DNA of 64,000 nt from an uncultured Acidobacteriota bacterium (lineage in GTDB: Bacteria > Acidobacteriota > Thermoanaerobaculia > UBA5066), in NCBI GenBank assembly GCA_963779415.1, contig CAVZYA010000001.1:416001-480000 (forward strand), read 5' to 3'. Positions 1-64,000 of the stretch are shown here, piece after piece (the first letter of the stretch is position 1; the number at the start of each line of letters is the position of its first letter). Made by a program: the position numbers and the translations under genes. Under the pieces are notes generated by a model. It did no database searches and was not told the DNA's origin. It was given only the letters and a program-made list of their open reading frames with translations.

Positions 1-824
1 AAGCCGGCTGCACGGGAATCGTGGCGCTCGGCTCACTCGGGGAATCGGCGACCCTTTCGTTCGAGGAGAAGATCGCCGTTCTCCGGACCCTCCGCGGCGC
101 GCTCGCCGGAAAGGCGCCCCTCGTGGCCGGGATCGCGGCGCTCTCGACACGGGAGGCGTGCGATCTCGCGCGGGAAGCCGCGCAGGCCGGCTGCGACGGG
201 CTCATGGTCCTTCCGCCCTACGTCTACCGCGGAGACGACCGCGAGACGGAGGCGCACTTCGGGGCCGTCCTCTCGGCGACGGATCTTCCGTGCATGCTCT
301 ACAACAACCCGATCTCCTACGGCACCGACGTCCTTCCGCCGCGGATCGCGGCCCTCGCCGAGGAGAACCCGAACCTGGTTGCGGTGAAGGAGTCGAGCGC
401 CGACATCCGTCGGGTCACGGAGATCCGCTATCTCGTCGGAGAGCGCCTTTCGCTCTTCGTCGGCGTCGACGACCTGATCGTCGAGGGGATCGCCGCGGGA
501 GCGTCCGGCTGGATCGCCGGGCTCGTGAACGCGCTTCCGGAAGAGTCGGTCCGTCTCTTCGAGCTCTCCAGAGCCGGAAAGAAGGAATCGTTCGGTGCGC
601 TCTACGACTGGTTCCTGCCGCTTCTCCGCCTCGACACCGTTCCGAAGTTCGTCCAGCTGATCAAGCTCGTTCAGGAAGAAGCGGGAATCGGGTCGGAGCG
701 GGTGCGCCCCCCGCGCCTCGTCCTAGAGGGAGCCGAGCGGGCGGCAGCCGTCCGTCTGATCCGGCAGCAGCTCTCGACGAGGCCCCGGGGAAATGACGCG
801 ACGCCGGAGGGGCGGCTTCCGTAA
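1..824 (+). CDS. DHDPS/NAL-family lyase (DapA-like, resembling pyrroline-4-hydroxy-2-carboxylate deaminases); 5' end lies outside the window
   Basis: Frame is open from the window edge (AGCTGIVALGSLGE). Motifs GSLGE, MLYNNP and Schiff-base VKES; GVDDL..EG and GWIAGLVNA. Confidence 0.85.
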   Translation, partial: AGCTGIVALGSLGESATLSFEEKIAVLRTLRGALAGKAPLVAGIAALSTREACDLAREAAQAGCDGLMVLPPYVYRGDDRETEAHFGAVLSATDLPCMLYNNPISYGTDVLPPRIAALAEENPNLVAVKESSADIRRVTEIRYLVGERLSLFVGVDDLIVEGIAAGASGWIAGLVNALPEESVRLFELSRAGKKESFGALYDWFLPLLRLDTVPKFVQLIKLVQEEAGIGSERVRPPRLVLEGAERAAAVRLIRQQLSTRPRGNDATPEGRLP

Positions 825-836
825 CATCCATAGAGG

Positions 837-1550
837 ATGAGGGTCCTTTCGGGGCTTTTCCTGTCCGGCCTGCTCCTCGCCGGGGCGCTTCCGGCCCGTG
901 GAGTCCTCGTCGTCTTCGGAGACGGGCGGCTCCTCCGCGTCGAGTCGTACCAGCTCGAAGACGAGGAGAGGATCGCCCTCTCGCTCCCCGGCGGAGGACA
1001 GATCACGATCCCTCTCGATCTCGTCGACCGGATCGTGGACGAGGAGTACGTGCGGCCCCAGCCGGGAGACGCCGGGGCCGTCGCGAGCGTTCCGGATGCG
1101 GGATCCCGACGATCTGTCCGCGCTTTCGAGGAAGAGCTCCCGGCAGCCTCTCTCTACTCGAAGGAGATCCTTGAGGCCGCGAAGGCACACCGGGTCGATC
1201 CGGCTCTCATCGCGGCCGTCATCAAGGCCGAGTCCAATTTCGACCCGTCCGCCGTCTCGCGAAAGGGCGCCCGCGGTCTGATGCAGCTGATGCCCGCCAC
1301 GGCCCGGCGCCTCGGCGTGACGCACGCCTTCGACCCCCGCGAGAACATCCGCGGCGGCACGGCCTATCTCGCCGAGCTGGCCGACCGGTACGGCGAAACC
1401 TCGGTGGAGCTGATCCTCGCCGCCTACAATGCCGGCGAGCGGGCCGTCGAGGAGTTCGGGGGAGTCCCTCCCTACCGCGAGACGCGTGACTACGTGAAGC
1501 GGGTCACGGCCCTCTGGAACGACGCGCGCGCGGCGCGCCCGGCCTCCTGA
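837..1550 (+). CDS. Lytic transglycosylase (SLT domain) with signal peptide
   Basis: AVIKAESNF (catalytic Glu), GARGLMQLMP and AAYNAG motifs; hydrophobic N-terminus. Confidence 0.92.
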   Translation: MRVLSGLFLSGLLLAGALPARGVLVVFGDGRLLRVESYQLEDEERIALSLPGGGQITIPLDLVDRIVDEEYVRPQPGDAGAVASVPDAGSRRSVRAFEEELPAASLYSKEILEAAKAHRVDPALIAAVIKAESNFDPSAVSRKGARGLMQLMPATARRLGVTHAFDPRENIRGGTAYLAELADRYGETSVELILAAYNAGERAVEEFGGVPPYRETRDYVKRVTALWNDARAARPAS

Positions 1551-2095
1551 TGCTCCGGACCTCCCGCGCCTTCCTCCTTGCCGCGCCGGCCGCATTCGGA
1601 GTGACCCTCGCGCTCTTTTTGATCCTCCATCCGAAGGCGTCGGAGAGCTTCGCCGCCTACCCCTTCATGGCGGAAGCGCTCGGCCCGGTCCTCCGGAGCC
1701 CCTTCCTCCGGTTTCTCCTGACGACGATCGTCTTTTTTCTCGCTCCGTATCTCGTCATCGGAATCCTTCTCGTCCTCTCGGAGCTGGGGCTCGGAGCGGC
1801 CGAGCCGCTCTTCCGCTCTTCCGGACGGCCCCGGAAGCGCCCGGTCGGCGTTCCGGCGGAGAGCCGATGGACCTTCATCGGAGTGACCCTCGCCGCGGCG
1901 GCATGGGCCGGCGCGTCGCTTCATCAGGTGGCGCACGGAGGGGAGCTGCCGGGAGGCGTGAACGTGACCCCCGTCTTCGTCGTCGCGGCCTCCCTCGGCG
2001 CCGTGGCGGCCGGGTTTCTCGCCTCGCTTCTCGCGGCCCTGCCGCGCGCCCTTTTCGGCGGCTCGCCCCCTCCCCGTGTCCGCCGAGCGCGCTGA
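1550..2095 (+). CDS. Hypothetical membrane protein (about 4 TM)
   Basis: TGATG overlap with the SLT gene; four hydrophobic segments. Confidence 0.7.
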   Translation: MLRTSRAFLLAAPAAFGVTLALFLILHPKASESFAAYPFMAEALGPVLRSPFLRFLLTTIVFFLAPYLVIGILLVLSELGLGAAEPLFRSSGRPRKRPVGVPAESRWTFIGVTLAAAAWAGASLHQVAHGGELPGGVNVTPVFVVAASLGAVAAGFLASLLAALPRALFGGSPPPRVRRAR

Positions 2096-2117
2096 CGGCG
2101 CGCCTATACTTCGGCGC

Positions 2118-3656
2118 GTGACCCCCGACAGCGACACGATCGTCGTTCTCGACTTCGGCTCCCAGTACACGCAGGTGATCGCCCGCCGGATCCGCGAGGC
2201 GCGGGTCCGTTCGGTCGTCCTGCCGTTCGACACCCCGGCCTCCGAGATCGCGGCGCTCTCGCCGAAGGGGATCATCCTCTCCGGCGGACCGTCGAGCGTC
2301 TACGACGAGGGAGCCCCGGCGGGCGACGGGAAGCTCTTCGACCTCGGGAAGCCCGTTCTCGGTCTCTGCTACGGAATGATGTGGATCGCCCGGAAGTTCG
2401 GCGGAAAGGTGGGCCGGGCCCCCGGGCGGGAGTACGGCCGGGCCGTCGTCGATGTCTCCGGAGGCCGTCTCTTCCGCGGCCTCGGCCCGCGCGAGACCGT
2501 CTGGATGAGCCACGGCGACCACGTGGAGACGCCGCCGCCCGGCTTCTCGATCGTCGCGACGACCCCGAACGCCCCCGTCGCCGCGTTCGAGGATCCGGCG
2601 CGGCTCCTTTTCGGAATCCAAGGACACCCCGAGGTGCATCACTCCGAGCATGGCGCCGCCATGATCGAGAACTTTCTCTACGACGTCTGCGGGGCGAAGC
2701 CGACCTGGACGATGGCGGGCTTCCGCGACGCGGCGATCGCGCGCCTGCGGGAGACCGTGAAGGAAGGCGTGGTTCTGGGCGCCCTCTCCGGGGGGGTCGA
2801 CTCCACGGTCGCGGCCGTCCTGATCCGCGAGGCGATCGGGGAGCGGTTCCGGGGCGTCTTCGTCGACACGGGGCTCCTCCGGAAGAACGAGGGGCGGCAG
2901 GTGCTCGAGGCGTTCCGCCACCTCGGCCTTCCCGTGACCGGCGTCGACGCCTCCGCGCGGTTCTTCGCGGCCCTCGCCGGCGTCACGGAGCCGGAGCAAA
3001 AGCGGAGGATCATCGGGGGGCTCTTCATCGACGTCTTCACGGAGAACGCGAAGGCCGTCGACGGGGCCCAGTGGCTCGCGCAGGGGACGCTCTACCCGGA
3101 CGTCATCGAGTCGGTTTCGATCAAGGGGCCGTCCGCCGTCATCAAGACCCACCACAATGTGGGAGGCCTCCCCGAAAAGCTCGGCTTTACGCTCGTGGAG
3201 CCGCTCCGCGAGCTCTTCAAGGACGAGGTCCGCCGTCTCGGCGAGGAGCTCGGGATCCCGCGCGAGATGCTCTATCGTCACCCCTTTCCGGGGCCGGGCC
3301 TCGCCGTCCGGATACCCGGCGACATCACGCCGGACCGGGTCGGGATCCTGCAGGAGGCCGATGCGATCTTCCTCGAGGAGCTTCACGCGGCCGGCTGGTA
3401 CGAGCCGACGGCGCAGGCCTTCGCGGTCCTCCTCCCCGTCAAGAGCGTCGGCGTCATGGGGGACGGCCGGACGTACGAAAACGTCGTGGCCCTGCGCGCC
3501 GTCACGACCGAGGACTTCATGACGGCCGACTGGGCGCGTCTCCCGCACGACCTTCTCGACCGGGTCTCCCGGCGGATCGTCGGCGAGGTCCGCGGCGTCA
3601 ACCGCGTCGTCTACGACGTGACCTCCAAGCCCCCCGGCACGATCGAGTGGGAGTAA
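2118..3656 (+). CDS. guaA: GMP synthase (glutamine-hydrolysing)
   Basis: LDFGSQY, GLCYG, HPE, SGGVDS, IKTHHNVGG and KPPGTIEWE. Start placed at GTG 2118, 7 nt after TATACT. Confidence 0.97.
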   Translation: MTPDSDTIVVLDFGSQYTQVIARRIREARVRSVVLPFDTPASEIAALSPKGIILSGGPSSVYDEGAPAGDGKLFDLGKPVLGLCYGMMWIARKFGGKVGRAPGREYGRAVVDVSGGRLFRGLGPRETVWMSHGDHVETPPPGFSIVATTPNAPVAAFEDPARLLFGIQGHPEVHHSEHGAAMIENFLYDVCGAKPTWTMAGFRDAAIARLRETVKEGVVLGALSGGVDSTVAAVLIREAIGERFRGVFVDTGLLRKNEGRQVLEAFRHLGLPVTGVDASARFFAALAGVTEPEQKRRIIGGLFIDVFTENAKAVDGAQWLAQGTLYPDVIESVSIKGPSAVIKTHHNVGGLPEKLGFTLVEPLRELFKDEVRRLGEELGIPREMLYRHPFPGPGLAVRIPGDITPDRVGILQEADAIFLEELHAAGWYEPTAQAFAVLLPVKSVGVMGDGRTYENVVALRAVTTEDFMTADWARLPHDLLDRVSRRIVGEVRGVNRVVYDVTSKPPGTIEWE

Positions 3657-3706
3657 TCGACCCGCCGCGGACCCAGGATCCCCTCGCGACGCGGGAGGCG
3701 GAGCGG

Positions 3707-4405
3707 GTGAGGCCGGACGGGCGGCGGCTCGCGATCCTCGGTGCGAGCGGCCTCGTTGCGATCGTTCTCGGCCGGGTCTTCCCGCTCTCGATCGTGTCGA
3801 ACGGGATCTCGCTGCTCGTCCACGAGCTGGGGCACACGGCGGCTTCGATCTTCTTCGGGAGCTTCGCCGTTCCGGCCGTCGTCCTGACGGTGACGTTCGA
3901 GCAGACGCTCCCGTCCGTCCTCGCGGTCTGGGCCGTCCTTCTCCTTATCCTCTGGTACGGGCGCTCCGTGAAGGCCTTCGCCATTCCGTTCGGCGCTCTC
4001 TGCGCGATCTATCCTTTCCTCGCCCGATCGCCGCTCCACGTCTCGCTGATCTCGGCCGCCGGGCACGGTGCGGAGATCGCGTGCGCGGCCTTCTTCCTCT
4101 GGCGCGCCGCGACCGCCGACCTCGAGAGGGAGTGGGAGCGCCCCGGCTGGGCGCTCCTCGGGTGGCTCCTCTGGGTCCGGAACGTGGCGTTCGCGTGGGG
4201 CCTTCGGACGAGCCGGGAGGCGCGGACCGACTACCTCTCGATCTCGTTCGCCGGAGACAACGACCTCGTCCGAATCGCGAAGAGCGCCGGGATCCCTCTC
4301 GAGACCGCCGCCGGGGTTTTTCTCGCACTCGCCCTCGCCGTTCCGGCGGCCGCCCTCCTTCTCGCCTTTTTTCGAGGCCGGAGGGACGAAGAGTCGGTTC
4401 TCTAG
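3707..4405 (+). CDS. Membrane protein with HExxH motif (M50B-like zinc peptidase); start uncertain
   Basis: VHELGH within hydrophobic segments; multiple TM helices; GGAGG upstream of GTG 3707. Confidence 0.6.
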   Translation: MRPDGRRLAILGASGLVAIVLGRVFPLSIVSNGISLLVHELGHTAASIFFGSFAVPAVVLTVTFEQTLPSVLAVWAVLLLILWYGRSVKAFAIPFGALCAIYPFLARSPLHVSLISAAGHGAEIACAAFFLWRAATADLEREWERPGWALLGWLLWVRNVAFAWGLRTSREARTDYLSISFAGDNDLVRIAKSAGIPLETAAGVFLALALAVPAAALLLAFFRGRRDEESVL

Positions 4406-4418
4406 AATCGGACGCGCG

Positions 4419-5825
4419 ATGAGCCCGCCCCCCGACATCCCGTTCCCTCTTCCGCTCTCCGCGTACTCCGGCGAGGAGGGGATGAGCCTCGTCAAGGTCC
4501 TCGTCCACCGCGTCTCGGTCGAGCCGATGAACCTCGTGGCGACGGCGATCTTCGGCCTGGCGATCCTGCACACCTTCTTTGCACCGCGGCTCATGGCGGC
4601 GTCGCATCACCTGAGGGCCCGCGTGGAAGCCGAGCGCGGACCCGGGGCCCACAGCTTCCGCGTGGAGGTTCTTCACTTCCTCGGCGAGGTGGAGGTGGTT
4701 TTCGGCATCTGGGCCATCGTCCTGTTCGCGGCGATGACGGCCGTCTTCGGTCCGCACTCGATGAAGGCGTACGTGAGTCGCGGGGTCGATTTCACCGAGG
4801 CGGCGTTCGTCGTCGTGGTCATGGCGGTCTCGGCGACGCGGCCCGTCATGGTGTTCGCGGAGTCGCTCCTCGGCTCGATGGCCCGGCTCGGGCGGTCGAC
4901 GCCCCTCGCCTGGTGGCTCTCGACCCTGACCTTCGGCCCCCTGCTCGGCTCCTTCATCACCGAGCCGGCGGCGATGATCATCTGCGCCCTCGTCCTCTCC
5001 CGGCGCCTCTTCGACCTCGACCCGAGCCGGCGGCTCCGCTACGGAACCCTCGGCCTCCTCTTCGTGAACGTCTCCGTCGGGGGGACCCTGACGCACTTCG
5101 CGGCGCCCCCCGTCCTGATGGTCGCGACTCCCTGGGGCTGGGACTTCTCCCACATGGCGACGCATTTCGGCTGGAAGGCCGCGGCGGGGATCGTCGTCGC
5201 GAACGTCGTCTACGCGCTCGTCTTTAGGCGGGAGTTCGCGGAGCTTCGCCACCGGCTTCCGGCCATCCCGGAGGGAGGCGGAGGAGGGCCCGCCGTTCCC
5301 GCGTGGGTCACCGGCGTCCACCTCGCGACGCTCGCCCTCGTGGTCTGGTCGTCGCACACGCCGCCTCTCTTCATCGGGAGCTTCCTGATCTTCCTCGCGT
5401 TTCAGCAGGCCACGGCGCCCCACCAGGACCCGCCGAACCTCCGGACCCCCCTCCTCGTCGGGTTCTTCCTCGCCGGGCTCGTCATCCACGGGACGCTCCA
5501 GCAATGGTGGATCGCTCCGGTCCTCGGACGGCTTTCGGAGCTTCCGCTCTTCATCGGGGCGATGGTGCTGACGGCATTCAACGACAACGCCGCGATCACC
5601 TATCTCGCCACGCTCGTCCCGGGGTTCACCGAGTCGCTGAAGTACGCGGTGGTGGCGGGCGCGGTCGCGGGCGGGGGTCTGACGGTCATCGCGAACGCTC
5701 CGAATCCGGCCGGCCAGGCGACGCTGGCGAAGCACTTTCCGGAGGGGGTCTCGCCGCTCGGCCTCTTCCTCGGAGCGCTCTTCCCGACCGCGGTGATGGC
5801 GGCTTCCTTCCTTCTCTTCCGCTGA
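4419..5825 (+). CDS. Putative Na+/H+ antiporter (DUF1504-type)
   Basis: HFLGEVEVVFG, SFITEPAAM, GGTLTHFAAPP, FNDNAAITY and GGGLTVIANAPNPAG; polytopic. TAGAAT at 4403-4408. Confidence 0.85.
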   Translation: MSPPPDIPFPLPLSAYSGEEGMSLVKVLVHRVSVEPMNLVATAIFGLAILHTFFAPRLMAASHHLRARVEAERGPGAHSFRVEVLHFLGEVEVVFGIWAIVLFAAMTAVFGPHSMKAYVSRGVDFTEAAFVVVVMAVSATRPVMVFAESLLGSMARLGRSTPLAWWLSTLTFGPLLGSFITEPAAMIICALVLSRRLFDLDPSRRLRYGTLGLLFVNVSVGGTLTHFAAPPVLMVATPWGWDFSHMATHFGWKAAAGIVVANVVYALVFRREFAELRHRLPAIPEGGGGGPAVPAWVTGVHLATLALVVWSSHTPPLFIGSFLIFLAFQQATAPHQDPPNLRTPLLVGFFLAGLVIHGTLQQWWIAPVLGRLSELPLFIGAMVLTAFNDNAAITYLATLVPGFTESLKYAVVAGAVAGGGLTVIANAPNPAGQATLAKHFPEGVSPLGLFLGALFPTAVMAASFLLFR

Positions 5826-5865
5826 AACCGTTCCGTCTCCCGCGACGATAGAATCCGGAGCGGGA

Positions 5866-8800
5866 ATGACGTCCGACTTCGTTCACCTCCATCTCCACAC
5901 CCAGTACTCCCTCCTCGACGGCGCCAATCGCGTCAAGGACCTGATCCACCAGGTGAAGGGGCTGGGAATGGACGCCGTGGCCGTGACGGACCACGGAAAC
6001 ATGTTCGGCGCCTACGAGCTCCAGACGGCGGCGCTCGACGCGGGGGTCAAGCCGATCCTCGGCGTGGAGGCGTACGTCGCGCCCGGCTCCCGCTTCGACC
6101 GGGAGCAGGTGAAGACCTTCGACGGCGAGGGGAACAACTACCACCTGACGCTCCTCGTCGAGACCGCCGAGGGATACCGGAACCTGACTCGACTCGTCTC
6201 CGAAGCGTTCCTCTCCGGTTTCTACTACAAGCCGCGGATGGACTGGGAGCTCCTGGAGCGCCACCACGCCGGCCTCATCGCGCTCTCCGGCTGCCTGAAC
6301 TCCGAAGTCTCCAAGCGGCTGCGCGCCGGGGACTACGCCGGGGCGAAGGCCACGGCCCTGAAGTACCGGGATCTCTTCGGGAAGGACCGCTACTTCATCG
6401 AAGTGATGGACCACGGCATCCCGGAGCAGCGGCAGATCCTCCCGGACCTCTTCCGGCTCTCGAAGGAGACGGGGATCCCGCCGGTGGCGACCAACGACGC
6501 CCACTACCTCACGCGGGAGGACGCGCCGGCCCAGGACGTCCTACTCTGCATCGGGATGGGGAAGACGCTGAACGACGCCAAGCGGATGCGCTTCTACAAC
6601 TCCGAGTTCTACGTGAAGAGCCCGGCGGAGATGTCGGAGACGTTCCGCTCCTGGTCTTCAGACGCCGTGAGAAACACGGCGGTCATCGCGGACCGCATCG
6701 AGGCCGGCGTCATCGTCGACACGGGGCTGAAGATACCGAGCTTTCCCGTCCCCCAGGGACGGGGAGATCCGGAGGAATTCCTCGAGAGCCTGGCGCGGGA
6801 AGGGCTGGAGAAGCGCCTCGCGCCGCTCCCGGCCGGCCTCACGGCCGGGGGGACGAAGCACACACGGGAGGAGTACGAGGAACGGCTCGCGTGGGAGCTC
6901 GGGGTCATCCGGAAGATGGGGCTCTCGAGCTACTTCCTCATCGTCTGGGACTTCATCCGGTTCGCCCGCGAAAGCGGCATTCCCGTCGGACCCGGGCGGG
7001 GGAGCGCCGCCGGCTCGCTCGTCGCGTACACCCTCCGGATCACCGAGGTCGATCCCCTCGCGTACGGCCTCCTCTTCGAGCGCTTCCTGAACCCCGACCG
7101 GATCTCGATGCCCGACATCGACGTCGACCTCTGCGAGCGGCGCCGCGGAGAGGTGATCGAGTACGTCCGCCAGAAATACGGCCGGGAAAACGTCGGACAG
7201 ATCATCACCTTCAACTCGATGAAGGCGCGGGCCGTGATCCGGGACGTCGGACGGGTTCTCGAGGTGCCGCTCGCGGAGGTGAACCGCCTCTGCGGAATGA
7301 TCCCCTCGAGCCCGGGAAAGCCGGTGACGCTCGCCGAGGCGCGGCGGTCCGTGAAGGAGCTTTCGGAGGCGCTCCAGGGGAGCGAAACGTATCGCCACCT
7401 CTTCGATCTCGCCGAGCGGCTCGAGGGGGTCTCCCGGCACGCCGGCGTCCATGCGGCGGGCGTTCTCATCGCCCCCCGCCCTCTCGTGGAGTACCTCCCG
7501 CTCTACCGCAACAACAACGACGAGATCACGACCCAGTACGAGATGAAGTCCGTCGACCGGATGGGGCTCCTCAAGATGGACTTCCTCGGGCTGATCACGC
7601 TGACGATCCTCGACGACGCGCTGAAGTTCGTCGCGAAGCGGACCGGGACGCTCCCCGACCTTTCGCTGATCCCGCTCGACGATCCGGAGGTCTATCGGCT
7701 CTTCGCCGAGGGGAGGACGGACGGTGTCTTCCAGTTCGAGTCTTCCGGGATGCGCGACCTCCTCCGCCGCGCGCGGCCGGAAGCGTTCGAGGATCTCTGC
7801 GCCCTGAATGCGCTCTACCGGCCGGGGGCCCTCGACGCGGGGACCGTGGAGCTCTACATCGAGCGCCGCCGCGGGAAGAAGTTCGACTCCCCGCTCCCGC
7901 AGCTCGAGCCGATCCTCCGCGAGACGTACGGGATCCTCGTCTACCAGGAGCAGGTCATGCTCGCCGCGCGGGCCGTGGCTGGCTACTCGCCGGGGGAGGC
8001 CGACAAGCTCCGGAAGGCGATCGGCAAGAAGGACGACGCCCTCCTGAAGGCCGAAGGAGCCAAGTTCCTGAAGAAGGCCGCCGCCACCGGAACGCCGAAG
8101 AGGAAGGCCGAGGAGCTCTGGTCGCTGATCCTGCCGTTCGGCCGGTACGGCTTCAACAAGTCCCACTCCGTCGTCTACGCCCTTCTCGCCTACCGGACGG
8201 CGTGGATGAAGGCGCATCACCCCGTGGAGTTCCTCGCGGCGACCCTGACGGCGAACTCGGGAAAGTCCGACGACGTCGTGAAGTACGTGAACACCTGCCG
8301 GGAAATGAAGATACCGGTCCTCCCTCCCGACGTGAACGCGTCCGACTTCTCCTTCACGCCGGACGGGGACGCGATCCGCTTCGGCCTCGGGGCCGTGAAG
8401 GGGGTGGGGGAGGGAGCGGTCGCCTCGATCCTCGGAGCGCGTGCCGCGGACGGGCCCTTCCGCTCCCTGACCGACTTCTGCTCCCGCGTCGACCTCCGCC
8501 TCAACAACCGAAAGGTGATCGAGGCGCTCGTCAAGTCGGGCTCGTTCGACTCCCTCGGGAAGAGCCGGACCGCGCTCCTCGCCGGGCTCGATTCGGCGAT
8601 CGAGGTCGCCGCCGCGCACCGCGAGGCGAAGAGCTCGGCCCAGAACGTCCTCTTCGAGGTCTCGTCCGAGGCCTCCCTCGTCGACCGCTTCCCCGATCTC
8701 CCCGAGGCGCACGCCGAGGAGAAGATCCGGCACGAGAAGGAGACGCTCGGCTTCTACATCACCGGGCACCCTCTCGCGCGGTTCGAGGAGGAGATCCGGC

Positions 8801-9408
8801 TCTTCGGCAACGTCACCGCGGAGTCGGCGCGCGAAAAGGTCGACCAGCAGGTCCGTCTCGTCGGGCTCGTGGCGGCGCTGAAGAAGAGCCAGATCAAGAA
8901 GGGGGCGAACGAGGGGAAGATCATGGCGAAGGCGACGCTCGAAGACCTCACGGGGAGCGTCCCCGTCACCATTTTCGCGAGCCTCCTCGAGAAGGTGGGG
9001 GGATGGCTCGAGGCGGGGAAGCCCGTCCGCGTGACGGGGACGGTCCGCGGAAGCTTCGCGCCCGGGGCGCCCGCCCCCGAGGAAGGGGAAGGGGGCCTCG
9101 CTCCCGTGGAGATCGTGGCCCGGGAGATCGAGCCTCTGGAGGGGCTGCGCGAGCAGAGCGCGCGGGAGCTGCTCCTCGTCGCGTCGATCCCGGAGACGCT
9201 GGACGAGACGTTCGCCGGCGTCAAGCAGCTTCTCGAGGCCTCGCCCGGCAGCGTCCCCGTCTCGCTCGAGCTGCGCCGCGCCGGGCACTTCGAGGCCGTC
9301 GTGAAGCTCGACCCCCGGTACGCGGTGAAGCCGACGCCGGACCTGACGGCGCGCCTCGAAGGCCTCCTCGGGCCGAAGTCCGTCCGGTACCAGTACGCGA
9401 CGCCGTAG
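5866..9408 (+). CDS. dnaE: DNA polymerase III alpha subunit
   Basis: PHP domain HLHLHT/TDHG/NDAHY, GRGSAAGS, PDIDVD, GVFQFES and FNKSHS; no intein seen. Confidence 0.98.
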   Translation: MTSDFVHLHLHTQYSLLDGANRVKDLIHQVKGLGMDAVAVTDHGNMFGAYELQTAALDAGVKPILGVEAYVAPGSRFDREQVKTFDGEGNNYHLTLLVETAEGYRNLTRLVSEAFLSGFYYKPRMDWELLERHHAGLIALSGCLNSEVSKRLRAGDYAGAKATALKYRDLFGKDRYFIEVMDHGIPEQRQILPDLFRLSKETGIPPVATNDAHYLTREDAPAQDVLLCIGMGKTLNDAKRMRFYNSEFYVKSPAEMSETFRSWSSDAVRNTAVIADRIEAGVIVDTGLKIPSFPVPQGRGDPEEFLESLAREGLEKRLAPLPAGLTAGGTKHTREEYEERLAWELGVIRKMGLSSYFLIVWDFIRFARESGIPVGPGRGSAAGSLVAYTLRITEVDPLAYGLLFERFLNPDRISMPDIDVDLCERRRGEVIEYVRQKYGRENVGQIITFNSMKARAVIRDVGRVLEVPLAEVNRLCGMIPSSPGKPVTLAEARRSVKELSEALQGSETYRHLFDLAERLEGVSRHAGVHAAGVLIAPRPLVEYLPLYRNNNDEITTQYEMKSVDRMGLLKMDFLGLITLTILDDALKFVAKRTGTLPDLSLIPLDDPEVYRLFAEGRTDGVFQFESSGMRDLLRRARPEAFEDLCALNALYRPGALDAGTVELYIERRRGKKFDSPLPQLEPILRETYGILVYQEQVMLAARAVAGYSPGEADKLRKAIGKKDDALLKAEGAKFLKKAAATGTPKRKAEELWSLILPFGRYGFNKSHSVVYALLAYRTAWMKAHHPVEFLAATLTANSGKSDDVVKYVNTCREMKIPVLPPDVNASDFSFTPDGDAIRFGLGAVKGVGEGAVASILGARAADGPFRSLTDFCSRVDLRLNNRKVIEALVKSGSFDSLGKSRTALLAGLDSAIEVAAAHREAKSSAQNVLFEVSSEASLVDRFPDLPEAHAEEKIRHEKETLGFYITGHPLARFEEEIRLFGNVTAESAREKVDQQVRLVGLVAALKKSQIKKGANEGKIMAKATLEDLTGSVPVTIFASLLEKVGGWLEAGKPVRVTGTVRGSFAPGAPAPEEGEGGLAPVEIVAREIEPLEGLREQSARELLLVASIPETLDETFAGVKQLLEASPGSVPVSLELRRAGHFEAVVKLDPRYAVKPTPDLTARLEGLLGPKSVRYQYATP

Positions 9409-9428
9409 GATTCCGGGAGGAGAAGAGA

Positions 9429-10367
9429 ATTCCTTCGAAGGAGAGAGAGCTCGTACGGGTTCTCGCGGCGGTGGGACGCGTCGCGGCGGATGCGGGCCTT
9501 CCCGTCTACGTCGTCGGAGGCGCGGTCCGCGATCTTCTTCTTCACCGCTCTTCGAAGGACCTTGATTTCGTGGTCGAAGGGCCGGCAGGCAGGGCGCTTC
9601 ACCTTTCGTCGTCGTTTTCGGCTCTCCCGGGCTGGTCCCTCGTCGCCACGCACCCGCGGTTCGGGACGGCCACGCTCGTCGCTCCGGACGGCCTCCGCGT
9701 CGACCTCGCCTCCAGCCGGTCGGAGAGCTATCCGCGCCCCGGCTCCCTGCCGATCGTCGAGACCGGAGCTCCCCTCACCGAGGATCTCCGCCGCCGGGAC
9801 TTCACGATCCACGCGATGGCTCGGGCCCTCGCCGCCGACGGCGCGCTCGGTCCCCTCGTCGATCCGTTCGGCGGCAAGGGAGATCTCGAGAGGCGCTGCC
9901 TCAGGCTCCTCCACCCCCGCTCGCTCGTGGACGACCCGACTCGCGCGCTTCGGGCCGTCGTGTACGCCGTCCGGCTCGGCTTCGGAATCGAGGGGAGCTT
10001 CCGGGCCGCCCTCTCACGGGCACGGGCGGAGAGAGCCTTCGACGCCGTCAGCGGGGACCGACTTCGGCGGGGGCTCGAGCTGGCGATCGGAGAGGACGAC
10101 TTCGAAAAGGCAACAGAGCTCCTCCTGAAATTCGCACTCCTCGACGACATCTGTCCCGGCTGGGGAGAGGGTCTGCAAAGAGAGATTTCTTCGAAAGGGG
10201 GAGAAAAGGAAGAGGGAAAAGAAGAAGCATCAGCAGAGGTGCGCCGCGTGGCGCGCCGGTGGGCTCGGCTTCTTTCCGGTTCTTCACCTTCAAAGAAATG
10301 GGACATTGCGGAGCGCTTGAAGTTCTCTCGTGCGCTTCGGCGGGCGACAGGGGTTCCTCTTCGATGA
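9429..10367 (+). CDS. Class II tRNA nucleotidyltransferase / poly(A) polymerase family (CCA- or A-adding-like); proposed ATT start
   Basis: VGGAVRD..DLD, DLRRRDFT, DPFGG..DL and DDPTR..R motifs. GGAGG lies 8 nt before in-frame ATT 9429; the alternative start is GTG 9471. Confidence 0.85.
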   Translation: MPSKERELVRVLAAVGRVAADAGLPVYVVGGAVRDLLLHRSSKDLDFVVEGPAGRALHLSSSFSALPGWSLVATHPRFGTATLVAPDGLRVDLASSRSESYPRPGSLPIVETGAPLTEDLRRRDFTIHAMARALAADGALGPLVDPFGGKGDLERRCLRLLHPRSLVDDPTRALRAVVYAVRLGFGIEGSFRAALSRARAERAFDAVSGDRLRRGLELAIGEDDFEKATELLLKFALLDDICPGWGEGLQREISSKGGEKEEGKEEASAEVRRVARRWARLLSGSSPSKKWDIAERLKFSRALRRATGVPLR

Positions 10368-11176
10368 GGAACTTCACTCGTCTGGCCTTTCTTCCGTGGA
10401 GCCTCGCGGTCACCGTCGTGTTCGCGAACGCGGCCGTCGCGCAGCAGGAGCCTCCGGCATGGCCGACGCCCCGGCCGGAGCCCGTTCAGCCGGAAGCGGC
10501 CCCGTCCGGACTCCGGCGCGTCACACTGGAGCCGACGCCCACCCTCACGCCGACGCCTCTCGTCCACCCGCACCTCATCGCGGCCCTGGAGACGACGGAG
10601 GGGAACGACACCGAGCGCGTGGCCCTCTTCGACGACGGGACGCTCGCTTTCGCCCAGTCGTATCGGGGCCACCGGACGGTCAAGCGGAAGGTCGTGACGC
10701 CCTCGGAGATCGACGTCATCCGCCAGGTTCTCGCTCCGGCGTCGGAGACCCGGGCGACGTGGGGATTGGCCGCGAGGCCTCCCGAGGAGATCGTGGGACG
10801 GCGGATCCGGATCGAGGTGACCGACGCCTCGGGACACCCGAGGGTCTTCACGACGGACGATCTGACGGCGCTTCCGCTCGCAATCGGCCGGGCCAAGGCG
10901 GCACTCGAGGATCTCCGGAGCCGCTTCTTCGAAACCGACCCGAAGGAGTTCCGGTGGAATCCCAGGAGCGTCAAGAAGGGAGACCGCCTGAGGAACCGGT
11001 CCACCGGGAGCTGGTACGTCGTCCTCCGCGACGACACCTTCGAGCAGGGTCTCGAGCTTCAGGAAGTGGGAGGGCTCCGGAACGAGATGCTGATCTCGCG
11101 CGACCAGATTCCGAAGCTGTTCGAAAACCCCGCCACTTCCGGGCCGCCCCCTCCGGCGGCGACGCCGGGCCGCTAG
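10364..11176 (+). CDS. Secreted hypothetical protein with Pro/Thr-rich linker
   Basis: ATGA overlap with the upstream gene; signal peptide ending AVA-QQ; PTPT repeats. Confidence 0.7.
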   Translation: MRNFTRLAFLPWSLAVTVVFANAAVAQQEPPAWPTPRPEPVQPEAAPSGLRRVTLEPTPTLTPTPLVHPHLIAALETTEGNDTERVALFDDGTLAFAQSYRGHRTVKRKVVTPSEIDVIRQVLAPASETRATWGLAARPPEEIVGRRIRIEVTDASGHPRVFTTDDLTALPLAIGRAKAALEDLRSRFFETDPKEFRWNPRSVKKGDRLRNRSTGSWYVVLRDDTFEQGLELQEVGGLRNEMLISRDQIPKLFENPATSGPPPPAATPGR

Positions 11177-11189
11177 GGGGAGAAGCGCC

Positions 11190-11723
11190 GTGGTACGGAT
11201 CACCGGAGGACGGTATCGCGGCCGGCGGCTCGACGTTCCCGCAAACGTTCGCCCGACGACCGAGATCGCGCGCAAGGCGGCGTTCGACATCCTCGGGAGC
11301 CGGATCCCGGGCGCCTCCGTCCTCGACGCGTGCTCCGGCTCCGGGGCCTACGGGCTCGAGGCGCTCTCGCGGGGAGCGGTCCGCGCAATGTTCGTCGAGA
11401 AGGAGCGTGCGGCGCGGGAGATCCTGCGACGAAACATCGAACGTCTCGGCGTCACGGCTCAATGCGCCGTGGAGGGGCGGCCGGTCGCCTCGTACGCCGC
11501 ACTCGCGCTCCGCGCGGATTCGCCGACGAGGTTCGACGTCGTCTTTCACGACCCTCCGTTCGAAGAGCCGTCGGACGAGGACCTCGGCCTCCTCCTTCGC
11601 CTTCTCGCGCGGGACGGCACGCTCGTCCACGAACGGGGCGACGACCGGATCCCCCGGACCGGACGAACCCCCGGGGACGTGCGTCGGTACGGCCGGACAC
11701 GGCTCCTCTTCTACCGGGCCTGA
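11190..11723 (+). CDS. rsmD: 16S rRNA m2G966 methyltransferase
   Basis: RITGG.YRGR, RPTT, LDACSGSG.GLEALSRGA, DPPF and RYG motifs. Confidence 0.9.
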   Translation: MVRITGGRYRGRRLDVPANVRPTTEIARKAAFDILGSRIPGASVLDACSGSGAYGLEALSRGAVRAMFVEKERAAREILRRNIERLGVTAQCAVEGRPVASYAALALRADSPTRFDVVFHDPPFEEPSDEDLGLLLRLLARDGTLVHERGDDRIPRTGRTPGDVRRYGRTRLLFYRA

Positions 11724-11786
11724 AGAGAGAGCCTGCTGGTAAACTGCGCGCTTCGATCCGGGGCCGGACGGCCTCCGAGGAGCTTC

Positions 11787-12953
11787 ATGCCCATGAGCCG
11801 CACCGTCTTCACGTCCGAGTCCGTCACGGAAGGCCATCCCGACAAGATCGCCGACCAGATCAGCGACTCCATCCTCGACGCCATCCTGGCCGACGATCCG
11901 GCGGGAAGGGTCGCGTGCGAGACCCTCGTCACGACCGGGCTCGCCCTGATCGCCGGCGAGATCACGACGAAGACCTGGGTGGACATTCCGGCCATCGTCC
12001 GACAGACGATTCGCGACGTGGGGTACACGCGGGCGAAGTACGGCTTCGACTACGAGACCTGTGCCGTCATATCCACGATCGACAAGCAGTCGCCCGACAT
12101 CGCGCAGGGGGTCGACACGGGCGGCGCGGGGGACCAGGGGCTGATGTTCGGCTTCGCCGTGCGCGAGACGGAGGAGCTGATGCCGCTCCCGATCACGCTC
12201 GCGCACCAGCTCACGATGCGCCTCGCCGAGGCCCGGAAGACCCATGTCCTCGACTGGCTCCGCCCCGACGGGAAGAGCCAGGTCACCGTGGAGTACGAGG
12301 GAACGACCCCGATCCGGGTGGATGCCATCGTCGTCTCGACGCAGCACGCCGAGTCGGTCCCGACCGGCGAGCTTCGCGATGCGGTGCTCGAGGAGATCAT
12401 CAAGCCCGTCGTCCCGAAGGGAATGTTCGACGGACAGACGAAGGTCCACATCAACCCGACGGGTCGCTTCGTGATCGGCGGGCCGCAGGGCGACACGGGA
12501 CTGACCGGACGGAAGATCATCGTCGACACGTACGGCGGCAGCGGCCGGCACGGCGGCGGAGCCTTCTCGGGCAAGGACCCGACGAAGGTCGACCGGTCGG
12601 CCTCCTACATGGCACGGCACGTGGCGAAGAACCTCGTCGCCGCGGGCCTCGCCGACCGCGTCGAGGTGCAGCTCGCCTACGCGATCGGCGTCGCCGAACC
12701 GGTCTCGGTCCACGTGGAGACGTTCGGGACCGGGAAAGTCGACCCGGCGAGGCTTCCGGGCCTCGTCCGCGACCATTTCAAGCTGACGCCGCAGGGGATC
12801 ATCCAGTCCCTCGATCTTCGAAAGCCGATCTACCGGAAGACGGCGGCATACGGTCACTTCGGGCGCCGTCTCGCCGGGTTCACCTGGGAGAAGACGGACA
12901 AGGCCGAGGCGCTCGCCGCCGCGGCCGGGCTCTCCGTCCCGACGAACGCCTGA
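11787..12953 (+). CDS. metK: S-adenosylmethionine synthetase
   Basis: [19 protein letters not shown] and [16 protein letters not shown]. Extended -10 TGGTAAACT at 11737-11745. Confidence 0.98.
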
Positions 12954-13002
12954 CACGCAGGGAACCGGGGCCCGCACGGCGATCTCGCGCTCTCCGAACT
13001 GG

Positions 13003-15377
<2,375 letters not shown>

Positions 15378-15402
15378 CGGAGGCGCCAAGGGGGAGCGGC
15401 GT

Positions 15403-17745
15403 TCAGGTCTGCACGCCCGCGAGGCCCCAGGCCGCTCCCAGCCCGAACAGCAGATCGGCGGACCAGGCGGCGGCGGCGGGCGGAAGCGCCCCCGTCTCGC
15501 CGAGCTTGAGGAAGAGGCCACTCGCGAAGAAATAGGAGAGCCCGAGGAGGATCGCCACGCCGACCCCGGCGACCGCTCCGCGCTTCCCGAAGCGGAAGGC
15601 GAAGGGGAGGCCGACGAGAGTCAGGATGAGGGCGGAGAGGGCGACGGCGGGCTTCTGGTGAAGGCTCGTCGCGAGCCGGGCGACGTTTCCCCCCGCCCTC
15701 CGACGCGCCGCGATGAACCGGGCGAGCTGGGACGCAGTCATCTGGCGCGGATTCGCCTGCACCGAGGAGATCGACTCGAAGGCCTCGGGCGCCTCGAGAA
15801 GGAATTGCCCCTCCCGTGCCATGAAGAGCGAGTCGGCCCCGCCGATGAAGTTCCGGATCCAGCCGTTCTCCGCGAGGAGGCCCTGGCCCGGCAGGACCTG
15901 GGCCCTCGCCGCCGCCGCCCGGAGGCGGATCCGGAAAGTGGCGGGATCGACCTCCACCATCTGGAGGCCCGCGACGCCGCGCGTCTTCGGATCGAACGCG
16001 TCGACGGAGAAGAACCGGCCTCCCTGCCCGCGAACCCACCCGCTCGGGAGCGTCTGCGGGGGAGGGGAGGCTCCCTTCAGCCTGGCCTTCAGCGTCTCGG
16101 ACTCCGCGCTCGCCACGGGAACGACGCGCTCCGCGAGAAAGAAAAGGACGACTCCCGTGCCGGCGGCGAGAAGAAGGATCGGGGCCGCCAGGCGGAAGAG
16201 CGAGATGCCCCCCGCGAGGACGGCCGTCGCCTCGGAAGAGCGGACGAGGGCCGCCACCGTGATGAGGGCCGCCACGAGGAAGGCGAAGGGGAGGATGTCG
16301 ACGAAGATCGGCGGGAGGAGAGCCTCGTAGTAGGCCAGGAGAAGCCGGGCCGGCGGCTTCACCTTCGCGAGGTCGTCGGCGAACTCGAGGTAGTCGATCA
16401 GGACGTAGATGGCGACGAATGAGGCGACGACGAGGGCGAAGACGCGAAGGAACCGTCCCGACACGTAGCGGTCGAGAAGGTTACCGACACGCCTCGGACG
16501 GCGGACGCCGCGAGGCTCCGCCTCTCCGGGCGCCCGGGCGCTCCTCGCGGAGGGGGCGGAGAAAGTCCCCGACCGCTCGCCTCGCCGCAGCGAGATCGAC
16601 GGGAAGAGCGGACGGTCCTTTCGAACCCGGACGAGGGCCGCGACGCCGAGGATCGTCAGAAGGATGTCCGGGAGCCACATCGCCACCGCCGGTGAGACGT
16701 GGCCGTCGATGGCGCGCGCCTCCCCGATGGCCAGGAGCACGTAGTACCCGAGGACGATCACTACGGAGACGACGAAGCCGGCCGCGCGCCCTCCACGCCG
16801 CGTGACGAGGCCGAGGGGGAGCCCGACGAGGCCGAAAACGAGCGCCGCAGCCGGAAGCGCGAACTTCTTGTGAATCTCCACCCACGCGAGGCGTCGCTCC
16901 ACCTCGCTTCGGGCGCCGACCCGGGCCGTTCGGATGAGTTCGCCGAGCCGCTGCTCGCGAAGAAGCTTCTCCCGCGGACGGCTTGCGAGGGCCTCCCTCA
17001 CGCCGGTCTCCTGGAGGAGATACCGGACCGTCCCGAACGAGACGTCGTACTGGCGGGGGTTCGCCCCGACGTGATGGCTCGTCGCGTCGTCAAGCCGGAG
17101 CCAGAGCCGCCCCTCCTCCTCGTCGATCTCGAGTTCCCCGCGCGGCGCCAGTGTGAGCCGTTCACCCTCGTCCCCGGCGGAACGGTCGACGACGAAGAGC
17201 CCGGTGAGCTGCCGCCGGTCGGGGGCCGCGTTCTCAACGTAGATGCTCTTCCCGGCGAAATCGGGGCTGAAGACGCCGGGCGAGATCCGACGGGCCACGG
17301 CGAAGGTCAAAAGGCGAAGCCGCATCTCCGAGAGGAGCCGGTTCCCCCGGGGAACCGCCTCAAGGATCAGTAGCGACGTCGCCGCCGTCACGACGAGAGC
17401 CAACGCGGCGACGGGACGATAGAGCCGCAAAAGGTCGATCCCGGCTGCCCGGAGCGCGATCACCTCCGAGTCGGCGCTGAGCCGCCCGAAGGCGATGAGA
17501 AGCCCGAGCAGGAACGAAATGGGGAGGGTCAGAACGACGATGTGCGGCAGCGAGAAGGCCAGGACGCGAAACGTCTCGGCGAGCGGGTCCTCGCTCTGGA
17601 ACAGAAGGTCGGAGAAGAGGACCACGCCCCGGAGCAGCATGAAACCCGTGTAGGCCAGAAAGGCAACCGCGGTGGGGGCGGCGATCTCGCGAAGAAGGTA
17701 GCGGTCTATCCGCTGAGCGATCTGCACGCCCGATCTTAGCGGCAT
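15403..17745 (-). CDS. Fused LptF-LptG LPS export permease (start may be GTG 17727)
   Basis: Two YjgP/YjgQ-type halves, each starting (I/L)DRY, with D/S.E..A..A.G motifs and HKKFALP / HQKPA; about 12 TM. Confidence 0.9.
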   Translation of the reverse strand: MPLRSGVQIAQRIDRYLLREIAAPTAVAFLAYTGFMLLRGVVLFSDLLFQSEDPLAETFRVLAFSLPHIVVLTLPISFLLGLLIAFGRLSADSEVIALRAAGIDLLRLYRPVAALALVVTAATSLLILEAVPRGNRLLSEMRLRLLTFAVARRISPGVFSPDFAGKSIYVENAAPDRRQLTGLFVVDRSAGDEGERLTLAPRGELEIDEEEGRLWLRLDDATSHHVGANPRQYDVSFGTVRYLLQETGVREALASRPREKLLREQRLGELIRTARVGARSEVERRLAWVEIHKKFALPAAALVFGLVGLPLGLVTRRGGRAAGFVVSVVIVLGYYVLLAIGEARAIDGHVSPAVAMWLPDILLTILGVAALVRVRKDRPLFPSISLRRGERSGTFSAPSARSARAPGEAEPRGVRRPRRVGNLLDRYVSGRFLRVFALVVASFVAIYVLIDYLEFADDLAKVKPPARLLLAYYEALLPPIFVDILPFAFLVAALITVAALVRSSEATAVLAGGISLFRLAAPILLLAAGTGVVLFFLAERVVPVASAESETLKARLKGASPPPQTLPSGWVRGQGGRFFSVDAFDPKTRGVAGLQMVEVDPATFRIRLRAAAARAQVLPGQGLLAENGWIRNFIGGADSLFMAREGQFLLEAPEAFESISSVQANPRQMTASQLARFIAARRRAGGNVARLATSLHQKPAVALSALILTLVGLPFAFRFGKRGAVAGVGVAILLGLSYFFASGLFLKLGETGALPPAAAAWSADLLFGLGAAWGLAGVQT

Positions 17746-17773
17746 CGTTCCGTGCCTCCCGCTTTCTCCGTCT

Positions 17774-17801
17774 ATGTCCGATAAGATTTATTATGTTAAA
17801 T
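17774..17801 (+). other. dif site (XerC/XerD chromosome dimer resolution)
   Basis: ATGTCCGATAA-GATTTA-TTATGTTAAAT has 11-6-11 geometry, and the right arm is identical to the canonical XerD arm. It is intergenic and about 2.4 kb from the gene-strand switch. Confidence 0.92.
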
Positions 17802-17924
17802 TCAAGGACCAGACAACCGAATATTCTTCGAAAGGAAGAACGGGACCATGCCCCGCTCGCCCGAGGGATCCATCGTGCCGGTTCGGTCATGACGGCGGAG
17901 TGGCTTCCCGAAAACCCGTGCGGC

Positions 17925-18833
17925 TTACTTTCGTGGCTGAGCGGGCTTTGTCGGCGTCAGAAAGCGGCCGTCACGTGCGAGGTCGACATCCCCCTTTTCG
18001 ATTCGGCGAATGAGCGACCGAACTGCTTCGAGGATGTCGTCTCGCTTCTGCCCTTTTCCGTGGAAGACGAGGCTGAGCCGGTATCGGCGATCCTCGGGCA
18101 CGTAGTCGAGGCAGTAGTTCTTTCGCAGAGCGCCGTGCTTCGCCTTTTCCGGCCTGGCCGGATTCCTCTTCGCCTCGCGAAGCGTGTCGCGCGTGACGTT
18201 CTCGCCGGCGAGCCAGCTCTTCAGAGCGTCGAGCATGAGTTCCTCGGTCGGGAGCCTCCCGAGCTCGAGGAGGAACGACTTCGAAGCAATGTCGGCGCGC
18301 CGACATTCTTCCTTGACGAGGTCGGGAAGCCGGCCGATCGCGAGCGCTTCGGTCACGGAGACGCGCGACTTCCCGACCGCTTCGGCGATCTGCTCGTGCG
18401 TATACGCCCAGCGGTCCTTGAGGGCCCGGTAGCCGTCCGCCTCCTCGAAAGGCGTGAGGTCCTTGCGCTGGAGGTTCTCGACGAGTGCGACTTCCAGAAG
18501 CTCGCTGTCGGAGAGCTCCATTTCGATGCAGGGAATCTCCGCGAGTCCCGCCTCGATTGCCGCGCGATACCGGCGTTCCCCGGAGACGATCGTGAACCGG
18601 CCGTCCTCGCGGGGCCGGACGAGAATCGGCTCGAGGACACCTCGCGAGGCGATCGACTTCGTCAGCTCCTCGAGATCGCCGAGAGCCGTTCGCGGCTGGT
18701 CGGGATTCGCGTCGATGAGGTGGATTGCGATCCGCCTTCCGACGGGGATCTCGTCTGCGCGGACGAGCTGGTCCACGAAGTGGGAGTCGTGCCTCATACG
18801 CGACGTCTCGGGGAGTCCTCGTCTCCTAGACAC
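17925..18833 (-). CDS. parB: ParB/Spo0J-family protein
   Basis: NPDQPR, SGERRYRAA (CTP-binding GxxRxxA), ENLQRKDL and HTH HEQIAEAVGKSR; AGAGGAG before GTG 18833, overlapping the parA end. Confidence 0.93.
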   Translation of the reverse strand: MSRRRGLPETSRMRHDSHFVDQLVRADEIPVGRRIAIHLIDANPDQPRTALGDLEELTKSIASRGVLEPILVRPREDGRFTIVSGERRYRAAIEAGLAEIPCIEMELSDSELLEVALVENLQRKDLTPFEEADGYRALKDRWAYTHEQIAEAVGKSRVSVTEALAIGRLPDLVKEECRRADIASKSFLLELGRLPTEELMLDALKSWLAGENVTRDTLREAKRNPARPEKAKHGALRKNYCLDYVPEDRRYRLSLVFHGKGQKRDDILEAVRSLIRRIEKGDVDLARDGRFLTPTKPAQPRK

Positions 18834-19590
18834 GGGCCAGTATCTCCTCTGTAAGGCTGTAGTATTCGAGCGCTCCGCTGGAGCGGGGCGAGAACGAGAA
18901 GATCGTCTCACGGTACGCGGGCGATTCCTCGAGCCTCACAGACTTCGAGATCGTCGTCCGGAAGAGCTTCCCCTTGAAGACCGCCTCGATCTGCTTCTTT
19001 ATGTCCTTCCCAAGAGTCGTCCGCTTGTCGTGGAGGGTGATCACGACACCGATGATCTGAAGATTCGGGTTCGGGCGGCTCTTGATTTTTTCGATCGTCT
19101 CCAGGAGATCGTCCGTTCCCTCCAGCGCGAAATACGACGACTGGATTGGGATGAGAATGTGAGTCGACGCGACGAGGGCGTTGACCGTGAGAATGCCGAG
19201 TGTCGGGGGCGTGTCGATGATGATCGCGTCGTAGTCGGGTCCGGCGCCGTTTCCCTTCTGGAGCTTGTCCTTGAGCCGGAAGAGCCCGTCGATCTCCCCT
19301 ACCAGCTTCGATTCGACCTTCGCCACCGAGATCCGCGACGGGGCGACGCAGAGCGAAGGCAGCGTCGTCTCCCGAACGATGGAGGAGAGCGCGACGTCCG
19401 GATCGATCAGGACGTCGTACATCGACCGCTCCACCGTGCGGCGGTCGAGAAAGGACATCGTGGAGTTCGCCTGGGGGTCCAGGTCGACGAGCAGCGTTCG
19501 AAGTTTCTTCTGGGCGAGCGCGGCCGCGACGTTGATGGCCGTGGTCGTCTTTCCGACGCCGCCCTTCTGGTTCGCTATCGTGATGATCAT
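18826..19590 (-). CDS. parA: ParA/Soj-family ATPase
   Basis: Deviant Walker A NQKGGVGKTT, DLDPQAN and IIDTPP; no N-terminal HTH. Confidence 0.95.
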   Translation of the reverse strand: MIITIANQKGGVGKTTTAINVAAALAQKKLRTLLVDLDPQANSTMSFLDRRTVERSMYDVLIDPDVALSSIVRETTLPSLCVAPSRISVAKVESKLVGEIDGLFRLKDKLQKGNGAGPDYDAIIIDTPPTLGILTVNALVASTHILIPIQSSYFALEGTDDLLETIEKIKSRPNPNLQIIGVVITLHDKRTTLGKDIKKQIEAVFKGKLFRTTISKSVRLEESPAYRETIFSFSPRSSGALEYYSLTEEILARV

Positions 19591-19604
19591 GGAGACGCGG
19601 CGGG

Positions 19605-19634
19605 ATGATATTCAGAGCGCGGTCTCCACGGCAA
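19605..19634 (-). promoter_or_regulatory. Putative sigma70 promoter of parAB
   Basis: TTGCCG-N18-TATCAT, 14 nt upstream of the parA ATG. Confidence 0.5.
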
Positions 19635-19663
19635 GCCCGAAGAGCGCCCCGAAGGCGCCTTCC

Positions 19664-20149
19664 TTACATCCGGTACTTTCCGAGTGCGTCCGGGTCGACT
19701 TCCTCGAGCCACTTCCGGAGGCGGGCCGTGTTCGAGCTGTCGCCGGAATCGTCGGTCCGGCGGCTCTTCTCGAGGACCCCCTCCTCGACGAAAACGGGCG
19801 CGTTCGTCCGGAGGGCGAGGGCGATGGCGTCCGAAGGGCGACTGTCCACGTGAACCTCGCGATTCGCGACGCGGAGATGTATCTGGGCGTAGAAGGTATT
19901 TTCCTCGAGTGCGTTGATCACGATACGGAGGACGTCCCCTTCGACTTTCTCGATGACGCTCTTGAGGAGGTCGTGAGTCATCGGACGAGGCGTCGTGACC
20001 CCTTCCATCTGGAGGGCGATGGCGTTGGCCTCGAAAATCCCGACCCAGATCGGCAGGAGGTTCTTCTCGGCATCGTCGCGAAGAATGACGACGGGCATGT
20101 TCGCGATCGGATCGACGATGAGCGCTTTGACTCCCATCCTGACGGTCAC
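19664..20149 (-). CDS. Bifunctional nuclease (DUF151/BFN) family protein
   Basis: LPIWVG.FEA.AI, RPMTHDLL and DSRPSDAIALA; SD AGGAGG. Confidence 0.93.
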   Translation of the reverse strand: MTVRMGVKALIVDPIANMPVVILRDDAEKNLLPIWVGIFEANAIALQMEGVTTPRPMTHDLLKSVIEKVEGDVLRIVINALEENTFYAQIHLRVANREVHVDSRPSDAIALALRTNAPVFVEEGVLEKSRRTDDSGDSSNTARLRKWLEEVDPDALGKYRM

Positions 20150-20170
20150 CAGTTCCTCCTTGTCGATACC

Positions 20171-20259
20171 AATCTAGGGACCGCCGACGCCGATTTCAAG
20201 GAACCGCGACGAAAGCAGAACATTCCTGGAAGTATAAGCTATTTAATATCAAGTACTTA
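20171..20259 (-). promoter_or_regulatory. Sigma70 promoter with upstream IHF-consensus site
   Basis: TTGAAA-N17-TAGATT (20199-20171); TATCAAGTACTTA at 20247-20259 matches WATCAANNNNTTR. Confidence 0.65.
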
Positions 20260-20281
20260 GAGAGCAAGACGAGAGTAATTC

Positions 20282-21625
20282 TCAGCGATTCCCGGCGGCC
20301 TTTCCTGTCCGAAGGAGCCTCCCGAAGAGGGAGTTCGGATGACCTCGCTCGACGAGGACCGTCGCGAAGGTCCCTGGCCGGAGATCCACCTCCGTCTCCA
20401 CATTCGTCACGCGGTTGCACGGCGTCCGACCCGATGGGCGAATGCCGTGCCGGTCCTTCCCTTCCACGAGCACCTCGACCGTCTGTCCCTCGAATCCGCG
20501 GTTCAGCTCGCGCTGGATCTCCTGCTGCCTCTCCATCAGCCGGCCGAGGCGCGCCGCGGAGACGGAGGGCGTCACGTCGCTCACCCAGCGAGCCGCGGCC
20601 GTCCCCGGGCGTGGCGAGTAGCTGAAGGCGAACGCCTGCGCAAAGCGGACCTCTTCGAGAAGCGAGAGCGTCGCCTCGAAGTGAGCCTCGCTCTCCCCCG
20701 GAAAACCGACGATCACGTCGGTGGAGAGGGCGATCGCCGGGACCGCGCGACGGATCTCCGCGACGAGGTCGAGATACTCCCGCCTCGTGTACTGCCTCTT
20801 CATCCGGCGGAGCACCTCGTCGGCGCCGCTCTGGACCGGAAGATGGAGGGCCGGACAGACCCCGGGCGAGCCGGCCATCGCCCGGATCAGCTTCGACGAG
20901 AAGTCCCGCGGGTGCGACGTGACGAAGCGGAGACGCGCGAGGAGAGGAAGCGACGCGACGGCGCCGAGCAGATCCGCGAAGTCCTCTCCGGTCGTCGGAT
21001 CCCGGTACGCGTTCACGGTCTGACCGAGAAGCTCGATCTCGACGGCGCCTTCCTCGAGCAGCCGGCGGCTCTCGTCGACGACGTCGAGGAGCCGCCGATT
21101 CCGCTCCCGGCCCCGCGTGAACGGGACGACGCAGAACGTGCAGTTCTTGTTGCATCCCTCCACGACCGTGATCGCCGCGCGATGCCGGACCTCACGCGCC
21201 ACCGCGCCCGGGGTCCAGGCGACCTCGTCTTCGGGGAATCCCGTCTCGCACGGGCGGTCCGCTTCTTCCCGGACGCGCCGGAGGACGACCGGGAGCGCCT
21301 CGATGCGTCCCGTCCCGAGGACGAAATCGACGTGGGGCAGACGCGCGAGGAGCTTCTCCCCTTCCTGCTGCGCGACGCAGCCCGTGACGCCGAGAAGCAG
21401 ACCCGGCTTCTTCCGCTTCAGACGGGCGAGCCGGCCGAGACGCGCGTAGACCTTCTGCTCGGCCCGATCGCGGACGGAGCACGTATTGAGCAGGATCACG
21501 TCGGCGGCCTCGGCCCCGGCCGCCTCGTGGTAACCGTCCCGGGCCAGAAGTCCGACGAAGCGCCGGCCATCCAGCACGTTCATCTGGCAGCCCCACGTCT
21601 CGACGAAGACGCTTTTCAAGGTCAT
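20282..21625 (-). CDS. miaB: tRNA-i6A37 methylthiotransferase
   Basis: TWGCQMN, NTCSVR, radical SAM CNKNCTFC, HLPVQSG, VGFPGE and a TRAM tail. Confidence 0.96.
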   Translation of the reverse strand: MTLKSVFVETWGCQMNVLDGRRFVGLLARDGYHEAAGAEAADVILLNTCSVRDRAEQKVYARLGRLARLKRKKPGLLLGVTGCVAQQEGEKLLARLPHVDFVLGTGRIEALPVVLRRVREEADRPCETGFPEDEVAWTPGAVAREVRHRAAITVVEGCNKNCTFCVVPFTRGRERNRRLLDVVDESRRLLEEGAVEIELLGQTVNAYRDPTTGEDFADLLGAVASLPLLARLRFVTSHPRDFSSKLIRAMAGSPGVCPALHLPVQSGADEVLRRMKRQYTRREYLDLVAEIRRAVPAIALSTDVIVGFPGESEAHFEATLSLLEEVRFAQAFAFSYSPRPGTAAARWVSDVTPSVSAARLGRLMERQQEIQRELNRGFEGQTVEVLVEGKDRHGIRPSGRTPCNRVTNVETEVDLRPGTFATVLVERGHPNSLFGRLLRTGKAAGNR

Positions 21626-22293
21626 CGGAGCCAGCCGGGAGGCGCTCCCGACTTTCGCGCATCCTCCTCGAGATCGTTGACCTTGGCCCGGGCGTCGTCC
21701 AGCTCCTGGCGCGCCTTCCCCAGCTCCTCCCGGGACTGGTCCCAGGCGGGGCGGATGACGCGGTCGCGGTAGTTCCCGTCGCTCCAGGCGTAGAAGTCGT
21801 TCTCGAGCTTCTTCGTCTCGGCCTCGAGGGAGGCGACTCTCGCCTCGGCCGCCGTGACGCGCCCGTGGGCCTGGCTCACGATCCGCCGCCACTCCGCCTC
21901 GGTTCGCCCGTTCAGGTCCCGGAGCTCGGGAATCACCACGGCGCCTGGCGTGGCCGTCGGCGCCGGCTTCGCCTTCGCGCCCCCCTTGGCGGGCGGGCTC
22001 GCCGGGCTCCCCTTCTTGAGGGTCTCGTTCGAGATCACGCCGAGCGAGGGGCGCTTCCCTTCCTTCTCGCGCTTCTCCTTCTGCTTTTTCGCGATGTCGG
22101 CGAGCGACCCGTTCCCCGTTCCGATCGGCCGAGCGGCGGTCCCGGGTGCCTGCGGAGCCGCACGCGGGGCCGGGGAGGGAGTCGGCGTGAAATCCGGCGA
22201 CGTCGCGGGAGCGGACGTCGATCCCGTCGCCGGCTCCTGCGCGGGCGCCGCGAGCGCCGCAAGCAGAAGTCCGAACGCCGCGACTCCTCTCAT
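21622..22293 (-). CDS. Secreted Pro-rich / coiled-coil hypothetical protein
   Basis: Signal peptide, low-complexity linker and heptad-rich C-terminus ending PPGWLR; ATGA overlaps at both ends. Confidence 0.75.
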   Translation of the reverse strand: MRGVAAFGLLLAALAAPAQEPATGSTSAPATSPDFTPTPSPAPRAAPQAPGTAARPIGTGNGSLADIAKKQKEKREKEGKRPSLGVISNETLKKGSPASPPAKGGAKAKPAPTATPGAVVIPELRDLNGRTEAEWRRIVSQAHGRVTAAEARVASLEAETKKLENDFYAWSDGNYRDRVIRPAWDQSREELGKARQELDDARAKVNDLEEDARKSGAPPGWLR

Positions 22294-22673
22294 GGAGCGG
22301 AACTCCCTTCGCGGCCGTACCGGTCCTCGAGACGGACGACGTCGTCGAGCTCGGGCGTCGAGACCTCGACGAGGAGAACGTCCCCGTCCGGGGCGTGCAT
22401 CCGGTGCCTCGTCCCCGGCGTCACGTGGAAGACGTCGCCGGGCGCGAGTCGGAGATCGGTTCGCGCCCCGTCCCGCTCGACGAGGAGCCCCAACGTTCCT
22501 TCGAGGACGTGGATCGTCTCTTCCTTCCGGACGTGGTACTGGAACGAGAGAGCCTCGCCATGCCGGATCCGGAGGAGTTTCCCGGCGTAGCGCCCCCCTT
22601 CCGCGAAGATCCGTTCCTCCCCCCACGGCTTCGGGACGACCCGCGGCCGCCCGACGGCGAACGGTCCGCTCAT
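22290..22673 (-). CDS. Cupin-domain protein (mannose-6-phosphate isomerase-like)
   Basis: KPWG, LSFQYH..KEET and PGTRHR cupin motifs. Confidence 0.85.
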   Translation of the reverse strand: MSGPFAVGRPRVVPKPWGEERIFAEGGRYAGKLLRIRHGEALSFQYHVRKEETIHVLEGTLGLLVERDGARTDLRLAPGDVFHVTPGTRHRMHAPDGDVLLVEVSTPELDDVVRLEDRYGREGSSAP

Positions 22674-24457
22674 GCGGACACCGCCCTGAGGCGCCGCGAC
22701 GCCGGAAGGAGGTCGCGGAGCTCGAGCCCGAGGAGGGCCGAAACCTCTTCGGGGGTCGAGAGGGAGAGCGCTGCCTTGGCGACCCGCACCGCCTCCGAGA
22801 CGGCGATCTCGCGGGCGAACGCCTTGATGACCGGCACGGCGCGGGGACCCATCGAGAACTCCCGGATGCCGAGGCCGACGAGAAGCAGGAAGAGCTGTGG
22901 ATCGGCCGCCATCTCCCCGCAGACCGAGACGGGCTTCTTCGCGACGCGGGCCGCGTCGGCGACCCGGGCGATCAGCCGGAGAACGGCGGGGTGATCGGGA
23001 CGGAAGAGGTCGGAGACCGTCTCGTTGGCCCGGTCCACGGCAAGCGTGTACTGCGTCAGGTCGTTCGTCCCGAGCGCCATGAAATCGACCTCCGGCGCGA
23101 TGAGGTCGGCCGTGATCGCCGCCGACGGGACCTCGATCATCGCACCGAGCGGGACGGCTTCCGGGACCGGAATTCCGCGCTCGACAAGCTCGGTCCGCGT
23201 CTCGCTCAGCATGGTCCGGACGCGGCGCATCTCCTCCACTCCGGAGACCATCGGGACGAGGATGCGGAGATCTCCCGCCGGTGCCGCCATGAGGAGAGCC
23301 GCGAGCTGCGCCCGGAACATCTCGGGGCGGGCGAGGCTGAGACGCACGCCCCGGAGGCCGAGGACCGGGTTCATCTCGTCGGCGCCGACAACCTGACGCG
23401 ATCCCTTCTTGCCGCCGAGATCATAGGTCCGGATCACGACGGGGCGAGGGGCGAGCCTCCGAAGAACGTCGGCGTAGAAGGCCGCCTGCGACTCGACGTT
23501 GGGGACGTGGAGGTCTCCCGCCGCGAGATAGAGGAACTCCGACCGGAACAGCCCCACGCCGTCGGCTCCGTACTCGAGGACGTCGGCGGTCTCACTCGCC
23601 AGCTCGATGTTCGCGCGGACGGCGATCTCGACGCCATCCGTCGTCTCGGCGGTTCCGCCGACGCTCCGCTCCTTCAGGGACCTCTCGCGATGAGCCTCCT
23701 CGGCCCGGCGCTCGCGGAAGAGCCCGAGGATCTCCTCGGACGGCTCGCGCCAGACGATGCCGTCGCGCCCGTCCACGACGACGCGATCGTTCTCGCCGAC
23801 CGACTCGAGGAGCTTCGCCACGCCGACGACAGCCGGAAGGCCGAACGACCGCGCGAGGATCGCCGCGTGGGACGTCGGCCCTCCCCGCTCCGTCGCGAAG
23901 CCGACGACCCGGTCGCGCGGGATCCGGACGGCGTCGGATGGGGTCAGCTCGTCGGCGATCAGGACGATGGCTTCCCCCGCGAGGTCCTCGACCCGGAGAT
24001 GGCTGTCGCTCTCGTCGCCGAGGTGCCTCCGGACGATCCGTGCCACGTCGTCGAGGTCGGTGGCACGCAGCGCGAGGTTCTCGTCCGGAAGGTCCCGGAA
24101 CCTCGAGACCAGGCCCCGCGCCGTCGCTTCGACGGCCCACTCGGCGTTGACGGCCTCCTGCACGATCCGCCTTTCCACCGGGCCGACGAAGGCGCGGTCC
24201 TTGAGAAACATCGCGTGGGCGTGGAAGATCGCGGCGTACTCGGGCCCCAGCCGGATGGCGACCTGCGTCGCCGTGCTCTCGATCTCCTCGACGGAGGACT
24301 CCACCGCGCGGCGAAACCGCTCCAGCTCCGCGGAGATCTCCTCCGGCTCGAGCTGCCGGTGGGGCGCCGTATCCTCGCGCGACAGCCAGAGGACGGCCCT
24401 TCCGACGGCGACCCCCGGCGACACCGGAATCCCGCTGAGCGACAGTGCCCGCTTCAC
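22670..24457 (-). CDS. ptsI: PTS enzyme I (no GAF domain)
   Basis: GGPTSHAAI phospho-His, GVGLFRSEF, NPVLGLRG, MIEVPSA, GTNDLTQY and CGEMA. Confidence 0.96.
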   Translation of the reverse strand: MKRALSLSGIPVSPGVAVGRAVLWLSREDTAPHRQLEPEEISAELERFRRAVESSVEEIESTATQVAIRLGPEYAAIFHAHAMFLKDRAFVGPVERRIVQEAVNAEWAVEATARGLVSRFRDLPDENLALRATDLDDVARIVRRHLGDESDSHLRVEDLAGEAIVLIADELTPSDAVRIPRDRVVGFATERGGPTSHAAILARSFGLPAVVGVAKLLESVGENDRVVVDGRDGIVWREPSEEILGLFRERRAEEAHRERSLKERSVGGTAETTDGVEIAVRANIELASETADVLEYGADGVGLFRSEFLYLAAGDLHVPNVESQAAFYADVLRRLAPRPVVIRTYDLGGKKGSRQVVGADEMNPVLGLRGVRLSLARPEMFRAQLAALLMAAPAGDLRILVPMVSGVEEMRRVRTMLSETRTELVERGIPVPEAVPLGAMIEVPSAAITADLIAPEVDFMALGTNDLTQYTLAVDRANETVSDLFRPDHPAVLRLIARVADAARVAKKPVSVCGEMAADPQLFLLLVGLGIREFSMGPRAVPVIKAFAREIAVSEAVRVAKAALSLSTPEEVSALLGLELRDLLPASRRLRAVSA

Positions 24458-24490
24458 GCGCCTGATTCTACGTTGCAGCCCCGGCGCGTT

Positions 24491-24760
24491 CTATTCGCTC
24501 TCGTCGAACCGCCGCTCCACGAGTTCCTTGACCGACGCCACGGCGTCCACCTCGTCGGGTCCGTCCGCCCGAAGCAGAAGAGTCGACCCTTTGCTCGCGG
24601 CGAGCAGAAGGAGGCCCAGGATGCTCTTGGCGTCCACCTCGTCGCCGTCCCGCGTCAGGGTGAGGCGGGAGGAAAATCCGGCCGCCGCATGAACCAGCTT
24701 GGCGGCCGCCCGCGCGTGAAGGCCGAGACGGTTCCGAAGGACGAGCGTCTCCTCGATCAC
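24491..24760 (-). CDS. ptsH: HPr phosphocarrier
   Basis: GLHARAA (His15) and DAKSILG (Ser46). Confidence 0.93.
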   Translation of the reverse strand: MIEETLVLRNRLGLHARAAAKLVHAAAGFSSRLTLTRDGDEVDAKSILGLLLLAASKGSTLLLRADGPDEVDAVASVKELVERRFDESE

Positions 24761-25206
24761 GCCGTTGTCCCGCCCGGGCCCCCGACGAGGTCCGTCGCCG
24801 CGACGATCGCCCGACGCCCCCTTTCGACCAGGACCTTCGCGATCTCTCCGGCCGTCTTCCCCTCCTGTGCGATGGACCGCGCCCGGATCATCATCGCGAG
24901 ATTCACGCCCGAGACGATCTCCACCCGTCCGGGCTCGAGGAAGGCGAGGGCGAGGTTCGACGGCGTTCCGCCGAAGAGATCGGTCAGGAGCACCACGCCC
25001 GCTCCGCGATCGGCGGCGGCGATCGCCTTCTCGAGCCGGCGGCTCGCCGTCTCCGGCGCCTCGTCCCATTCCAGAGAGAGGACGCCCACGTCCCCGGCTT
25101 CGTCGGGCTCGAGGCGCAGAAGCGTCTCGCGGAGGGCGGAGGCCAGCGGCCCGTGGGAGAGGAGGAGGAGGCCGACAGGCGGACGGGACGTCCCGGAGAG
25201 CGCCAT
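24757..25206 (-). CDS. PTS EIIA, mannose/fructose type
   Basis: LSHG, LTDLFGGTPSN and SGVNLAM. Confidence 0.9.
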   Translation of the reverse strand: MALSGTSRPPVGLLLLSHGPLASALRETLLRLEPDEAGDVGVLSLEWDEAPETASRRLEKAIAAADRGAGVVLLTDLFGGTPSNLALAFLEPGRVEIVSGVNLAMMIRARSIAQEGKTAGEIAKVLVERGRRAIVAATDLVGGPGGTTA

Positions 25207-25207
25207 A

Positions 25208-26074
25208 TCAGCCGCTCGCCTCGTCGCGGTGGGTCACGCGCACCGGATAGCCGAGGGCCACGATGTCCCGGGCCAGCCGCTCGGCGATGTAGATGGAGCG
25301 GTGGCGCCCTCCCGTACAGCCGATTCCGACGGTCAGGTACGCGCGGTTCTCGCGGCGATAGTTCGGGAGGCACCACGACACGAAGTCGAGGAGGCGGCGA
25401 TAGAACGGCTCGGTCAGCTCGCCCGCCTCGATGAAGCGGGCCACGTCCGGGTCGCGGCCCGTCCGGGGCCGGAGGAGAGGGTCGAAGTGGGGATTCGCCA
25501 GGAACCGGACGTCGAGACAGATGTCGACCGGCGGAATCCCGTGCTTGTAGCCGAACGAGACGATCGACACGGCGAGCTCTCCCGGATCGCCCGGCTCGCG
25601 AAAATGCTGGCCGACGGCGGCACGCAGCTCGTGGACCGTCATCCCGCTCGTGTCGATGACGAGGTCCGCCGTCTCCTTGACGTCCCGGAGGATCCTCCGC
25701 TCGAGAGCGATCGCCTCCGTGAGCGTTCGCCCTTCGGCCAGCGGGTGCGGCCGGCGCGTTTCTGAAAAGCGGTTGAGGAGCATCCGGTCCTCGCAGTCGA
25801 GAAAGAGGACGCGGGTCGGGACCCGTCGCCGGATCGACTCGAGAAGGGCCGGAAATCTCTCCGCGAAGTCGGGGTTCCTCACGTCCAGGACGACCGCGTT
25901 CTTCGCGCGCGGCATCCGCCCGGCCGCGACCTCCTCGACGAACTCCGAGAAGAGCGTGAGCGGCAGGTTGTCCACCGTCGCGTACCCCACGTCCTCGAGC
26001 GCATGGCCGACGTAGGACTTCCCGGACCCCGACAGACCCGTCACGACAAGAAGCTGACCCTCTCCGGAGCTCAT
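25208..26074 (-). CDS. rapZ: RNase adapter / P-loop protein RapZ (YvcJ)
   Basis: GLSGSGKS, VDNLP, ETRRPHPL, DVRFLANP and GCTGGRHRS. Confidence 0.95.
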   Translation of the reverse strand: MSSGEGQLLVVTGLSGSGKSYVGHALEDVGYATVDNLPLTLFSEFVEEVAAGRMPRAKNAVVLDVRNPDFAERFPALLESIRRRVPTRVLFLDCEDRMLLNRFSETRRPHPLAEGRTLTEAIALERRILRDVKETADLVIDTSGMTVHELRAAVGQHFREPGDPGELAVSIVSFGYKHGIPPVDICLDVRFLANPHFDPLLRPRTGRDPDVARFIEAGELTEPFYRRLLDFVSWCLPNYRRENRAYLTVGIGCTGGRHRSIYIAERLARDIVALGYPVRVTHRDEASG

Positions 26075-27090
26075 CGCATCCGGACCCTCGCGAGCGTCCG
26101 GCGCTTCTGCCGGCCGGTCCGGAACCGGTCGGCCGCGGCCTTCCGGGCGATCTCGTCGTGGACCTTCGCCGCCATCTCGCGGGCCGCATGGTAGCCGCGG
26201 CGGCGGAGGAGCTGGTTCCGGACGGCGATCTCGACGAGGAGCGCCACGTCCCGCCCCGTCGCCACCGGCATCGTCACCTTCGGAACGGCGACGCCGAGGA
26301 TCTCCTGCGACTCCTCGTCAAGGCCGAGGCGGTCGTACTCGCGCCCTTCGACCCAGTGCGTCAGGTGGATGACGAACTCCACCGTGTGCCGCTCGAGAAC
26401 CGCGGAGATTCCGAAGAGCATCGGGACGTTCACGATACCGAGGCCGCGAAGCTCCATGTGGTGGCGGATGAGGCCCGACGAGGAGCCGACGAGGACCTCG
26501 TTGGGGAACCGCTGGATGACGACGAGGTCGTCCGCGATCAGCCGGTGCCCCCGCTGGATGAGGGCCAGCGCGCATTCGCTCTTCCCGACGCCGGAGTCCC
26601 CGAACAGGAGGACGCCGAGCCCCCCGACCTCCATCAGGACTCCATGCATCGTCACCCGCGGCGCGAGAGATTCCTCGAGGAAGGCCGTGAGCCCTTCGAT
26701 GATCGTGCTCGTCATCCGGTCCGTCACGAAGAGGGGGACGGCCCGGCGCCGGCAGAAGTTGACGAGCGTCGGAAGCGGCGAAATCCCCTTCGTCACGACG
26801 ACGCCCGACAGAGGGAGTGCCGTGAAGGCGTCGAGCCGCTCGCGAGCGACCGCGGGGGACAGGGTCTTCAGGTACCCGAACTCGCTGTTGCCGAGTATCT
26901 GGACCCGGTTCGGCTTGATGTAGTCGAGGTAACCGGCGATCGCGAGTCCGGGCTTCTGCACGCGCGGCCATTCGATCGGGCGGTCGAGCCCCTTCTGCCC
27001 GGCGACGAGCTTCAGGCCGAGGGACGCGAGCGCGGGGGACCGCAGGTCACCGATCCGTACGGAGGGGCGGGTCTCGTCGGCGGGGATCAT
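26071..27090 (-). CDS. hprK: HPr kinase/phosphorylase
   Basis: HGVL..GDSGVGKSECAL, LIADD and MELRGLGI. Confidence 0.95.
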   Translation of the reverse strand: MIPADETRPSVRIGDLRSPALASLGLKLVAGQKGLDRPIEWPRVQKPGLAIAGYLDYIKPNRVQILGNSEFGYLKTLSPAVARERLDAFTALPLSGVVVTKGISPLPTLVNFCRRRAVPLFVTDRMTSTIIEGLTAFLEESLAPRVTMHGVLMEVGGLGVLLFGDSGVGKSECALALIQRGHRLIADDLVVIQRFPNEVLVGSSSGLIRHHMELRGLGIVNVPMLFGISAVLERHTVEFVIHLTHWVEGREYDRLGLDEESQEILGVAVPKVTMPVATGRDVALLVEIAVRNQLLRRRGYHAAREMAAKVHDEIARKAAADRFRTGRQKRRTLARVRMR

Positions 27091-27094
27091 CGGA

Positions 27095-27634
27095 TCACTC
27101 GGGAACGACGATGCCGACCCGACCGTCGCGCCGGCGGTAGAGAACGCGAAGCGCCGCATCCGCGCCGAGATCCCGGAAGACGAGGACCTCGCGGTCCGAC
27201 TCCTGGAACGCCGTGAGCGCGTCCTCCTCGAACATGGAACGGGAGGGCGAAGTCTCGCGGCGCGTCCCCGCCGGTCTCTCGCTCCGTCCCGTCTCGGCCT
27301 CGGGCCACACCTCGGGACGGCGAACGGAAGGCCGGGAGCGCTTCTTCTCTTCCCGGACCAGCGCCTTCGTCTTCTTCACCTGCCCCGCGATCCGGTCCAT
27401 CACCTCCTGCGCCGCGGTCCGCTGGTCGGGACCGCTCGCGGTCGCCTTCCAGGTCCGGTTCGCCCCGACGACCGCCACCTCGACCGCGACGTCGTTCTTC
27501 TCACGGCGGACGGCGACGTGCGCCTGCGCGGCGCGTGGAAAGAAGCGCTCCAGCTTCGCGAGCTTCCCGGCCACGACGTCCTCGAGCGAAGGATGGATGC
27601 GGATGCGCCGGGCGACGTACACGGTCTTCATCAT
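27095..27634 (-). CDS. hpf: Ribosome hibernation promoting factor (long HPF)
   Basis: Directly downstream of rpoN; KL.KLERFF; C-terminal VFRD..VLYRRRDG. Confidence 0.85.
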   Translation of the reverse strand: MMKTVYVARRIRIHPSLEDVVAGKLAKLERFFPRAAQAHVAVRREKNDVAVEVAVVGANRTWKATASGPDQRTAAQEVMDRIAGQVKKTKALVREEKKRSRPSVRRPEVWPEAETGRSERPAGTRRETSPSRSMFEEDALTAFQESDREVLVFRDLGADAALRVLYRRRDGRVGIVVPE

Positions 27635-29319
27635 GATGCCTCCTCGTCCCGGACCGGTCCGCCTCCGGGCGCCCCGGCACCGGTTGCGACACTCTCGGTC
27701 TTTGGCTCGGCCTCCGGCTCCGACGCGGCTTCCGGGCCCGCCTCACCCGTCCGCCGGAGGGAGCTGGAGGGGATGTGCAGCTCTTCCCGGTACTTGGCGA
27801 CCGTACGACGGGCGATCCGGATTCCGTCGCGCGCGAGCAGCTCGGAAAGCCGGGCGTCCGAAAGCGGCCGGGTGGAGTCCTCGGCCTGGACCAGCGACTG
27901 GATGCGGTTCTTGACGGCGAGCGAGGAGACGTCCTCGCCCACCGAGGATGCGATGGCGGAGTGGAAGAAGAATTTCATCGGAACGAGGCCGCGCGGCGTC
28001 GTCATCCACTTGTTGGAGACGACACGCGAGACCGTCGACTCGTGCATGCCGATGTCCTCGGCGACGTCCCGAAGGACGAGAGGCCGGAGCTGGGAGACCC
28101 CGTACTCGAAGAAATCCCGCTGCTTGCGGACGATGGACTCCGCCACGCGGACGATCGTCCGTTTCCGCTGGTCGAGGCTCTTGAGGAGCCACTGGGCGGA
28201 CCGGACCTTCTCGCGCAGGTAGTTGCGGCTCTCGCCGTCGAGGGAGGCGTCCCGCGCCTGGAGCATCCGCCGGTAGAGCGTCGAAATCTTCAGTCGCGGA
28301 AGTCCGTCGTCATTGAAGAGGACGACGTAGTCTTCCTTCACCTTCGCCACGGCGACGTCCGGCTCGACGTAGATCGTCCGGCTCTGGTCGTAGCGGCGCC
28401 CGGGCCTCGGGTCGAGCCGGCGGATCCACTCGAGGGTCCGCTGCAGCTCCTCGAGCGGGATTCCGAGCTGCCGTGCCAGGAGAGGAGCGGCCTTCGTTCC
28501 GACGTCGTTCAGGCGGTTCGTGACGAGATCCACGAGGAGCGGCGTCGCGACGCCGGCGACGCGTGCCTGAAGGAGGAGCACCTCGGCGAGCGTCCGTCCT
28601 CCGACGCCCGGGGGGTCGAAGCTCTGGAGGAGACGGAGGGCTTCCTCCGCCGTCTCCAGGCTGCACGGGACGGCCGCCACGACCTCCTCGAGCGTCGCCC
28701 GGAGATACCCGTCCGGGTCGACGTTTCCGATCAGGAAAAAGCACGCCTCCCGCAAGGCGTCGGGCGCGTCGGAGACGCCGAGCTGCTCCGCGAGATGGGC
28801 ATCGAGCCCTCCCGTCGCCTCCGCCCGGTTCTCCAGGGAGAACTCCTCTCCCTCTTCCGACATCCGGGGCGCCGTGGCCGTGCCGTCGAGGTAGTCACCG
28901 AAAAAGGCCTCGACGTCGATCTCTCCGAAGGCCTCGTCCGTGGCCGGAGTGCTCGGGTCGAGGGCGGGCGCCGCCGGCGGGGCCTCGCTCGAGGGGACCG
29001 GGACGGGGACGTTCTCCGGAGGGTCGGCGGCCACGGACTCGGCAGCTCCTTCGTGTGCGTTCTCGCCGGACGTTGCGGCTGCCTCGGGGCCCTCGGCCAG
29101 CTCCCGCTCGCGGCTCTCCGTCGCCGACGGATCCTCGTCCGGGGCCGGAGTCGCCTCGGGGTCCTGTTCCTCGAGAACCGGATTCGAGACCAGCTCCTGG
29201 TTCACGACGTCCGAAAGCTCGAGCCTCGTCATCTGCAGCAGCTTGATCGCCTGCTGCAGCGTCGGCGTCATCACCAGCCGCTGTGAGAGCCTGAGGGAAA
29301 GTTTCTGCTCGAGTGCCAC
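27631..29319 (-). CDS. rpoN: RNA polymerase sigma-54
   Basis: LVMTPTLQQAIKLLQ, HESTVSR and RpoN box ARRTVAKYRE. Confidence 0.98.
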   Translation of the reverse strand: MALEQKLSLRLSQRLVMTPTLQQAIKLLQMTRLELSDVVNQELVSNPVLEEQDPEATPAPDEDPSATESRERELAEGPEAAATSGENAHEGAAESVAADPPENVPVPVPSSEAPPAAPALDPSTPATDEAFGEIDVEAFFGDYLDGTATAPRMSEEGEEFSLENRAEATGGLDAHLAEQLGVSDAPDALREACFFLIGNVDPDGYLRATLEEVVAAVPCSLETAEEALRLLQSFDPPGVGGRTLAEVLLLQARVAGVATPLLVDLVTNRLNDVGTKAAPLLARQLGIPLEELQRTLEWIRRLDPRPGRRYDQSRTIYVEPDVAVAKVKEDYVVLFNDDGLPRLKISTLYRRMLQARDASLDGESRNYLREKVRSAQWLLKSLDQRKRTIVRVAESIVRKQRDFFEYGVSQLRPLVLRDVAEDIGMHESTVSRVVSNKWMTTPRGLVPMKFFFHSAIASSVGEDVSSLAVKNRIQSLVQAEDSTRPLSDARLSELLARDGIRIARRTVAKYREELHIPSSSLRRTGEAGPEAASEPEAEPKTESVATGAGAPGGGPVRDEEAS

Positions 29320-29357
29320 GTTGCGTTGGTCCGGCCTTTGCTTAGACCAGTTGGATT

Positions 29358-30098
29358 CTAGTCCAGGCGGAACCGTTCGCCGAGGTAGACGCGCCGTACC
29401 TCCGGGTCCTCCGAAAGGGCCGCCGGCGAGCCGGCGCGGAAGATGATCCCCGCGTTGATGATGTACGCCCGGTCGGTGATCGCGAGCGTATCGCGGACGT
29501 TATGGTCCGTGATCAGGACCCCGATCCCCCCCGCCGCGAGGTCGCGGATCACCTGCTGGAGGTCGAGGACGGTGATCGGGTCGATCCCCGCGAAGGGCTC
29601 GTCGAGGAGCATGAACTGCGGCGTCAGCGTGAGTGCCCGGGCGATCTCCAGCCGGCGCCGCTCGCCTCCCGAGAGGGTGTCCCCGACGGAATGAGCCAGG
29701 TGCGAGAGCTTGAACCGGTCGAGAAGCTGGTGCGCTCGAGCCTCCCGCTCCTCGCGGTCGAGAGGGAGCGTCTCGAGGATCGCGAGCAGGTTTTCGACGG
29801 CCGTGAGCTTGCGAAAGACCGAGGCTTCCTGAGGCAGATAGCCCATCCCCCGGCGCGCCCGCCGGAACATCGGAAGGGACGTGACGTCCTCCCCGTCGAG
29901 CCGGACGCGGCCCGAATCCGGCGCCACAAGGCCGACGACCATCGAGAAGGTCGTCGTCTTTCCGGCTCCGTTCGGGCCGAGGAGGCCGACGACCTCCCCT
30001 CCCGTGACGGAAAGGGAGACGCCGTCCACGACGCAGCGTCCGCGATAGCTCTTCCGGACCTCGGCGACCTCGAGAAGGGGGCCCGTGCCGTCGCTCAC
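29358..30098 (-). CDS. lptB: LPS export ABC ATPase
   Basis: [35 protein letters not shown] and ITDHNVR. Confidence 0.96.
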
Positions 30099-32104
30099 GA
30101 CCCCTCCGGCTTGAACGTCGTCTCGCTCGGCACGGTGCCGGTCTCCACGTCCACCTGCGAGCGCCCCTGGCGAAACGTGAGCAGGGCCCCGGTCGAGCGA
30201 TTCCCCTTCCCGTCGACGGCCGTCGCGGGCTGCCCCTCGAGCGTGACGATCTCGGTCTCCGGCCGCCACGTCGCCTTCGTCCCTTCCCCGCGCCGGTGCT
30301 GCAGCCGGTCGACGAGGATCACCGAGCCGCGCGCTTCCGCGTACTCGACGTTCCGTTCCGCGCCGAGGCGCAGGTCGGTCACGTCCGCCGTCATCTGCCA
30401 CGCGCCGGAGATCACCTCCGCGTGCCCCTCGATCCGGACGAAGCGCTCGGCCTCACGGTGCGTCAGGAGGTCGCCCGAAGCGTTGATCGTCTCGGTACCG
30501 CCCGCCGCGCCGGACACGCCCTTGCGTCCGGAGCTCCGCGCGGCCGTTTCGCGCCGGAAGAAGACGTGCACGTTCTTCTCGGCGCGAACGCTCCGGTCGT
30601 CGTCATCCACGAAGAGCGACTCGCAGCGAAGCACGTTCTCCTTCTGCCACGCCCGGACGTTTCCCGCAAGCCGAAGGTGCTTTCGGCCGTCCGTCAGGCG
30701 GAGCGTGTCGGACTCCGAGAAAAGAGGTCCCCCCCCCCGCTCGCCGAAGAGGCCGGGACGCCCCTCGCCGATGAAGGAGGCCCGCACCTGCCCCGAAGCG
30801 TCGATCCGGTCGTCGCGCCGTCCGTAGGCGATCGTCGAGGCGACCAGCGTCGCCTCCGGATCCCGGTACTCGGCCGGGGTTCCGGTGACGACGGCCGCGT
30901 CGTCCGCGCCGCGAAGGGTCGCAACGGCACCCTTGACGGACGCACGCGTCCCGTCGGTCACCGAGACGCCCCCTTCGAAAAGGCCGACGTCGAGCTGCCC
31001 GTCGGGCCCGAACGTGAGCCGCGCGGAGCCGGCTGCGAGCGTTCGAAGTCCCCCGCCCGGGCGGACGTCGGGTCCGGCCGCCTCGCGCGCCGTCAGGCGG
31101 GACGGGGCATCGATCTCCGAGAGGACGCCGCTCTTGAAACGGGCTTCCAGCCGGACCGAGATTCCCGACCTCCCGTTCTCGCGGGGCCCGGGAGCAAGCT
31201 CGATCTCGGAGAGGGAAGGAGGCGTCGACGTGACGGCGAGGAAGGACGGCAGGGAGGCGCTGTCGCGCACGAGGTCGATGCCTTCGCCGAAAACCATCGC
31301 GGCACCCGGAAGGCGGCCGGCCACGGGGGCCAGAACGAGGATGGCGTCTCCCTCCGCCCGGAGCCGGTCTCCGTCTCCGTCCGTCGAGCGCTCGAGCGAT
31401 CGGGCCCGAATGACGATTCCTCTCGAGCGCGCGACGGTCTCGTCTCCCGTCGCCCGGATCGTTCCGCCCCGGGAGAGCTCGACGTGCGGCGACTCGAGGT
31501 CGAGGGCCTCTCCCTTTTCGGAGCGCCCCCGAAGGCGGACGTTTCCCGTCAGGAAGACCTGCCCGTCCTGCGTGGCCACGACGGCACCGTCCGCGTGGAT
31601 GACGAGGCGTCCTCTCTCTGCCGTCACCGGGCCCTCCGAGACGAGCTCGCGCTTCACCGGCTCGTAGTGGAAGGCCTCTCCCGAGATCCGCGCCTCCTCG
31701 CCGACGATCTCGACGCCGTCGAAGACCCGGAACGCGCGCGAATCCTCGGTGAACTCCGCCCGCGGCGCGTAGAGACGGACGCCCGAGGAGACCGCGGCGG
31801 GGCCCGTCTCGAACATCACGTCCTTCAGCCGGAATTTCTTCTCCCACTCCACGTCGAACCGGAGCGCCTCGGCCGCGAGAAGCCGGAACCGTCCTTCCCC
31901 CCCGCGCGTCTCGACGTACTCGAAGTCGCGGAAGCGCATCCGGTCGTGCACCGACCCGGCCTCGGCCACGAGCGTCCGGGCGATCTCGTCGCGCGCCTCC
32001 GTCGGCCGCGTTCCGGGCTTCCGGTAGAGCAGGACGAGGACGACGAGCCAACCCCCCGCAAGAAGAGCGGCGAGGAGCCGCAGGAGCCGCCTCCCTCCGG
32101 TCAT
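30095..32104 (-). CDS. Long LptC/LptA (OstA-like) beta-jellyroll protein
   Basis: Single N-terminal TM followed by about 630 aa of Gly-rich beta repeats (F.GGV, GNV.A.Q); directly upstream of lptB. Confidence 0.78.
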
Positions 32105-33846
32105 GGCTCCCCCGCGCCGAGCGCCACGACCTCGAGGCCGGGCTCGTTCGTGTACCGGTCCCGGACGACGTGGGCCGCGAGGTCCACGTACGACGGCCGC
32201 TCCCCTTCCGGGATCTCGCCGAGCGACCAGCCGATCGCTTCCAGGCGGACGCCGGCTGCCGAGAAGGAGGTCCGAAGGCCGCGCGGTCCCACCTTCCGGC
32301 CGCGTCCGTCCCACTCGAGACGGCGAAGGAGGAGGAGAGGCCGCGCGTTTCCAGCGCCGTGCGGCTCGAAACGGGCGAGAGCGTCGGCCAGCTCCCCCGT
32401 CACGTCCGTGGCGGGGATCTCCGCGTCCGAAACGGGGTCGGCCTGCCACTCACGGTCGTCGCGGGCCTCGGCGAACGAGGAACGGAGCGCGTCGCGGAAA
32501 GCCTCCCACCGCGAGGCCGGGAGCGACATTCCGAGGGCCGCGTCATGCCCGCCGAACTCCGTCGCGTACCGCGCCGCCACCGGCGCCACGCGCGCAAAGA
32601 GTGGTGTCTTTCCGAACGTCCGGCCGCTTCCCGAGAGGAGGCCGTCTTGGCGCGAGAAGAGAAGGACGGGGCGTCGGACCCGCTCGGCAATCCGTGACGC
32701 GGCGAGGCCGAGGACGCCCCGGTGCCATCCCGCCCTGACGTCTCCCTCCTCGACGACGACGGCGTCCCGCGAAGGATCGAAGCGGGTCTCGAGCCGCTCG
32801 AGCACCGCGCCGACGAGACGGTCCTGGACGACTCGCCGCTCCTCGTTCGCCTCCTCCAGCTCGTCCGCCAGAACCTCGGCGCGTGCCTCGTCGGACGTCG
32901 TCAGCAGCTCGTAGGCGCGCCGGGCGTGGTCGAGACGCCCCGCCGCGTTGAGCCTCGGCGCGATCCGGAACGAAACCTCCCGGGCCGTCGGCGGGCGGCC
33001 GGCCGGAATTCCGGCCCGTTTGAGGAGTGCCGTGAGCCCCGGGGATCGCGTTTCCGCGAGCCCGCGGAGGCCCCACGCCACCAGAATCCGGTTCTCTCCC
33101 GTGAGAGGGACGACGTCGGCGATGGTCGAGAGGGCCGCGATCTTCGCGAGCGAAGCCCTCCAGGCTTCGCGCGTCGAGGATGCGAGCCCTCCTTCGGCGA
33201 GGAGGGCCTCGGCGAGCTTCCAGGCGAGGCCCGCCCCCGAGAGCTCCTTGAACGGATACGGACAGGACGGCAGCTTCGGGTCGATGAGAATGGCGCCCTC
33301 GGGCAGCGCCCCCTGCGGAAGGTGATGGTCCGTCACGATGACGTAGACGCCCGCGCGAAGCGCCTCGTCGACGGCCTCGCGCGCCGTGATGCCGCAGTCG
33401 ACGGTGACGATCCCTTCCGGCCGGTGTTCCTCGAGCGCGCGCCGGAGAGCCTCCGACTTGAGGCCGTAGCCGTCCCGGAGCCGATGCGGGATGAAGGGGC
33501 GTGCGTCGGCGCCGAGCCGCGCGAGGACCGTCGTCAGGATGGCGAGCGCGCCGACGCCGTCGCAGTCGTAGTCGCCGAAGACGACGACGCGCCCGCCGCG
33601 CCGCGCGCTCCCGGCGAGGAGGGAAGCCGCCTCGGGAACGCCGGCCATTCCGGACGGATCGTGGAGACGGGCGGACGACGGCTCCAGGAACTCGCGGGCG
33701 GACTCCTCCTCGAAGCCTCGTGCCGCGAGGACGCGCGCCGCCGCTTTCGGGATCGCGAGCGAAGACCCGAGTTCCAGGGCGACGTTCGGGTCGTGCGGTC
33801 GGGCACGCAATGCCCGGCCTGTCGCGAGAACCGGGGCGGGGTTCAC
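32101..33846 (-). CDS. recJ: ssDNA exonuclease RecJ
   Basis: GDYDCDG, TVDCG, TDHH, TIADVVPL.GENR, PRLNAAGR and GGH. Confidence 0.93.
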   Translation of the reverse strand: MNPAPVLATGRALRARPHDPNVALELGSSLAIPKAAARVLAARGFEEESAREFLEPSSARLHDPSGMAGVPEAASLLAGSARRGGRVVVFGDYDCDGVGALAILTTVLARLGADARPFIPHRLRDGYGLKSEALRRALEEHRPEGIVTVDCGITAREAVDEALRAGVYVIVTDHHLPQGALPEGAILIDPKLPSCPYPFKELSGAGLAWKLAEALLAEGGLASSTREAWRASLAKIAALSTIADVVPLTGENRILVAWGLRGLAETRSPGLTALLKRAGIPAGRPPTAREVSFRIAPRLNAAGRLDHARRAYELLTTSDEARAEVLADELEEANEERRVVQDRLVGAVLERLETRFDPSRDAVVVEEGDVRAGWHRGVLGLAASRIAERVRRPVLLFSRQDGLLSGSGRTFGKTPLFARVAPVAARYATEFGGHDAALGMSLPASRWEAFRDALRSSFAEARDDREWQADPVSDAEIPATDVTGELADALARFEPHGAGNARPLLLLRRLEWDGRGRKVGPRGLRTSFSAAGVRLEAIGWSLGEIPEGERPSYVDLAAHVVRDRYTNEPGLEVVALGAGEP

Positions 33847-34805
33847 CGCGGGGATGCGGCCTCTTCCCAGGCGCCCATGACCCGGAACTTCCGGTACCGC
33901 CGCTCGAGGAGCTCCTCCATCGGAAGCCGCAACAGCCCCGTGAGGTGGTCGGCGAGACGCCGCCCCACGGATTCGATCGTCGAGACCGGGTCGGCGTGGG
34001 CGCCGCCGGACGGCTCCGGAATCACCTCGTCGACGACGTCGAGAGCCTTGCAGTCGGCCGCGGTCAGGCGCATCGACTCGGCCGCCTCGCGCGCCTTCGC
34101 CTGGTCCTTCCAGAGGATGGACGCGCAGCCTTCGGGGGAGATTACGGAGTAGACCGAGTGCTCGAGCATCAGGACCGCGTCCGCGATCCCGATTCCGAGC
34201 GCGCCGCCCGAGCCCCCTTCCCCGATGACGGTCGCGACGATCGGCGTCCGGAGGCGCGACATGACGAGGAGGTTCGAGGCGATCGCCTCGGCGACGCCCC
34301 GCTCCTCGCTCTCGAGTCCGGGATAGGCGCCCGGCGTGTCGACGAACGAGACCACGGGCCGGGAGAACTTCTCGGCAAGCTTCATGATCCTCTCGGCCTT
34401 CCGGTACCCCTCCGGACGCGGCATCCCGAAGTTTCTCCGGATCTTCTCCTTCGTGTCCCGCCCCTTCTGATGGCCGATCACCGCCACCGGCCGATCGAAG
34501 AAGAATCCGAACCCGGCCACGATAGCGGGGTCGTCGGCGTAGCCGCGATCCCCGTGCAGCTCGACGAAGTCGCGGACGAGGATCCGGACGTAGTCGAGCG
34601 TGAAGGGGCGAAGCGGGTGACGCGCGACGAGCGTCTTCTGCCAGGGCGTCAGGTTCCCGTAGATCTCCGCGGAGATCTTCTCGACCTTCCGTGTGAGCTT
34701 CTCCATGTCCCGCCGCTTGGCCGGACTGTCCGGGTAGCCCTTCAGCTGCTCGAGCCGCGACCGGAGGCGCTGCAGCGGGACTTCGAAGTCCGAGTCGGAC
34801 GCCAT
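33843..34805 (-). CDS. accA: Acetyl-CoA carboxylase carboxyltransferase alpha
   Basis: ELHGDR, NFGMPRPEGYRKA, DTPGAYPG, GEGGSGGA and SVISPEGC. Confidence 0.97.
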   Translation of the reverse strand: MASDSDFEVPLQRLRSRLEQLKGYPDSPAKRRDMEKLTRKVEKISAEIYGNLTPWQKTLVARHPLRPFTLDYVRILVRDFVELHGDRGYADDPAIVAGFGFFFDRPVAVIGHQKGRDTKEKIRRNFGMPRPEGYRKAERIMKLAEKFSRPVVSFVDTPGAYPGLESEERGVAEAIASNLLVMSRLRTPIVATVIGEGGSGGALGIGIADAVLMLEHSVYSVISPEGCASILWKDQAKAREAAESMRLTAADCKALDVVDEVIPEPSGGAHADPVSTIESVGRRLADHLTGLLRLPMEELLERRYRKFRVMGAWEEAASPR

Positions 34806-34839
34806 CGTCAGACTGTAGCAGAGGCCGGCGCGGGCCGTC

Positions 34840-37251
34840 TCAGAGAAGGCTCTGCGGATCCACGTCCAGCCACGCCGGCTCCGGCAGCGCCGAAAGAAGC
34901 TCCCCGGCTTCGCGGAGCGCCTCGCGCCGGTCGGCCTTCAGAAGCAGATGGAAGCGCCAGAGTCCCTTGATTCTCTCGATCGGCGCAGGGGCCGGCCCGA
35001 GGAGCCGCAGCTTCGCCATGAAGGGCGCGCCCGCCAGCGCGGCGGCCGCCGTTCGCGCGGCGCTCTCGGCCCGCGCCCGGTCGGCGTCTGCGAAGAGGGC
35101 CAGCAGCAGGTACGAGAAGGGGGGATAGCGAAAAGCCCGACGGAACCGGAGCTCCGCCTCGGCGAAGGCCGCGTGGTCCTGCCGTGCCGCAGCGCGGATC
35201 GCCTCGTGATCGGGGCGGGCGGTCTGGACGACGACGTAGCCGGGCTTCTCCCCGCGTCCCACCCTCCCCGCGGCCTGCGTCACGAGCTGGAAGGTCCGCT
35301 CCGCGGCCCGGAAATCGGGAAAGGAGAGGAGGGCGTCGGCGTCGAGGACCGCGAGGGCCGTCGCATTCGGGAAGTCGTGTCCCTTGGCCACCATCTGCGT
35401 TCCGAGGAGCGCCTGCGCCTTTCCGCTCTCGAAATCGAGGAGGACCCCCGCGGCGCCTCCCCGCCGCGCCGCGGCGTCGCGATCGAGGACGGCGTAGGAA
35501 ACGCCCGGGAAGGCCGCCTCGAACCTTTCCGCGAGGCGTTCCGTCCCGAATCCCACCGGCATCAGGACGTCCGAGCGGCATGCCGGACAGCGGGCCGGGC
35601 GCCCGATCGCGTCACCGCAGTAATGGCAGAGCAGCCTCTCCGGACGGAGGTGCAGGGTCCGCGCCACGGAGCAGTTCGCGCAGCGAAAGTCCTCGCCGCA
35701 TGCCCGGCAGAGGAGGCTCGGCGAGAAGCCCCTTCGGTTCAGAAGGACGATGGCCTGCTCGCCACGCGCGAAGCAGGCCTGGAGGATCTCCGACGTCCGG
35801 CGCGCGAAGAGAACCCGTCCGTGGTCGCCCTCGCGCGCCTCCTCGCCCCGGACGTCCACGATCTCGACGGCGGCCTGCTGCCGCGCCCCCGGGCGCGCGG
35901 GGAGGACGAGACGGCGGATCCGCCCCTCCCGTGCCGCCTGCTCCTGCTCGACGGAAGGGGTCGCCGAGCCGAGAACGAGCGTCGACCCTTCTTCGCGCGA
36001 CCTCGCCCGGGCCACATCGCGGGCGTCGTACCGCGGGCTCTCCGCCTGCTTGTAGGAGGCGTCGTGGCACTCGTCCACGACGAGGAGGCCGAGCCTCGGA
36101 AGGGGGGCGAAGACGGCGGAGCGCGGCCCCACGACGGCGTCCACGTCGCCGCGCCTCGCCCGCTCCCACTCGGCGGTCCGCTCGCCTTCCGAAAGGCCGC
36201 TGTGGAGAAGGGAGACCCGCGGACCGAGTCGGGCGAGAAGCCGTCGCACGAGCGCCGGCGCGAGGGCTATCTCGGGAACCAGGAGGATCCCCTGCTTCCC
36301 CTCGTCCCTCGTTGCGGCGAGGGCGGCCAGGTACACCTCGGTCTTCCCGCTCCCGGTGACTCCGTCGAGGAGAAACGAGGAGCGGGCGCCCGAGGCCACG
36401 GAGGCGGCGATGGCGGCGATGGCGTCCCGCTGCGCCTTCGTCGGAACGACACGCCGGTCGGCTCCTCCCGCGCCGACGTGCCGGACGAGATCCACCTTCT
36501 TCTCCTGCTCCACGGCGACGACGAGGCCGTCCTTCGCGAGCGCCGAGAGGAGAGAGGGACGGATCCCCGCCTCCCGCAGCTCGGCCGCCGAGACCGGCCG
36601 CCCCAGCGCGGCGAGATGCGCGTGCGCCTCCCGCCGCCGCGGGCGGCGCACGAACGCCGGATGATCGGCCGGGACCGGACGCGCGATCCACGCGCGCTCG
36701 ACGGGAGCCGTGGCGGGGCGCGCGCGCGCCGACCGGATCCGGACGGCCCCCGCCGCCGTGAGGCGCTTCAGCGCGGCGGTGAGGCCGGCTCGCCCCAACC
36801 GCGACGCGAGGGATTCCAGCCGGGCTTCGCCATGGGTCAGGAGATCCGCGAGGATCTCCCCGTCCCGCGCCCCGGCGGGAGCGAAGCCGACGGCCGCGCC
36901 CCCGGGCTCGTAGATCGCGTCGCCGGCCTCCAGAAGGCGTCCCGGGACTGCCGCGCGGAGAAGCTCGCCCGGGGGGACGAGGTAGTACGCCGCGGCGCGG
37001 ACGAGGACCCCCACGAGGAGCTCCGGAAGGAAGGGAGCCTCGTCCAGCGACGCCACGATCTCCCGCTCCTCCGTCCCTTCGGGAGCCGGAGGAGGATCGA
37101 GCGACGCCACGATTCCCGTCAGGAGCCGGCCGCCGAACGGCGCCACGACGCGGCCACCGACCGGTGGAAGGGGGGTCTCGTCGGGGAGGCGGTAGGACGG
37201 AAGACCGGGGAAATGGTTCGGGACGAGAAGAGCGACGCGGCCCGGCGGCAC
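34840..37251 (-). CDS. priA: Primosomal helicase PriA
   Basis: GVTGSGKTEVY, VPEIAL, DECHD.SYKQ, four CxxC motifs, GTQMVAKG and QAAGRVGR. Confidence 0.96.
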   Translation of the reverse strand: MPPGRVALLVPNHFPGLPSYRLPDETPLPPVGGRVVAPFGGRLLTGIVASLDPPPAPEGTEEREIVASLDEAPFLPELLVGVLVRAAAYYLVPPGELLRAAVPGRLLEAGDAIYEPGGAAVGFAPAGARDGEILADLLTHGEARLESLASRLGRAGLTAALKRLTAAGAVRIRSARARPATAPVERAWIARPVPADHPAFVRRPRRREAHAHLAALGRPVSAAELREAGIRPSLLSALAKDGLVVAVEQEKKVDLVRHVGAGGADRRVVPTKAQRDAIAAIAASVASGARSSFLLDGVTGSGKTEVYLAALAATRDEGKQGILLVPEIALAPALVRRLLARLGPRVSLLHSGLSEGERTAEWERARRGDVDAVVGPRSAVFAPLPRLGLLVVDECHDASYKQAESPRYDARDVARARSREEGSTLVLGSATPSVEQEQAAREGRIRRLVLPARPGARQQAAVEIVDVRGEEAREGDHGRVLFARRTSEILQACFARGEQAIVLLNRRGFSPSLLCRACGEDFRCANCSVARTLHLRPERLLCHYCGDAIGRPARCPACRSDVLMPVGFGTERLAERFEAAFPGVSYAVLDRDAAARRGGAAGVLLDFESGKAQALLGTQMVAKGHDFPNATALAVLDADALLSFPDFRAAERTFQLVTQAAGRVGRGEKPGYVVVQTARPDHEAIRAAARQDHAAFAEAELRFRRAFRYPPFSYLLLALFADADRARAESAARTAAAALAGAPFMAKLRLLGPAPAPIERIKGLWRFHLLLKADRREALREAGELLSALPEPAWLDVDPQSLL

Positions 37252-37252
37252 G

Positions 37253-37891
37253 TCAGATCCGGAGGCGGGGAGCGTCTCCCGGCCCCGCATCCTCGGCGTC
37301 GGTCCGCGGGGGCTCCGCATCCGCGTCGACGAAGCGCGACTCGGCGCCGTCCCAGCGGTACCGGCGTGCCTCATCGAGGGAGAGATCGGGGACGATCGTC
37401 AGGATGGTCCGCTCGAGCGAAAGGTCGCCGGCCGCGAGGGAGACGGAGCGCTCCACCCAGACCGGAGGCCCGAAGCCGCCCTCCGCCTTTCCGAAGAAGA
37501 CGGCGACGTGGAACCATCCTCGGGAGCCAATCTCCACGAAGGCTTGTGCGAAGTCGAGCCGCCCGTCACCGTCCAGATCGCCTCGGACGAAGAAGGGGTG
37601 ATACGTCCCGTACAGGTCGACGAGGTCCGATCGGTCGTCGGAGGGGGTCGCGTCGTCGTCCTCGGCGACACGAAGCGCAGGCCCGCCCGCCTCCGAAGCC
37701 GTCGCGAGGGCGGATGCGATCGCACGATTCTCGGCCGGCATCCGCCCTGAACGATCCTGCTCTCGCGTCGGCGAAGCCTCGGCAGCGCGGACCCGCTCCC
37801 CCTTCCGCCGCATTGCGGGCGGAAGGAAGACGAGCGCCGCCACGACGAGCGGTACGAGAAAAGCCGGGAGGAGACGCCCGAGGTTCTTCAT
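37253..37891 (-). CDS. Membrane-anchored hypothetical protein with an FG-GAP-like motif
   Basis: N-terminal TM; GDLDGDGRLDFA; ATGA overlap with udg. Confidence 0.65.
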   Translation of the reverse strand: MKNLGRLLPAFLVPLVVAALVFLPPAMRRKGERVRAAEASPTREQDRSGRMPAENRAIASALATASEAGGPALRVAEDDDATPSDDRSDLVDLYGTYHPFFVRGDLDGDGRLDFAQAFVEIGSRGWFHVAVFFGKAEGGFGPPVWVERSVSLAAGDLSLERTILTIVPDLSLDEARRYRWDGAESRFVDADAEPPRTDAEDAGPGDAPRLRI

Positions 37892-38616
37892 CGCGACGGA
37901 ATTCCCTTCCGTGCCGGGGCCGGGAGGCCGAGCCGGTCGAGGACCTTGAGGAGATCTTCCCACGCCTCGCGCTTCTTGTCGGGCTGCCGGAGAAGGAAAG
38001 ACGGGTGGTAGGTCGGCATCACCGGGATGCCGCGGTAGCTCCCCCACTTGCCGCGGAGCCGCATGATCCCTTCCTCCGTCTCGAGGAGAAATTGCGCCGC
38101 GAACTTGCCGAGGGCGACGATCGCCTCGGGCTGGACGATCCCGATCTGCGCCTCGAGATAGCCCCGGCAGGCCGCGATCTCCGGCGGCTCCGGATTCCGG
38201 TTGTCCGGGGGCCGGCACTTCAGGACGTTCGCGATGTAGACACTCTTCCTCGAGAGGCCCATCCCGTCCTCGATCATCCGGGTCAGGAGCTGTCCCGCCC
38301 GTCCGACGAACGGGATTCCCTGTGCGTCCTCGTCGGCCCCCGGTGCCTCCCCGACGAAGAGGACTCTCGCTTCGGCGCTCCCGTCCGCAAAGACGGTCTG
38401 CGTCCGGCTCTTCGCGAGGCCGCACTTCCGGCAGGAAGCCACCTCACGCGCGAGGGGAAGGAGACGTGCGGCGTGCCCTTCCCCGGGATCCGCAGCCTCG
38501 CGGATGGGGATCGGAGGCTTCGATCGGTCGAGGTAAACCTCTCCGATGCCGAGATCGCGGAAGTACGCGAGGGTTTCGGCGATCGCCCGCCGGGACGAAA
38601 GCGCCTTCTTCGTCAG
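37888..38616 (-). CDS. Uracil-DNA glycosylase family 4; proposed CTG start
   Basis: CRKC, VGEAPG, PFVGRAG, KCRPP.NR and TYHPS. In-frame CTG overlaps the rpoZ stop. Confidence 0.92.
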
Positions 38617-38849
38617 ACGTTCTCGGTCGTGGGAAGCGGGTCGACGGCGGGCGCATCGCCCGCGACCGGCTCGGTTGGTGCGAGCTGCCACCGGATGAGG
38701 TTCTCGTTCACCTCGGCAAGCGCGATGCGCGTCAGCTTCGCGTGCTTCGTCTCCAACTTGGGTCGAGCCCCCATCGTCAGCTGCTCGGCGCGCCGTGCGG
38801 CGATGTGAACGAGGCGGAACTTCGATTCGATCGGCGGTACGTCGGTCAT
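38613..38849 (-). CDS. rpoZ: RNA polymerase omega subunit
   Basis: SKFRLVHIAARRAEQL..G and IALAE; follows gmk. Alternative ATG at 38879. Confidence 0.9.
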   Translation of the reverse strand: MTDVPPIESKFRLVHIAARRAEQLTMGARPKLETKHAKLTRIALAEVNENLIRWQLAPTEPVAGDAPAVDPLPTTENV

Positions 38850-38875
38850 GAGGCCCTCTTTACGCTCCGAGAAGT

Positions 38876-39520
38876 TCATCCCTGAAACGTCTTCAGAATC
38901 GCCTCGAGCCGCTCGCGCCGGCGGCTCCGTCCCGCCCGGCGCGCGACGAGGATCGAGCGAAGCTCGTCCACCGCCGCCTCGAGGTCATCGTTGATTATCG
39001 CATAGTCGTACTCGCCGAACTCCGAAAGCTCCGCGGCCGCGACCGCGAGCCGGCGCGAGACTTCCGCCTCGGAATCGGAGGCTCGTGCGCGGAGGCGCGC
39101 CTCGAGGACCGCCCGGGACGGCGGGAAGACGAAGATCTTCACGACGTCCGGAATCCGGGAGCGGACCTGCCGCGCCCCCTGTACGTCGATGTCGAGGAGG
39201 ACGTCGATCCCGTCCGAAAGCCGGGGCTCCACTTCCTGACGCGACGTCCCGTAGAAATGCCCGTGGACCGCCGCCGACTCCAGAAAGCCGTCCACGGACT
39301 GGATCGCCCGGAACGCGTCCTCCGTCACGAAGTGGTACTCGCGCCCGTCCGTCTCGCCGGCACGCGGCCCCCGCGTCGTGTGCGAGACCGAGAAGTGAAG
39401 CGATCCGGCGCCAAGGCGCCGGTCCGCGAGGACGCGCCGGATGAGGGTCGTCTTTCCGGCGCCCGAGGGGGAGGAGACGATGAACAGGTCGCCGCGGGAT
39501 CTCATCAGGGCCGTCCTCAC
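38876..39520 (-). CDS. gmk: Guanylate kinase
   Basis: SPSGAGKTT, SHTTR.PR.GE.DG.EYHF and DIDVQG. Confidence 0.96.
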   Translation of the reverse strand: MRTALMRSRGDLFIVSSPSGAGKTTLIRRVLADRRLGAGSLHFSVSHTTRGPRAGETDGREYHFVTEDAFRAIQSVDGFLESAAVHGHFYGTSRQEVEPRLSDGIDVLLDIDVQGARQVRSRIPDVVKIFVFPPSRAVLEARLRARASDSEAEVSRRLAVAAAELSEFGEYDYAIINDDLEAAVDELRSILVARRAGRSRRRERLEAILKTFQG

Positions 39521-40389
39521 TCCACGTTCTGGATCTGTTCCTTGAGAGCCTCGAGGTCCGACTTCAGGGCGAGGACGAGCCGCGTCGCCCCGACCTCGCG
39601 CACCTTCGCCCCGGCCGTGTTCACCTCGCGGTGGAGCTCCTGGGCGAGGTGGTCGAGCCGTTTGCCGACCGGCTCGCCGCTCCCGAGGAGGCGCCGCGTC
39701 TCCGTGAGGTGCGTCCGAAGCCGGTCGATCTCCTCGGAAATGTCGGAGCGGTCCGCGAGGAGAGCGACCTCCTGGGCGAGGCGGGCCTCGTCGAGCGGTA
39801 CGTTCGCCGCAAGCTTCCGGATCCGCTCCGAAACGGCCGCGGCGATCCGCTCGTTCACTCCTTCCCGCGCGGCGTCGAGGGCCGCGACGCCTTCCCCGAG
39901 GCGCGAAAGGATGACCGCGAGGGCCGCGGCGAGCGCCTCTCCTTCCCGCCGCCTCGTCGCGTCGAATCCCTCGAGCGCCTCGGCCGCCACGGCGAGAAGC
40001 GCAGCGATCCCCGCGTCGTCCGGCTCCCGCGGCTCCTCCTGGCGGACGACACCGGGGAGGGCGAGGAGGTCGCGGGCCGCCAGGTCGGGCGGGAGGCCGG
40101 AGCGTCCGGCCGCCTCGCGCCAGGCAGCCTGATAGAGCGCCGCCGCCTCCTCGTCGAACGAGGCCGTCCGACCGGCGGGCCGGACCGTACGGACGAGGAC
40201 GTCCACGTGGCCGCGGGCGACCGCCGCGGCCACGGCCTTCCGAAGGGGCGGCTCCGCCGCCGCCAGCTCGTCGCGAAGCTTGAGCGAGACGTCGAGGAAC
40301 CGGTGATTCACTCCCCTCACGACGATCGTCGCCTCCGTCCCGTCGGGAAGCGTCCCCGAAGCGCGCCCGAATCCGGTCATCGATTTCAT
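39517..40389 (-). CDS. yicC: YicC/YloC endoribonuclease family
   Basis: SMTGFG, VNHRFLD, DISEE..RL, GKRLD..QE..RE.NT and EQIQNVE. Confidence 0.94.
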   Translation of the reverse strand: MKSMTGFGRASGTLPDGTEATIVVRGVNHRFLDVSLKLRDELAAAEPPLRKAVAAAVARGHVDVLVRTVRPAGRTASFDEEAAALYQAAWREAAGRSGLPPDLAARDLLALPGVVRQEEPREPDDAGIAALLAVAAEALEGFDATRRREGEALAAALAVILSRLGEGVAALDAAREGVNERIAAAVSERIRKLAANVPLDEARLAQEVALLADRSDISEEIDRLRTHLTETRRLLGSGEPVGKRLDHLAQELHREVNTAGAKVREVGATRLVLALKSDLEALKEQIQNVE

Positions 40390-42281
40390 TTCGTGGATAC
40401 CTCCTCCGAAGCCTCCGGCTCGAAGGCCTGGAGATCGTGGAGCCGACGATACAGCCCGCCTGCCGCGAGGAGGTCGGCGTGCCGGCCCCGCTCGGTGATC
40501 CGCCCCTCGGAAAGGACGAGGATCTGGTCGGCGCGCCGGACGGTCGAGAGTCGGTGGGCGATGACGAGCACCGTCCTCCCGGTCATCAGACGCTCCAGCG
40601 CCTCCTGGACGGCCCGCTCGCTCTCGGTGTCGAGCGACGACGTCGCCTCGTCCAGGATCAGGATCGGCGGATCCTTCAGGAGGGCCCGCGCGATCGCGAG
40701 GCGCTGCCTCTGCCCTCCGGAGAGCCGGGAGCCGGACTCGCCCACGCGCGTGTCGAGCCCCTGCGGAAGCGCCTCGACGAAGCCGAGAGCGCTCGCGGCC
40801 TCGAGAGCCGCGACGACGCGCTCCTCGGGAACGTCCGTCCGCCCGTAGGCGACGTTCCGCCGGACGGTGTCGTCGAAGAGGATGACGTCCTGCGTCACGA
40901 GACCGATCTCTCCGCGCAGGGAGGCCAACGTCACCCGACGAACATCCGTCCCGTCCACGGTGACGGCGCCGCCCGTCACGTCCATGAAGCGTGGAAGGAG
41001 ATTGACGAGCGTCGTCTTCCCGGCGCCGGAGGGACCGACGAGAGCCGTGACCGACCCCCGTGGCACGGCGAGGTCGATGTCGTGGAGGACCGGGGCGTGC
41101 TCCGGATAGGCGAAGGAAACACCGTGGAAACGGATCTCGCGGGTGAAAGGGGGAAGGGGCGATGCGCCCTCTTCGTCGTGAACGTCGACCGGCGCGTCGA
41201 GGACCTCGAAAAGCCGGCGCGCGGAGGCGAGCGCGTACTGCAGCGCGAGGTTCGTCCGGGTCGCCCGCTTGAACGGCTGATACATCATCGTCATGCCGAC
41301 GCCGAACGAGATGAAGGTCCCGAGGGTCATCCGGCCGGAGCCGATCCGGAGGGCGGCGTATCCGAGGAGGAGGAGGAACGCGAGGATCGAGGCCGTCTCG
41401 ACGAGGGGCGACGACAGCGCCATCACCCGCGCCCCCTTCCGGGAGAGGCGGAACGTCCGCTCGTTCACGTCCGAGAAGCGCTCGCTCTCCCACCGCTCGG
41501 CCCCGTAGGCCTGGACGACCCGGACTCCCCGGAGCGTCTCCGAGAGGACGCTCGTCAGGTCCCCCATCCGCTCGCGCGAGGCCTTGGAGAGCGACCGGAG
41601 CCGCCGGGCGATGAAGACGACGGGCAGGACGATCGCCGGTGCGATCAGAAGGGCGACACCGGTCAGCTGCGGCGAGAGCGAGACGACGACGACCGCGAGA
41701 ACCACGAGGGTGGCGAGGGACTGTATGAGATCGGCGAGGTCCGTTCCGAAGAGGTTCTGGATCCGGTCCACGTCCCCCGTCAGACGCGAGATGAGGTCCC
41801 CCGAATTGTTCTTCGCGAAGAACGAGCCCGACTCCCCCAGCACCTTTTCATAGAGCGTCCGGCGCAGGTCCCTCACGAAGGCGAGGCCGACGGCGTTGAA
41901 ACGGTACTCGGCGGCAAAGGAACAGAGGTTCTTCAGGAAGAACGCGGCGAAGAGGAGGACCGGGAGTATCAGGGTTCTCGACCGGGGCGTCACGCCGAGA
42001 GCCGACTCGGCCGCTGCCAGTCCCCGATCCAGGGCGCCGGCGATGGCCGTCCGTTTCGGCGCGGCCTTCTCGCCGACCAGGGACCCGACGCCGGGCATCC
42101 CCTTCGTCTCCGACTGGACGGCGAGGCGTGCCTCCGGGGTCAGGACGTCATCGAAGAGCGGTCCGATGAGGTAGGCCACGACGCCGGTGAAGAACGCGAC
42201 CCCCAGCATCGCGGCGGCCGCCACCATCGCGCCGCGGCGATGCGGACGGAAGAGAACGACGAGGCGGCGGAGGTCCTTCAC
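40386..42281 (-). CDS. msbA: Lipid A-core flippase-like ABC transporter
   Basis: 6-TM domain plus NBD (GPSGAGKT, LSGGQRQR, DEATS, AHRLST); coupled to lpxB. Confidence 0.88.
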   Translation of the reverse strand: MKDLRRLVVLFRPHRRGAMVAAAAMLGVAFFTGVVAYLIGPLFDDVLTPEARLAVQSETKGMPGVGSLVGEKAAPKRTAIAGALDRGLAAAESALGVTPRSRTLILPVLLFAAFFLKNLCSFAAEYRFNAVGLAFVRDLRRTLYEKVLGESGSFFAKNNSGDLISRLTGDVDRIQNLFGTDLADLIQSLATLVVLAVVVVSLSPQLTGVALLIAPAIVLPVVFIARRLRSLSKASRERMGDLTSVLSETLRGVRVVQAYGAERWESERFSDVNERTFRLSRKGARVMALSSPLVETASILAFLLLLGYAALRIGSGRMTLGTFISFGVGMTMMYQPFKRATRTNLALQYALASARRLFEVLDAPVDVHDEEGASPLPPFTREIRFHGVSFAYPEHAPVLHDIDLAVPRGSVTALVGPSGAGKTTLVNLLPRFMDVTGGAVTVDGTDVRRVTLASLRGEIGLVTQDVILFDDTVRRNVAYGRTDVPEERVVAALEAASALGFVEALPQGLDTRVGESGSRLSGGQRQRLAIARALLKDPPILILDEATSSLDTESERAVQEALERLMTGRTVLVIAHRLSTVRRADQILVLSEGRITERGRHADLLAAGGLYRRLHDLQAFEPEASEEVSTK

Positions 42282-43450
42282 GGCGGCGCTCCGGCCGGCT
42301 CGCCCGTGCCGATCACGTGAAGGAGCGCCAAGGCCGCGCGGTCCGCGGCGCCGGGGAGGCCCAGCCGCTCGCGCCCGCGCGCGAGCCGGCGCCTCGCCTC
42401 GGCTGCGCGTGCCGGATCGTCGAGGAATGCCGCCGCTTCGGCCGCCACCCGCTCCGGCGTGGCCTCGCCCTGGATCAGCTCCGGCACGGCCCGGGCACCG
42501 GATCCGTCGTCGGAGACGATGTTCGCCATCGCGACGTGCGGGACTTTCACGAGCAGCCGTCCGACAGCATAGGTGATCGGGTTGACCCGGTAGACGACGA
42601 CCATCGGAACCGCCGCGAGGACCCCTTCCAGCGTCGCCGTTCCGGAGGCGACGAGGAGGACGTCCGCGGACGCGAGGAGAGCGAGGTGCGGACCCGACAC
42701 GACGGTCCACGAGTCGAGGGCGGGCCCCGCAACTTCCCGGAGGAGGTCGTGAGCGACCGAGTCCGCTCTCACCAGCGTGATTTCCAGCTCCGGCCGCGCC
42801 GCCCGAAGACGTTCGGCCGCGTCACGGAGGAGTGGGAGGAGCCGCCGGATCTCCCCTTCGCGCGACCCCGGCATCACGACGATCCGCGGGGGACGGGCTC
42901 CTCCCGGGGGCGGAAGAGAGGAAAGCTCTTCCGCCGCGCGGTCGACGAGAGGATGGCCCACCCACTCGACCGTCGTCCCGAGGCCGCGGGCCTCGTACCA
43001 TGCCTTCTCGAAGTCGAAGAGGACGAGGATTCGCTTCCCGAGCCGCGCCAGTGTCTTCGCCCGTCCGGCGCGCCAGGCCCAGACCTGCGGCGAGACGTAG
43101 AAGACGACCGGCAAGCCCGCCCTCACGAGGCGGCGGGCGAGCGGGAGGTTGAAGTCGGGGGAGTCGATCAAGACCGCGGCGTCGACCTTTTCGCGCCGCG
43201 CCGTCGCGACGAGCTCGCCGATGAGCCGCCGGGCGAAGCGGATCTTCCCGATCGCCTCCACGAGGCCGACGACGGCGAGGTCCTTCTGGTGCGCGACGAG
43301 CCGGACGCCACGCGCGGCGCACCCGTCGCCACCGATCCCGACGGCTTCGAGGGAACCCACGCGGGCCGCGAGCGCGTCGAGGAGGGCCGCGGCGTGCTGG
43401 TCTCCGGAGACCTCTCCGGCCGAGACGAGGAGCTTCAGCGCGGCGCTCAT
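42278..43450 (-). CDS. lpxB: Lipid-A-disaccharide synthase
   Basis: AGEVSGD, IDSPDFN, YVSPQVWAWR, VGHP, PGSR and SGTATLE. Confidence 0.96.
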   Translation of the reverse strand: MSAALKLLVSAGEVSGDQHAAALLDALAARVGSLEAVGIGGDGCAARGVRLVAHQKDLAVVGLVEAIGKIRFARRLIGELVATARREKVDAAVLIDSPDFNLPLARRLVRAGLPVVFYVSPQVWAWRAGRAKTLARLGKRILVLFDFEKAWYEARGLGTTVEWVGHPLVDRAAEELSSLPPPGGARPPRIVVMPGSREGEIRRLLPLLRDAAERLRAARPELEITLVRADSVAHDLLREVAGPALDSWTVVSGPHLALLASADVLLVASGTATLEGVLAAVPMVVVYRVNPITYAVGRLLVKVPHVAMANIVSDDGSGARAVPELIQGEATPERVAAEAAAFLDDPARAAEARRRLARGRERLGLPGAADRAALALLHVIGTGEPAGAPP

Positions 43451-43629
43451 CTTGCCGGGACGTCGAGGAGCCACGCGAGGGCGAGGCCGCCGGTGACGAG
43501 GGCCAGCCATGTTTGAACGAAGAATCGCCGGACGGCTTTCGGCTCCTCCCGCCAGAGGAGGGCGAGGAAGGCGGCGAGAAGGGTCGCGTGGACGAGCATC
43601 AGGAACGCGTGATCGCGAAAGAGGCTCAT
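43447..43629 (-). CDS. Small 2-TM hypothetical protein (60 aa)
   Basis: ATGA overlaps on both sides; two hydrophobic helices. Confidence 0.7.
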   Translation of the reverse strand: MSLFRDHAFLMLVHATLLAAFLALLWREEPKAVRRFFVQTWLALVTGGLALAWLLDVPAR

Positions 43630-44000
43630 GCGCCTTGTCCGCGCTCAAGCGCATCCAGGATGAGGAGAAGCGACATGACTCCGGCCGTCAGGAGGAACGC
43701 CGTCCCCGCTTCGTTCGTGGCCCCCGGGCCGTTCTGACCGAGACCGAGCGACCAGGCGGCGGCGCCGAAGAGCCCCGTCGCGCCAACGGCCGCCGACCCG
43801 AGCCACGAGAGCGGCTCGCCCGCGACGGGGCGCGGAAGCGTTCCGCCGAGGAAAAGGCCGAGGCCGAAGGTGACGCCGACGATCGCGACGAACGCGGTTC
43901 CGCGCCGCATGCGTCCCAGCGCGACCTGACCGAGTCCCGGCACGAGCAGGGCGGCGATCAGGACGACGGCGAGCGGTCGCCGGGAGCCCGACGCCGTCAG
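43626..44000 (-). CDS. Membrane protein (DUF6677-like); proposed CTG start
   Basis: LVPGLGQ..LGR..RG and G..FL..AG motifs; GGAGG upstream of a CTG overlapping the HIT stop. Confidence 0.65.
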   Translation of the reverse strand: MTASGSRRPLAVVLIAALLVPGLGQVALGRMRRGTAFVAIVGVTFGLGLFLGGTLPRPVAGEPLSWLGSAAVGATGLFGAAAWSLGLGQNGPGATNEAGTAFLLTAGVMSLLLILDALERGQGA

Positions 44001-44512
44001 GACCTTCCCTCCGGCCGCGCCGGGGTCCGCCGCGCGAAGCCGGCCGCCAGACGGTCGCGCGTTTCGGAAAGGTCCTCCGGAAGGGTTCGCGTCCCGGCGA
44101 GGACGGTCATGAAGCTCGTGTCCCCATCCCATCGGGGGACGACGTGGAGATGCGCGTGCCCGGGCACCCCCGCGCCCGCGCTCTTGCCGAGATTGAATCC
44201 GACGTTGAGTCCGTGGCACCGGTACTCCTCGCCGAGGACGCTCTCGGCGGTCGTCGCCACCTCCATCAGTTCGGCCCTCTCCTGCGGCGTCATCTCCCCG
44301 AGCGTTCCGTGGTGCGCGTAGGGCGTCACCATCAGATGGCCGCTCGAGTACGGGAAGCGGTTCAGGACCGCGTAGACGCCCGCTCCCCGGAAGACGATCA
44401 GCGCTTCAGCGTCGCCGAGCCGGTGGAGGCCGCAGAAGAGACAACCGTCCACCATGCGCCCCTCGTCGCCGGTGAGGTACGCCAGGCGCCATGGAGTGAA
44501 GAGGATTTCCAT
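43997..44512 (-). CDS. HIT-family hydrolase (Ap4A phosphorylase-like)
   Basis: PWR, CLFC, LNRFPYSSGH and HAHLHVVPRW.GD. Confidence 0.92.
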   Translation of the reverse strand: MEILFTPWRLAYLTGDEGRMVDGCLFCGLHRLGDAEALIVFRGAGVYAVLNRFPYSSGHLMVTPYAHHGTLGEMTPQERAELMEVATTAESVLGEEYRCHGLNVGFNLGKSAGAGVPGHAHLHVVPRWDGDTSFMTVLAGTRTLPEDLSETRDRLAAGFARRTPARPEGRS

Positions 44513-44555
44513 GCGTCGCGACGTCCCCGCTTCGGCGGAAAGCGGGAGGCGCTCT

Positions 44556-44924
44556 CTAGCTGCCCGCGCCCGCGGGGGGCTCGCCGGCCGCGACGGCTGC
44601 CGACGCCGGGTTGATCAGCTCCTTGAGCTTCTTTCCCGGCTTGAAGTACGGGACCCGCTTCGGCGGCACCATCACCTTCACGCCGCTCTTCTTCGGGTTG
44701 CGGGCCACGCGCGCGCCCCGCTGCCGGAGGCGGAAGCTCCCGAACCCGCGCAGCTCGATCTTCTGGCCGGCCCGGAGCGACTCGATGATTCCCTCGAAGA
44801 ACCTCTCCACGATGACCTCGGCCTGCTTCTTCGTCAGGCCGGTCGCCCGCGCGACCTCCTCGACGAGATCGGCTTTCGTCGTCGTCCCCTCGCTTCGCGC
44901 CGCGGCTGCTTCTGGCTGGTTCAT
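44556..44924 (-). CDS. HU/IHF-family DNA-binding protein
   Basis: TKADLV, IELRGFGSF, ARNPK and FKPGK.LK. Confidence 0.94.
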   Translation of the reverse strand: MNQPEAAAARSEGTTTKADLVEEVARATGLTKKQAEVIVERFFEGIIESLRAGQKIELRGFGSFRLRQRGARVARNPKKSGVKVMVPPKRVPYFKPGKKLKELINPASAAVAAGEPPAGAGS

Positions 44925-44986
44925 GGCTCCTCCACCGGTTCTCCCCTCTCACGGAGAAAGCCGGGCGGCTCTCTCCAGTCCGTTCC

Positions 44987-46692
44987 TCAGGGCTCCACGG
45001 ACGGGTCCGAACCGGAAGTGTCCGATCCGCCGGGCGTTCCTCCCACGGGGAGTTCGGCCGGCGCGGGTATCTCCTGGGAGACGCCGCGGGAAGAGAGTCC
45101 GATCCGCTGCTCCACCGGCTCGATCCGGAGGATGCGGACGCGGACGGGGTCCCCTTCCTTGAAATGCTCCGCGGGCTTCTCTCCGCGGGACAGATCGGTT
45201 TCCGAGACGTGCATCAGCCCCTCGAGCCCCTCGGGGAGCCGGACGAAGACGCCGAAGTCGGCCACCTTCGCGACGATCCCGTCGAGGACGTCGCCCGGCT
45301 GGTGCGCGGCGGCGAACTGCTCCCATTCGTTCGGACGGAATTCCTTGATCGAGAGGCTGATCCGGCGGTTCTCCACGTCGATGGCCGTGAGGATCGCCTG
45401 GATCTGATCGCCTTTCTTCAGGACCTCGGATGGGTGCTTGACCCGCCGGCCCCACGACATGTCGGAGACGTGGACGAGTCCGTCGATCCCCTCCTCGATC
45501 TCGACGAACGCGCCGAAGTCGGTCAGGTTGCGGACGCGTCCCCGTGATCCGGTCGCCGATCCGGTATTTTTCCGCGAGGAGCTCCCACGGATTCGCCTCC
45601 GTCGCGCGGAGCGAAAGGGAGAGGCGCCGCGTCTCGGCGTTCACGTCCGCGATGACGGCCTCGATGATGTCCCCCACCTTCAGGATCTTCGAAGGGTTCT
45701 TGATCCGCTTCGTCCACGACATCTCGCTGACGTGGATCAGTCCCTCCACCCCTTCTTCCAGCTCCACGAAGGCGCCGTAATCCGTCAGCGAGACGACCTT
45801 GCCGCGGACGCGCGCGCCGACCGGGTAATGTGCCGGAAGGTCGTGCCACGGATCGGGCTTGAGCTGCTTGGTCCCGAGCGAGATCCGTCCCGACTCGGAG
45901 TCGAACTTGAGGACCTTCACCTCGATCGCCTCGCCCACCTTCACGACCTCGGAGGGGTGCGCGACGCGTCCCCACGACATGTCCGTGACGTGGAGCAGGC
46001 CGTCGATGCCGCCGAGGTCGACGAACGCGCCGTAGTCCGTGATGTTCTTGACGACGCCCTTGAGGGCGCGGCCGGCGGCGAGGGCCTCCTGCGCTTCCTT
46101 GCGCTTCACGTCCGCGATCTCGTCGAGGAGCGCCTTGCGCGAGAGGACGATGTTGCCGCGCTTTCGGTCGAGGCCGACGACGCGGAACTCGAGATCCCGT
46201 CCCTTGAGGACGTCGAGGTTCTTCAGCGGCCGCGAGTCCGCAATCGAGCCCGGCAGGAAGGCGCGGACGCCGATGTCGACGGCGAGCCCGCCCTTCACCC
46301 GCTCGAGCACCCGTCCCTTGACGGACGCCCCGGTCCGGAAAGCCTCCTCGACCATGTCCCAGGCGCGGTTCCGGACGCGCCTTCTCGTGCGAGAGGACGA
46401 CGTAGCCGGAGTTGCTCTCGGTTCGCTCGAGAATCGCCTCGATCTCGTCGCCGGGCTGCGGGAGCTTCCCGGCGGGAAGCGAGGCGAACTCGTGCCGCGG
46501 GATCATCCCTTCGGACTTGTAGCCGATGTCGACGAGGATCTCGTCGTTCGTCACCTGCACGACCCGGCCGCGGATCAGCTCTCCTTCCCGCAGCGTTCGC
46601 TCGCTCTCGGCCAGAAGCTTCGCGAACTCGCCGCTGTCGGCGGAGTCCTCCTGCTTCGGACCGGGGCTCTTCCTCGGGTCGATGGGTGACAT
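44987..46692 (-). CDS. rpsA: 30S ribosomal protein S1, with two apparent +1 frameshifts (about 46373 and 45541)
   Basis: S1 repeats (DIGYKSEG, TDYGAFV, GLLHVTDMSW) are spread over three frames; removing one base at each site restores a continuous protein. Confidence 0.93.
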
Positions 46693-46799
46693 GGATGACA
46701 GCTCCTTCGCTCGGCGGTTTGCCCGGCGGACTAACTCGCCAATCGACAAAGGATTAGCCAGCCCGAAGAGGGGATGTTAGCCGCGGACGGGGCGAACGG

Positions 46800-47469
46800 T
46801 CAACCGGACGCGCGCCCGAGATGCCGGAGCAGGGTCTCGACGACTTCGTCGACCGTCAGCGCCGACGTGTCCACGACGACGTAGCTCGCGTCGTGACGGA
46901 GCGGCGAGTCCTCTCGCGTGGAGTCGGCGCGGTCCCGGGCTTCCATCTCCGCGAGGACCTTTTCGTACGGCTGCGGCGTCCCTTTCGCCTCGAACTCCAG
47001 CGTCCGGCGGCGGGCGCGGACCGGCGCGAAGGCCGTGAGGAAGAACTTGTGCGGCGTCTCGGGCACCACCTTCGTCCCGATGTCGCGCCCTTCGAGGACC
47101 CCGCCCCCGGCGAGGGCGAGCTGGCGCTGCATCCCGGCGAGGCGGCGCCGGACGCCGGGAATCGCGGAGACGGCCGACGCATACATCGAGATCTCCGGCG
47201 TCCGGATCTCCTTCGAGACGTCCTCGCCGTCGAGGAACGTCCTCGCGCTGGCGGCGCTCCCCGTCACGGAGACGGTCACGCGCTCCGCGATCGCGACCGA
47301 CCGCACCCGGGTCCGCGATCGGAAGGGAGATCCCCTGCCTCCTCGCGGCCAGCCCGACCGCGCGGTACATCGCGCCGGTGTCGAGGTAGGCGAGGTCGAG
47401 CCGGACGGCGAGCGCCTTGCCGACCGTCGACTTGCCGACGCCGGAGGGCCCGTCGATCGCCACGATCAC
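46800..47469 (-). CDS. cmk: Cytidylate kinase, with an apparent +1 frameshift at about 47297
   Basis: AIDGPSGVGKST, LDTGAMYR, EGRDIGT and RD..D..R; directly upstream of rpsA. Confidence 0.92.
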
Positions 47470-48614
47470 GGCGCGCGCTCTCCGCGGGTCGAAGAGACCC
47501 GAGCGAGCGATCTCGTCGAGCGCCGAGAGGAAGCGCCGGTTCTCGAGATGCGTTCCGACGGTGACGCGGAAGGCGTGCGGGAATCCCCAGCCCGCCATCG
47601 GCCGGAGGATGACGCCGCGCCGCGCGAACTCCGGCTCGAGCGGGCCGAACGGGACCGGAATCTCCACGAGGAGGAAGTTCGCCACCGAGGGCCACGGATT
47701 CAGGCCGCGGAGGAGAAGCTCCTGGAAGAGGAAAGCTCTCTCCTCGACGACGAGGGCGCCGCGTCCGCCACTTGTGCTCGTCGTCGAACAGGGCGGCCGA
47801 TCGCCGCGGCCTGTGCGACGCTCGTCGTGTTGAAGGGCTCCCGCACCTTCTCGAGCGCGGCGGCGACGTCTTCGGAGGCGAAGCCGTAGCCGATCCGGAG
47901 GCCCGCGAGCCCCACGATCTTCGAGAACGTCCGGAGGACGACCATCGGCAGCCCGCGCGCGAGAAACTCGAGGCCGTTCGGGTAGTCCGGAACCACGTCG
48001 TCCGCGAACTCGAAATAGGCCTCGTCGAGGAAGACGAGGACGTGAGGAGGAAGCTCGGAGAGGAACGCGGCGAGCTCCTCACGCGAGACGTAGGAGCCGG
48101 TCGGGTTGTTCGGGTTCGCGATCGCGACGACCTTCGTCGCGTCCCCGATCCGCCGGAGGAGCGCCGGGAGATCGGGCTTCAGCCCCGCGAAGGGCGAGGG
48201 GACCTCGACGAACGTCCCGCCCGCACGGTGTGTCGCGACGGGAAACATCCGGAAGATCCCCTGCGGGACGACGACTTCGTCGCCCGGCTCGACGTACGTC
48301 CGGATCGTGATGTCGATCAGCTCCGAGCCCCCGGCCCCGAGGACGATCTGGTTCTCCGGGACGCCGGTGCGCGAGGAGATCGCTCTCTTGAGCAGGGTCC
48401 CCGATCCGTCCGGGTAGCGGTGGACCTCGGGAAGCGCCCGGGCCGCCGCCTCGATCGCTCTCGGCGAGGGGCCGAGCGGGTTCTCGTTCGACGCGAGCTT
48501 GACGGCTCCATGGATCCCGTACCGGGCCTCGACTTCCTCGATCGGGCGTCCGGGAACGTACGGCGCGAGCGTGGCGACGCAGGGCCGCGGAGCCGGGCGA
48601 AGAACCGTTTTCAC
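47466..48614 (-). CDS. hisC: Histidinol-phosphate aminotransferase, with apparent +1 frameshifts at about 47797, 47760 and near the 3' end
   Basis: KLASNENPLG, NPNNPTG, DEAY, RTFSK..GLAGLRIGY, S.ANF and RVTVG. Confidence 0.9.
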
Positions 48615-49402
48615 GCGCGCGTCGCCCTCCGGCGCGCCGGTCGCGCCAGGCGGGGCGAGGGAGGAATCGCCCGGAGCGCCGCGACCTCCTCCGGCTCCAG
48701 GTCGCGGAACTTCCCCGGCGAGAGCGCCTTGTCCCGGATCGGCCCGATCGCCACGCGCCGCAGCTTCGAGACCGGGTGACCCACGGCGGCGAACATCCGC
48801 CGGATCTGGCGGGAGCGCCCCTCCCCGAGGATGACGCGCATCCACGCGTTGCCGCCGGCGCCCCCCTTCTCGGGGGTCGTCTCGACGACATCCATCTCGG
48901 CCGGGGCCGTCCGGACGCCGTCATCGAGCGTGATGCCGCGGCGGAGCCGGTCGAGCTGCGCGGGGGTCGGGATCCCCGAGACCTTCACTTCGTACTCCTT
49001 CCGGCAGCCGCCCGAAGGGTGCGTCAGCTTCTGGACGAGGGCGCCGTCGTTCGTCAGGAGGAGCAGGCCTTCCGAGTCGAAGTCGAGGCGCCCGACCGCG
49101 ACGAGCCGCTCGCCGATACGGTTCCGGAGGAGGGAGAAGACCGTCGGACGCCCGTCGGGGTCGTCGCTCGTCACGACGAAGCCGCGGGGCTTGTTGACCA
49201 GAACGTACCGGTGCACCGAGGGGAGCCGGAGGAGCTTTCCATCCACCTTGACGTGGTCCTTCCCGAGGTCGGCCTTCGTCCCCAGCTCGGTGACGACGCG
49301 GCCGTTCAACGTCACGCGCCCTTCGAGGATCATCGCTTCCGCGGCCCGCCGCGAAGCGACGCCCGCGGCGGACAGCAGCTTTTGAAGTCGCTCAGCCGCC
49401 AT
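48611..49402 (-). CDS. rluB: rRNA pseudouridine synthase (RluB/RsuA family)
   Basis: ERLQKLL..G..SRR S4 domain, GRLDFDSEGLL and EGRSRQIRRM. Confidence 0.9.
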   Translation of the reverse strand: MAAERLQKLLSAAGVASRRAAEAMILEGRVTLNGRVVTELGTKADLGKDHVKVDGKLLRLPSVHRYVLVNKPRGFVVTSDDPDGRPTVFSLLRNRIGERLVAVGRLDFDSEGLLLLTNDGALVQKLTHPSGGCRKEYEVKVSGIPTPAQLDRLRRGITLDDGVRTAPAEMDVVETTPEKGGAGGNAWMRVILGEGRSRQIRRMFAAVGHPVSKLRRVAIGPIRDKALSPGKFRDLEPEEVAALRAIPPSPRLARPARRRATRA

Positions 49403-50084
49403 CGCTTTCCTCTCTCGGCTCTTCTCTCGGCTCCTCTCTCGCCTCCTCTCTCGCCTCCTCCGACGGGAAGAGTTCCGTCTGGGACGGGTCCGGCGCCGCC
49501 GTCGTCTCGCCGCCGTAGAGAGCTTCCAGCTCTTCCGGTTTCGGCAGCTCCGAAACCTCGCCGAGGCCGAAGTGCACGAGGAACTCGTGCGTCGTCTTGT
49601 AGAGGAACGGCGTTCCGACGACCGGCTTACGCCCGGCCGTCGTGATCAGCTTCCGGTCCAGGAGCGTCCGGATCGACGAGGCCGAGTTGACGCCACGCAG
49701 GTCCGCGATCTCGGGAGCGGTGATCGGCTGGCGGTAGGCGACGATCGCGAGCGTCTCGAGGCTCGCCATCGACAGCTTCGTCCGGCCGTCCATCCCGAGG
49801 AGCCGGCGGATCGGAATGTCGAACTCGTTTCGGGCCACGAACCGGACGCCTCCGGCGACACGATCGAGCGTGACGCCCCGCCGCTCCGCCTCGCAAAGGC
49901 GGGCGATCTCCGCGAGCGCGGCCTCCACCTCGGCGAGAGGGATCTCCGCGGCCTCCGCGAGCTTCTCCGGCGTGGCCGGCTTTCCGGAAGCGAAGAGCAG
50001 CGCCTCCACGAGGGCGACCGGGCCGGCAGAAGCCGGCGGCGCCGGCACGTCCGGGGCCTGAAGAGCGTTCGTCTCGTCCGGCAC
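49392..50084 (-). CDS. scpB: SMC-Scp complex subunit ScpB
   Basis: EALLFA, LETLAIVAYRQP, RGVNS and FL..FGL...LP. Confidence 0.95.
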   Translation of the reverse strand: MPDETNALQAPDVPAPPASAGPVALVEALLFASGKPATPEKLAEAAEIPLAEVEAALAEIARLCEAERRGVTLDRVAGGVRFVARNEFDIPIRRLLGMDGRTKLSMASLETLAIVAYRQPITAPEIADLRGVNSASSIRTLLDRKLITTAGRKPVVGTPFLYKTTHEFLVHFGLGEVSELPKPEELEALYGGETTAAPDPSQTELFPSEEAREEAREEPREEPREESDGG

Positions 50085-50894
50085 CTAGCGGTAGACCTCC
50101 TGATAGCTTTCGAGGGAGACGTCTTCTCCCGTCGCCTGGAGGTAGATCTCGGCGAACTCCTCGGGCTGGAGAGCCCGGACGATCCGGAGCCGGAGAAGCT
50201 CGAGGACGGCGAGGAAGACGGCGATCGCCTCCGGGCGCCCCGAAAGCGTCGCGAAGACCTCGGAAAGCGGGGTCGGCGCGGTCGCCGTCATCACGCGGGA
50301 GAGCATCTCCTCCATTTTCTCGCGGATCGAGAACTTCTGGTGCTCGATCTCCAGCGCCGGAGGATGCTGCGCCTGGTACCGGTCGAGGACACCGCGGAAC
50401 AGGGTCAGGAGGTCGAAGAGCGAGACCTCGGAGAGGTCGGTCTCTTCCTCCTCCTCCGCCGTTTCGAGACGGAGGGGGGGCCGCGCCCAGAGCCCGAGCC
50501 GCTGCGCCTCCATCTCGTGCAGCGTCTCGGCCACGCCCTTGTACTTCCGGTACTCGAGAAGGCGCCGGACCAGCTCGTCCCGCGGGTCCTCGGCCGGCGT
50601 CCCGTCCGGGGAGACCGCGCGCGGCAGGACCATCTGCGACTTGATCTGGACGAGGAGCGCCTCCATGTAGAGGAACTCGGCCGCCACTTCGAGGTCGAGG
50701 TCCTGCATCAGGACGAGGTACTCGTGGTACTGGCGGCAGATCTCCGCCACCGGAATGTTCTTCAGGTCCAGCTCGTTCTTCCGAACGAGATGGAGAAGGA
50801 GGTCGAGCGGCCCTTCGAAGGTCGGAAGCCGCACGGGATACGGCTGGACCAGCTCGAGGCCGGGGGGAACCGGGATCCGGAAGCCTTCCGTCAC
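50085..50894 (-). CDS. scpA: SMC-Scp kleisin ScpA
   Basis: FEGPLDLLLHL, IKS..LP, DPR.ELV.RL.EY and FLAVLEL. Confidence 0.95.
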   Translation of the reverse strand: MTEGFRIPVPPGLELVQPYPVRLPTFEGPLDLLLHLVRKNELDLKNIPVAEICRQYHEYLVLMQDLDLEVAAEFLYMEALLVQIKSQMVLPRAVSPDGTPAEDPRDELVRRLLEYRKYKGVAETLHEMEAQRLGLWARPPLRLETAEEEEETDLSEVSLFDLLTLFRGVLDRYQAQHPPALEIEHQKFSIREKMEEMLSRVMTATAPTPLSEVFATLSGRPEAIAVFLAVLELLRLRIVRALQPEEFAEIYLQATGEDVSLESYQEVYR

Positions 50895-50906
50895 GGGCTC
50901 ACCCCA

Positions 50907-50985
50907 CGCCTCATGAAGGGGGGCGCGGGGGGTGCGACCCCGGCCCTCCAATCGCGACGGGCAGACGACGCACCACCCGCCTCAT
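50907..50985. repeat. GC hairpin (REP-like) insert flanked by 8-bp direct repeats
   Basis: CGCCTCAT at 50907-50914 and 50978-50985; stem GGGGGGC..CGGGG / CCCCG..GCCCTCC at about 50918-50949. Confidence 0.55.
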
Positions 50986-51974
50986 AACAGGTTCATCGCG
51001 CCGGCGACGCGTTCCATCGTCCGTCCCGCGATCTCTCGCGCCCGCTCGTTCCCGGCTTCGAGGACCTCCCGGACGAAGCCCGGCTTCGACGTGATCTCGG
51101 CGCGCTTCGCACGGACCGGCTCGAGGGTGGCGTTCATGTTCCGGATGAGATGCTTCTTGCAGTCGACGCAGCCCCGCGCCGCCGTCCGGCACTCCTCGTC
51201 GACCAGCGCGACCTCGGCGGGGCTGGAGTAAAGGCGGTGAAACGGAAAGAGGTTGCACGTTTCGGGGTCGCCCGGGTCGGACCGCCGCGCCCGCTTCGGG
51301 TCCGTCACCATCCCCATGACCTTCTGCTGGACCTCGGCGGCGCCGTCGGAGAGCGCAATCGTGTTCCCGTAGCTCTTCGACATCTTCCGGCCGTCGAGCC
51401 CCGGCACCTTCGGCGTCGCCGTGTAGAGGGCCTGAGGCTCCGGAAAGACGTCGCCGTAGAAGCCGTTGAACCGGCGGACGATCTCGCGGCAGATCTCGAG
51501 ATGGCTCTCCTGGTCCTTCCCCACCGGGACGTAGTCGGCGAGGAAGAGAGCGATGTCGGCCGTCATCAGGACCGGATAGCCGAGGAACCCGAAGGTCCCG
51601 AGGTCCTTCTCGCGAAGCTGCTCGATCTGCTCCTTGTAGGTCGGCACCCGCTCCAGCCACCCGAGAGGCGTGATCATCCCGAAGACGAGGGCCAGCTCGG
51701 CCGTCTGCGGCACGCGCGACTGGACGTAGAGGACCGACTTCTCGGGGTCGAGGCCGACCGAGAGCCAGTCGGTCGCGGCTTCGAGAGTCGCCTCCCGGAT
51801 GGCCGAGGTGTCGGCGTAGTCCGTCGTCAGGGCGTGGAGGTCGGCGATGAAGTAGTGGCAGCGGTAGGCATCCTGCAGGTCGACCCAGTTCTTCACCGCG
51901 CCCCAGTAGTTGCCGAGGTGTACGCGGCCCGTAGGCCGGAGTCCGGAGAGGACGATCTTCTTCGCGACCGTCAC
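50982..51974 (-). CDS. trpS: Tryptophan--tRNA ligase
   Basis: PTG.VHLGNY, YPVLMTADI, VPVGKDQ and KMSKS. Confidence 0.97.
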   Translation of the reverse strand: MTVAKKIVLSGLRPTGRVHLGNYWGAVKNWVDLQDAYRCHYFIADLHALTTDYADTSAIREATLEAATDWLSVGLDPEKSVLYVQSRVPQTAELALVFGMITPLGWLERVPTYKEQIEQLREKDLGTFGFLGYPVLMTADIALFLADYVPVGKDQESHLEICREIVRRFNGFYGDVFPEPQALYTATPKVPGLDGRKMSKSYGNTIALSDGAAEVQQKVMGMVTDPKRARRSDPGDPETCNLFPFHRLYSSPAEVALVDEECRTAARGCVDCKKHLIRNMNATLEPVRAKRAEITSKPGFVREVLEAGNERAREIAGRTMERVAGAMNLL

Positions 51975-52615
51975 GAGAGGATCCAGAGCATCCCGTGAAG
52001 GACGAGGTTGCTGACGGGAATCATGATCATGCGAAGAACTCCGGTGAACATCGCGACGAAGAGAATGAGGAACCCGTACCGCCGGAGCCAGGTGAGCGCC
52101 GGGTAGAGGCTCGGCGGCGCGAGGCTCTCGACGACCCCGAAGCCGTCGAGCGGCGGGATCGGGATCAGGTTGAAGACGCCGAGCGAGACGTTGACGACGA
52201 GGGCGGCCACCGCCACCTCGAAAATGCCGCTCCCCCGCTGTGTCCCGGCGGCCACCAGCCCCTTCAGAACGACCGCCGCTACGACGGCGAGAAGGAGGTT
52301 CGCGACGGGGCCGATCGCGGAGATCAGGAGATTCGCCCGCCGCGGGTTCGGAACGCCCCGGAGCGAGATCGGAACCGGGCGCGCCCAGCCGAAAACGGGA
52401 AGGCCGGAGATTGCCAGCAGGACCGGGAAGAGCAGGCTCCCGATCGGATCGAGGTGCTTGAGGGGGTTCAGGGTGATCCGCCCGAGGTCGCGCGCCGTCG
52501 TGTCCCCGCAGCGCAGGGCCATCCAGCCGTGAGCCGACTCGTGGAACGACACGGCGAACAGGAGAACGGCGATCTGGGTGACGATCTCGAGAACCTTCTC
52601 GGGGCTCAACGGCAC
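51971..52615 (-). CDS. Site-2 protease (M50, YwhC-like)
   Basis: HESAH, NPLKHLDPIG and FNLIPIPPLDG. Confidence 0.93.
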   Translation of the reverse strand: MPLSPEKVLEIVTQIAVLLFAVSFHESAHGWMALRCGDTTARDLGRITLNPLKHLDPIGSLLFPVLLAISGLPVFGWARPVPISLRGVPNPRRANLLISAIGPVANLLLAVVAAVVLKGLVAAGTQRGSGIFEVAVAALVVNVSLGVFNLIPIPPLDGFGVVESLAPPSLYPALTWLRRYGFLILFVAMFTGVLRMIMIPVSNLVLHGMLWILS

Positions 52616-52708
52616 TCCCCCGCGGCGGCCTCCCGGCGCGGCGCGCGGATGTTAGCAGGGGGTCGCCGACCTCACGGGCTCAGGACGGAGCCGGGGCACG
52701 CGGCGACG

Positions 52709-53833
52709 TTAGAACATGTAGATCGCGTTCAGCGCCACCGTCGGCTGCGTCTTCGACGTCTCTCCCCCCTTCTTCTCGAAAACGGGCCTGTCGGACCAGT
52801 CGATGCGGAGATCCGACCGGAACATGAAGTGACGGGAGACTTTCAGCTCCGGCGTCAGCGTGACCTCCTTCAGCTTCTGGGAGACGCCCGTCCGCGCTCC
52901 CTCCGGGTCGGCGAAATACTCGCCGCGAAGGCAGAGAGCGAAGAGCCCGCTCACCCCGAGGCGCGCGTAGCCGACGATGCCGGTCCAGGTGGCGAGCTCG
53001 CCGGGGACGACCGCCCCCCTTTCCGTCCCGTAAACGAGGTCGAGGCCGAAGACGGTCCGGTCGGAAAGCTTCCACTGCGCGACCAGCTCCCAGACCGTCC
53101 GTGGATCGCTGTTGACGTCCGTCCGTTCGGGTCCGGTGCAGAAATTCCCCGTCACAGACAGCAATCTGGAGGGCGTCCATGCGACCTGGCCCCCGACCGT
53201 CTTGGACGAGTTGTTGTCCTTCACGTTGTCCCAGCCGTTCGCGAGCATGACCATCCCCGCGAGCTGCTCGCTGAATGCGTAGCTCGCCCTGAGGCCGGTG
53301 TGCGTGTAGGGAATGGCGTAGCCGAAGGTGAACGAGTGGGTCGCGTTGTCGTTCGGCGTCTCCCACGACTCGATGTACTCGTAGTTGAAGTGCGTGATGG
53401 TCTTCCCGGCGTCGACTCTGAGGCCGCTCCCGAGGGGGATGACGTACGTCACGAAGACCTGCTTCAGGTCGAAGTCCTCCCCCTGAAAAAGCCCGTAGGA
53501 GGCCGATACGGGGGGGATCGAAGCCCCGGCCTCCGCGTCGACGCGGAAGCCGGCCTCTCCCGGATTCGTGGCCGCCTTCTGGAAGGTCAGCTCGGCGACG
53601 TCGATCTTGAAGGAGTTGTCGTCGAAGTCGAAGACGCGGTACTGGTTCGTCCGGGAGTCAGGACGGTTCGTGTTGTATGAATAGGAGACCGAGACGAAGC
53701 CGTTCAGAGCGATCTCGTCGTACCACGGGGTCGGCGTCGGCGCCGGGGACGGAGCCTGTGCCGCAACCGGTTCGGCGGCGAATATGGCGACCAGGAACGC
53801 GAGGAAAAGAGCGTTCCTCGGTCGGGAGATCAT
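52709..53833 (-). CDS. Outer-membrane beta-barrel porin (BBP2/OmpL-like)
   Basis: Signal peptide; GK..T...YE, P..HTG.R and NGWD; amphipathic strands; terminal Y-x-F. Confidence 0.85.
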   Translation of the reverse strand: MISRPRNALFLAFLVAIFAAEPVAAQAPSPAPTPTPWYDEIALNGFVSVSYSYNTNRPDSRTNQYRVFDFDDNSFKIDVAELTFQKAATNPGEAGFRVDAEAGASIPPVSASYGLFQGEDFDLKQVFVTYVIPLGSGLRVDAGKTITHFNYEYIESWETPNDNATHSFTFGYAIPYTHTGLRASYAFSEQLAGMVMLANGWDNVKDNNSSKTVGGQVAWTPSRLLSVTGNFCTGPERTDVNSDPRTVWELVAQWKLSDRTVFGLDLVYGTERGAVVPGELATWTGIVGYARLGVSGLFALCLRGEYFADPEGARTGVSQKLKEVTLTPELKVSRHFMFRSDLRIDWSDRPVFEKKGGETSKTQPTVALNAIYMF

Positions 53834-53898
53834 CGGGAGACTCCTTGCAGAAGTGGCCCTCCGGGGAGGGTCCCGTGGAGACGCTTGCCGGCGGGACG

Positions 53899-54264
53899 CT
53901 AGCTTCTCTGGACGACGTGGATCGGCGTGACCGCCTCGCGGTCGGTCTCCCCCGTCCGGATCCTCACGACCTTCTCGACGGGCGTCACGAAGATCTTCCC
54001 GTCTCCGACCTGGCCTGTCCGGGCCGCCTTCACGATGGCCTCGATCGTGATGTCGACGAAGGACTCCGACACCCCGATGTCGAACCGGATCTTGTCGTGA
54101 AACTCGTAGACGAGAGGGTGGCCCCGGTAGCTCTCGAGCACCGTCTTCTCGCCGCCGTGCCCGGAGACCCGGCTGATCGTCAGCCCCTCCACTTCGGCGG
54201 CGAAGAGCGCGGCCTTCACGTCTTCCAGCTTCTCGGGCCGGACGATCGCGGTGATCATCTTCAT
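53899..54264 (-). CDS. glnK: P-II nitrogen regulatory protein
   Basis: AIVRPEKL, YRG, TGQVGDGKIFV and RIRTGE; adjacent to amtB. Confidence 0.93.
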   Translation of the reverse strand: MKMITAIVRPEKLEDVKAALFAAEVEGLTISRVSGHGGEKTVLESYRGHPLVYEFHDKIRFDIGVSESFVDITIEAIVKAARTGQVGDGKIFVTPVEKVVRIRTGETDREAVTPIHVVQRS

Positions 54265-54277
54265 GGGGCTCCTCCTC

Positions 54278-55866
54278 TCACTTGCCGCCGGCCGGGGCCG
54301 GCTTCAGGCCGGCCGCCGGAACCGTGGCGCTCATGCTCGCGAAGACGGGGAAATGAACCGGAGACCCCTCGCCGGGATAGGCCGGCGCCGACACTTCGTT
54401 GTAGTCGAGCCCCTGAAGCTCCTGCTCCGGCGACACCCGCATCCCGACCGTGAGGTCGAGGAGCTTGAAGAGGGCGTAGCTGGCGAGGCCGACCCACAGG
54501 AGGTTCGCGCCGATCCCGATGATCTGGGCGGCGAGCTGCTTCGCGTCTCCGTAGAGAAGCCCCGCCACGCCGGCCTCCGGCCCTCCGTTCAGGCCTCCGC
54601 CGTACGTTCCGTCCGCAAAGAGGCCGAGAGCGATGAGGCCCCACGCCCCGTTGAAGCCATGAACGGCGATCGCGCCGACGGGGTCGTCGATCTTCAGCGT
54701 GTTCTCGACGAAGAGGGCGGCCCAGACGACGAGGACGCCGGCGACGGCCCCGATGAGAACGGCTGCCGGCGCAGTGACGAAGGCGCAGGGAGCCGTAATG
54801 GCGACGAGCCCCGCGAGCATTCCGTTGACGCTCATCGAGGGATCGGGCCGGCCGTACTTCTTCCACGTGACGAGAAACGCGAGAAAGGCGCCCGCGGCGG
54901 AAGCCAGCATCGTGTTCGTGGCGACGACGGAGATCCGGAGATCCGTTCCGGCGAGAGTCGAGCCGGCGTTGAACCCGAACCAGCCGAAGGCGAGGACGAA
55001 GCAGCCGAGGACGGCCATGGGGAGGTTGTGACCGGGAATGGCCTGCGCCTGGCCCTTGACGTATTTCCCCATTCGGGGCCCGAGGACGAGCGCCCCCGTG
55101 AACGCCATGACGCCACCGGTCAGATGAACGACGCCGGAGCCCGCGAAGTCGACGTACCCGTGCCCGAGCCCTGCGAACTTGCCGAGCGTCGATAGCCAGC
55201 CGCCGCCCCACGCCCAGCAGCCGAAGAGCGGGTAGATGAGCGCCGACGCGACGAGGCTGTAGATGACGAAAGCCGAGAGCTTCCACCGTTCCGCCATGGC
55301 GCCCGTCGGGATCGTGAGGGCCGTGTCCATGAAGACCATCTGGAAGAGAAAGATGCAGAACGCCGACACGTCGTAGGCCGGGCCGGTCAGGAAGAATCCC
55401 TTCCCCCGAAGAGCCCCCAGAGGTTTCCCGCGATCGTCGGCCCGAGGAGGGTCGCGAGCCCTTCCGGCGCCGACACCGACGCTCCGATCGGAGCGCCCGA
55501 TCCTCCCATCTGCAGAGCGAAGCCCGCCGCCCAGAAGCCCAGGATGCCGAGCGCGTAGACCATGAAGTTCATCGTCATCGTGTGGGCCGCGTTCTTGGCC
55601 CGCGTGAATCCCGTCTCCGCGAGCGCGAATCCGGCCTGCATGAACATGACGAGGAAGCCGGCGACGAGCGTCCAGACGAAGTTCAGCGAGACGCGCGTCT
55701 GCCCGACGGCCGCCCCGATCTCCTCGAGGGTCGGCTTTCCGGCCACCTTCGCGGGAACGTTGGCGATACCACCGGTATTCGCCCCGGACGGGTCGGAAGC
55801 CAGGACCGCCCACGTCGTCGCCAGCAATCCGAACAGGACCAGCGCCGGTAACAGTTTCCGTCTCAT
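54278..55866 (-). CDS. amtB: Ammonium transporter, with a one-base deficit in a G5 run at 55403-55407
   Basis: FMQAGFA.E.G, GAMAER, DFAGSGVVH, GWFGFN and DDPVGAIAVHG; both pore histidines are present, split over two frames. Confidence 0.93.
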
Positions 55867-55915
55867 ACGTCGATACTCCTTTCGGCGGCGAGCACGCCGG
55901 CGTTGCGCGCCGAGG

Positions 55916-55932
55916 AGCAGAAGGCGTGCCGG
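55916..55932 (-). promoter_or_regulatory. Sigma54 -24/-12 promoter of amtB-glnK-porin
   Basis: CCGGCACGCCTTCTGCT: GG-N10-GC with a GGCACG core, 50 nt upstream of the amtB ATG. Confidence 0.75.
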
Positions 55933-56096
55933 ACCAGCGGTCTCCGGGAGATCGACACGGAAGTCGCTGGGCCCTCTCGCGTTGAGTCTCCGAGAAAGGG
56001 AGGGGCCTCGAAGAAGATACCAGACAGAATTGTCGCCTTGAAATGGCTCTTCGCCATTTCTGTATGATATTTTCGAAAATCAGAACATTTCTGTCG

Positions 56097-58199
56097 TTAA
56101 TCAGCCGGTGGCAGAGCCGAGGCGCTGAGGAAGAGCGGGGCGCGGAACGCGGCGTCCTCGCCGGATGCGATGAGGCGCGCCGCCTCCTTCCGCGCCACTT
56201 GAAGGAGCGCCCCGTCCCGGACGAGGTCGGCCACCCGGAAGAGCGGAAGGCCGCTCTGCCGCGTCCCGAGGAAGTCGCCCGGCCCCCTCCGCGCGAGGTC
56301 TTCCTCGGCCACGACGAAGCCGTCCTCCGTCCTCTCGAGGACGGCGAGACGCTCGCGAGACTCGGCCGAGGTCGTGCGCCCGAAGAGGAAGACGCAGCGG
56401 GACGGCCTCGGCCCCCGTCCGACGCGCCCCCGGAGCTGGTGGAGCTGGGCGAGGCCGAAGCGCTCGGCATTCTCGACGGCCATGTAGGAGGCGTTCGTCA
56501 CGTCGACCCCGACCTCGATGACGGTCGTCGCGGCGAGGATGTCGAGCGTCCCGGCGGCAAAGGCCGCCATGGCGGTCTCGCGCTCCTCCGCGGGCATCCG
56601 CCCGTGGACGACCCCGACGCGCCGGCCGGGGAGAGCACGCCGGATCTCCTCCGCGTGCTTCTCGACGGCCGCCGCCTCGATGACGTCCGACTCCTCGATC
56701 AGCGGCACGACGACGTACGCCTGGCCGCCGCCCGCCACCTCGGCTGCGATCTCGGCGAAGACCCTCTTCCGCTCGGACTCCGGGAGAACCCGCGTCGCCA
56801 CCGGGGTCCGCCCCGGCGGCTTCTCGTCGAGAGTCGAGACGTCGAGGTCCCCGTAGAGCGTCAGAGCGAGGGAGCGCGGGATCGGGGTGGCCGACATGAC
56901 GAGGAGGTGCGGAACGACTCCCCCGTCGCCGGACGCCTTCGCCGCGAGAGCAGACCGTTGCGCGACGCCGAAACGGTGCTGCTCGTCGATGACGATCAGT
57001 CCGAGGCGATGGAACGCCACCGGCGCTTCGAGGAGGGCATGCGTCCCGACGAGGAGGTCGATCCGTCCGCCGGCGAGCTGGTCGAGGAGCGTGGCCCGGG
57101 GACGACCGCGGACGCGTCCGGTCAGGAGCGCCGGGACGAATCGCGTCCCCCGGAGCCGCTCGAAGACCTGCCGTGCGTGCTGCTCGGCGAGAAGCTCCGT
57201 CGGCGCCATGAAGACCGTCTGGTAGCCGTGTTCCGCCGCGAGGACCGCCGCGAGGACGGCGACGATCGTCTTGCCGCTCCCGACGTCTCCCTGAAGGAGC
57301 CGCCGCATCGGGCGCCCCGACCGGAAGTCTTCCCCGATCTCCCGGATCGCGCGCCGCTGGGCGCCGGTGAGGGAAAAAGGCAATACCGCGCGGAGCCGCT
57401 CGCGGATCGCCTCGTCCGGGACGAGCCGGGGCCCCGCCACGGCGGAGCGCTCGGCGCGTCTCCGGAGGAGCGCGACCTGAAGCTCGAGAAACTCCTCGAG
57501 GACGAGGCGGGAGAGATGCGGCGAGGTCCGGTCCAAGAAGGGCTCCGGCTCGGCCGGTGCGCCCGTGCTTCCCGGGAAGTGGGCTTCGCGGAGCGAAGCC
57601 GGGAGCGGAGGGAGCCTCAGGCTTCGGGCGAGATCGGGAGGCATCCGGTCCGGCAGACGGTCCCCCAGCTCGTCGAGGAGCCGTGCGGCGAGGCGTCTGC
57701 GGGCTCGGGGCGGCAGGCCGGGGAGCTTCCGGTAGATCGGAACCACGCGCCCGACCGAGAGCGGATCTCCCTCTCCGTCGTCCGCCTCGTACTGGGGGTT
57801 CATCAGGACGAGGCCGCGCTTTCCCCGCGCCGGCACCTCCGGCCTCCCGAAGACCCAGACCCGGCGGCCCGCCGTCAGGACGCGCGCGAGGTAGGGCTGG
57901 TTGAAGAAGACGAGCCGGATGGAGCCGGTCCCGTCGTCGAGGAGCGCCTCGAAGATCGTGAAGCCGGGGCGCCGGGTCCGGATGAGCCGCGCGGAGAGAA
58001 TCGTTCCGTAAAGCGTCGCCGGCGGTGCTTCCGCCGAGAGGTCGCGGATCGGGACGGAGCGCGTCCGGTCCTCGTAGCGGAACGGCAGGTGCAGGAGAAG
58101 GTCGAGGGCCGTCTCGACGCCCGCGGCCGAGAGTTCCTTCGCCGTCCGGGCCGTGACGCCCGGGAGCTTCGCGACCGGCTCGAGGGGCGAGAGGTCGAT
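56097..58199 (-). CDS. recG: ATP-dependent DNA helicase RecG; proposed ATC start
   Basis: N-terminal LPGV..DLLLHLPFRYEDR, QGDVGSGKT, DEQHRFG, SATPIPR, QLRGRVGRG and RGPGDFLG.RQSG. Confidence 0.95.
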   Translation of the reverse strand: MDLSPLEPVAKLPGVTARTAKELSAAGVETALDLLLHLPFRYEDRTRSVPIRDLSAEAPPATLYGTILSARLIRTRRPGFTIFEALLDDGTGSIRLVFFNQPYLARVLTAGRRVWVFGRPEVPARGKRGLVLMNPQYEADDGEGDPLSVGRVVPIYRKLPGLPPRARRRLAARLLDELGDRLPDRMPPDLARSLRLPPLPASLREAHFPGSTGAPAEPEPFLDRTSPHLSRLVLEEFLELQVALLRRRAERSAVAGPRLVPDEAIRERLRAVLPFSLTGAQRRAIREIGEDFRSGRPMRRLLQGDVGSGKTIVAVLAAVLAAEHGYQTVFMAPTELLAEQHARQVFERLRGTRFVPALLTGRVRGRPRATLLDQLAGGRIDLLVGTHALLEAPVAFHRLGLIVIDEQHRFGVAQRSALAAKASGDGGVVPHLLVMSATPIPRSLALTLYGDLDVSTLDEKPPGRTPVATRVLPESERKRVFAEIAAEVAGGGQAYVVVPLIEESDVIEAAAVEKHAEEIRRALPGRRVGVVHGRMPAEERETAMAAFAAGTLDILAATTVIEVGVDVTNASYMAVENAERFGLAQLHQLRGRVGRGPRPSRCVFLFGRTTSAESRERLAVLERTEDGFVVAEEDLARRGPGDFLGTRQSGLPLFRVADLVRDGALLQVARKEAARLIASGEDAAFRAPLFLSASALPPAD

Positions 58200-58206
58200 G
58201 GGCGCC

Positions 58207-58995
58207 CTAGCCGCGCTTGGCGCGGAACGTCATGTCGACGAGGCCGAATCGGAGGCGGTCGCCGTCCTTGATCGTGGCCGGCTGTCCCGTCTGGATCCGC
58301 GCTCCGTTCACGAAGGTCCCGTTCATCGTCCCGATCTCCTCGACGACGAAGAAGCTGGACCCCGACCGCGTGATCTTGGCGTGCCGGCGCGAGACCGACC
58401 GCTGGTTGTCGAGCGGCGCCAGATCGACGTCGGGCCGGATCCCGGTGACCGGGTCGATCCGGCCGACCGTCGTCTCGTCCTCGCTCGAGAGAAAGAACTC
58501 CTCCCCCGACTCCGCCACGACGCGATGCGTCCGGTGTTTCCCCGAGCCCGATGCGGACGCGACCGAGACCTCCGACGCCTCGTCGAGGGCGGGGGCCATC
58601 CCGGTCGTCTCCTCGAGCAGCTTCGTCATCTCCCGGAGGCGTCGCGAGAGCTTGCGCAGCATCCGGACGGCGATCTCCGTGTTGTGTCGGAGCATCTCGT
58701 CGAAGGTCGACTGGCCGATCTTGATCAGCTCGCAGTCGGTCTTCGCCCGTGCCGTCGCCGAGCGAGGCACGTCCTCCAGAATCGACATCTCGCCGAAGAA
58801 GTCCCCCTTCTCGAGGGTGGCGAGGACCTTCAGGTCGTTCTTGCGCGTCTTCTTGACGAGCTCCACGGTCCCCGACTGGATGACGAACATCTCGGAGCCG
58901 AGGTCGCCTTCCTCGAAGACCACCTGCCCCGCGGCGACCTTGGCCTGGAAATCCTGGAACCCGGACGGCTGGCCGGACTTGAGGACGACTTTCAC
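58207..58995 (-). CDS. cNMP-binding plus FHA domain protein
   Basis: GDFFGEM..RSATARA phosphate-binding cassette; FHA motifs VGR, VSRRHA and NGTFVNG. Confidence 0.9.
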   Translation of the reverse strand: MKVVLKSGQPSGFQDFQAKVAAGQVVFEEGDLGSEMFVIQSGTVELVKKTRKNDLKVLATLEKGDFFGEMSILEDVPRSATARAKTDCELIKIGQSTFDEMLRHNTEIAVRMLRKLSRRLREMTKLLEETTGMAPALDEASEVSVASASGSGKHRTHRVVAESGEEFFLSSEDETTVGRIDPVTGIRPDVDLAPLDNQRSVSRRHAKITRSGSSFFVVEEIGTMNGTFVNGARIQTGQPATIKDGDRLRFGLVDMTFRAKRG

Positions 58996-59101
58996 GCGAC
59001 GATCTCCATACCGCGCAGTTTAGCCAATCGCCCGGCGACCCGGAGCGTCACGAGCCTCCGGTCGATCCGGCATGCCTCGGGCCTCGGGCGGCGAAGCGGC
59101 A

Positions 59102-59557
59102 TCAGGAGATCCGGTTCTTCGGGTCACTGAACCAGCGCTCCCAGTCGGCGAGGCCGAGCGACGGAGCCGGCTTCTCGGCGCGCCCTTCCGGCGACGAGGC
59201 GAGGCGCGCCGAAGCGTCGCTCGCGAAAAATCCGATTCCGGCCGTCCGGGCGCCGGCCGACGCGGCCTCGGTCGCCAGGATCCGGTCGTCCGTGACGACG
59301 GTGACGCCGCGAGGATCCCGCGCCTCGCGGATCCGGCGGATGATCTCCTCGTCGGCCGATCGAGGCGCGGCGAAGACGACGGTGACGTTTCCGAACGACT
59401 GTACCTTGGGACGCCCCGGGTCCGGCGGCCCGTCGAAGACGACGGTCAGGTTCTTCCGCTTCCGGCGGGCCACGTCGCACAGCTCCGAGACGAGCCCGTC
59501 CCGGCTCCCGCCTCCCAGCCGTCCGATCAGGTTGTTGCCGTCGACGAGATCCGCCAC
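59102..59557 (-). CDS. NYN/PIN-domain nuclease (YacP/Rae1-like)
   Basis: VDGNN, VFDG, SADEEI and VTDDR acidic motifs. Confidence 0.85.
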   Translation of the reverse strand: MADLVDGNNLIGRLGGGSRDGLVSELCDVARRKRKNLTVVFDGPPDPGRPKVQSFGNVTVVFAAPRSADEEIIRRIREARDPRGVTVVTDDRILATEAASAGARTAGIGFFASDASARLASSPEGRAEKPAPSLGLADWERWFSDPKNRIS

Positions 59558-59574
59558 GGGGAGGATTCTAAAGA

Positions 59575-59985
59575 AAGGACCCGGGCCGGACGGTAAGCCG
59601 GATTCCGTCGCCGGTCGGCTCGCGCCTTCCGGCTGGCGATCATTCCTCCAGGCCCTCCCTTCCGGGAGGGCTCAAGCGGCCTACCCGGCGACGTCGGCCT
59701 CGCGGCCGCGGGAGCGGGCGTCCCTGCCGTCGCCCTATTTGGCCTTGCTCCGCGTGGGGTTTGGCCTGCCAGCGCCGTTGCCGGTGCCGCGGTGCGCTCT
59801 TACCGCACCTTTTCACCCTTGCCCCGGCGCCCGAAGGCGCCGTGGCGGTATCTTTTCTGTGCCACTTTCCTTCGGGTTGCCCCGACCGGGATTTCCCCGG
59901 CACGCTGCCCGCTGGAGTCCGGACTTTCCTCCCCTCCTCTGGCCGAAGCCTCGGGAGCGGCGATCGCCTGTCCGGCCCGAGTCCC
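59575..59985 (-). ncRNA. rnpB: RNase P RNA (type A)
   Basis: GAGGAAAGTCCGGACTCC, GGAAAGTGGCACAGAAA, GGTGAAAAGGTGCGGTAAGAGCGCACC and GAATCCGGCTTA; P1 helix GGACTCGGGCCGG / CCGGCCCGGGTCC. Confidence 0.96.
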
Positions 59986-60002
59986 TGCGAGGATACGCTC
60001 CT

Positions 60003-63000
60003 TCAGTTCGGGACCACCATCGGCAGATACGAGCCGTCGGACGTCCCCGTTCCGGGCGCCGCGCCGTCGTTGAGAACGCCGTACGTCACGAAATCCGACG
60101 AGCCCGAGGCCGCGCGGACCCGCGCGTACCCCTCGGCGATCCCGGCCTCCCGGAGGATCGCGTCGATCTGGGTCCATTCGCCACCCCGGAGAGTCCGGTG
60201 AAACGTGGCCGCAGGAGCGGCCGCGCCGGTTTCCGTGTCGAAGACGTCCACGACGTACTCGACGGCATCACCGCCGATCCTGGCGTCGGCGATGGCGAGG
60301 TTCGACCGCGATCGCCCGTCCTGCCGGAGGCCGAAGACGAACGCCTCGCTTTGCGCGCGCGAGGCGGCGTCGAGGGCGGGATAGGAGACCCCGAAAGTGC
60401 CGCCCACCGATGCATCGGGATTCGGGCTGAAGGTCCGCGACTGTGCGACCGCCCCCTCGACGAGGAGCGTCCCGCCCTGCGGCCCCTCCGCGATCGGGAG
60501 GCCCGCTTCCCGGAGGAACGCGATCGCGTTCGGAACGAATCGCTGCTCTCCCGCCCCGAGGTACACGGGAACGACCCCGCCGGCGCCCGGGCCCCAGACC
60601 GGAGCCGGAGTGAACGTCAGGGTCGCCGTCACCGGCGAGGGGGTCGCGTTCGCGAGGACGAGCTCGCTCTGATACGGGACGGTTCCCGGGATGTCGACGA
60701 TCGCCGGGACGAGCCCCCGGCTCCCTCCCGCCACGATGAGCGATCCGTCGGACGTTCCCCCTCCCGCCGCGCCGCCGTCGTTGACGACGCCGTAAGCGAT
60801 AAACCCGTCGTTGCCCGTGAGCCGCCGGACCCGGGCGTAGCCGTTCGCCGGCGCGCCGTAGACTTTGGAAAGAATCCGGTTCATCTGGGTGAACTCTCCC
60901 GGCGCGAGGGTTTGCCGGAGCGGCGCCCCGGCCGGGAGCCCGGTCGCACCGTCGAAGACCTGCACCTCGAGGGTGATCGGTCCTGGCACGGCGGTGAGAA
61001 GAGAGTGGACGAGCGCCAGATTCGAACGATGAACGGCGTCTTCCCGGAGGCCGTAGACCCAGACGTCGCCCGTCGCGGCTCCGCCATCCGGAGTCCCTGC
61101 CAGGAAGGTGCCGAACGACCCGTGAGCGGCTCCGCCCGCCACCGGCGTCGACGTTCGCGACCCCGCGAAAACGTCTGCCGGAGAGGAGACGCCCTCGAAC
61201 GTCAGGAAGAGCGAGCCTGTCGGGCTTCCTCCGGAGAAATCGTAGCCGTTCGCGGCGAGAAACGCGGTCGCGTCCGGTGCGTAGAACGAGCGGCCGGCCG
61301 GGAGAGAGCGGCCCACGACGGGACCTCCACCACCGGGCGATCCGGCGGCCGGGACGAACCGGAGAAAAAGGGTCGCATCCGTTCCGCTCCGGTTCACCGC
61401 GACGAGATCCGACGTGAAGTGCGCTCCCCCCTCTCCCGGAACGTCCACGACGGCCGCGATCTGAACCCCCTCGCCGAGCGTCGGGACGGGCACGCCCCCC
61501 ACCGTGACGGCAATCGAGACACGGCGCGTCACGCCGCCTGCCGACGCGGCGACGTTCAGGACGAACGAGCCGGACGCCGCCGCGGGCGACGCGCCGAGCC
61601 GGAGCGTCGCCGGAGCGTCCGCCGAGACCAGCCCGACGATTCCCGCCGTGGCGGGGGTCCGCGCCGGCGAAAGCGTCGCCGTGACTCCCTCCGGCGGGAG
61701 GTCCACCGAGATCGTGGCGAGGGGATCGCTTCCGTCCGCCGTGACGAGGGCGAGCCGGATGTCGAGATTGGCACCGGGCGTCAGCGCGACGACAGCGGGC
61801 GCGGCCGAAAGCGCGAAATCGGCTCCGGGAGTCGCGCTCGTGGCTTCGGCGACGGCGGCAGCGAGGGCGGCCCCGTCCGGCGAGCCGAGTCCGGTCACGG
61901 CGTCGTACCCCGGTCCGGCGTCGAACCCGGCGACGCCGGGGACGGTGTTGTTTCCGGACGTGATGTCCCGGAATGCGGAGATCGTCCCTTCGGCATACTG
62001 GCGGCGTCCCAGCTCGTAGAGGATCGGGTTCATGGACCCGAGACGGCCGCTCGCACTCTGCGCGAGAAGCGCGGCCACGCCCGCGAACGCCGGTGCGCTT
62101 GCCGACGTCCCCCAGACCGGGTAAAGCGACCCGAGGTGGACGAGGTAGTAGGGCGCCTCGCGCCCCGCAATCACCGCCACGTCCGGCAGGAGACGCTGCG
62201 TCCCGGCCGGGGCTCCCGGCACGGACTGCCACGTCGGTCGCGCGTAAAGGGTGCTGGCGCCGCCTCCGCTCGCGCGAAGGCCGTACCCCCCGGAGACCAG
62301 GCTGCTCTCGTTCCAGCTCACCTCCGGGATCGGCATGAGGATCGACTTCTTCGTCGTCGGGTCGTCCGTCGTCCCCCAGTAGAGCTGGGGATTCCCGCCC
62401 TCGTCGAACTGCGTTCCGCCGACCGACGTGGCGTTCGGGGAAGAGCCGAGTCCGTTCACCGCAGGGACGGTCCCCTTCGCAGCCGAGCTGTTCTGGCACC
62501 CCGCGGCCCCGGAGTCACCGGAGGAGACGAGGACGGCGATCCCCTGCGCGGCGGCCTGCGCCCAGAGATTCGAGAAGAACGAGGTCTCGGCCACCGAGAG
62601 GTTCTGCTCGCACGCGCCGTACGAGACGCTCACGATCCCCGCCACGTTCTGGTCGACCGCGTAGAGCGACGAGAGGTCGATTCCGTCGGTCGTCTCCGTG
62701 CTCTTCGAGACGACGACGACGACGTCCGCATCCGGAGCCACGCCGCCCGCCCACTCGATGTCCAGGTTCGTCTCGAGGAGTGCCGGATCGTAGGCGAGGA
62801 TTCCCGGATCGGGCCCGTTGAGAACGACGATCGGGTCCCTGGCCGGGAGGCCGAAGAAGGCCCGGTAGGCGCGGGAGTCGTTCATCCGGATGTTCGTCCG
62901 GGCGACGATCGCGATCTTCTCCCCCGCTCCGCGCGTGGAGGAGGCGTAGAGGGAATCGAGGCCGTAGAGCGTCGCAAAGTCCGCCGGCGCGAGGCCGAGG

Positions 63001-63617
63001 CGCCCGTAACCGTCGATGAAGTCCGGCGGAGCCAGCCGGGCGAAGGGCGCGCGCTTCACGAAGCCGGTCACGGGGAGAAGCCCGGCCACGGCGATCCTTC
63101 CGAGAGATGCGGGGAGCGTCATCGGGAGGATGTTCGCGAGATGCGGCGCCCCGTCCCGGACGTACTCGTGCATCTCTGTCCCGAAGGCCCGCTCGACGTC
63201 CGTGGCGCGCCCTGAGAAGAGAAGCGCCGTCCGGCCCGCGCCCGCTCCTTCCACGGCGAACCCCTCCTCCCGGAGCCATGCCGCGACCGCCTCGAGATCC
63301 GCGGCCGGGGCGCCGAACCGTGCGCCGAACTCCTGCGGCGTCAGCCAGCGGCGGAAGCGGGGAGAGGCCGGATTCCGGAGCTCCCGCAGAAGGGCTTCGA
63401 GCCCTTCCGGGTCCCTCATCGGGAAGACGAGAACGAGCTTCTCGAGGAGGAGGTCCGGATCCGCGCGCCCCGCATCCTTCGCGTCCCTGATCTCCACGGG
63501 GACGGCGGCCACCCGTGCGCCGCGCGCGACGGGCGCCCCCGCGCCCGAGAGTGGGGCCGAAAGGAGCGGAACGAGGAGAAGGAGACGAAAACGTACCGGG
63601 TCCACGGGACGCCTCAC
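60003..63617 (-). CDS. Secreted S53 (sedolisin/kumamolisin) protease with prodomain and duplicated C-terminal domain
   Basis: Prodomain WLTPQEFGARFG; catalytic ETNLD (ExxxD), SSGDSG and GTSASAP; GYDAVTGLGS. Confidence 0.92.
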   Translation of the reverse strand: MRRPVDPVRFRLLLLVPLLSAPLSGAGAPVARGARVAAVPVEIRDAKDAGRADPDLLLEKLVLVFPMRDPEGLEALLRELRNPASPRFRRWLTPQEFGARFGAPAADLEAVAAWLREEGFAVEGAGAGRTALLFSGRATDVERAFGTEMHEYVRDGAPHLANILPMTLPASLGRIAVAGLLPVTGFVKRAPFARLAPPDFIDGYGRLGLAPADFATLYGLDSLYASSTRGAGEKIAIVARTNIRMNDSRAYRAFFGLPARDPIVVLNGPDPGILAYDPALLETNLDIEWAGGVAPDADVVVVVSKSTETTDGIDLSSLYAVDQNVAGIVSVSYGACEQNLSVAETSFFSNLWAQAAAQGIAVLVSSGDSGAAGCQNSSAAKGTVPAVNGLGSSPNATSVGGTQFDEGGNPQLYWGTTDDPTTKKSILMPIPEVSWNESSLVSGGYGLRASGGGASTLYARPTWQSVPGAPAGTQRLLPDVAVIAGREAPYYLVHLGSLYPVWGTSASAPAFAGVAALLAQSASGRLGSMNPILYELGRRQYAEGTISAFRDITSGNNTVPGVAGFDAGPGYDAVTGLGSPDGAALAAAVAEATSATPGADFALSAAPAVVALTPGANLDIRLALVTADGSDPLATISVDLPPEGVTATLSPARTPATAGIVGLVSADAPATLRLGASPAAASGSFVLNVAASAGGVTRRVSIAVTVGGVPVPTLGEGVQIAAVVDVPGEGGAHFTSDLVAVNRSGTDATLFLRFVPAAGSPGGGGPVVGRSLPAGRSFYAPDATAFLAANGYDFSGGSPTGSLFLTFEGVSSPADVFAGSRTSTPVAGGAAHGSFGTFLAGTPDGGAATGDVWVYGLREDAVHRSNLALVHSLLTAVPGPITLEVQVFDGATGLPAGAPLRQTLAPGEFTQMNRILSKVYGAPANGYARVRRLTGNDGFIAYGVVNDGGAAGGGTSDGSLIVAGGSRGLVPAIVDIPGTVPYQSELVLANATPSPVTATLTFTPAPVWGPGAGGVVPVYLGAGEQRFVPNAIAFLREAGLPIAEGPQGGTLLVEGAVAQSRTFSPNPDASVGGTFGVSYPALDAASRAQSEAFVFGLRQDGRSRSNLAIADARIGGDAVEYVVDVFDTETGAAAPAATFHRTLRGGEWTQIDAILREAGIAEGYARVRAASGSSDFVTYGVLNDGAAPGTGTSDGSYLPMVVPN

Positions 63618-64000
63618 GCCGCCGGGCCGCCCGTGGGTGGAGGAGGAGCCACCCGACGGCGCGAATGGAGGTTCACCGATCGCGCTACCCGGGGAACCGT
63701 GACGAGGAAGAGAAGCGCCAGCGCGAGGACCACGACGAGGGCCACCATCGGAAGAAAGATGGCGACCAGGCTCTGAAGGAAGGCGAGCACGTCCTCGGCG
63801 AGGGAGAGGGCCGCGTTCGCCATCCCGGCGGTCAGCGCCGTCGAGGTGAGGCGCGTGGCGCTCTTCACGAGATGCGCGATGAGCGCGACGACTCCCCCGC
63901 CGCCGCCGGCGACGACATTGAGGAGGGTACTTCCCTCCGGAGCCACCGCCGCGACGGCGAGGAGGGCGCCGACGAGCGGCCGGACCACGGAATGCAGGAC
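63614..64000 (-). CDS. DUF4126-like membrane protein; 5' end lies outside the window
   Basis: VRP..GA, H..KS..R and SLAED motifs within hydrophobic helices. Confidence 0.75.
   Translation of the reverse strand, partial: VLHSVVRPLVGALLAVAAVAPEGSTLLNVVAGGGGGVVALIAHLVKSATRLTSTALTAGMANAALSLAEDVLAFLQSLVAIFLPMVALVVVLALALLFLVTVPRVARSVNLHSRRRVAPPPPTGGPAA

Follow-up and report, generated by a model that had tools for sequence, protein, structure and literature searches.

Beside the dif site of an uncultured Acidobacteriota bacterium lie genes for a second ParA–ParB pair. On balance, we favor the view that this pair, together with a palindromic DNA site of its own, forms a terminus-specific ParABS-like system (ParABS2) that operates alongside the canonical origin ParABS. 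Chromosomal ParABS systems are textbook origin-segregation machines, and elsewhere in bacteria the terminus is handled by MatP, by FtsK, or by passive mechanisms. If our view is correct, ParABS2 would represent a ParA-driven solution to terminus handling. How termini are positioned and separated outside the enterobacteria is a question with few answers so far. A terminus-located, vertically inherited ParABS paralogue would offer a concrete handle on it; of the 201 genomes sampled from this major soil phylum, 117 have one. Searches of the openly accessible literature on ParB, parS, and the terminus, at the level of titles and abstract openings, found no description of such a terminus ParABS.

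A second ParAB pair at the chromosome terminus

The window is a 64,000-nucleotide stretch of contig C1 (C1:416001-480000). Positions without a contig prefix are those of the window, and its relevant features are as follows.

17774..17801, plus strand: dif site, 28 bp, made up of a XerC-type arm, the 6-bp centre GATTTA, and the XerD-type arm TTATGTTAAAT
17838..17858, minus strand: terminator-like hairpin in the gap that separates the parB2 stop from dif (consensus scan)
17925..18833, minus strand: parB2, predicted to encode a diverged ParB/Spo0J-type CTPase, 302 aa (Pfam/NCBIfam)
18290..18305, no strand assigned: candidate centromere "parS2", the 16-bp palindrome TGTCGGCGCGCCGACA inside parB2, at the codons for C-R-R-A-D-I
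18826..19590, minus strand: parA2, small Soj-type ParA ATPase, 254 aa, with KGGVGKT (Pfam)
19605..19634, minus strand: promoter-like site 5' of parA2 (consensus scan)
19664..20149, minus strand: BFN/DUF151 ("bifunctional nuclease" domain), first gene of the conserved block (Pfam PF02577)
20171-20199: promoter-like site 5' of BFN (consensus scan)

The dif site possesses two imperfectly inverted arms around its 6-bp centre and is present once in the 4.36-Mb genome. Specifically, a whole-genome search returned no second copy at up to seven mismatches, and 100 shuffles of the window yielded no dif-like 28-mer. The arm on the parB2 side is the XerD-type one; the arm names follow the E. coli dif consensus. 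Across orthologous loci, most of the variation in dif is confined to its centre and to one arm, at the outer end. The genome encodes XerD, with its gene 24 kb away, as well as a XerC-like protein and an FtsK that has a gamma domain. Skew and polar motifs converge on the site (C1:433774-433801): the cumulative GC skew of C1 reaches its maximum at 410 kb, and the polar heptamer GGGGGAG is oriented toward dif from either side, with a switch gap between the last plus-strand copy at C1:432814 and the first minus-strand copy at 436693. The heptamer minimum, at 419051 on contig C2, falls on dnaA. An earlier, sequence-only reading of the window had placed parB about 120 bp from a canonical dif at the apparent terminus; the interval from the parB2 stop to dif is 124 bp, and the terminal location holds in the frame of the whole genome. 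The hairpin within this interval is a weak feature, because the region contains three such sites against 2.4 expected from shuffles. An Rfam scan of 15000-23000 gave no match.

The canonical origin cluster is found on the other contig. At the GC-skew minimum, C2:414-432 kb carries dnaA, dnaN, recF, yidC, mnmE, mnmG, rsmG, parA1, and parB1, in the arrangement recF-dnaN-dnaA / mnmG-rsmG-parA1-parB1. The one perfect parS in the whole genome (TGTTTCACGTGAAACA) lies beside parA1 at C2:426158, and no more than two genes of this genome match ParB_N. Because a canonical parAB1 and a perfect parS occupy the skew minimum on a different contig, ParA2–ParB2 is a true second paralogue, as the sequence-only reading had surmised after seeing neither oriC neighbors nor a consensus parS near the pair. 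An origin ParABS is oriC-proximal and has the consensus parS TGTTNCACGTGAAACA; the ParAB2 locus sits at the GC-skew maximum. By arithmetic from coordinates, the arc from dnaA to ParB2 covers 0.416-0.497 of the chromosome in all 10 single-contig genomes, which represent seven genera.

Partition motifs and a divergent N-terminus

ParA2 has the hallmarks of a small ParA/Soj protein (type Ib-like): a deviant Walker A motif, KGGxGK[ST], a length of about 250 aa, no N-terminal HTH, and a gene directly 5' of that for ParB. Its Pfam matches are AAA_31 (E 3.4e-53), CbiA, and MipZ, its best solved relatives are the ParA/Soj structures 8RAY, 1WCV, and 6IUB (E 2.7e-51 to 8e-47), and it is 39% identical to ParA1. 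Aligned with Soj-type ParA, it retains the Arg of the "VRL" motif, a residue that presumably binds DNA. The promoter-like sites 5' of parA2 and BFN (two found versus 0.3 expected) are not evidence of function.

The reading frames of parA2 and parB2 overlap by 8 nt at the parA2 stop, parB2 beginning with a GTG at 18833. ParB2 contains the Pfam domains ParB_N (PF02195, E 1.7e-26) and HTH_ParB (PF17762, E 1.2e-12) and scores 145.6 bits against TIGR00180 (cut-off 58.45). Its identity to ParB1 is 49%, over 138 aa only. The CTP motifs QPR, GERR, and ENLQR (Q46-P47-R48, G85-E86-R87-R88, E119, N120, and R123) are invariant in 43 orthologues. Judging from motif conservation, ParB2 may bind and hydrolyze CTP and load as a clamp at a specific site. 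Motif alignment and Pfam thus bear out the intact KGGVGKT of ParA and the intact GERR and HTH of ParB noted from the window alone.

The N-terminus, also singled out earlier as divergent, is diverged yet conserved, reading KRRGLP..MRHDxHFV. ParB1 and 15 orthologues carry ALGRGLSAL; ParB2 lacks a ParA-stimulating peptide of this GLGRGL type. The ParB2 peptide is absent in exactly the four loci that have no ParA2. In a quick ParB2/ParB1 tree (43 and 16 rows), a single branch with an SH-aLRT of 100 separates the two, and ParB2 forms one clade apart from the oriC-type ParB.

The AlphaFold model of ParB2 has a mean pLDDT of 85.4. Foldseek aligns it with the Caulobacter ParB–parS structure 6T1F (TM 0.82-0.85, rmsd 2.4-2.6), and a PDB profile search returns chromosomal ParB, Spo0J, and Noc. 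For the C-terminal dimerization domain, ParB1 has a Pfam ParB_C match and ParB2 has none; in the model, residues 240-280 form a confident strand-strand-helix unit.

A candidate site under DNA-level constraint

The suggestion that ParB2 has its own DNA site appears to be right, to judge from a 16-bp palindrome that differs from parS. This genome has one copy of the exact palindrome. It occurs in 85 of 201 phylum genomes, compared with 5 of 201 for the reversed control, and ParB2 is present in 84 of those 85 (co-occurrence table 84 / 33 / 1 / 83). The exact form is absent from 33 of the 117 genomes with ParB2, and some harbor one-mismatch variants.

The position of parS2 depends on lineage: it lies within parB2, 5' of parA2, or 3' of parB2. 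Most lineages have it inside or 3' of the coding region, and several have it 80-170 bp 5' of parA2. The CRxADI peptide is lost in lineages whose parS2 is external. Synonymous sites within parS2 are constrained at the DNA level. Specifically, codons inside the palindrome are near-fixed (Cys TGT 41/44, Arg CGG 41/44, Ala GCC 43/44), compared with four to six different codons for the Arg and Gly residues of the invariant GERR, QPR, and ENLQR motifs.

From parS2 to dif is 489 bp here, and the median across the 53 loci that hold both is 574 bp (180-2481 bp). A complete 6.5-Mb genome possesses five parS2 copies, all of them in a 130-kb stretch around parB2 and dif; two further genomes have four in 53 kb and three in 48 kb. 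One family departs from this spacing: its parS2 is separated from parB2 by 22-231 kb and from dif by tens of kb, and its dif is 3-6 kb 3' of parB2. The other inverted repeats in 17600-20300, three imperfect palindromes, were dropped because none recurs in orthologous loci.

Inheritance of the module and its neighborhood

The ParA2–ParB2 module is vertically inherited. A full-length ParB2 orthologue was found in every one of the 151 class genomes and in 117 of the 201 phylum genomes, tallies that, like the others given here, overstate the support because related genomes are not independent. Among 70 loci, parA2 is immediately 5' of parB2 in 66, and a dif-like site lies 3' of parB2 in 59. The linkage of orthologues to dif implied by the sequence-only reading is complete within the order (30/30), nearly so at the level of the class (19/20), and found in half of the loci from other classes (10/20); the remaining 10 of these 20 have no dif-like site within 5 kb. 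In lineages L080-L086 and L088, where no dif had been found and a variant was sought, the most AT-rich 28-mers 3' of parB2 were quite unlike dif. Loci of the class largely retain their flanking genes (PtsI in 17 of 20, LptFG in 18 of 20), and the 20 other-class loci do so poorly (LptFG in seven, PtsI in one). The parB2–dif linkage outlasts flanking synteny.

One genus with many complete genomes has ParB2 beside dif but lacks ParA2, the N-terminal peptide, and a nearby parS2. At least part of the role of ParB2 is therefore independent of ParA.

The ESM Atlas clusters nearest to ParB2 are from Acidobacteriota; 72 of the 80 matches listed for a degenerate N-terminal-peptide pattern are labelled Acidobacteriota; and in a profile scan, the full-length matches among those listed are Acidobacteriota-labelled or unlabelled, and beyond them the matches fall off steeply to ordinary ParBs. 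No member of the ParB2 family from outside the Acidobacteriota was found among the matches listed.

The BFN gene is the third member of the block. It matches PF02577 with 142.5 bits (E 5.8e-42; cut-off 27), its solved relatives are TM0160 structures (PDB 1VJL/1SJ5, E 8e-31), and the alignment consensus of its C-terminal tail, ..ERLRKWLExLDPEDLGKYxM, is conserved. Of 40 loci sampled at class and phylum level, 37 have it directly 5' of the pair and in the same orientation. Grouping DUF151 with the ParAB pair is thus correct as to adjacency and incorrect as to specificity for the module: of the 201 phylum genomes, 182 have exactly one BFN copy, and the gene is linked to dif in 7-8 of 12 genomes that lack ParB2. 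Because dif also follows BFN where ParAB2 is missing, conservation of the dif neighborhood must have causes other than ParB2, and the proximity of ParB2 to dif may in part be inherited synteny. A search of the openly accessible DUF151 literature, at the level of titles and abstract openings, showed no dif-related role for the domain. Control matches to PF02577 came from Thermus, Thermotoga, Corynebacterium, Bacteroides, and Synechococcus.

A proposed mechanism for ParABS2

We infer that ParAB2 positions or organizes the terminus and may be coupled to dimer resolution, and the following sequence of events could achieve this. ParB2 dimers would recognize the palindrome TGTCGGC-NN-GCCGACA, with TGTCGGCNNGCCGACA as the candidate binding and loading site. 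Because the parS2 core differs from that of parS, with the outer TGT/ACA shared, the two ParBs would not be expected to cross-bind. Given its intact CTP-binding motifs, ParB2 could form a closed clamp at parS2 that then slides along the adjoining DNA, and, since parS2 lies so near dif, the resulting complex could cover dif. ParA2 would be stimulated through the ParB2-specific N-terminal peptide, with the nucleoid as track. A single complex would be centred, and two sister complexes would be driven apart. The consequence would be that dif and the terminus are held at mid-nucleoid, within reach of septal FtsK/XerCD, and that the sister termini are then separated.

A broader formulation is possible, and we hold it more tentatively: many Acidobacteriota may carry two orthogonal centromeres per chromosome, with parS/ParAB at the origin and parS2/ParA2B2 actively positioning and then separating dif and the terminus, jointly with an older, dif-linked DUF151 nuclease-fold protein. 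The arrangement lends itself to experiment. The embedded palindrome can be removed by synonymous recoding that leaves the protein unchanged, the two ParB/parS pairs provide a natural orthogonality test, and the lineage that lost ParA2 constitutes a natural experiment.

Alternative explanations

A less probable account, though one to be taken seriously, is that ParB2–parS2 is an accessory or regulatory complex for dif and not a segregation motor, ParA2 being a dispensable modulator. Clamps over dif could gate XerCD until FtsK strips them, or could recruit condensin, FtsK, or XerCD to the terminus. The closeness of parS2 to dif in the 53 loci, the genus that keeps ParB2 by dif after loss of ParA2 and the N-terminal peptide, the phylum-wide tie of the nuclease-family gene BFN to dif, and the XerD gene 24 kb away all fit this account. 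However, it leaves aside the near-constant placement of ParA2 directly 5' and the disappearance of the ParB2 peptide together with ParA2. Moreover, the multi-site clusters of 50-130 kb resemble centromere arrays and not a local dif accessory, and the family whose parS2 sites are tens of kb from dif fits it poorly. We regard as unlikely the view that the module has no terminus-specific role. On that view ParB2 would either repress its own operon in a CTP-dependent, KorB-like manner or be an orphan nucleoid protein, and its adjacency to dif would reflect inherited gene order around BFN–dif. The single parS2 of this genome could equally be an operator, and in several lineages the palindrome lies where an operator is expected, 5' of parA2; the BFN–dif linkage exists without ParAB2, class synteny is well kept, and KorB chains are among the solved relatives. 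Yet in most lineages the palindrome lies inside or 3' of the coding region, some genomes have terminus-flanking palindrome arrays, the dif linkage survives a change of flanking genes, and ParA2 and ParB2 keep all partition-type motifs.

The pair could also have come in at dif as cargo, carried by a plasmid or by an integrated element that exploits Xer (IMEX), as with the parAB of the gonococcal genetic island, an origin that we consider highly improbable. Some dif-integrating elements carry parAB, and the block is slightly poorer in GC than the window (0.61-0.64 versus 0.69), but GC3 is native-like (0.80-0.85), and the genome has no second dif-like site. As the sequence-only reading observed, the block contains neither an integrase nor a plasmid rep gene. 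Orthologues have the same context throughout the class, the best plasmid ParB is less than 40% identical, and 0 of 4059 plasmid records reach 60%. Recent entry of an IMEX or plasmid is close to refuted; ancient domestication of such an element may have occurred.

Relationship to known systems

ParABS2 is built like the chromosomal ParABS systems (Soj/Spo0J of Bacillus subtilis and Thermus thermophilus, ParAB of Caulobacter and Myxococcus). These share an operon in which the gene for a small Soj-type ParA precedes that for ParB, a ParB_N domain with GERR and ENLQR CTP motifs plus an HTH, and a 16-bp palindrome with outer TGT...ACA, often in or beside the operon and in some genomes arrayed. Unlike them, ParABS2 lies at the terminus by dif and coexists with an origin system on the same chromosome. 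The palindrome cores differ (CGGCNNGCCG in parS2, TTCACGTGAA in parS), as do the N-terminal peptides (KRRGLP..MRHDxHFV versus GLGRGL) and the HTH regions (SRxxITE and SKSxLLE in ParB2, DRATVAN and GHARALL in ParB1), and the ParB2 C-terminal domain has no Pfam ParB_C match.

Noc, the Firmicutes ParB paralogue that functions in nucleoid occlusion, likewise exists beside a canonical ParB on one chromosome with altered DNA specificity, and Noc chains are among the best solved relatives of ParB2. Noc is not known to have a dedicated ParA, has many sites that avoid the terminus, and possesses an N-terminal membrane helix; ParB2, by contrast, has its own adjacent ParA2 and one or few sites at the terminus. 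We rejected the identification of ParB2 as Noc on these grounds: it scores 139.3 bits against TIGR04285, where the cut-off is 315, and a cognate ParA2 is adjacent.

With MatP/matS of Enterobacteria and Vibrio, and other Ter-organizing factors, ParABS2 would share its proposed role, marking the terminus and coupling it to division. MatP, a small protein of the ribbon-helix-helix type that has about 20 matS sites, is not known to have an ATPase partner or to be homologous to ParB2. Cells with plasmid or secondary-chromosome ParABS systems (for example Vibrio ParAB2, Burkholderia) also contain a second, orthogonal ParABS that has a parS of its own. Such a system serves a separate replicon and sits near the origin of that replicon, whereas the two systems described here occupy opposite poles of a single chromosome, and the nearest plasmid ParB is, as noted, distant. 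Finally, KorB of RK2, a CTP-dependent ParB-family repressor, shares the ParB-family fold; its chains were matched, and the palindrome is sometimes 5' of the operon. No KorA partner was seen, however, and ParB2 matches chromosomal ParBs far better than KorB (E 7e-57 vs 2e-21).

Two ParAB pairs in one genome

The source genome (4.36 Mb in three contigs, 68% GC, 92% complete) is placed in Acidobacteriota via the labels of close relatives (e.g., Thermoanaerobaculia or Holophagae). The window spans 416001-480000 of its contig C1. The genome's terminus carries a ParAB pair, here called parA2 and parB2, that is the second in the genome. The pair belongs to a leftward-running gene block, laid out as follows.

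20282-21620, minus strand: MiaB-type radical-SAM gene, between a hypothetical gene and BFN
19664-20149, minus strand: BFN, a DUF151 "bifunctional nuclease"-domain gene, first of the leftward-running block
18826-19590, minus strand: parA2, 254 aa, with KGGVGKT
17925-18833, minus strand: parB2, 302 aa from a GTG start, overlapping the parA2 stop by 8 nt
Downstream of parB2, before dif: weak terminator-like hairpin
17774-17801: dif-like site, 28 bp, between the hairpin and lptF-lptG
15403-17745, minus strand: fused lptF-lptG gene, beyond dif from parB2

Upstream of BFN lie the MiaB-type gene, the hypothetical gene, a cupin gene, and ptsI. The MiaB-type gene looks like an order-specific insertion, because none of 40 class- and phylum-level loci has one within 5 kb of ParB2. 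The lptF-lptG fusion is a single 780-aa ORF in which TIGR04407 and TIGR04408 both exceed their cut-offs.

A profile search of the genome returns two ParB_N matches. The other match lies at 427 kb on contig C2, at the GC-skew minimum, in the cluster recF-dnaN-dnaA / yidC-mnmE-mnmG-rsmG-parA1-parB1-atp. ParB1 has an ALGRGLSAL N-terminus, GERRARAA, a full HTH_ParB match, and ParB_C, and the sole perfect genomic copy of TGTTTCACGTGAAACA adjoins parA1. ParB2 shares 49% identity with ParB1 over just 138 residues, and ParA2 shares 39% with ParA1. A quick maximum-likelihood tree of 43 ParB2 and 16 ParB1 sequences splits the two sets at a single branch (SH-aLRT 100). Thus, the second, paralogous ParAB proposed in the sequence-only reading is real, with the canonical pair in the dnaA cluster, and the phylogeny against origin-type ParB suggested there splits the two. 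The TIGR00362 match of the dnaA gene itself (C2:418262-419532, outside the window) is split between two reading frames (positions 166-431 and 1-164), with both parts below cut-off; the split reflects either a frameshift or a fault in the assembly.

The dif site and the chromosome terminus

We take the 28-bp site at 17774-17801 to be the chromosomal dif; its arms are named after the E. coli dif consensus. The whole genome holds no second copy of the 28-mer with up to 7 mismatches allowed, and no dif-like 28-mer occurs in any of 100 shuffles of the window. On contig C1, cumulative GC skew has its maximum at 410 kb, followed by a plateau out to roughly 500 kb. An unsupervised 8-mer scan of 400 kb on either side finds the octamer CGGGGGAG oriented towards dif 118 versus 18 times, symmetrically on both sides. 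The cumulative orientation of GGGGGAG reaches its maximum at C1:432814, and the following copy, at 436693, is on the opposite strand. The resulting 3.9-kb gap contains dif (433774-433801 on C1), the candidate centromere palindrome parS2, and parAB2. The earlier placement of dif at the apparent terminus is thus confirmed by its single copy, the GC-skew maximum region, and the GGGGGAG strand switch. On C2, the GGGGGAG minimum falls at 419051, within dnaA. Judged across C1 and C2, GGGGGAG (best octamer CGGGGGAG) is a candidate FtsK-orienting, KOPS-like motif of this lineage. An above-cut-off XerD gene (C1:409959-410822) lies 6 kb left of the window and only 24 kb from dif, and the genome also encodes a XerC-like protein and a gamma-domain FtsK.

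Conservation and position of ParB2

Nearly all of 41 relatives have both a full-length ParB2 orthologue and a ParB1-type match, as do 151/151 genomes of the class and 117/201 sampled genomes of the phylum (class and phylum samples at least 90% complete); among the genomes searched, some families have no ParB2. Across ten single-contig genomes, the shorter dnaA-ParB2 arc, computed from gene coordinates and total chromosome sizes, spans 0.416, 0.470, 0.473, 0.476, 0.486, 0.489, 0.495, 0.496, 0.497, and 0.497 of the chromosome.

As the first reading would require, orthologues are linked to dif. A dif-like site lies 3' of parB2 in all 30 order-level loci (38-1088 bp away). It does so in 19 of 20 class-level loci (18 within 760 bp, one weak match at 3.1 kb) and 10 of 20 loci outside the class, these 40 being related, non-independent genomes hand-chosen for family spread and complete genomes. 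The 20 other-class loci keep ParA2 in 19, BFN in 17, LptFG in 7, and PtsI in 1. ParB2-dif linkage outlives neighboring gene order. In some lineages dif is inverted with respect to parB2. Counts of ParB2, the palindrome, and PF02577 include genomes flagged unpublished (G025, the source of locus L035, and G030, G154, G213, and G302); the conclusions are independent of them.

A candidate centromere, parS2

Listing 16-bp palindromes across all orthologous loci yields one recurrent form, TGTCGGC-NN-GCCGACA, present in a single genomic copy at 18290-18305 in the window. By pattern search, it occurs in 85/201 phylum genomes versus 5/201 for a reversed control. Palindrome and ParB2 occur together in 84 of the 201, ParB2 only in 33, the palindrome only in 1, and neither in 83. 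In the majority of genomes it is single-copy and shares a contig with ParB2, no more than about 1 kb from that gene. The earlier suggestion that ParB2 has its own DNA site therefore gains a candidate, with a non-parS core and ParB2 in 84 of its 85 carriers. Compared with parS, the outer TGT/ACA bases are common and the core differs.

The palindrome sits at +525 to +531 within parB2 in the source genome's order and several others, 80-170 bp upstream of parA2 in other lineages, and just downstream of parB2 in further ones. The intragenic copy encodes C-R-x-A-D-I, a peptide lost in lineages with an external copy. Its codons are near-fixed (Cys TGT 41/44, in high-GC3 genomes; Arg CGG 41/44; Ala GCC 43/44; Asp GAC 40/44), and the Ile codon, which runs past the palindrome, varies. 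For comparison, the invariant GERR, QPR, and ENLQR motifs encode their Arg and Gly with 4-6 different codons. Together, the lineage-dependent position, the loss of CRxADI with an external copy, and the frozen synonymous sites argue for a cis-acting DNA site rather than a coding by-product. In one complete 6.5-Mb genome, five copies span 875-1005 kb on either side of parB2 and dif at 928 kb, with zero elsewhere; in other genomes, arrays around parB2 comprise four copies within 53 kb or three within 48 kb. Palindrome and dif are 180-2481 bp apart (median 574 bp, 53 loci with both) and 489 bp apart in the window.

The ParB2 and ParA2 proteins

QPR, GERR, and ENLQR are invariant in 43 ParB2 orthologues. 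The ParB2 AlphaFold model (mean pLDDT 85.4) resembles chromosomal ParBs, with Caulobacter ParB bound to parS as its top match (TM 0.82-0.85). A PDB profile search with ParB2 places Myxococcus, Thermus, and Caulobacter ParB and Noc far ahead of KorB. The C-terminus has no Pfam ParB_C match and is modeled as a confident strand-strand-helix unit. In the HTH region, where the specificity-setting residues presumably lie, ParB2 has SRxxITE and SKSxLLE versus DRATVAN and GHARALL in ParB1, a departure that fits a changed DNA specificity. ParA2 is similar to solved Soj-type ParAs.

The ParB2 N-terminal peptide, KRRGLP..MRHDxHFVxxL, is kept across the phylum and missing in exactly four loci, those without an adjoining ParA2. 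This shared absence supports its role as a putative ParA2-interaction peptide. Loci L044-L046 (genomes G059, G092, and G136, from one genus with many complete genomes) encode ParB2 without its first ~30 residues and have no ParA2 and no palindrome nearby; BFN, ParB2, and dif are still contiguous, with dif 100-300 bp downstream. These loci are a natural ParA-less variant.

Interpretation

The anatomy of the terminus module and its conservation are matters of observation, and we lean, by a modest degree, towards a terminus-specific ParABS-like system as their best-supported reading. By homology with characterized ParABS systems, ParB2 would bind and spread on DNA, and the terminus would be positioned. 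The notion is that ParB2 would form a CTP clamp at parS2 and then spread over dif, and that ParA2, acting via the ParB2 N-terminal peptide, would center the terminus complex and later separate sister copies.

Several findings count against a terminus ParABS. One genus has ParB2 beside dif without ParA2, the peptide, or a nearby palindrome; in one family, the palindrome lies 22-231 kb from parB2; and half of the other-class loci (10/20) have no dif within 5 kb. Moreover, BFN-dif linkage without ParB2 shows that the dif neighborhood is conserved for ParB2-independent reasons. ParB2 could instead form a dif-accessory or regulatory complex, to which we give perhaps one chance in several. Somewhat less probable is a KorB-like autoregulator within inherited synteny. 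That ParAB2 is mobile-element cargo seems very improbable, given that the genome has one dif only, the GC3 of the block is native, the module is present throughout the class, and plasmid ParBs are <40% identical. Our literature search, largely of open-access papers, turned up neither a chromosomal ParABS at the terminus nor the TGTCGGC-NN-GCCGACA palindrome. To the module itself, the present analysis adds that a canonical origin system coexists with it, that it lies antipodal to dnaA in complete genomes, that codon use and co-occurrence speak for parS2, that some genomes hold site arrays, that the N-terminal peptide is lost along with ParA2, and that BFN is linked to dif.

DUF151 and dif

BFN lies immediately 5' on the same strand in 37/40 class- and phylum-level loci, and PF02577 is single-copy in 182/201 phylum genomes, families without ParB2 among them. 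In 12 complete or near-complete ParB2-less genomes, a dif-like site follows BFN by ~100-200 bp in 7 and ~800 bp in 1 (L112-L117, L119, and L120, in G246, G268, G289, G298, G316, G332, G340, and G323). BFN-dif is therefore the wider and probably the older linkage. Where present, ParAB2 is placed between BFN and dif. DUF151 may itself be a gene linked to dif or to the terminus; the DUF151 papers found by search concern plant nucleases and a mycobacterial CO-resistance gene, and no dif-related role appeared among them. For five of these ParB2-less genomes, the distance between dnaA and the BFN-dif locus is 0.43-0.475 of the chromosome in four and 0.34-0.375 in one, which has two dnaA copies. G268 has two full-length, above-cut-off dnaA matches (C1:39127-40437 and 3512952-3514259), with ~120 kb between them spanning the start of its single contig.
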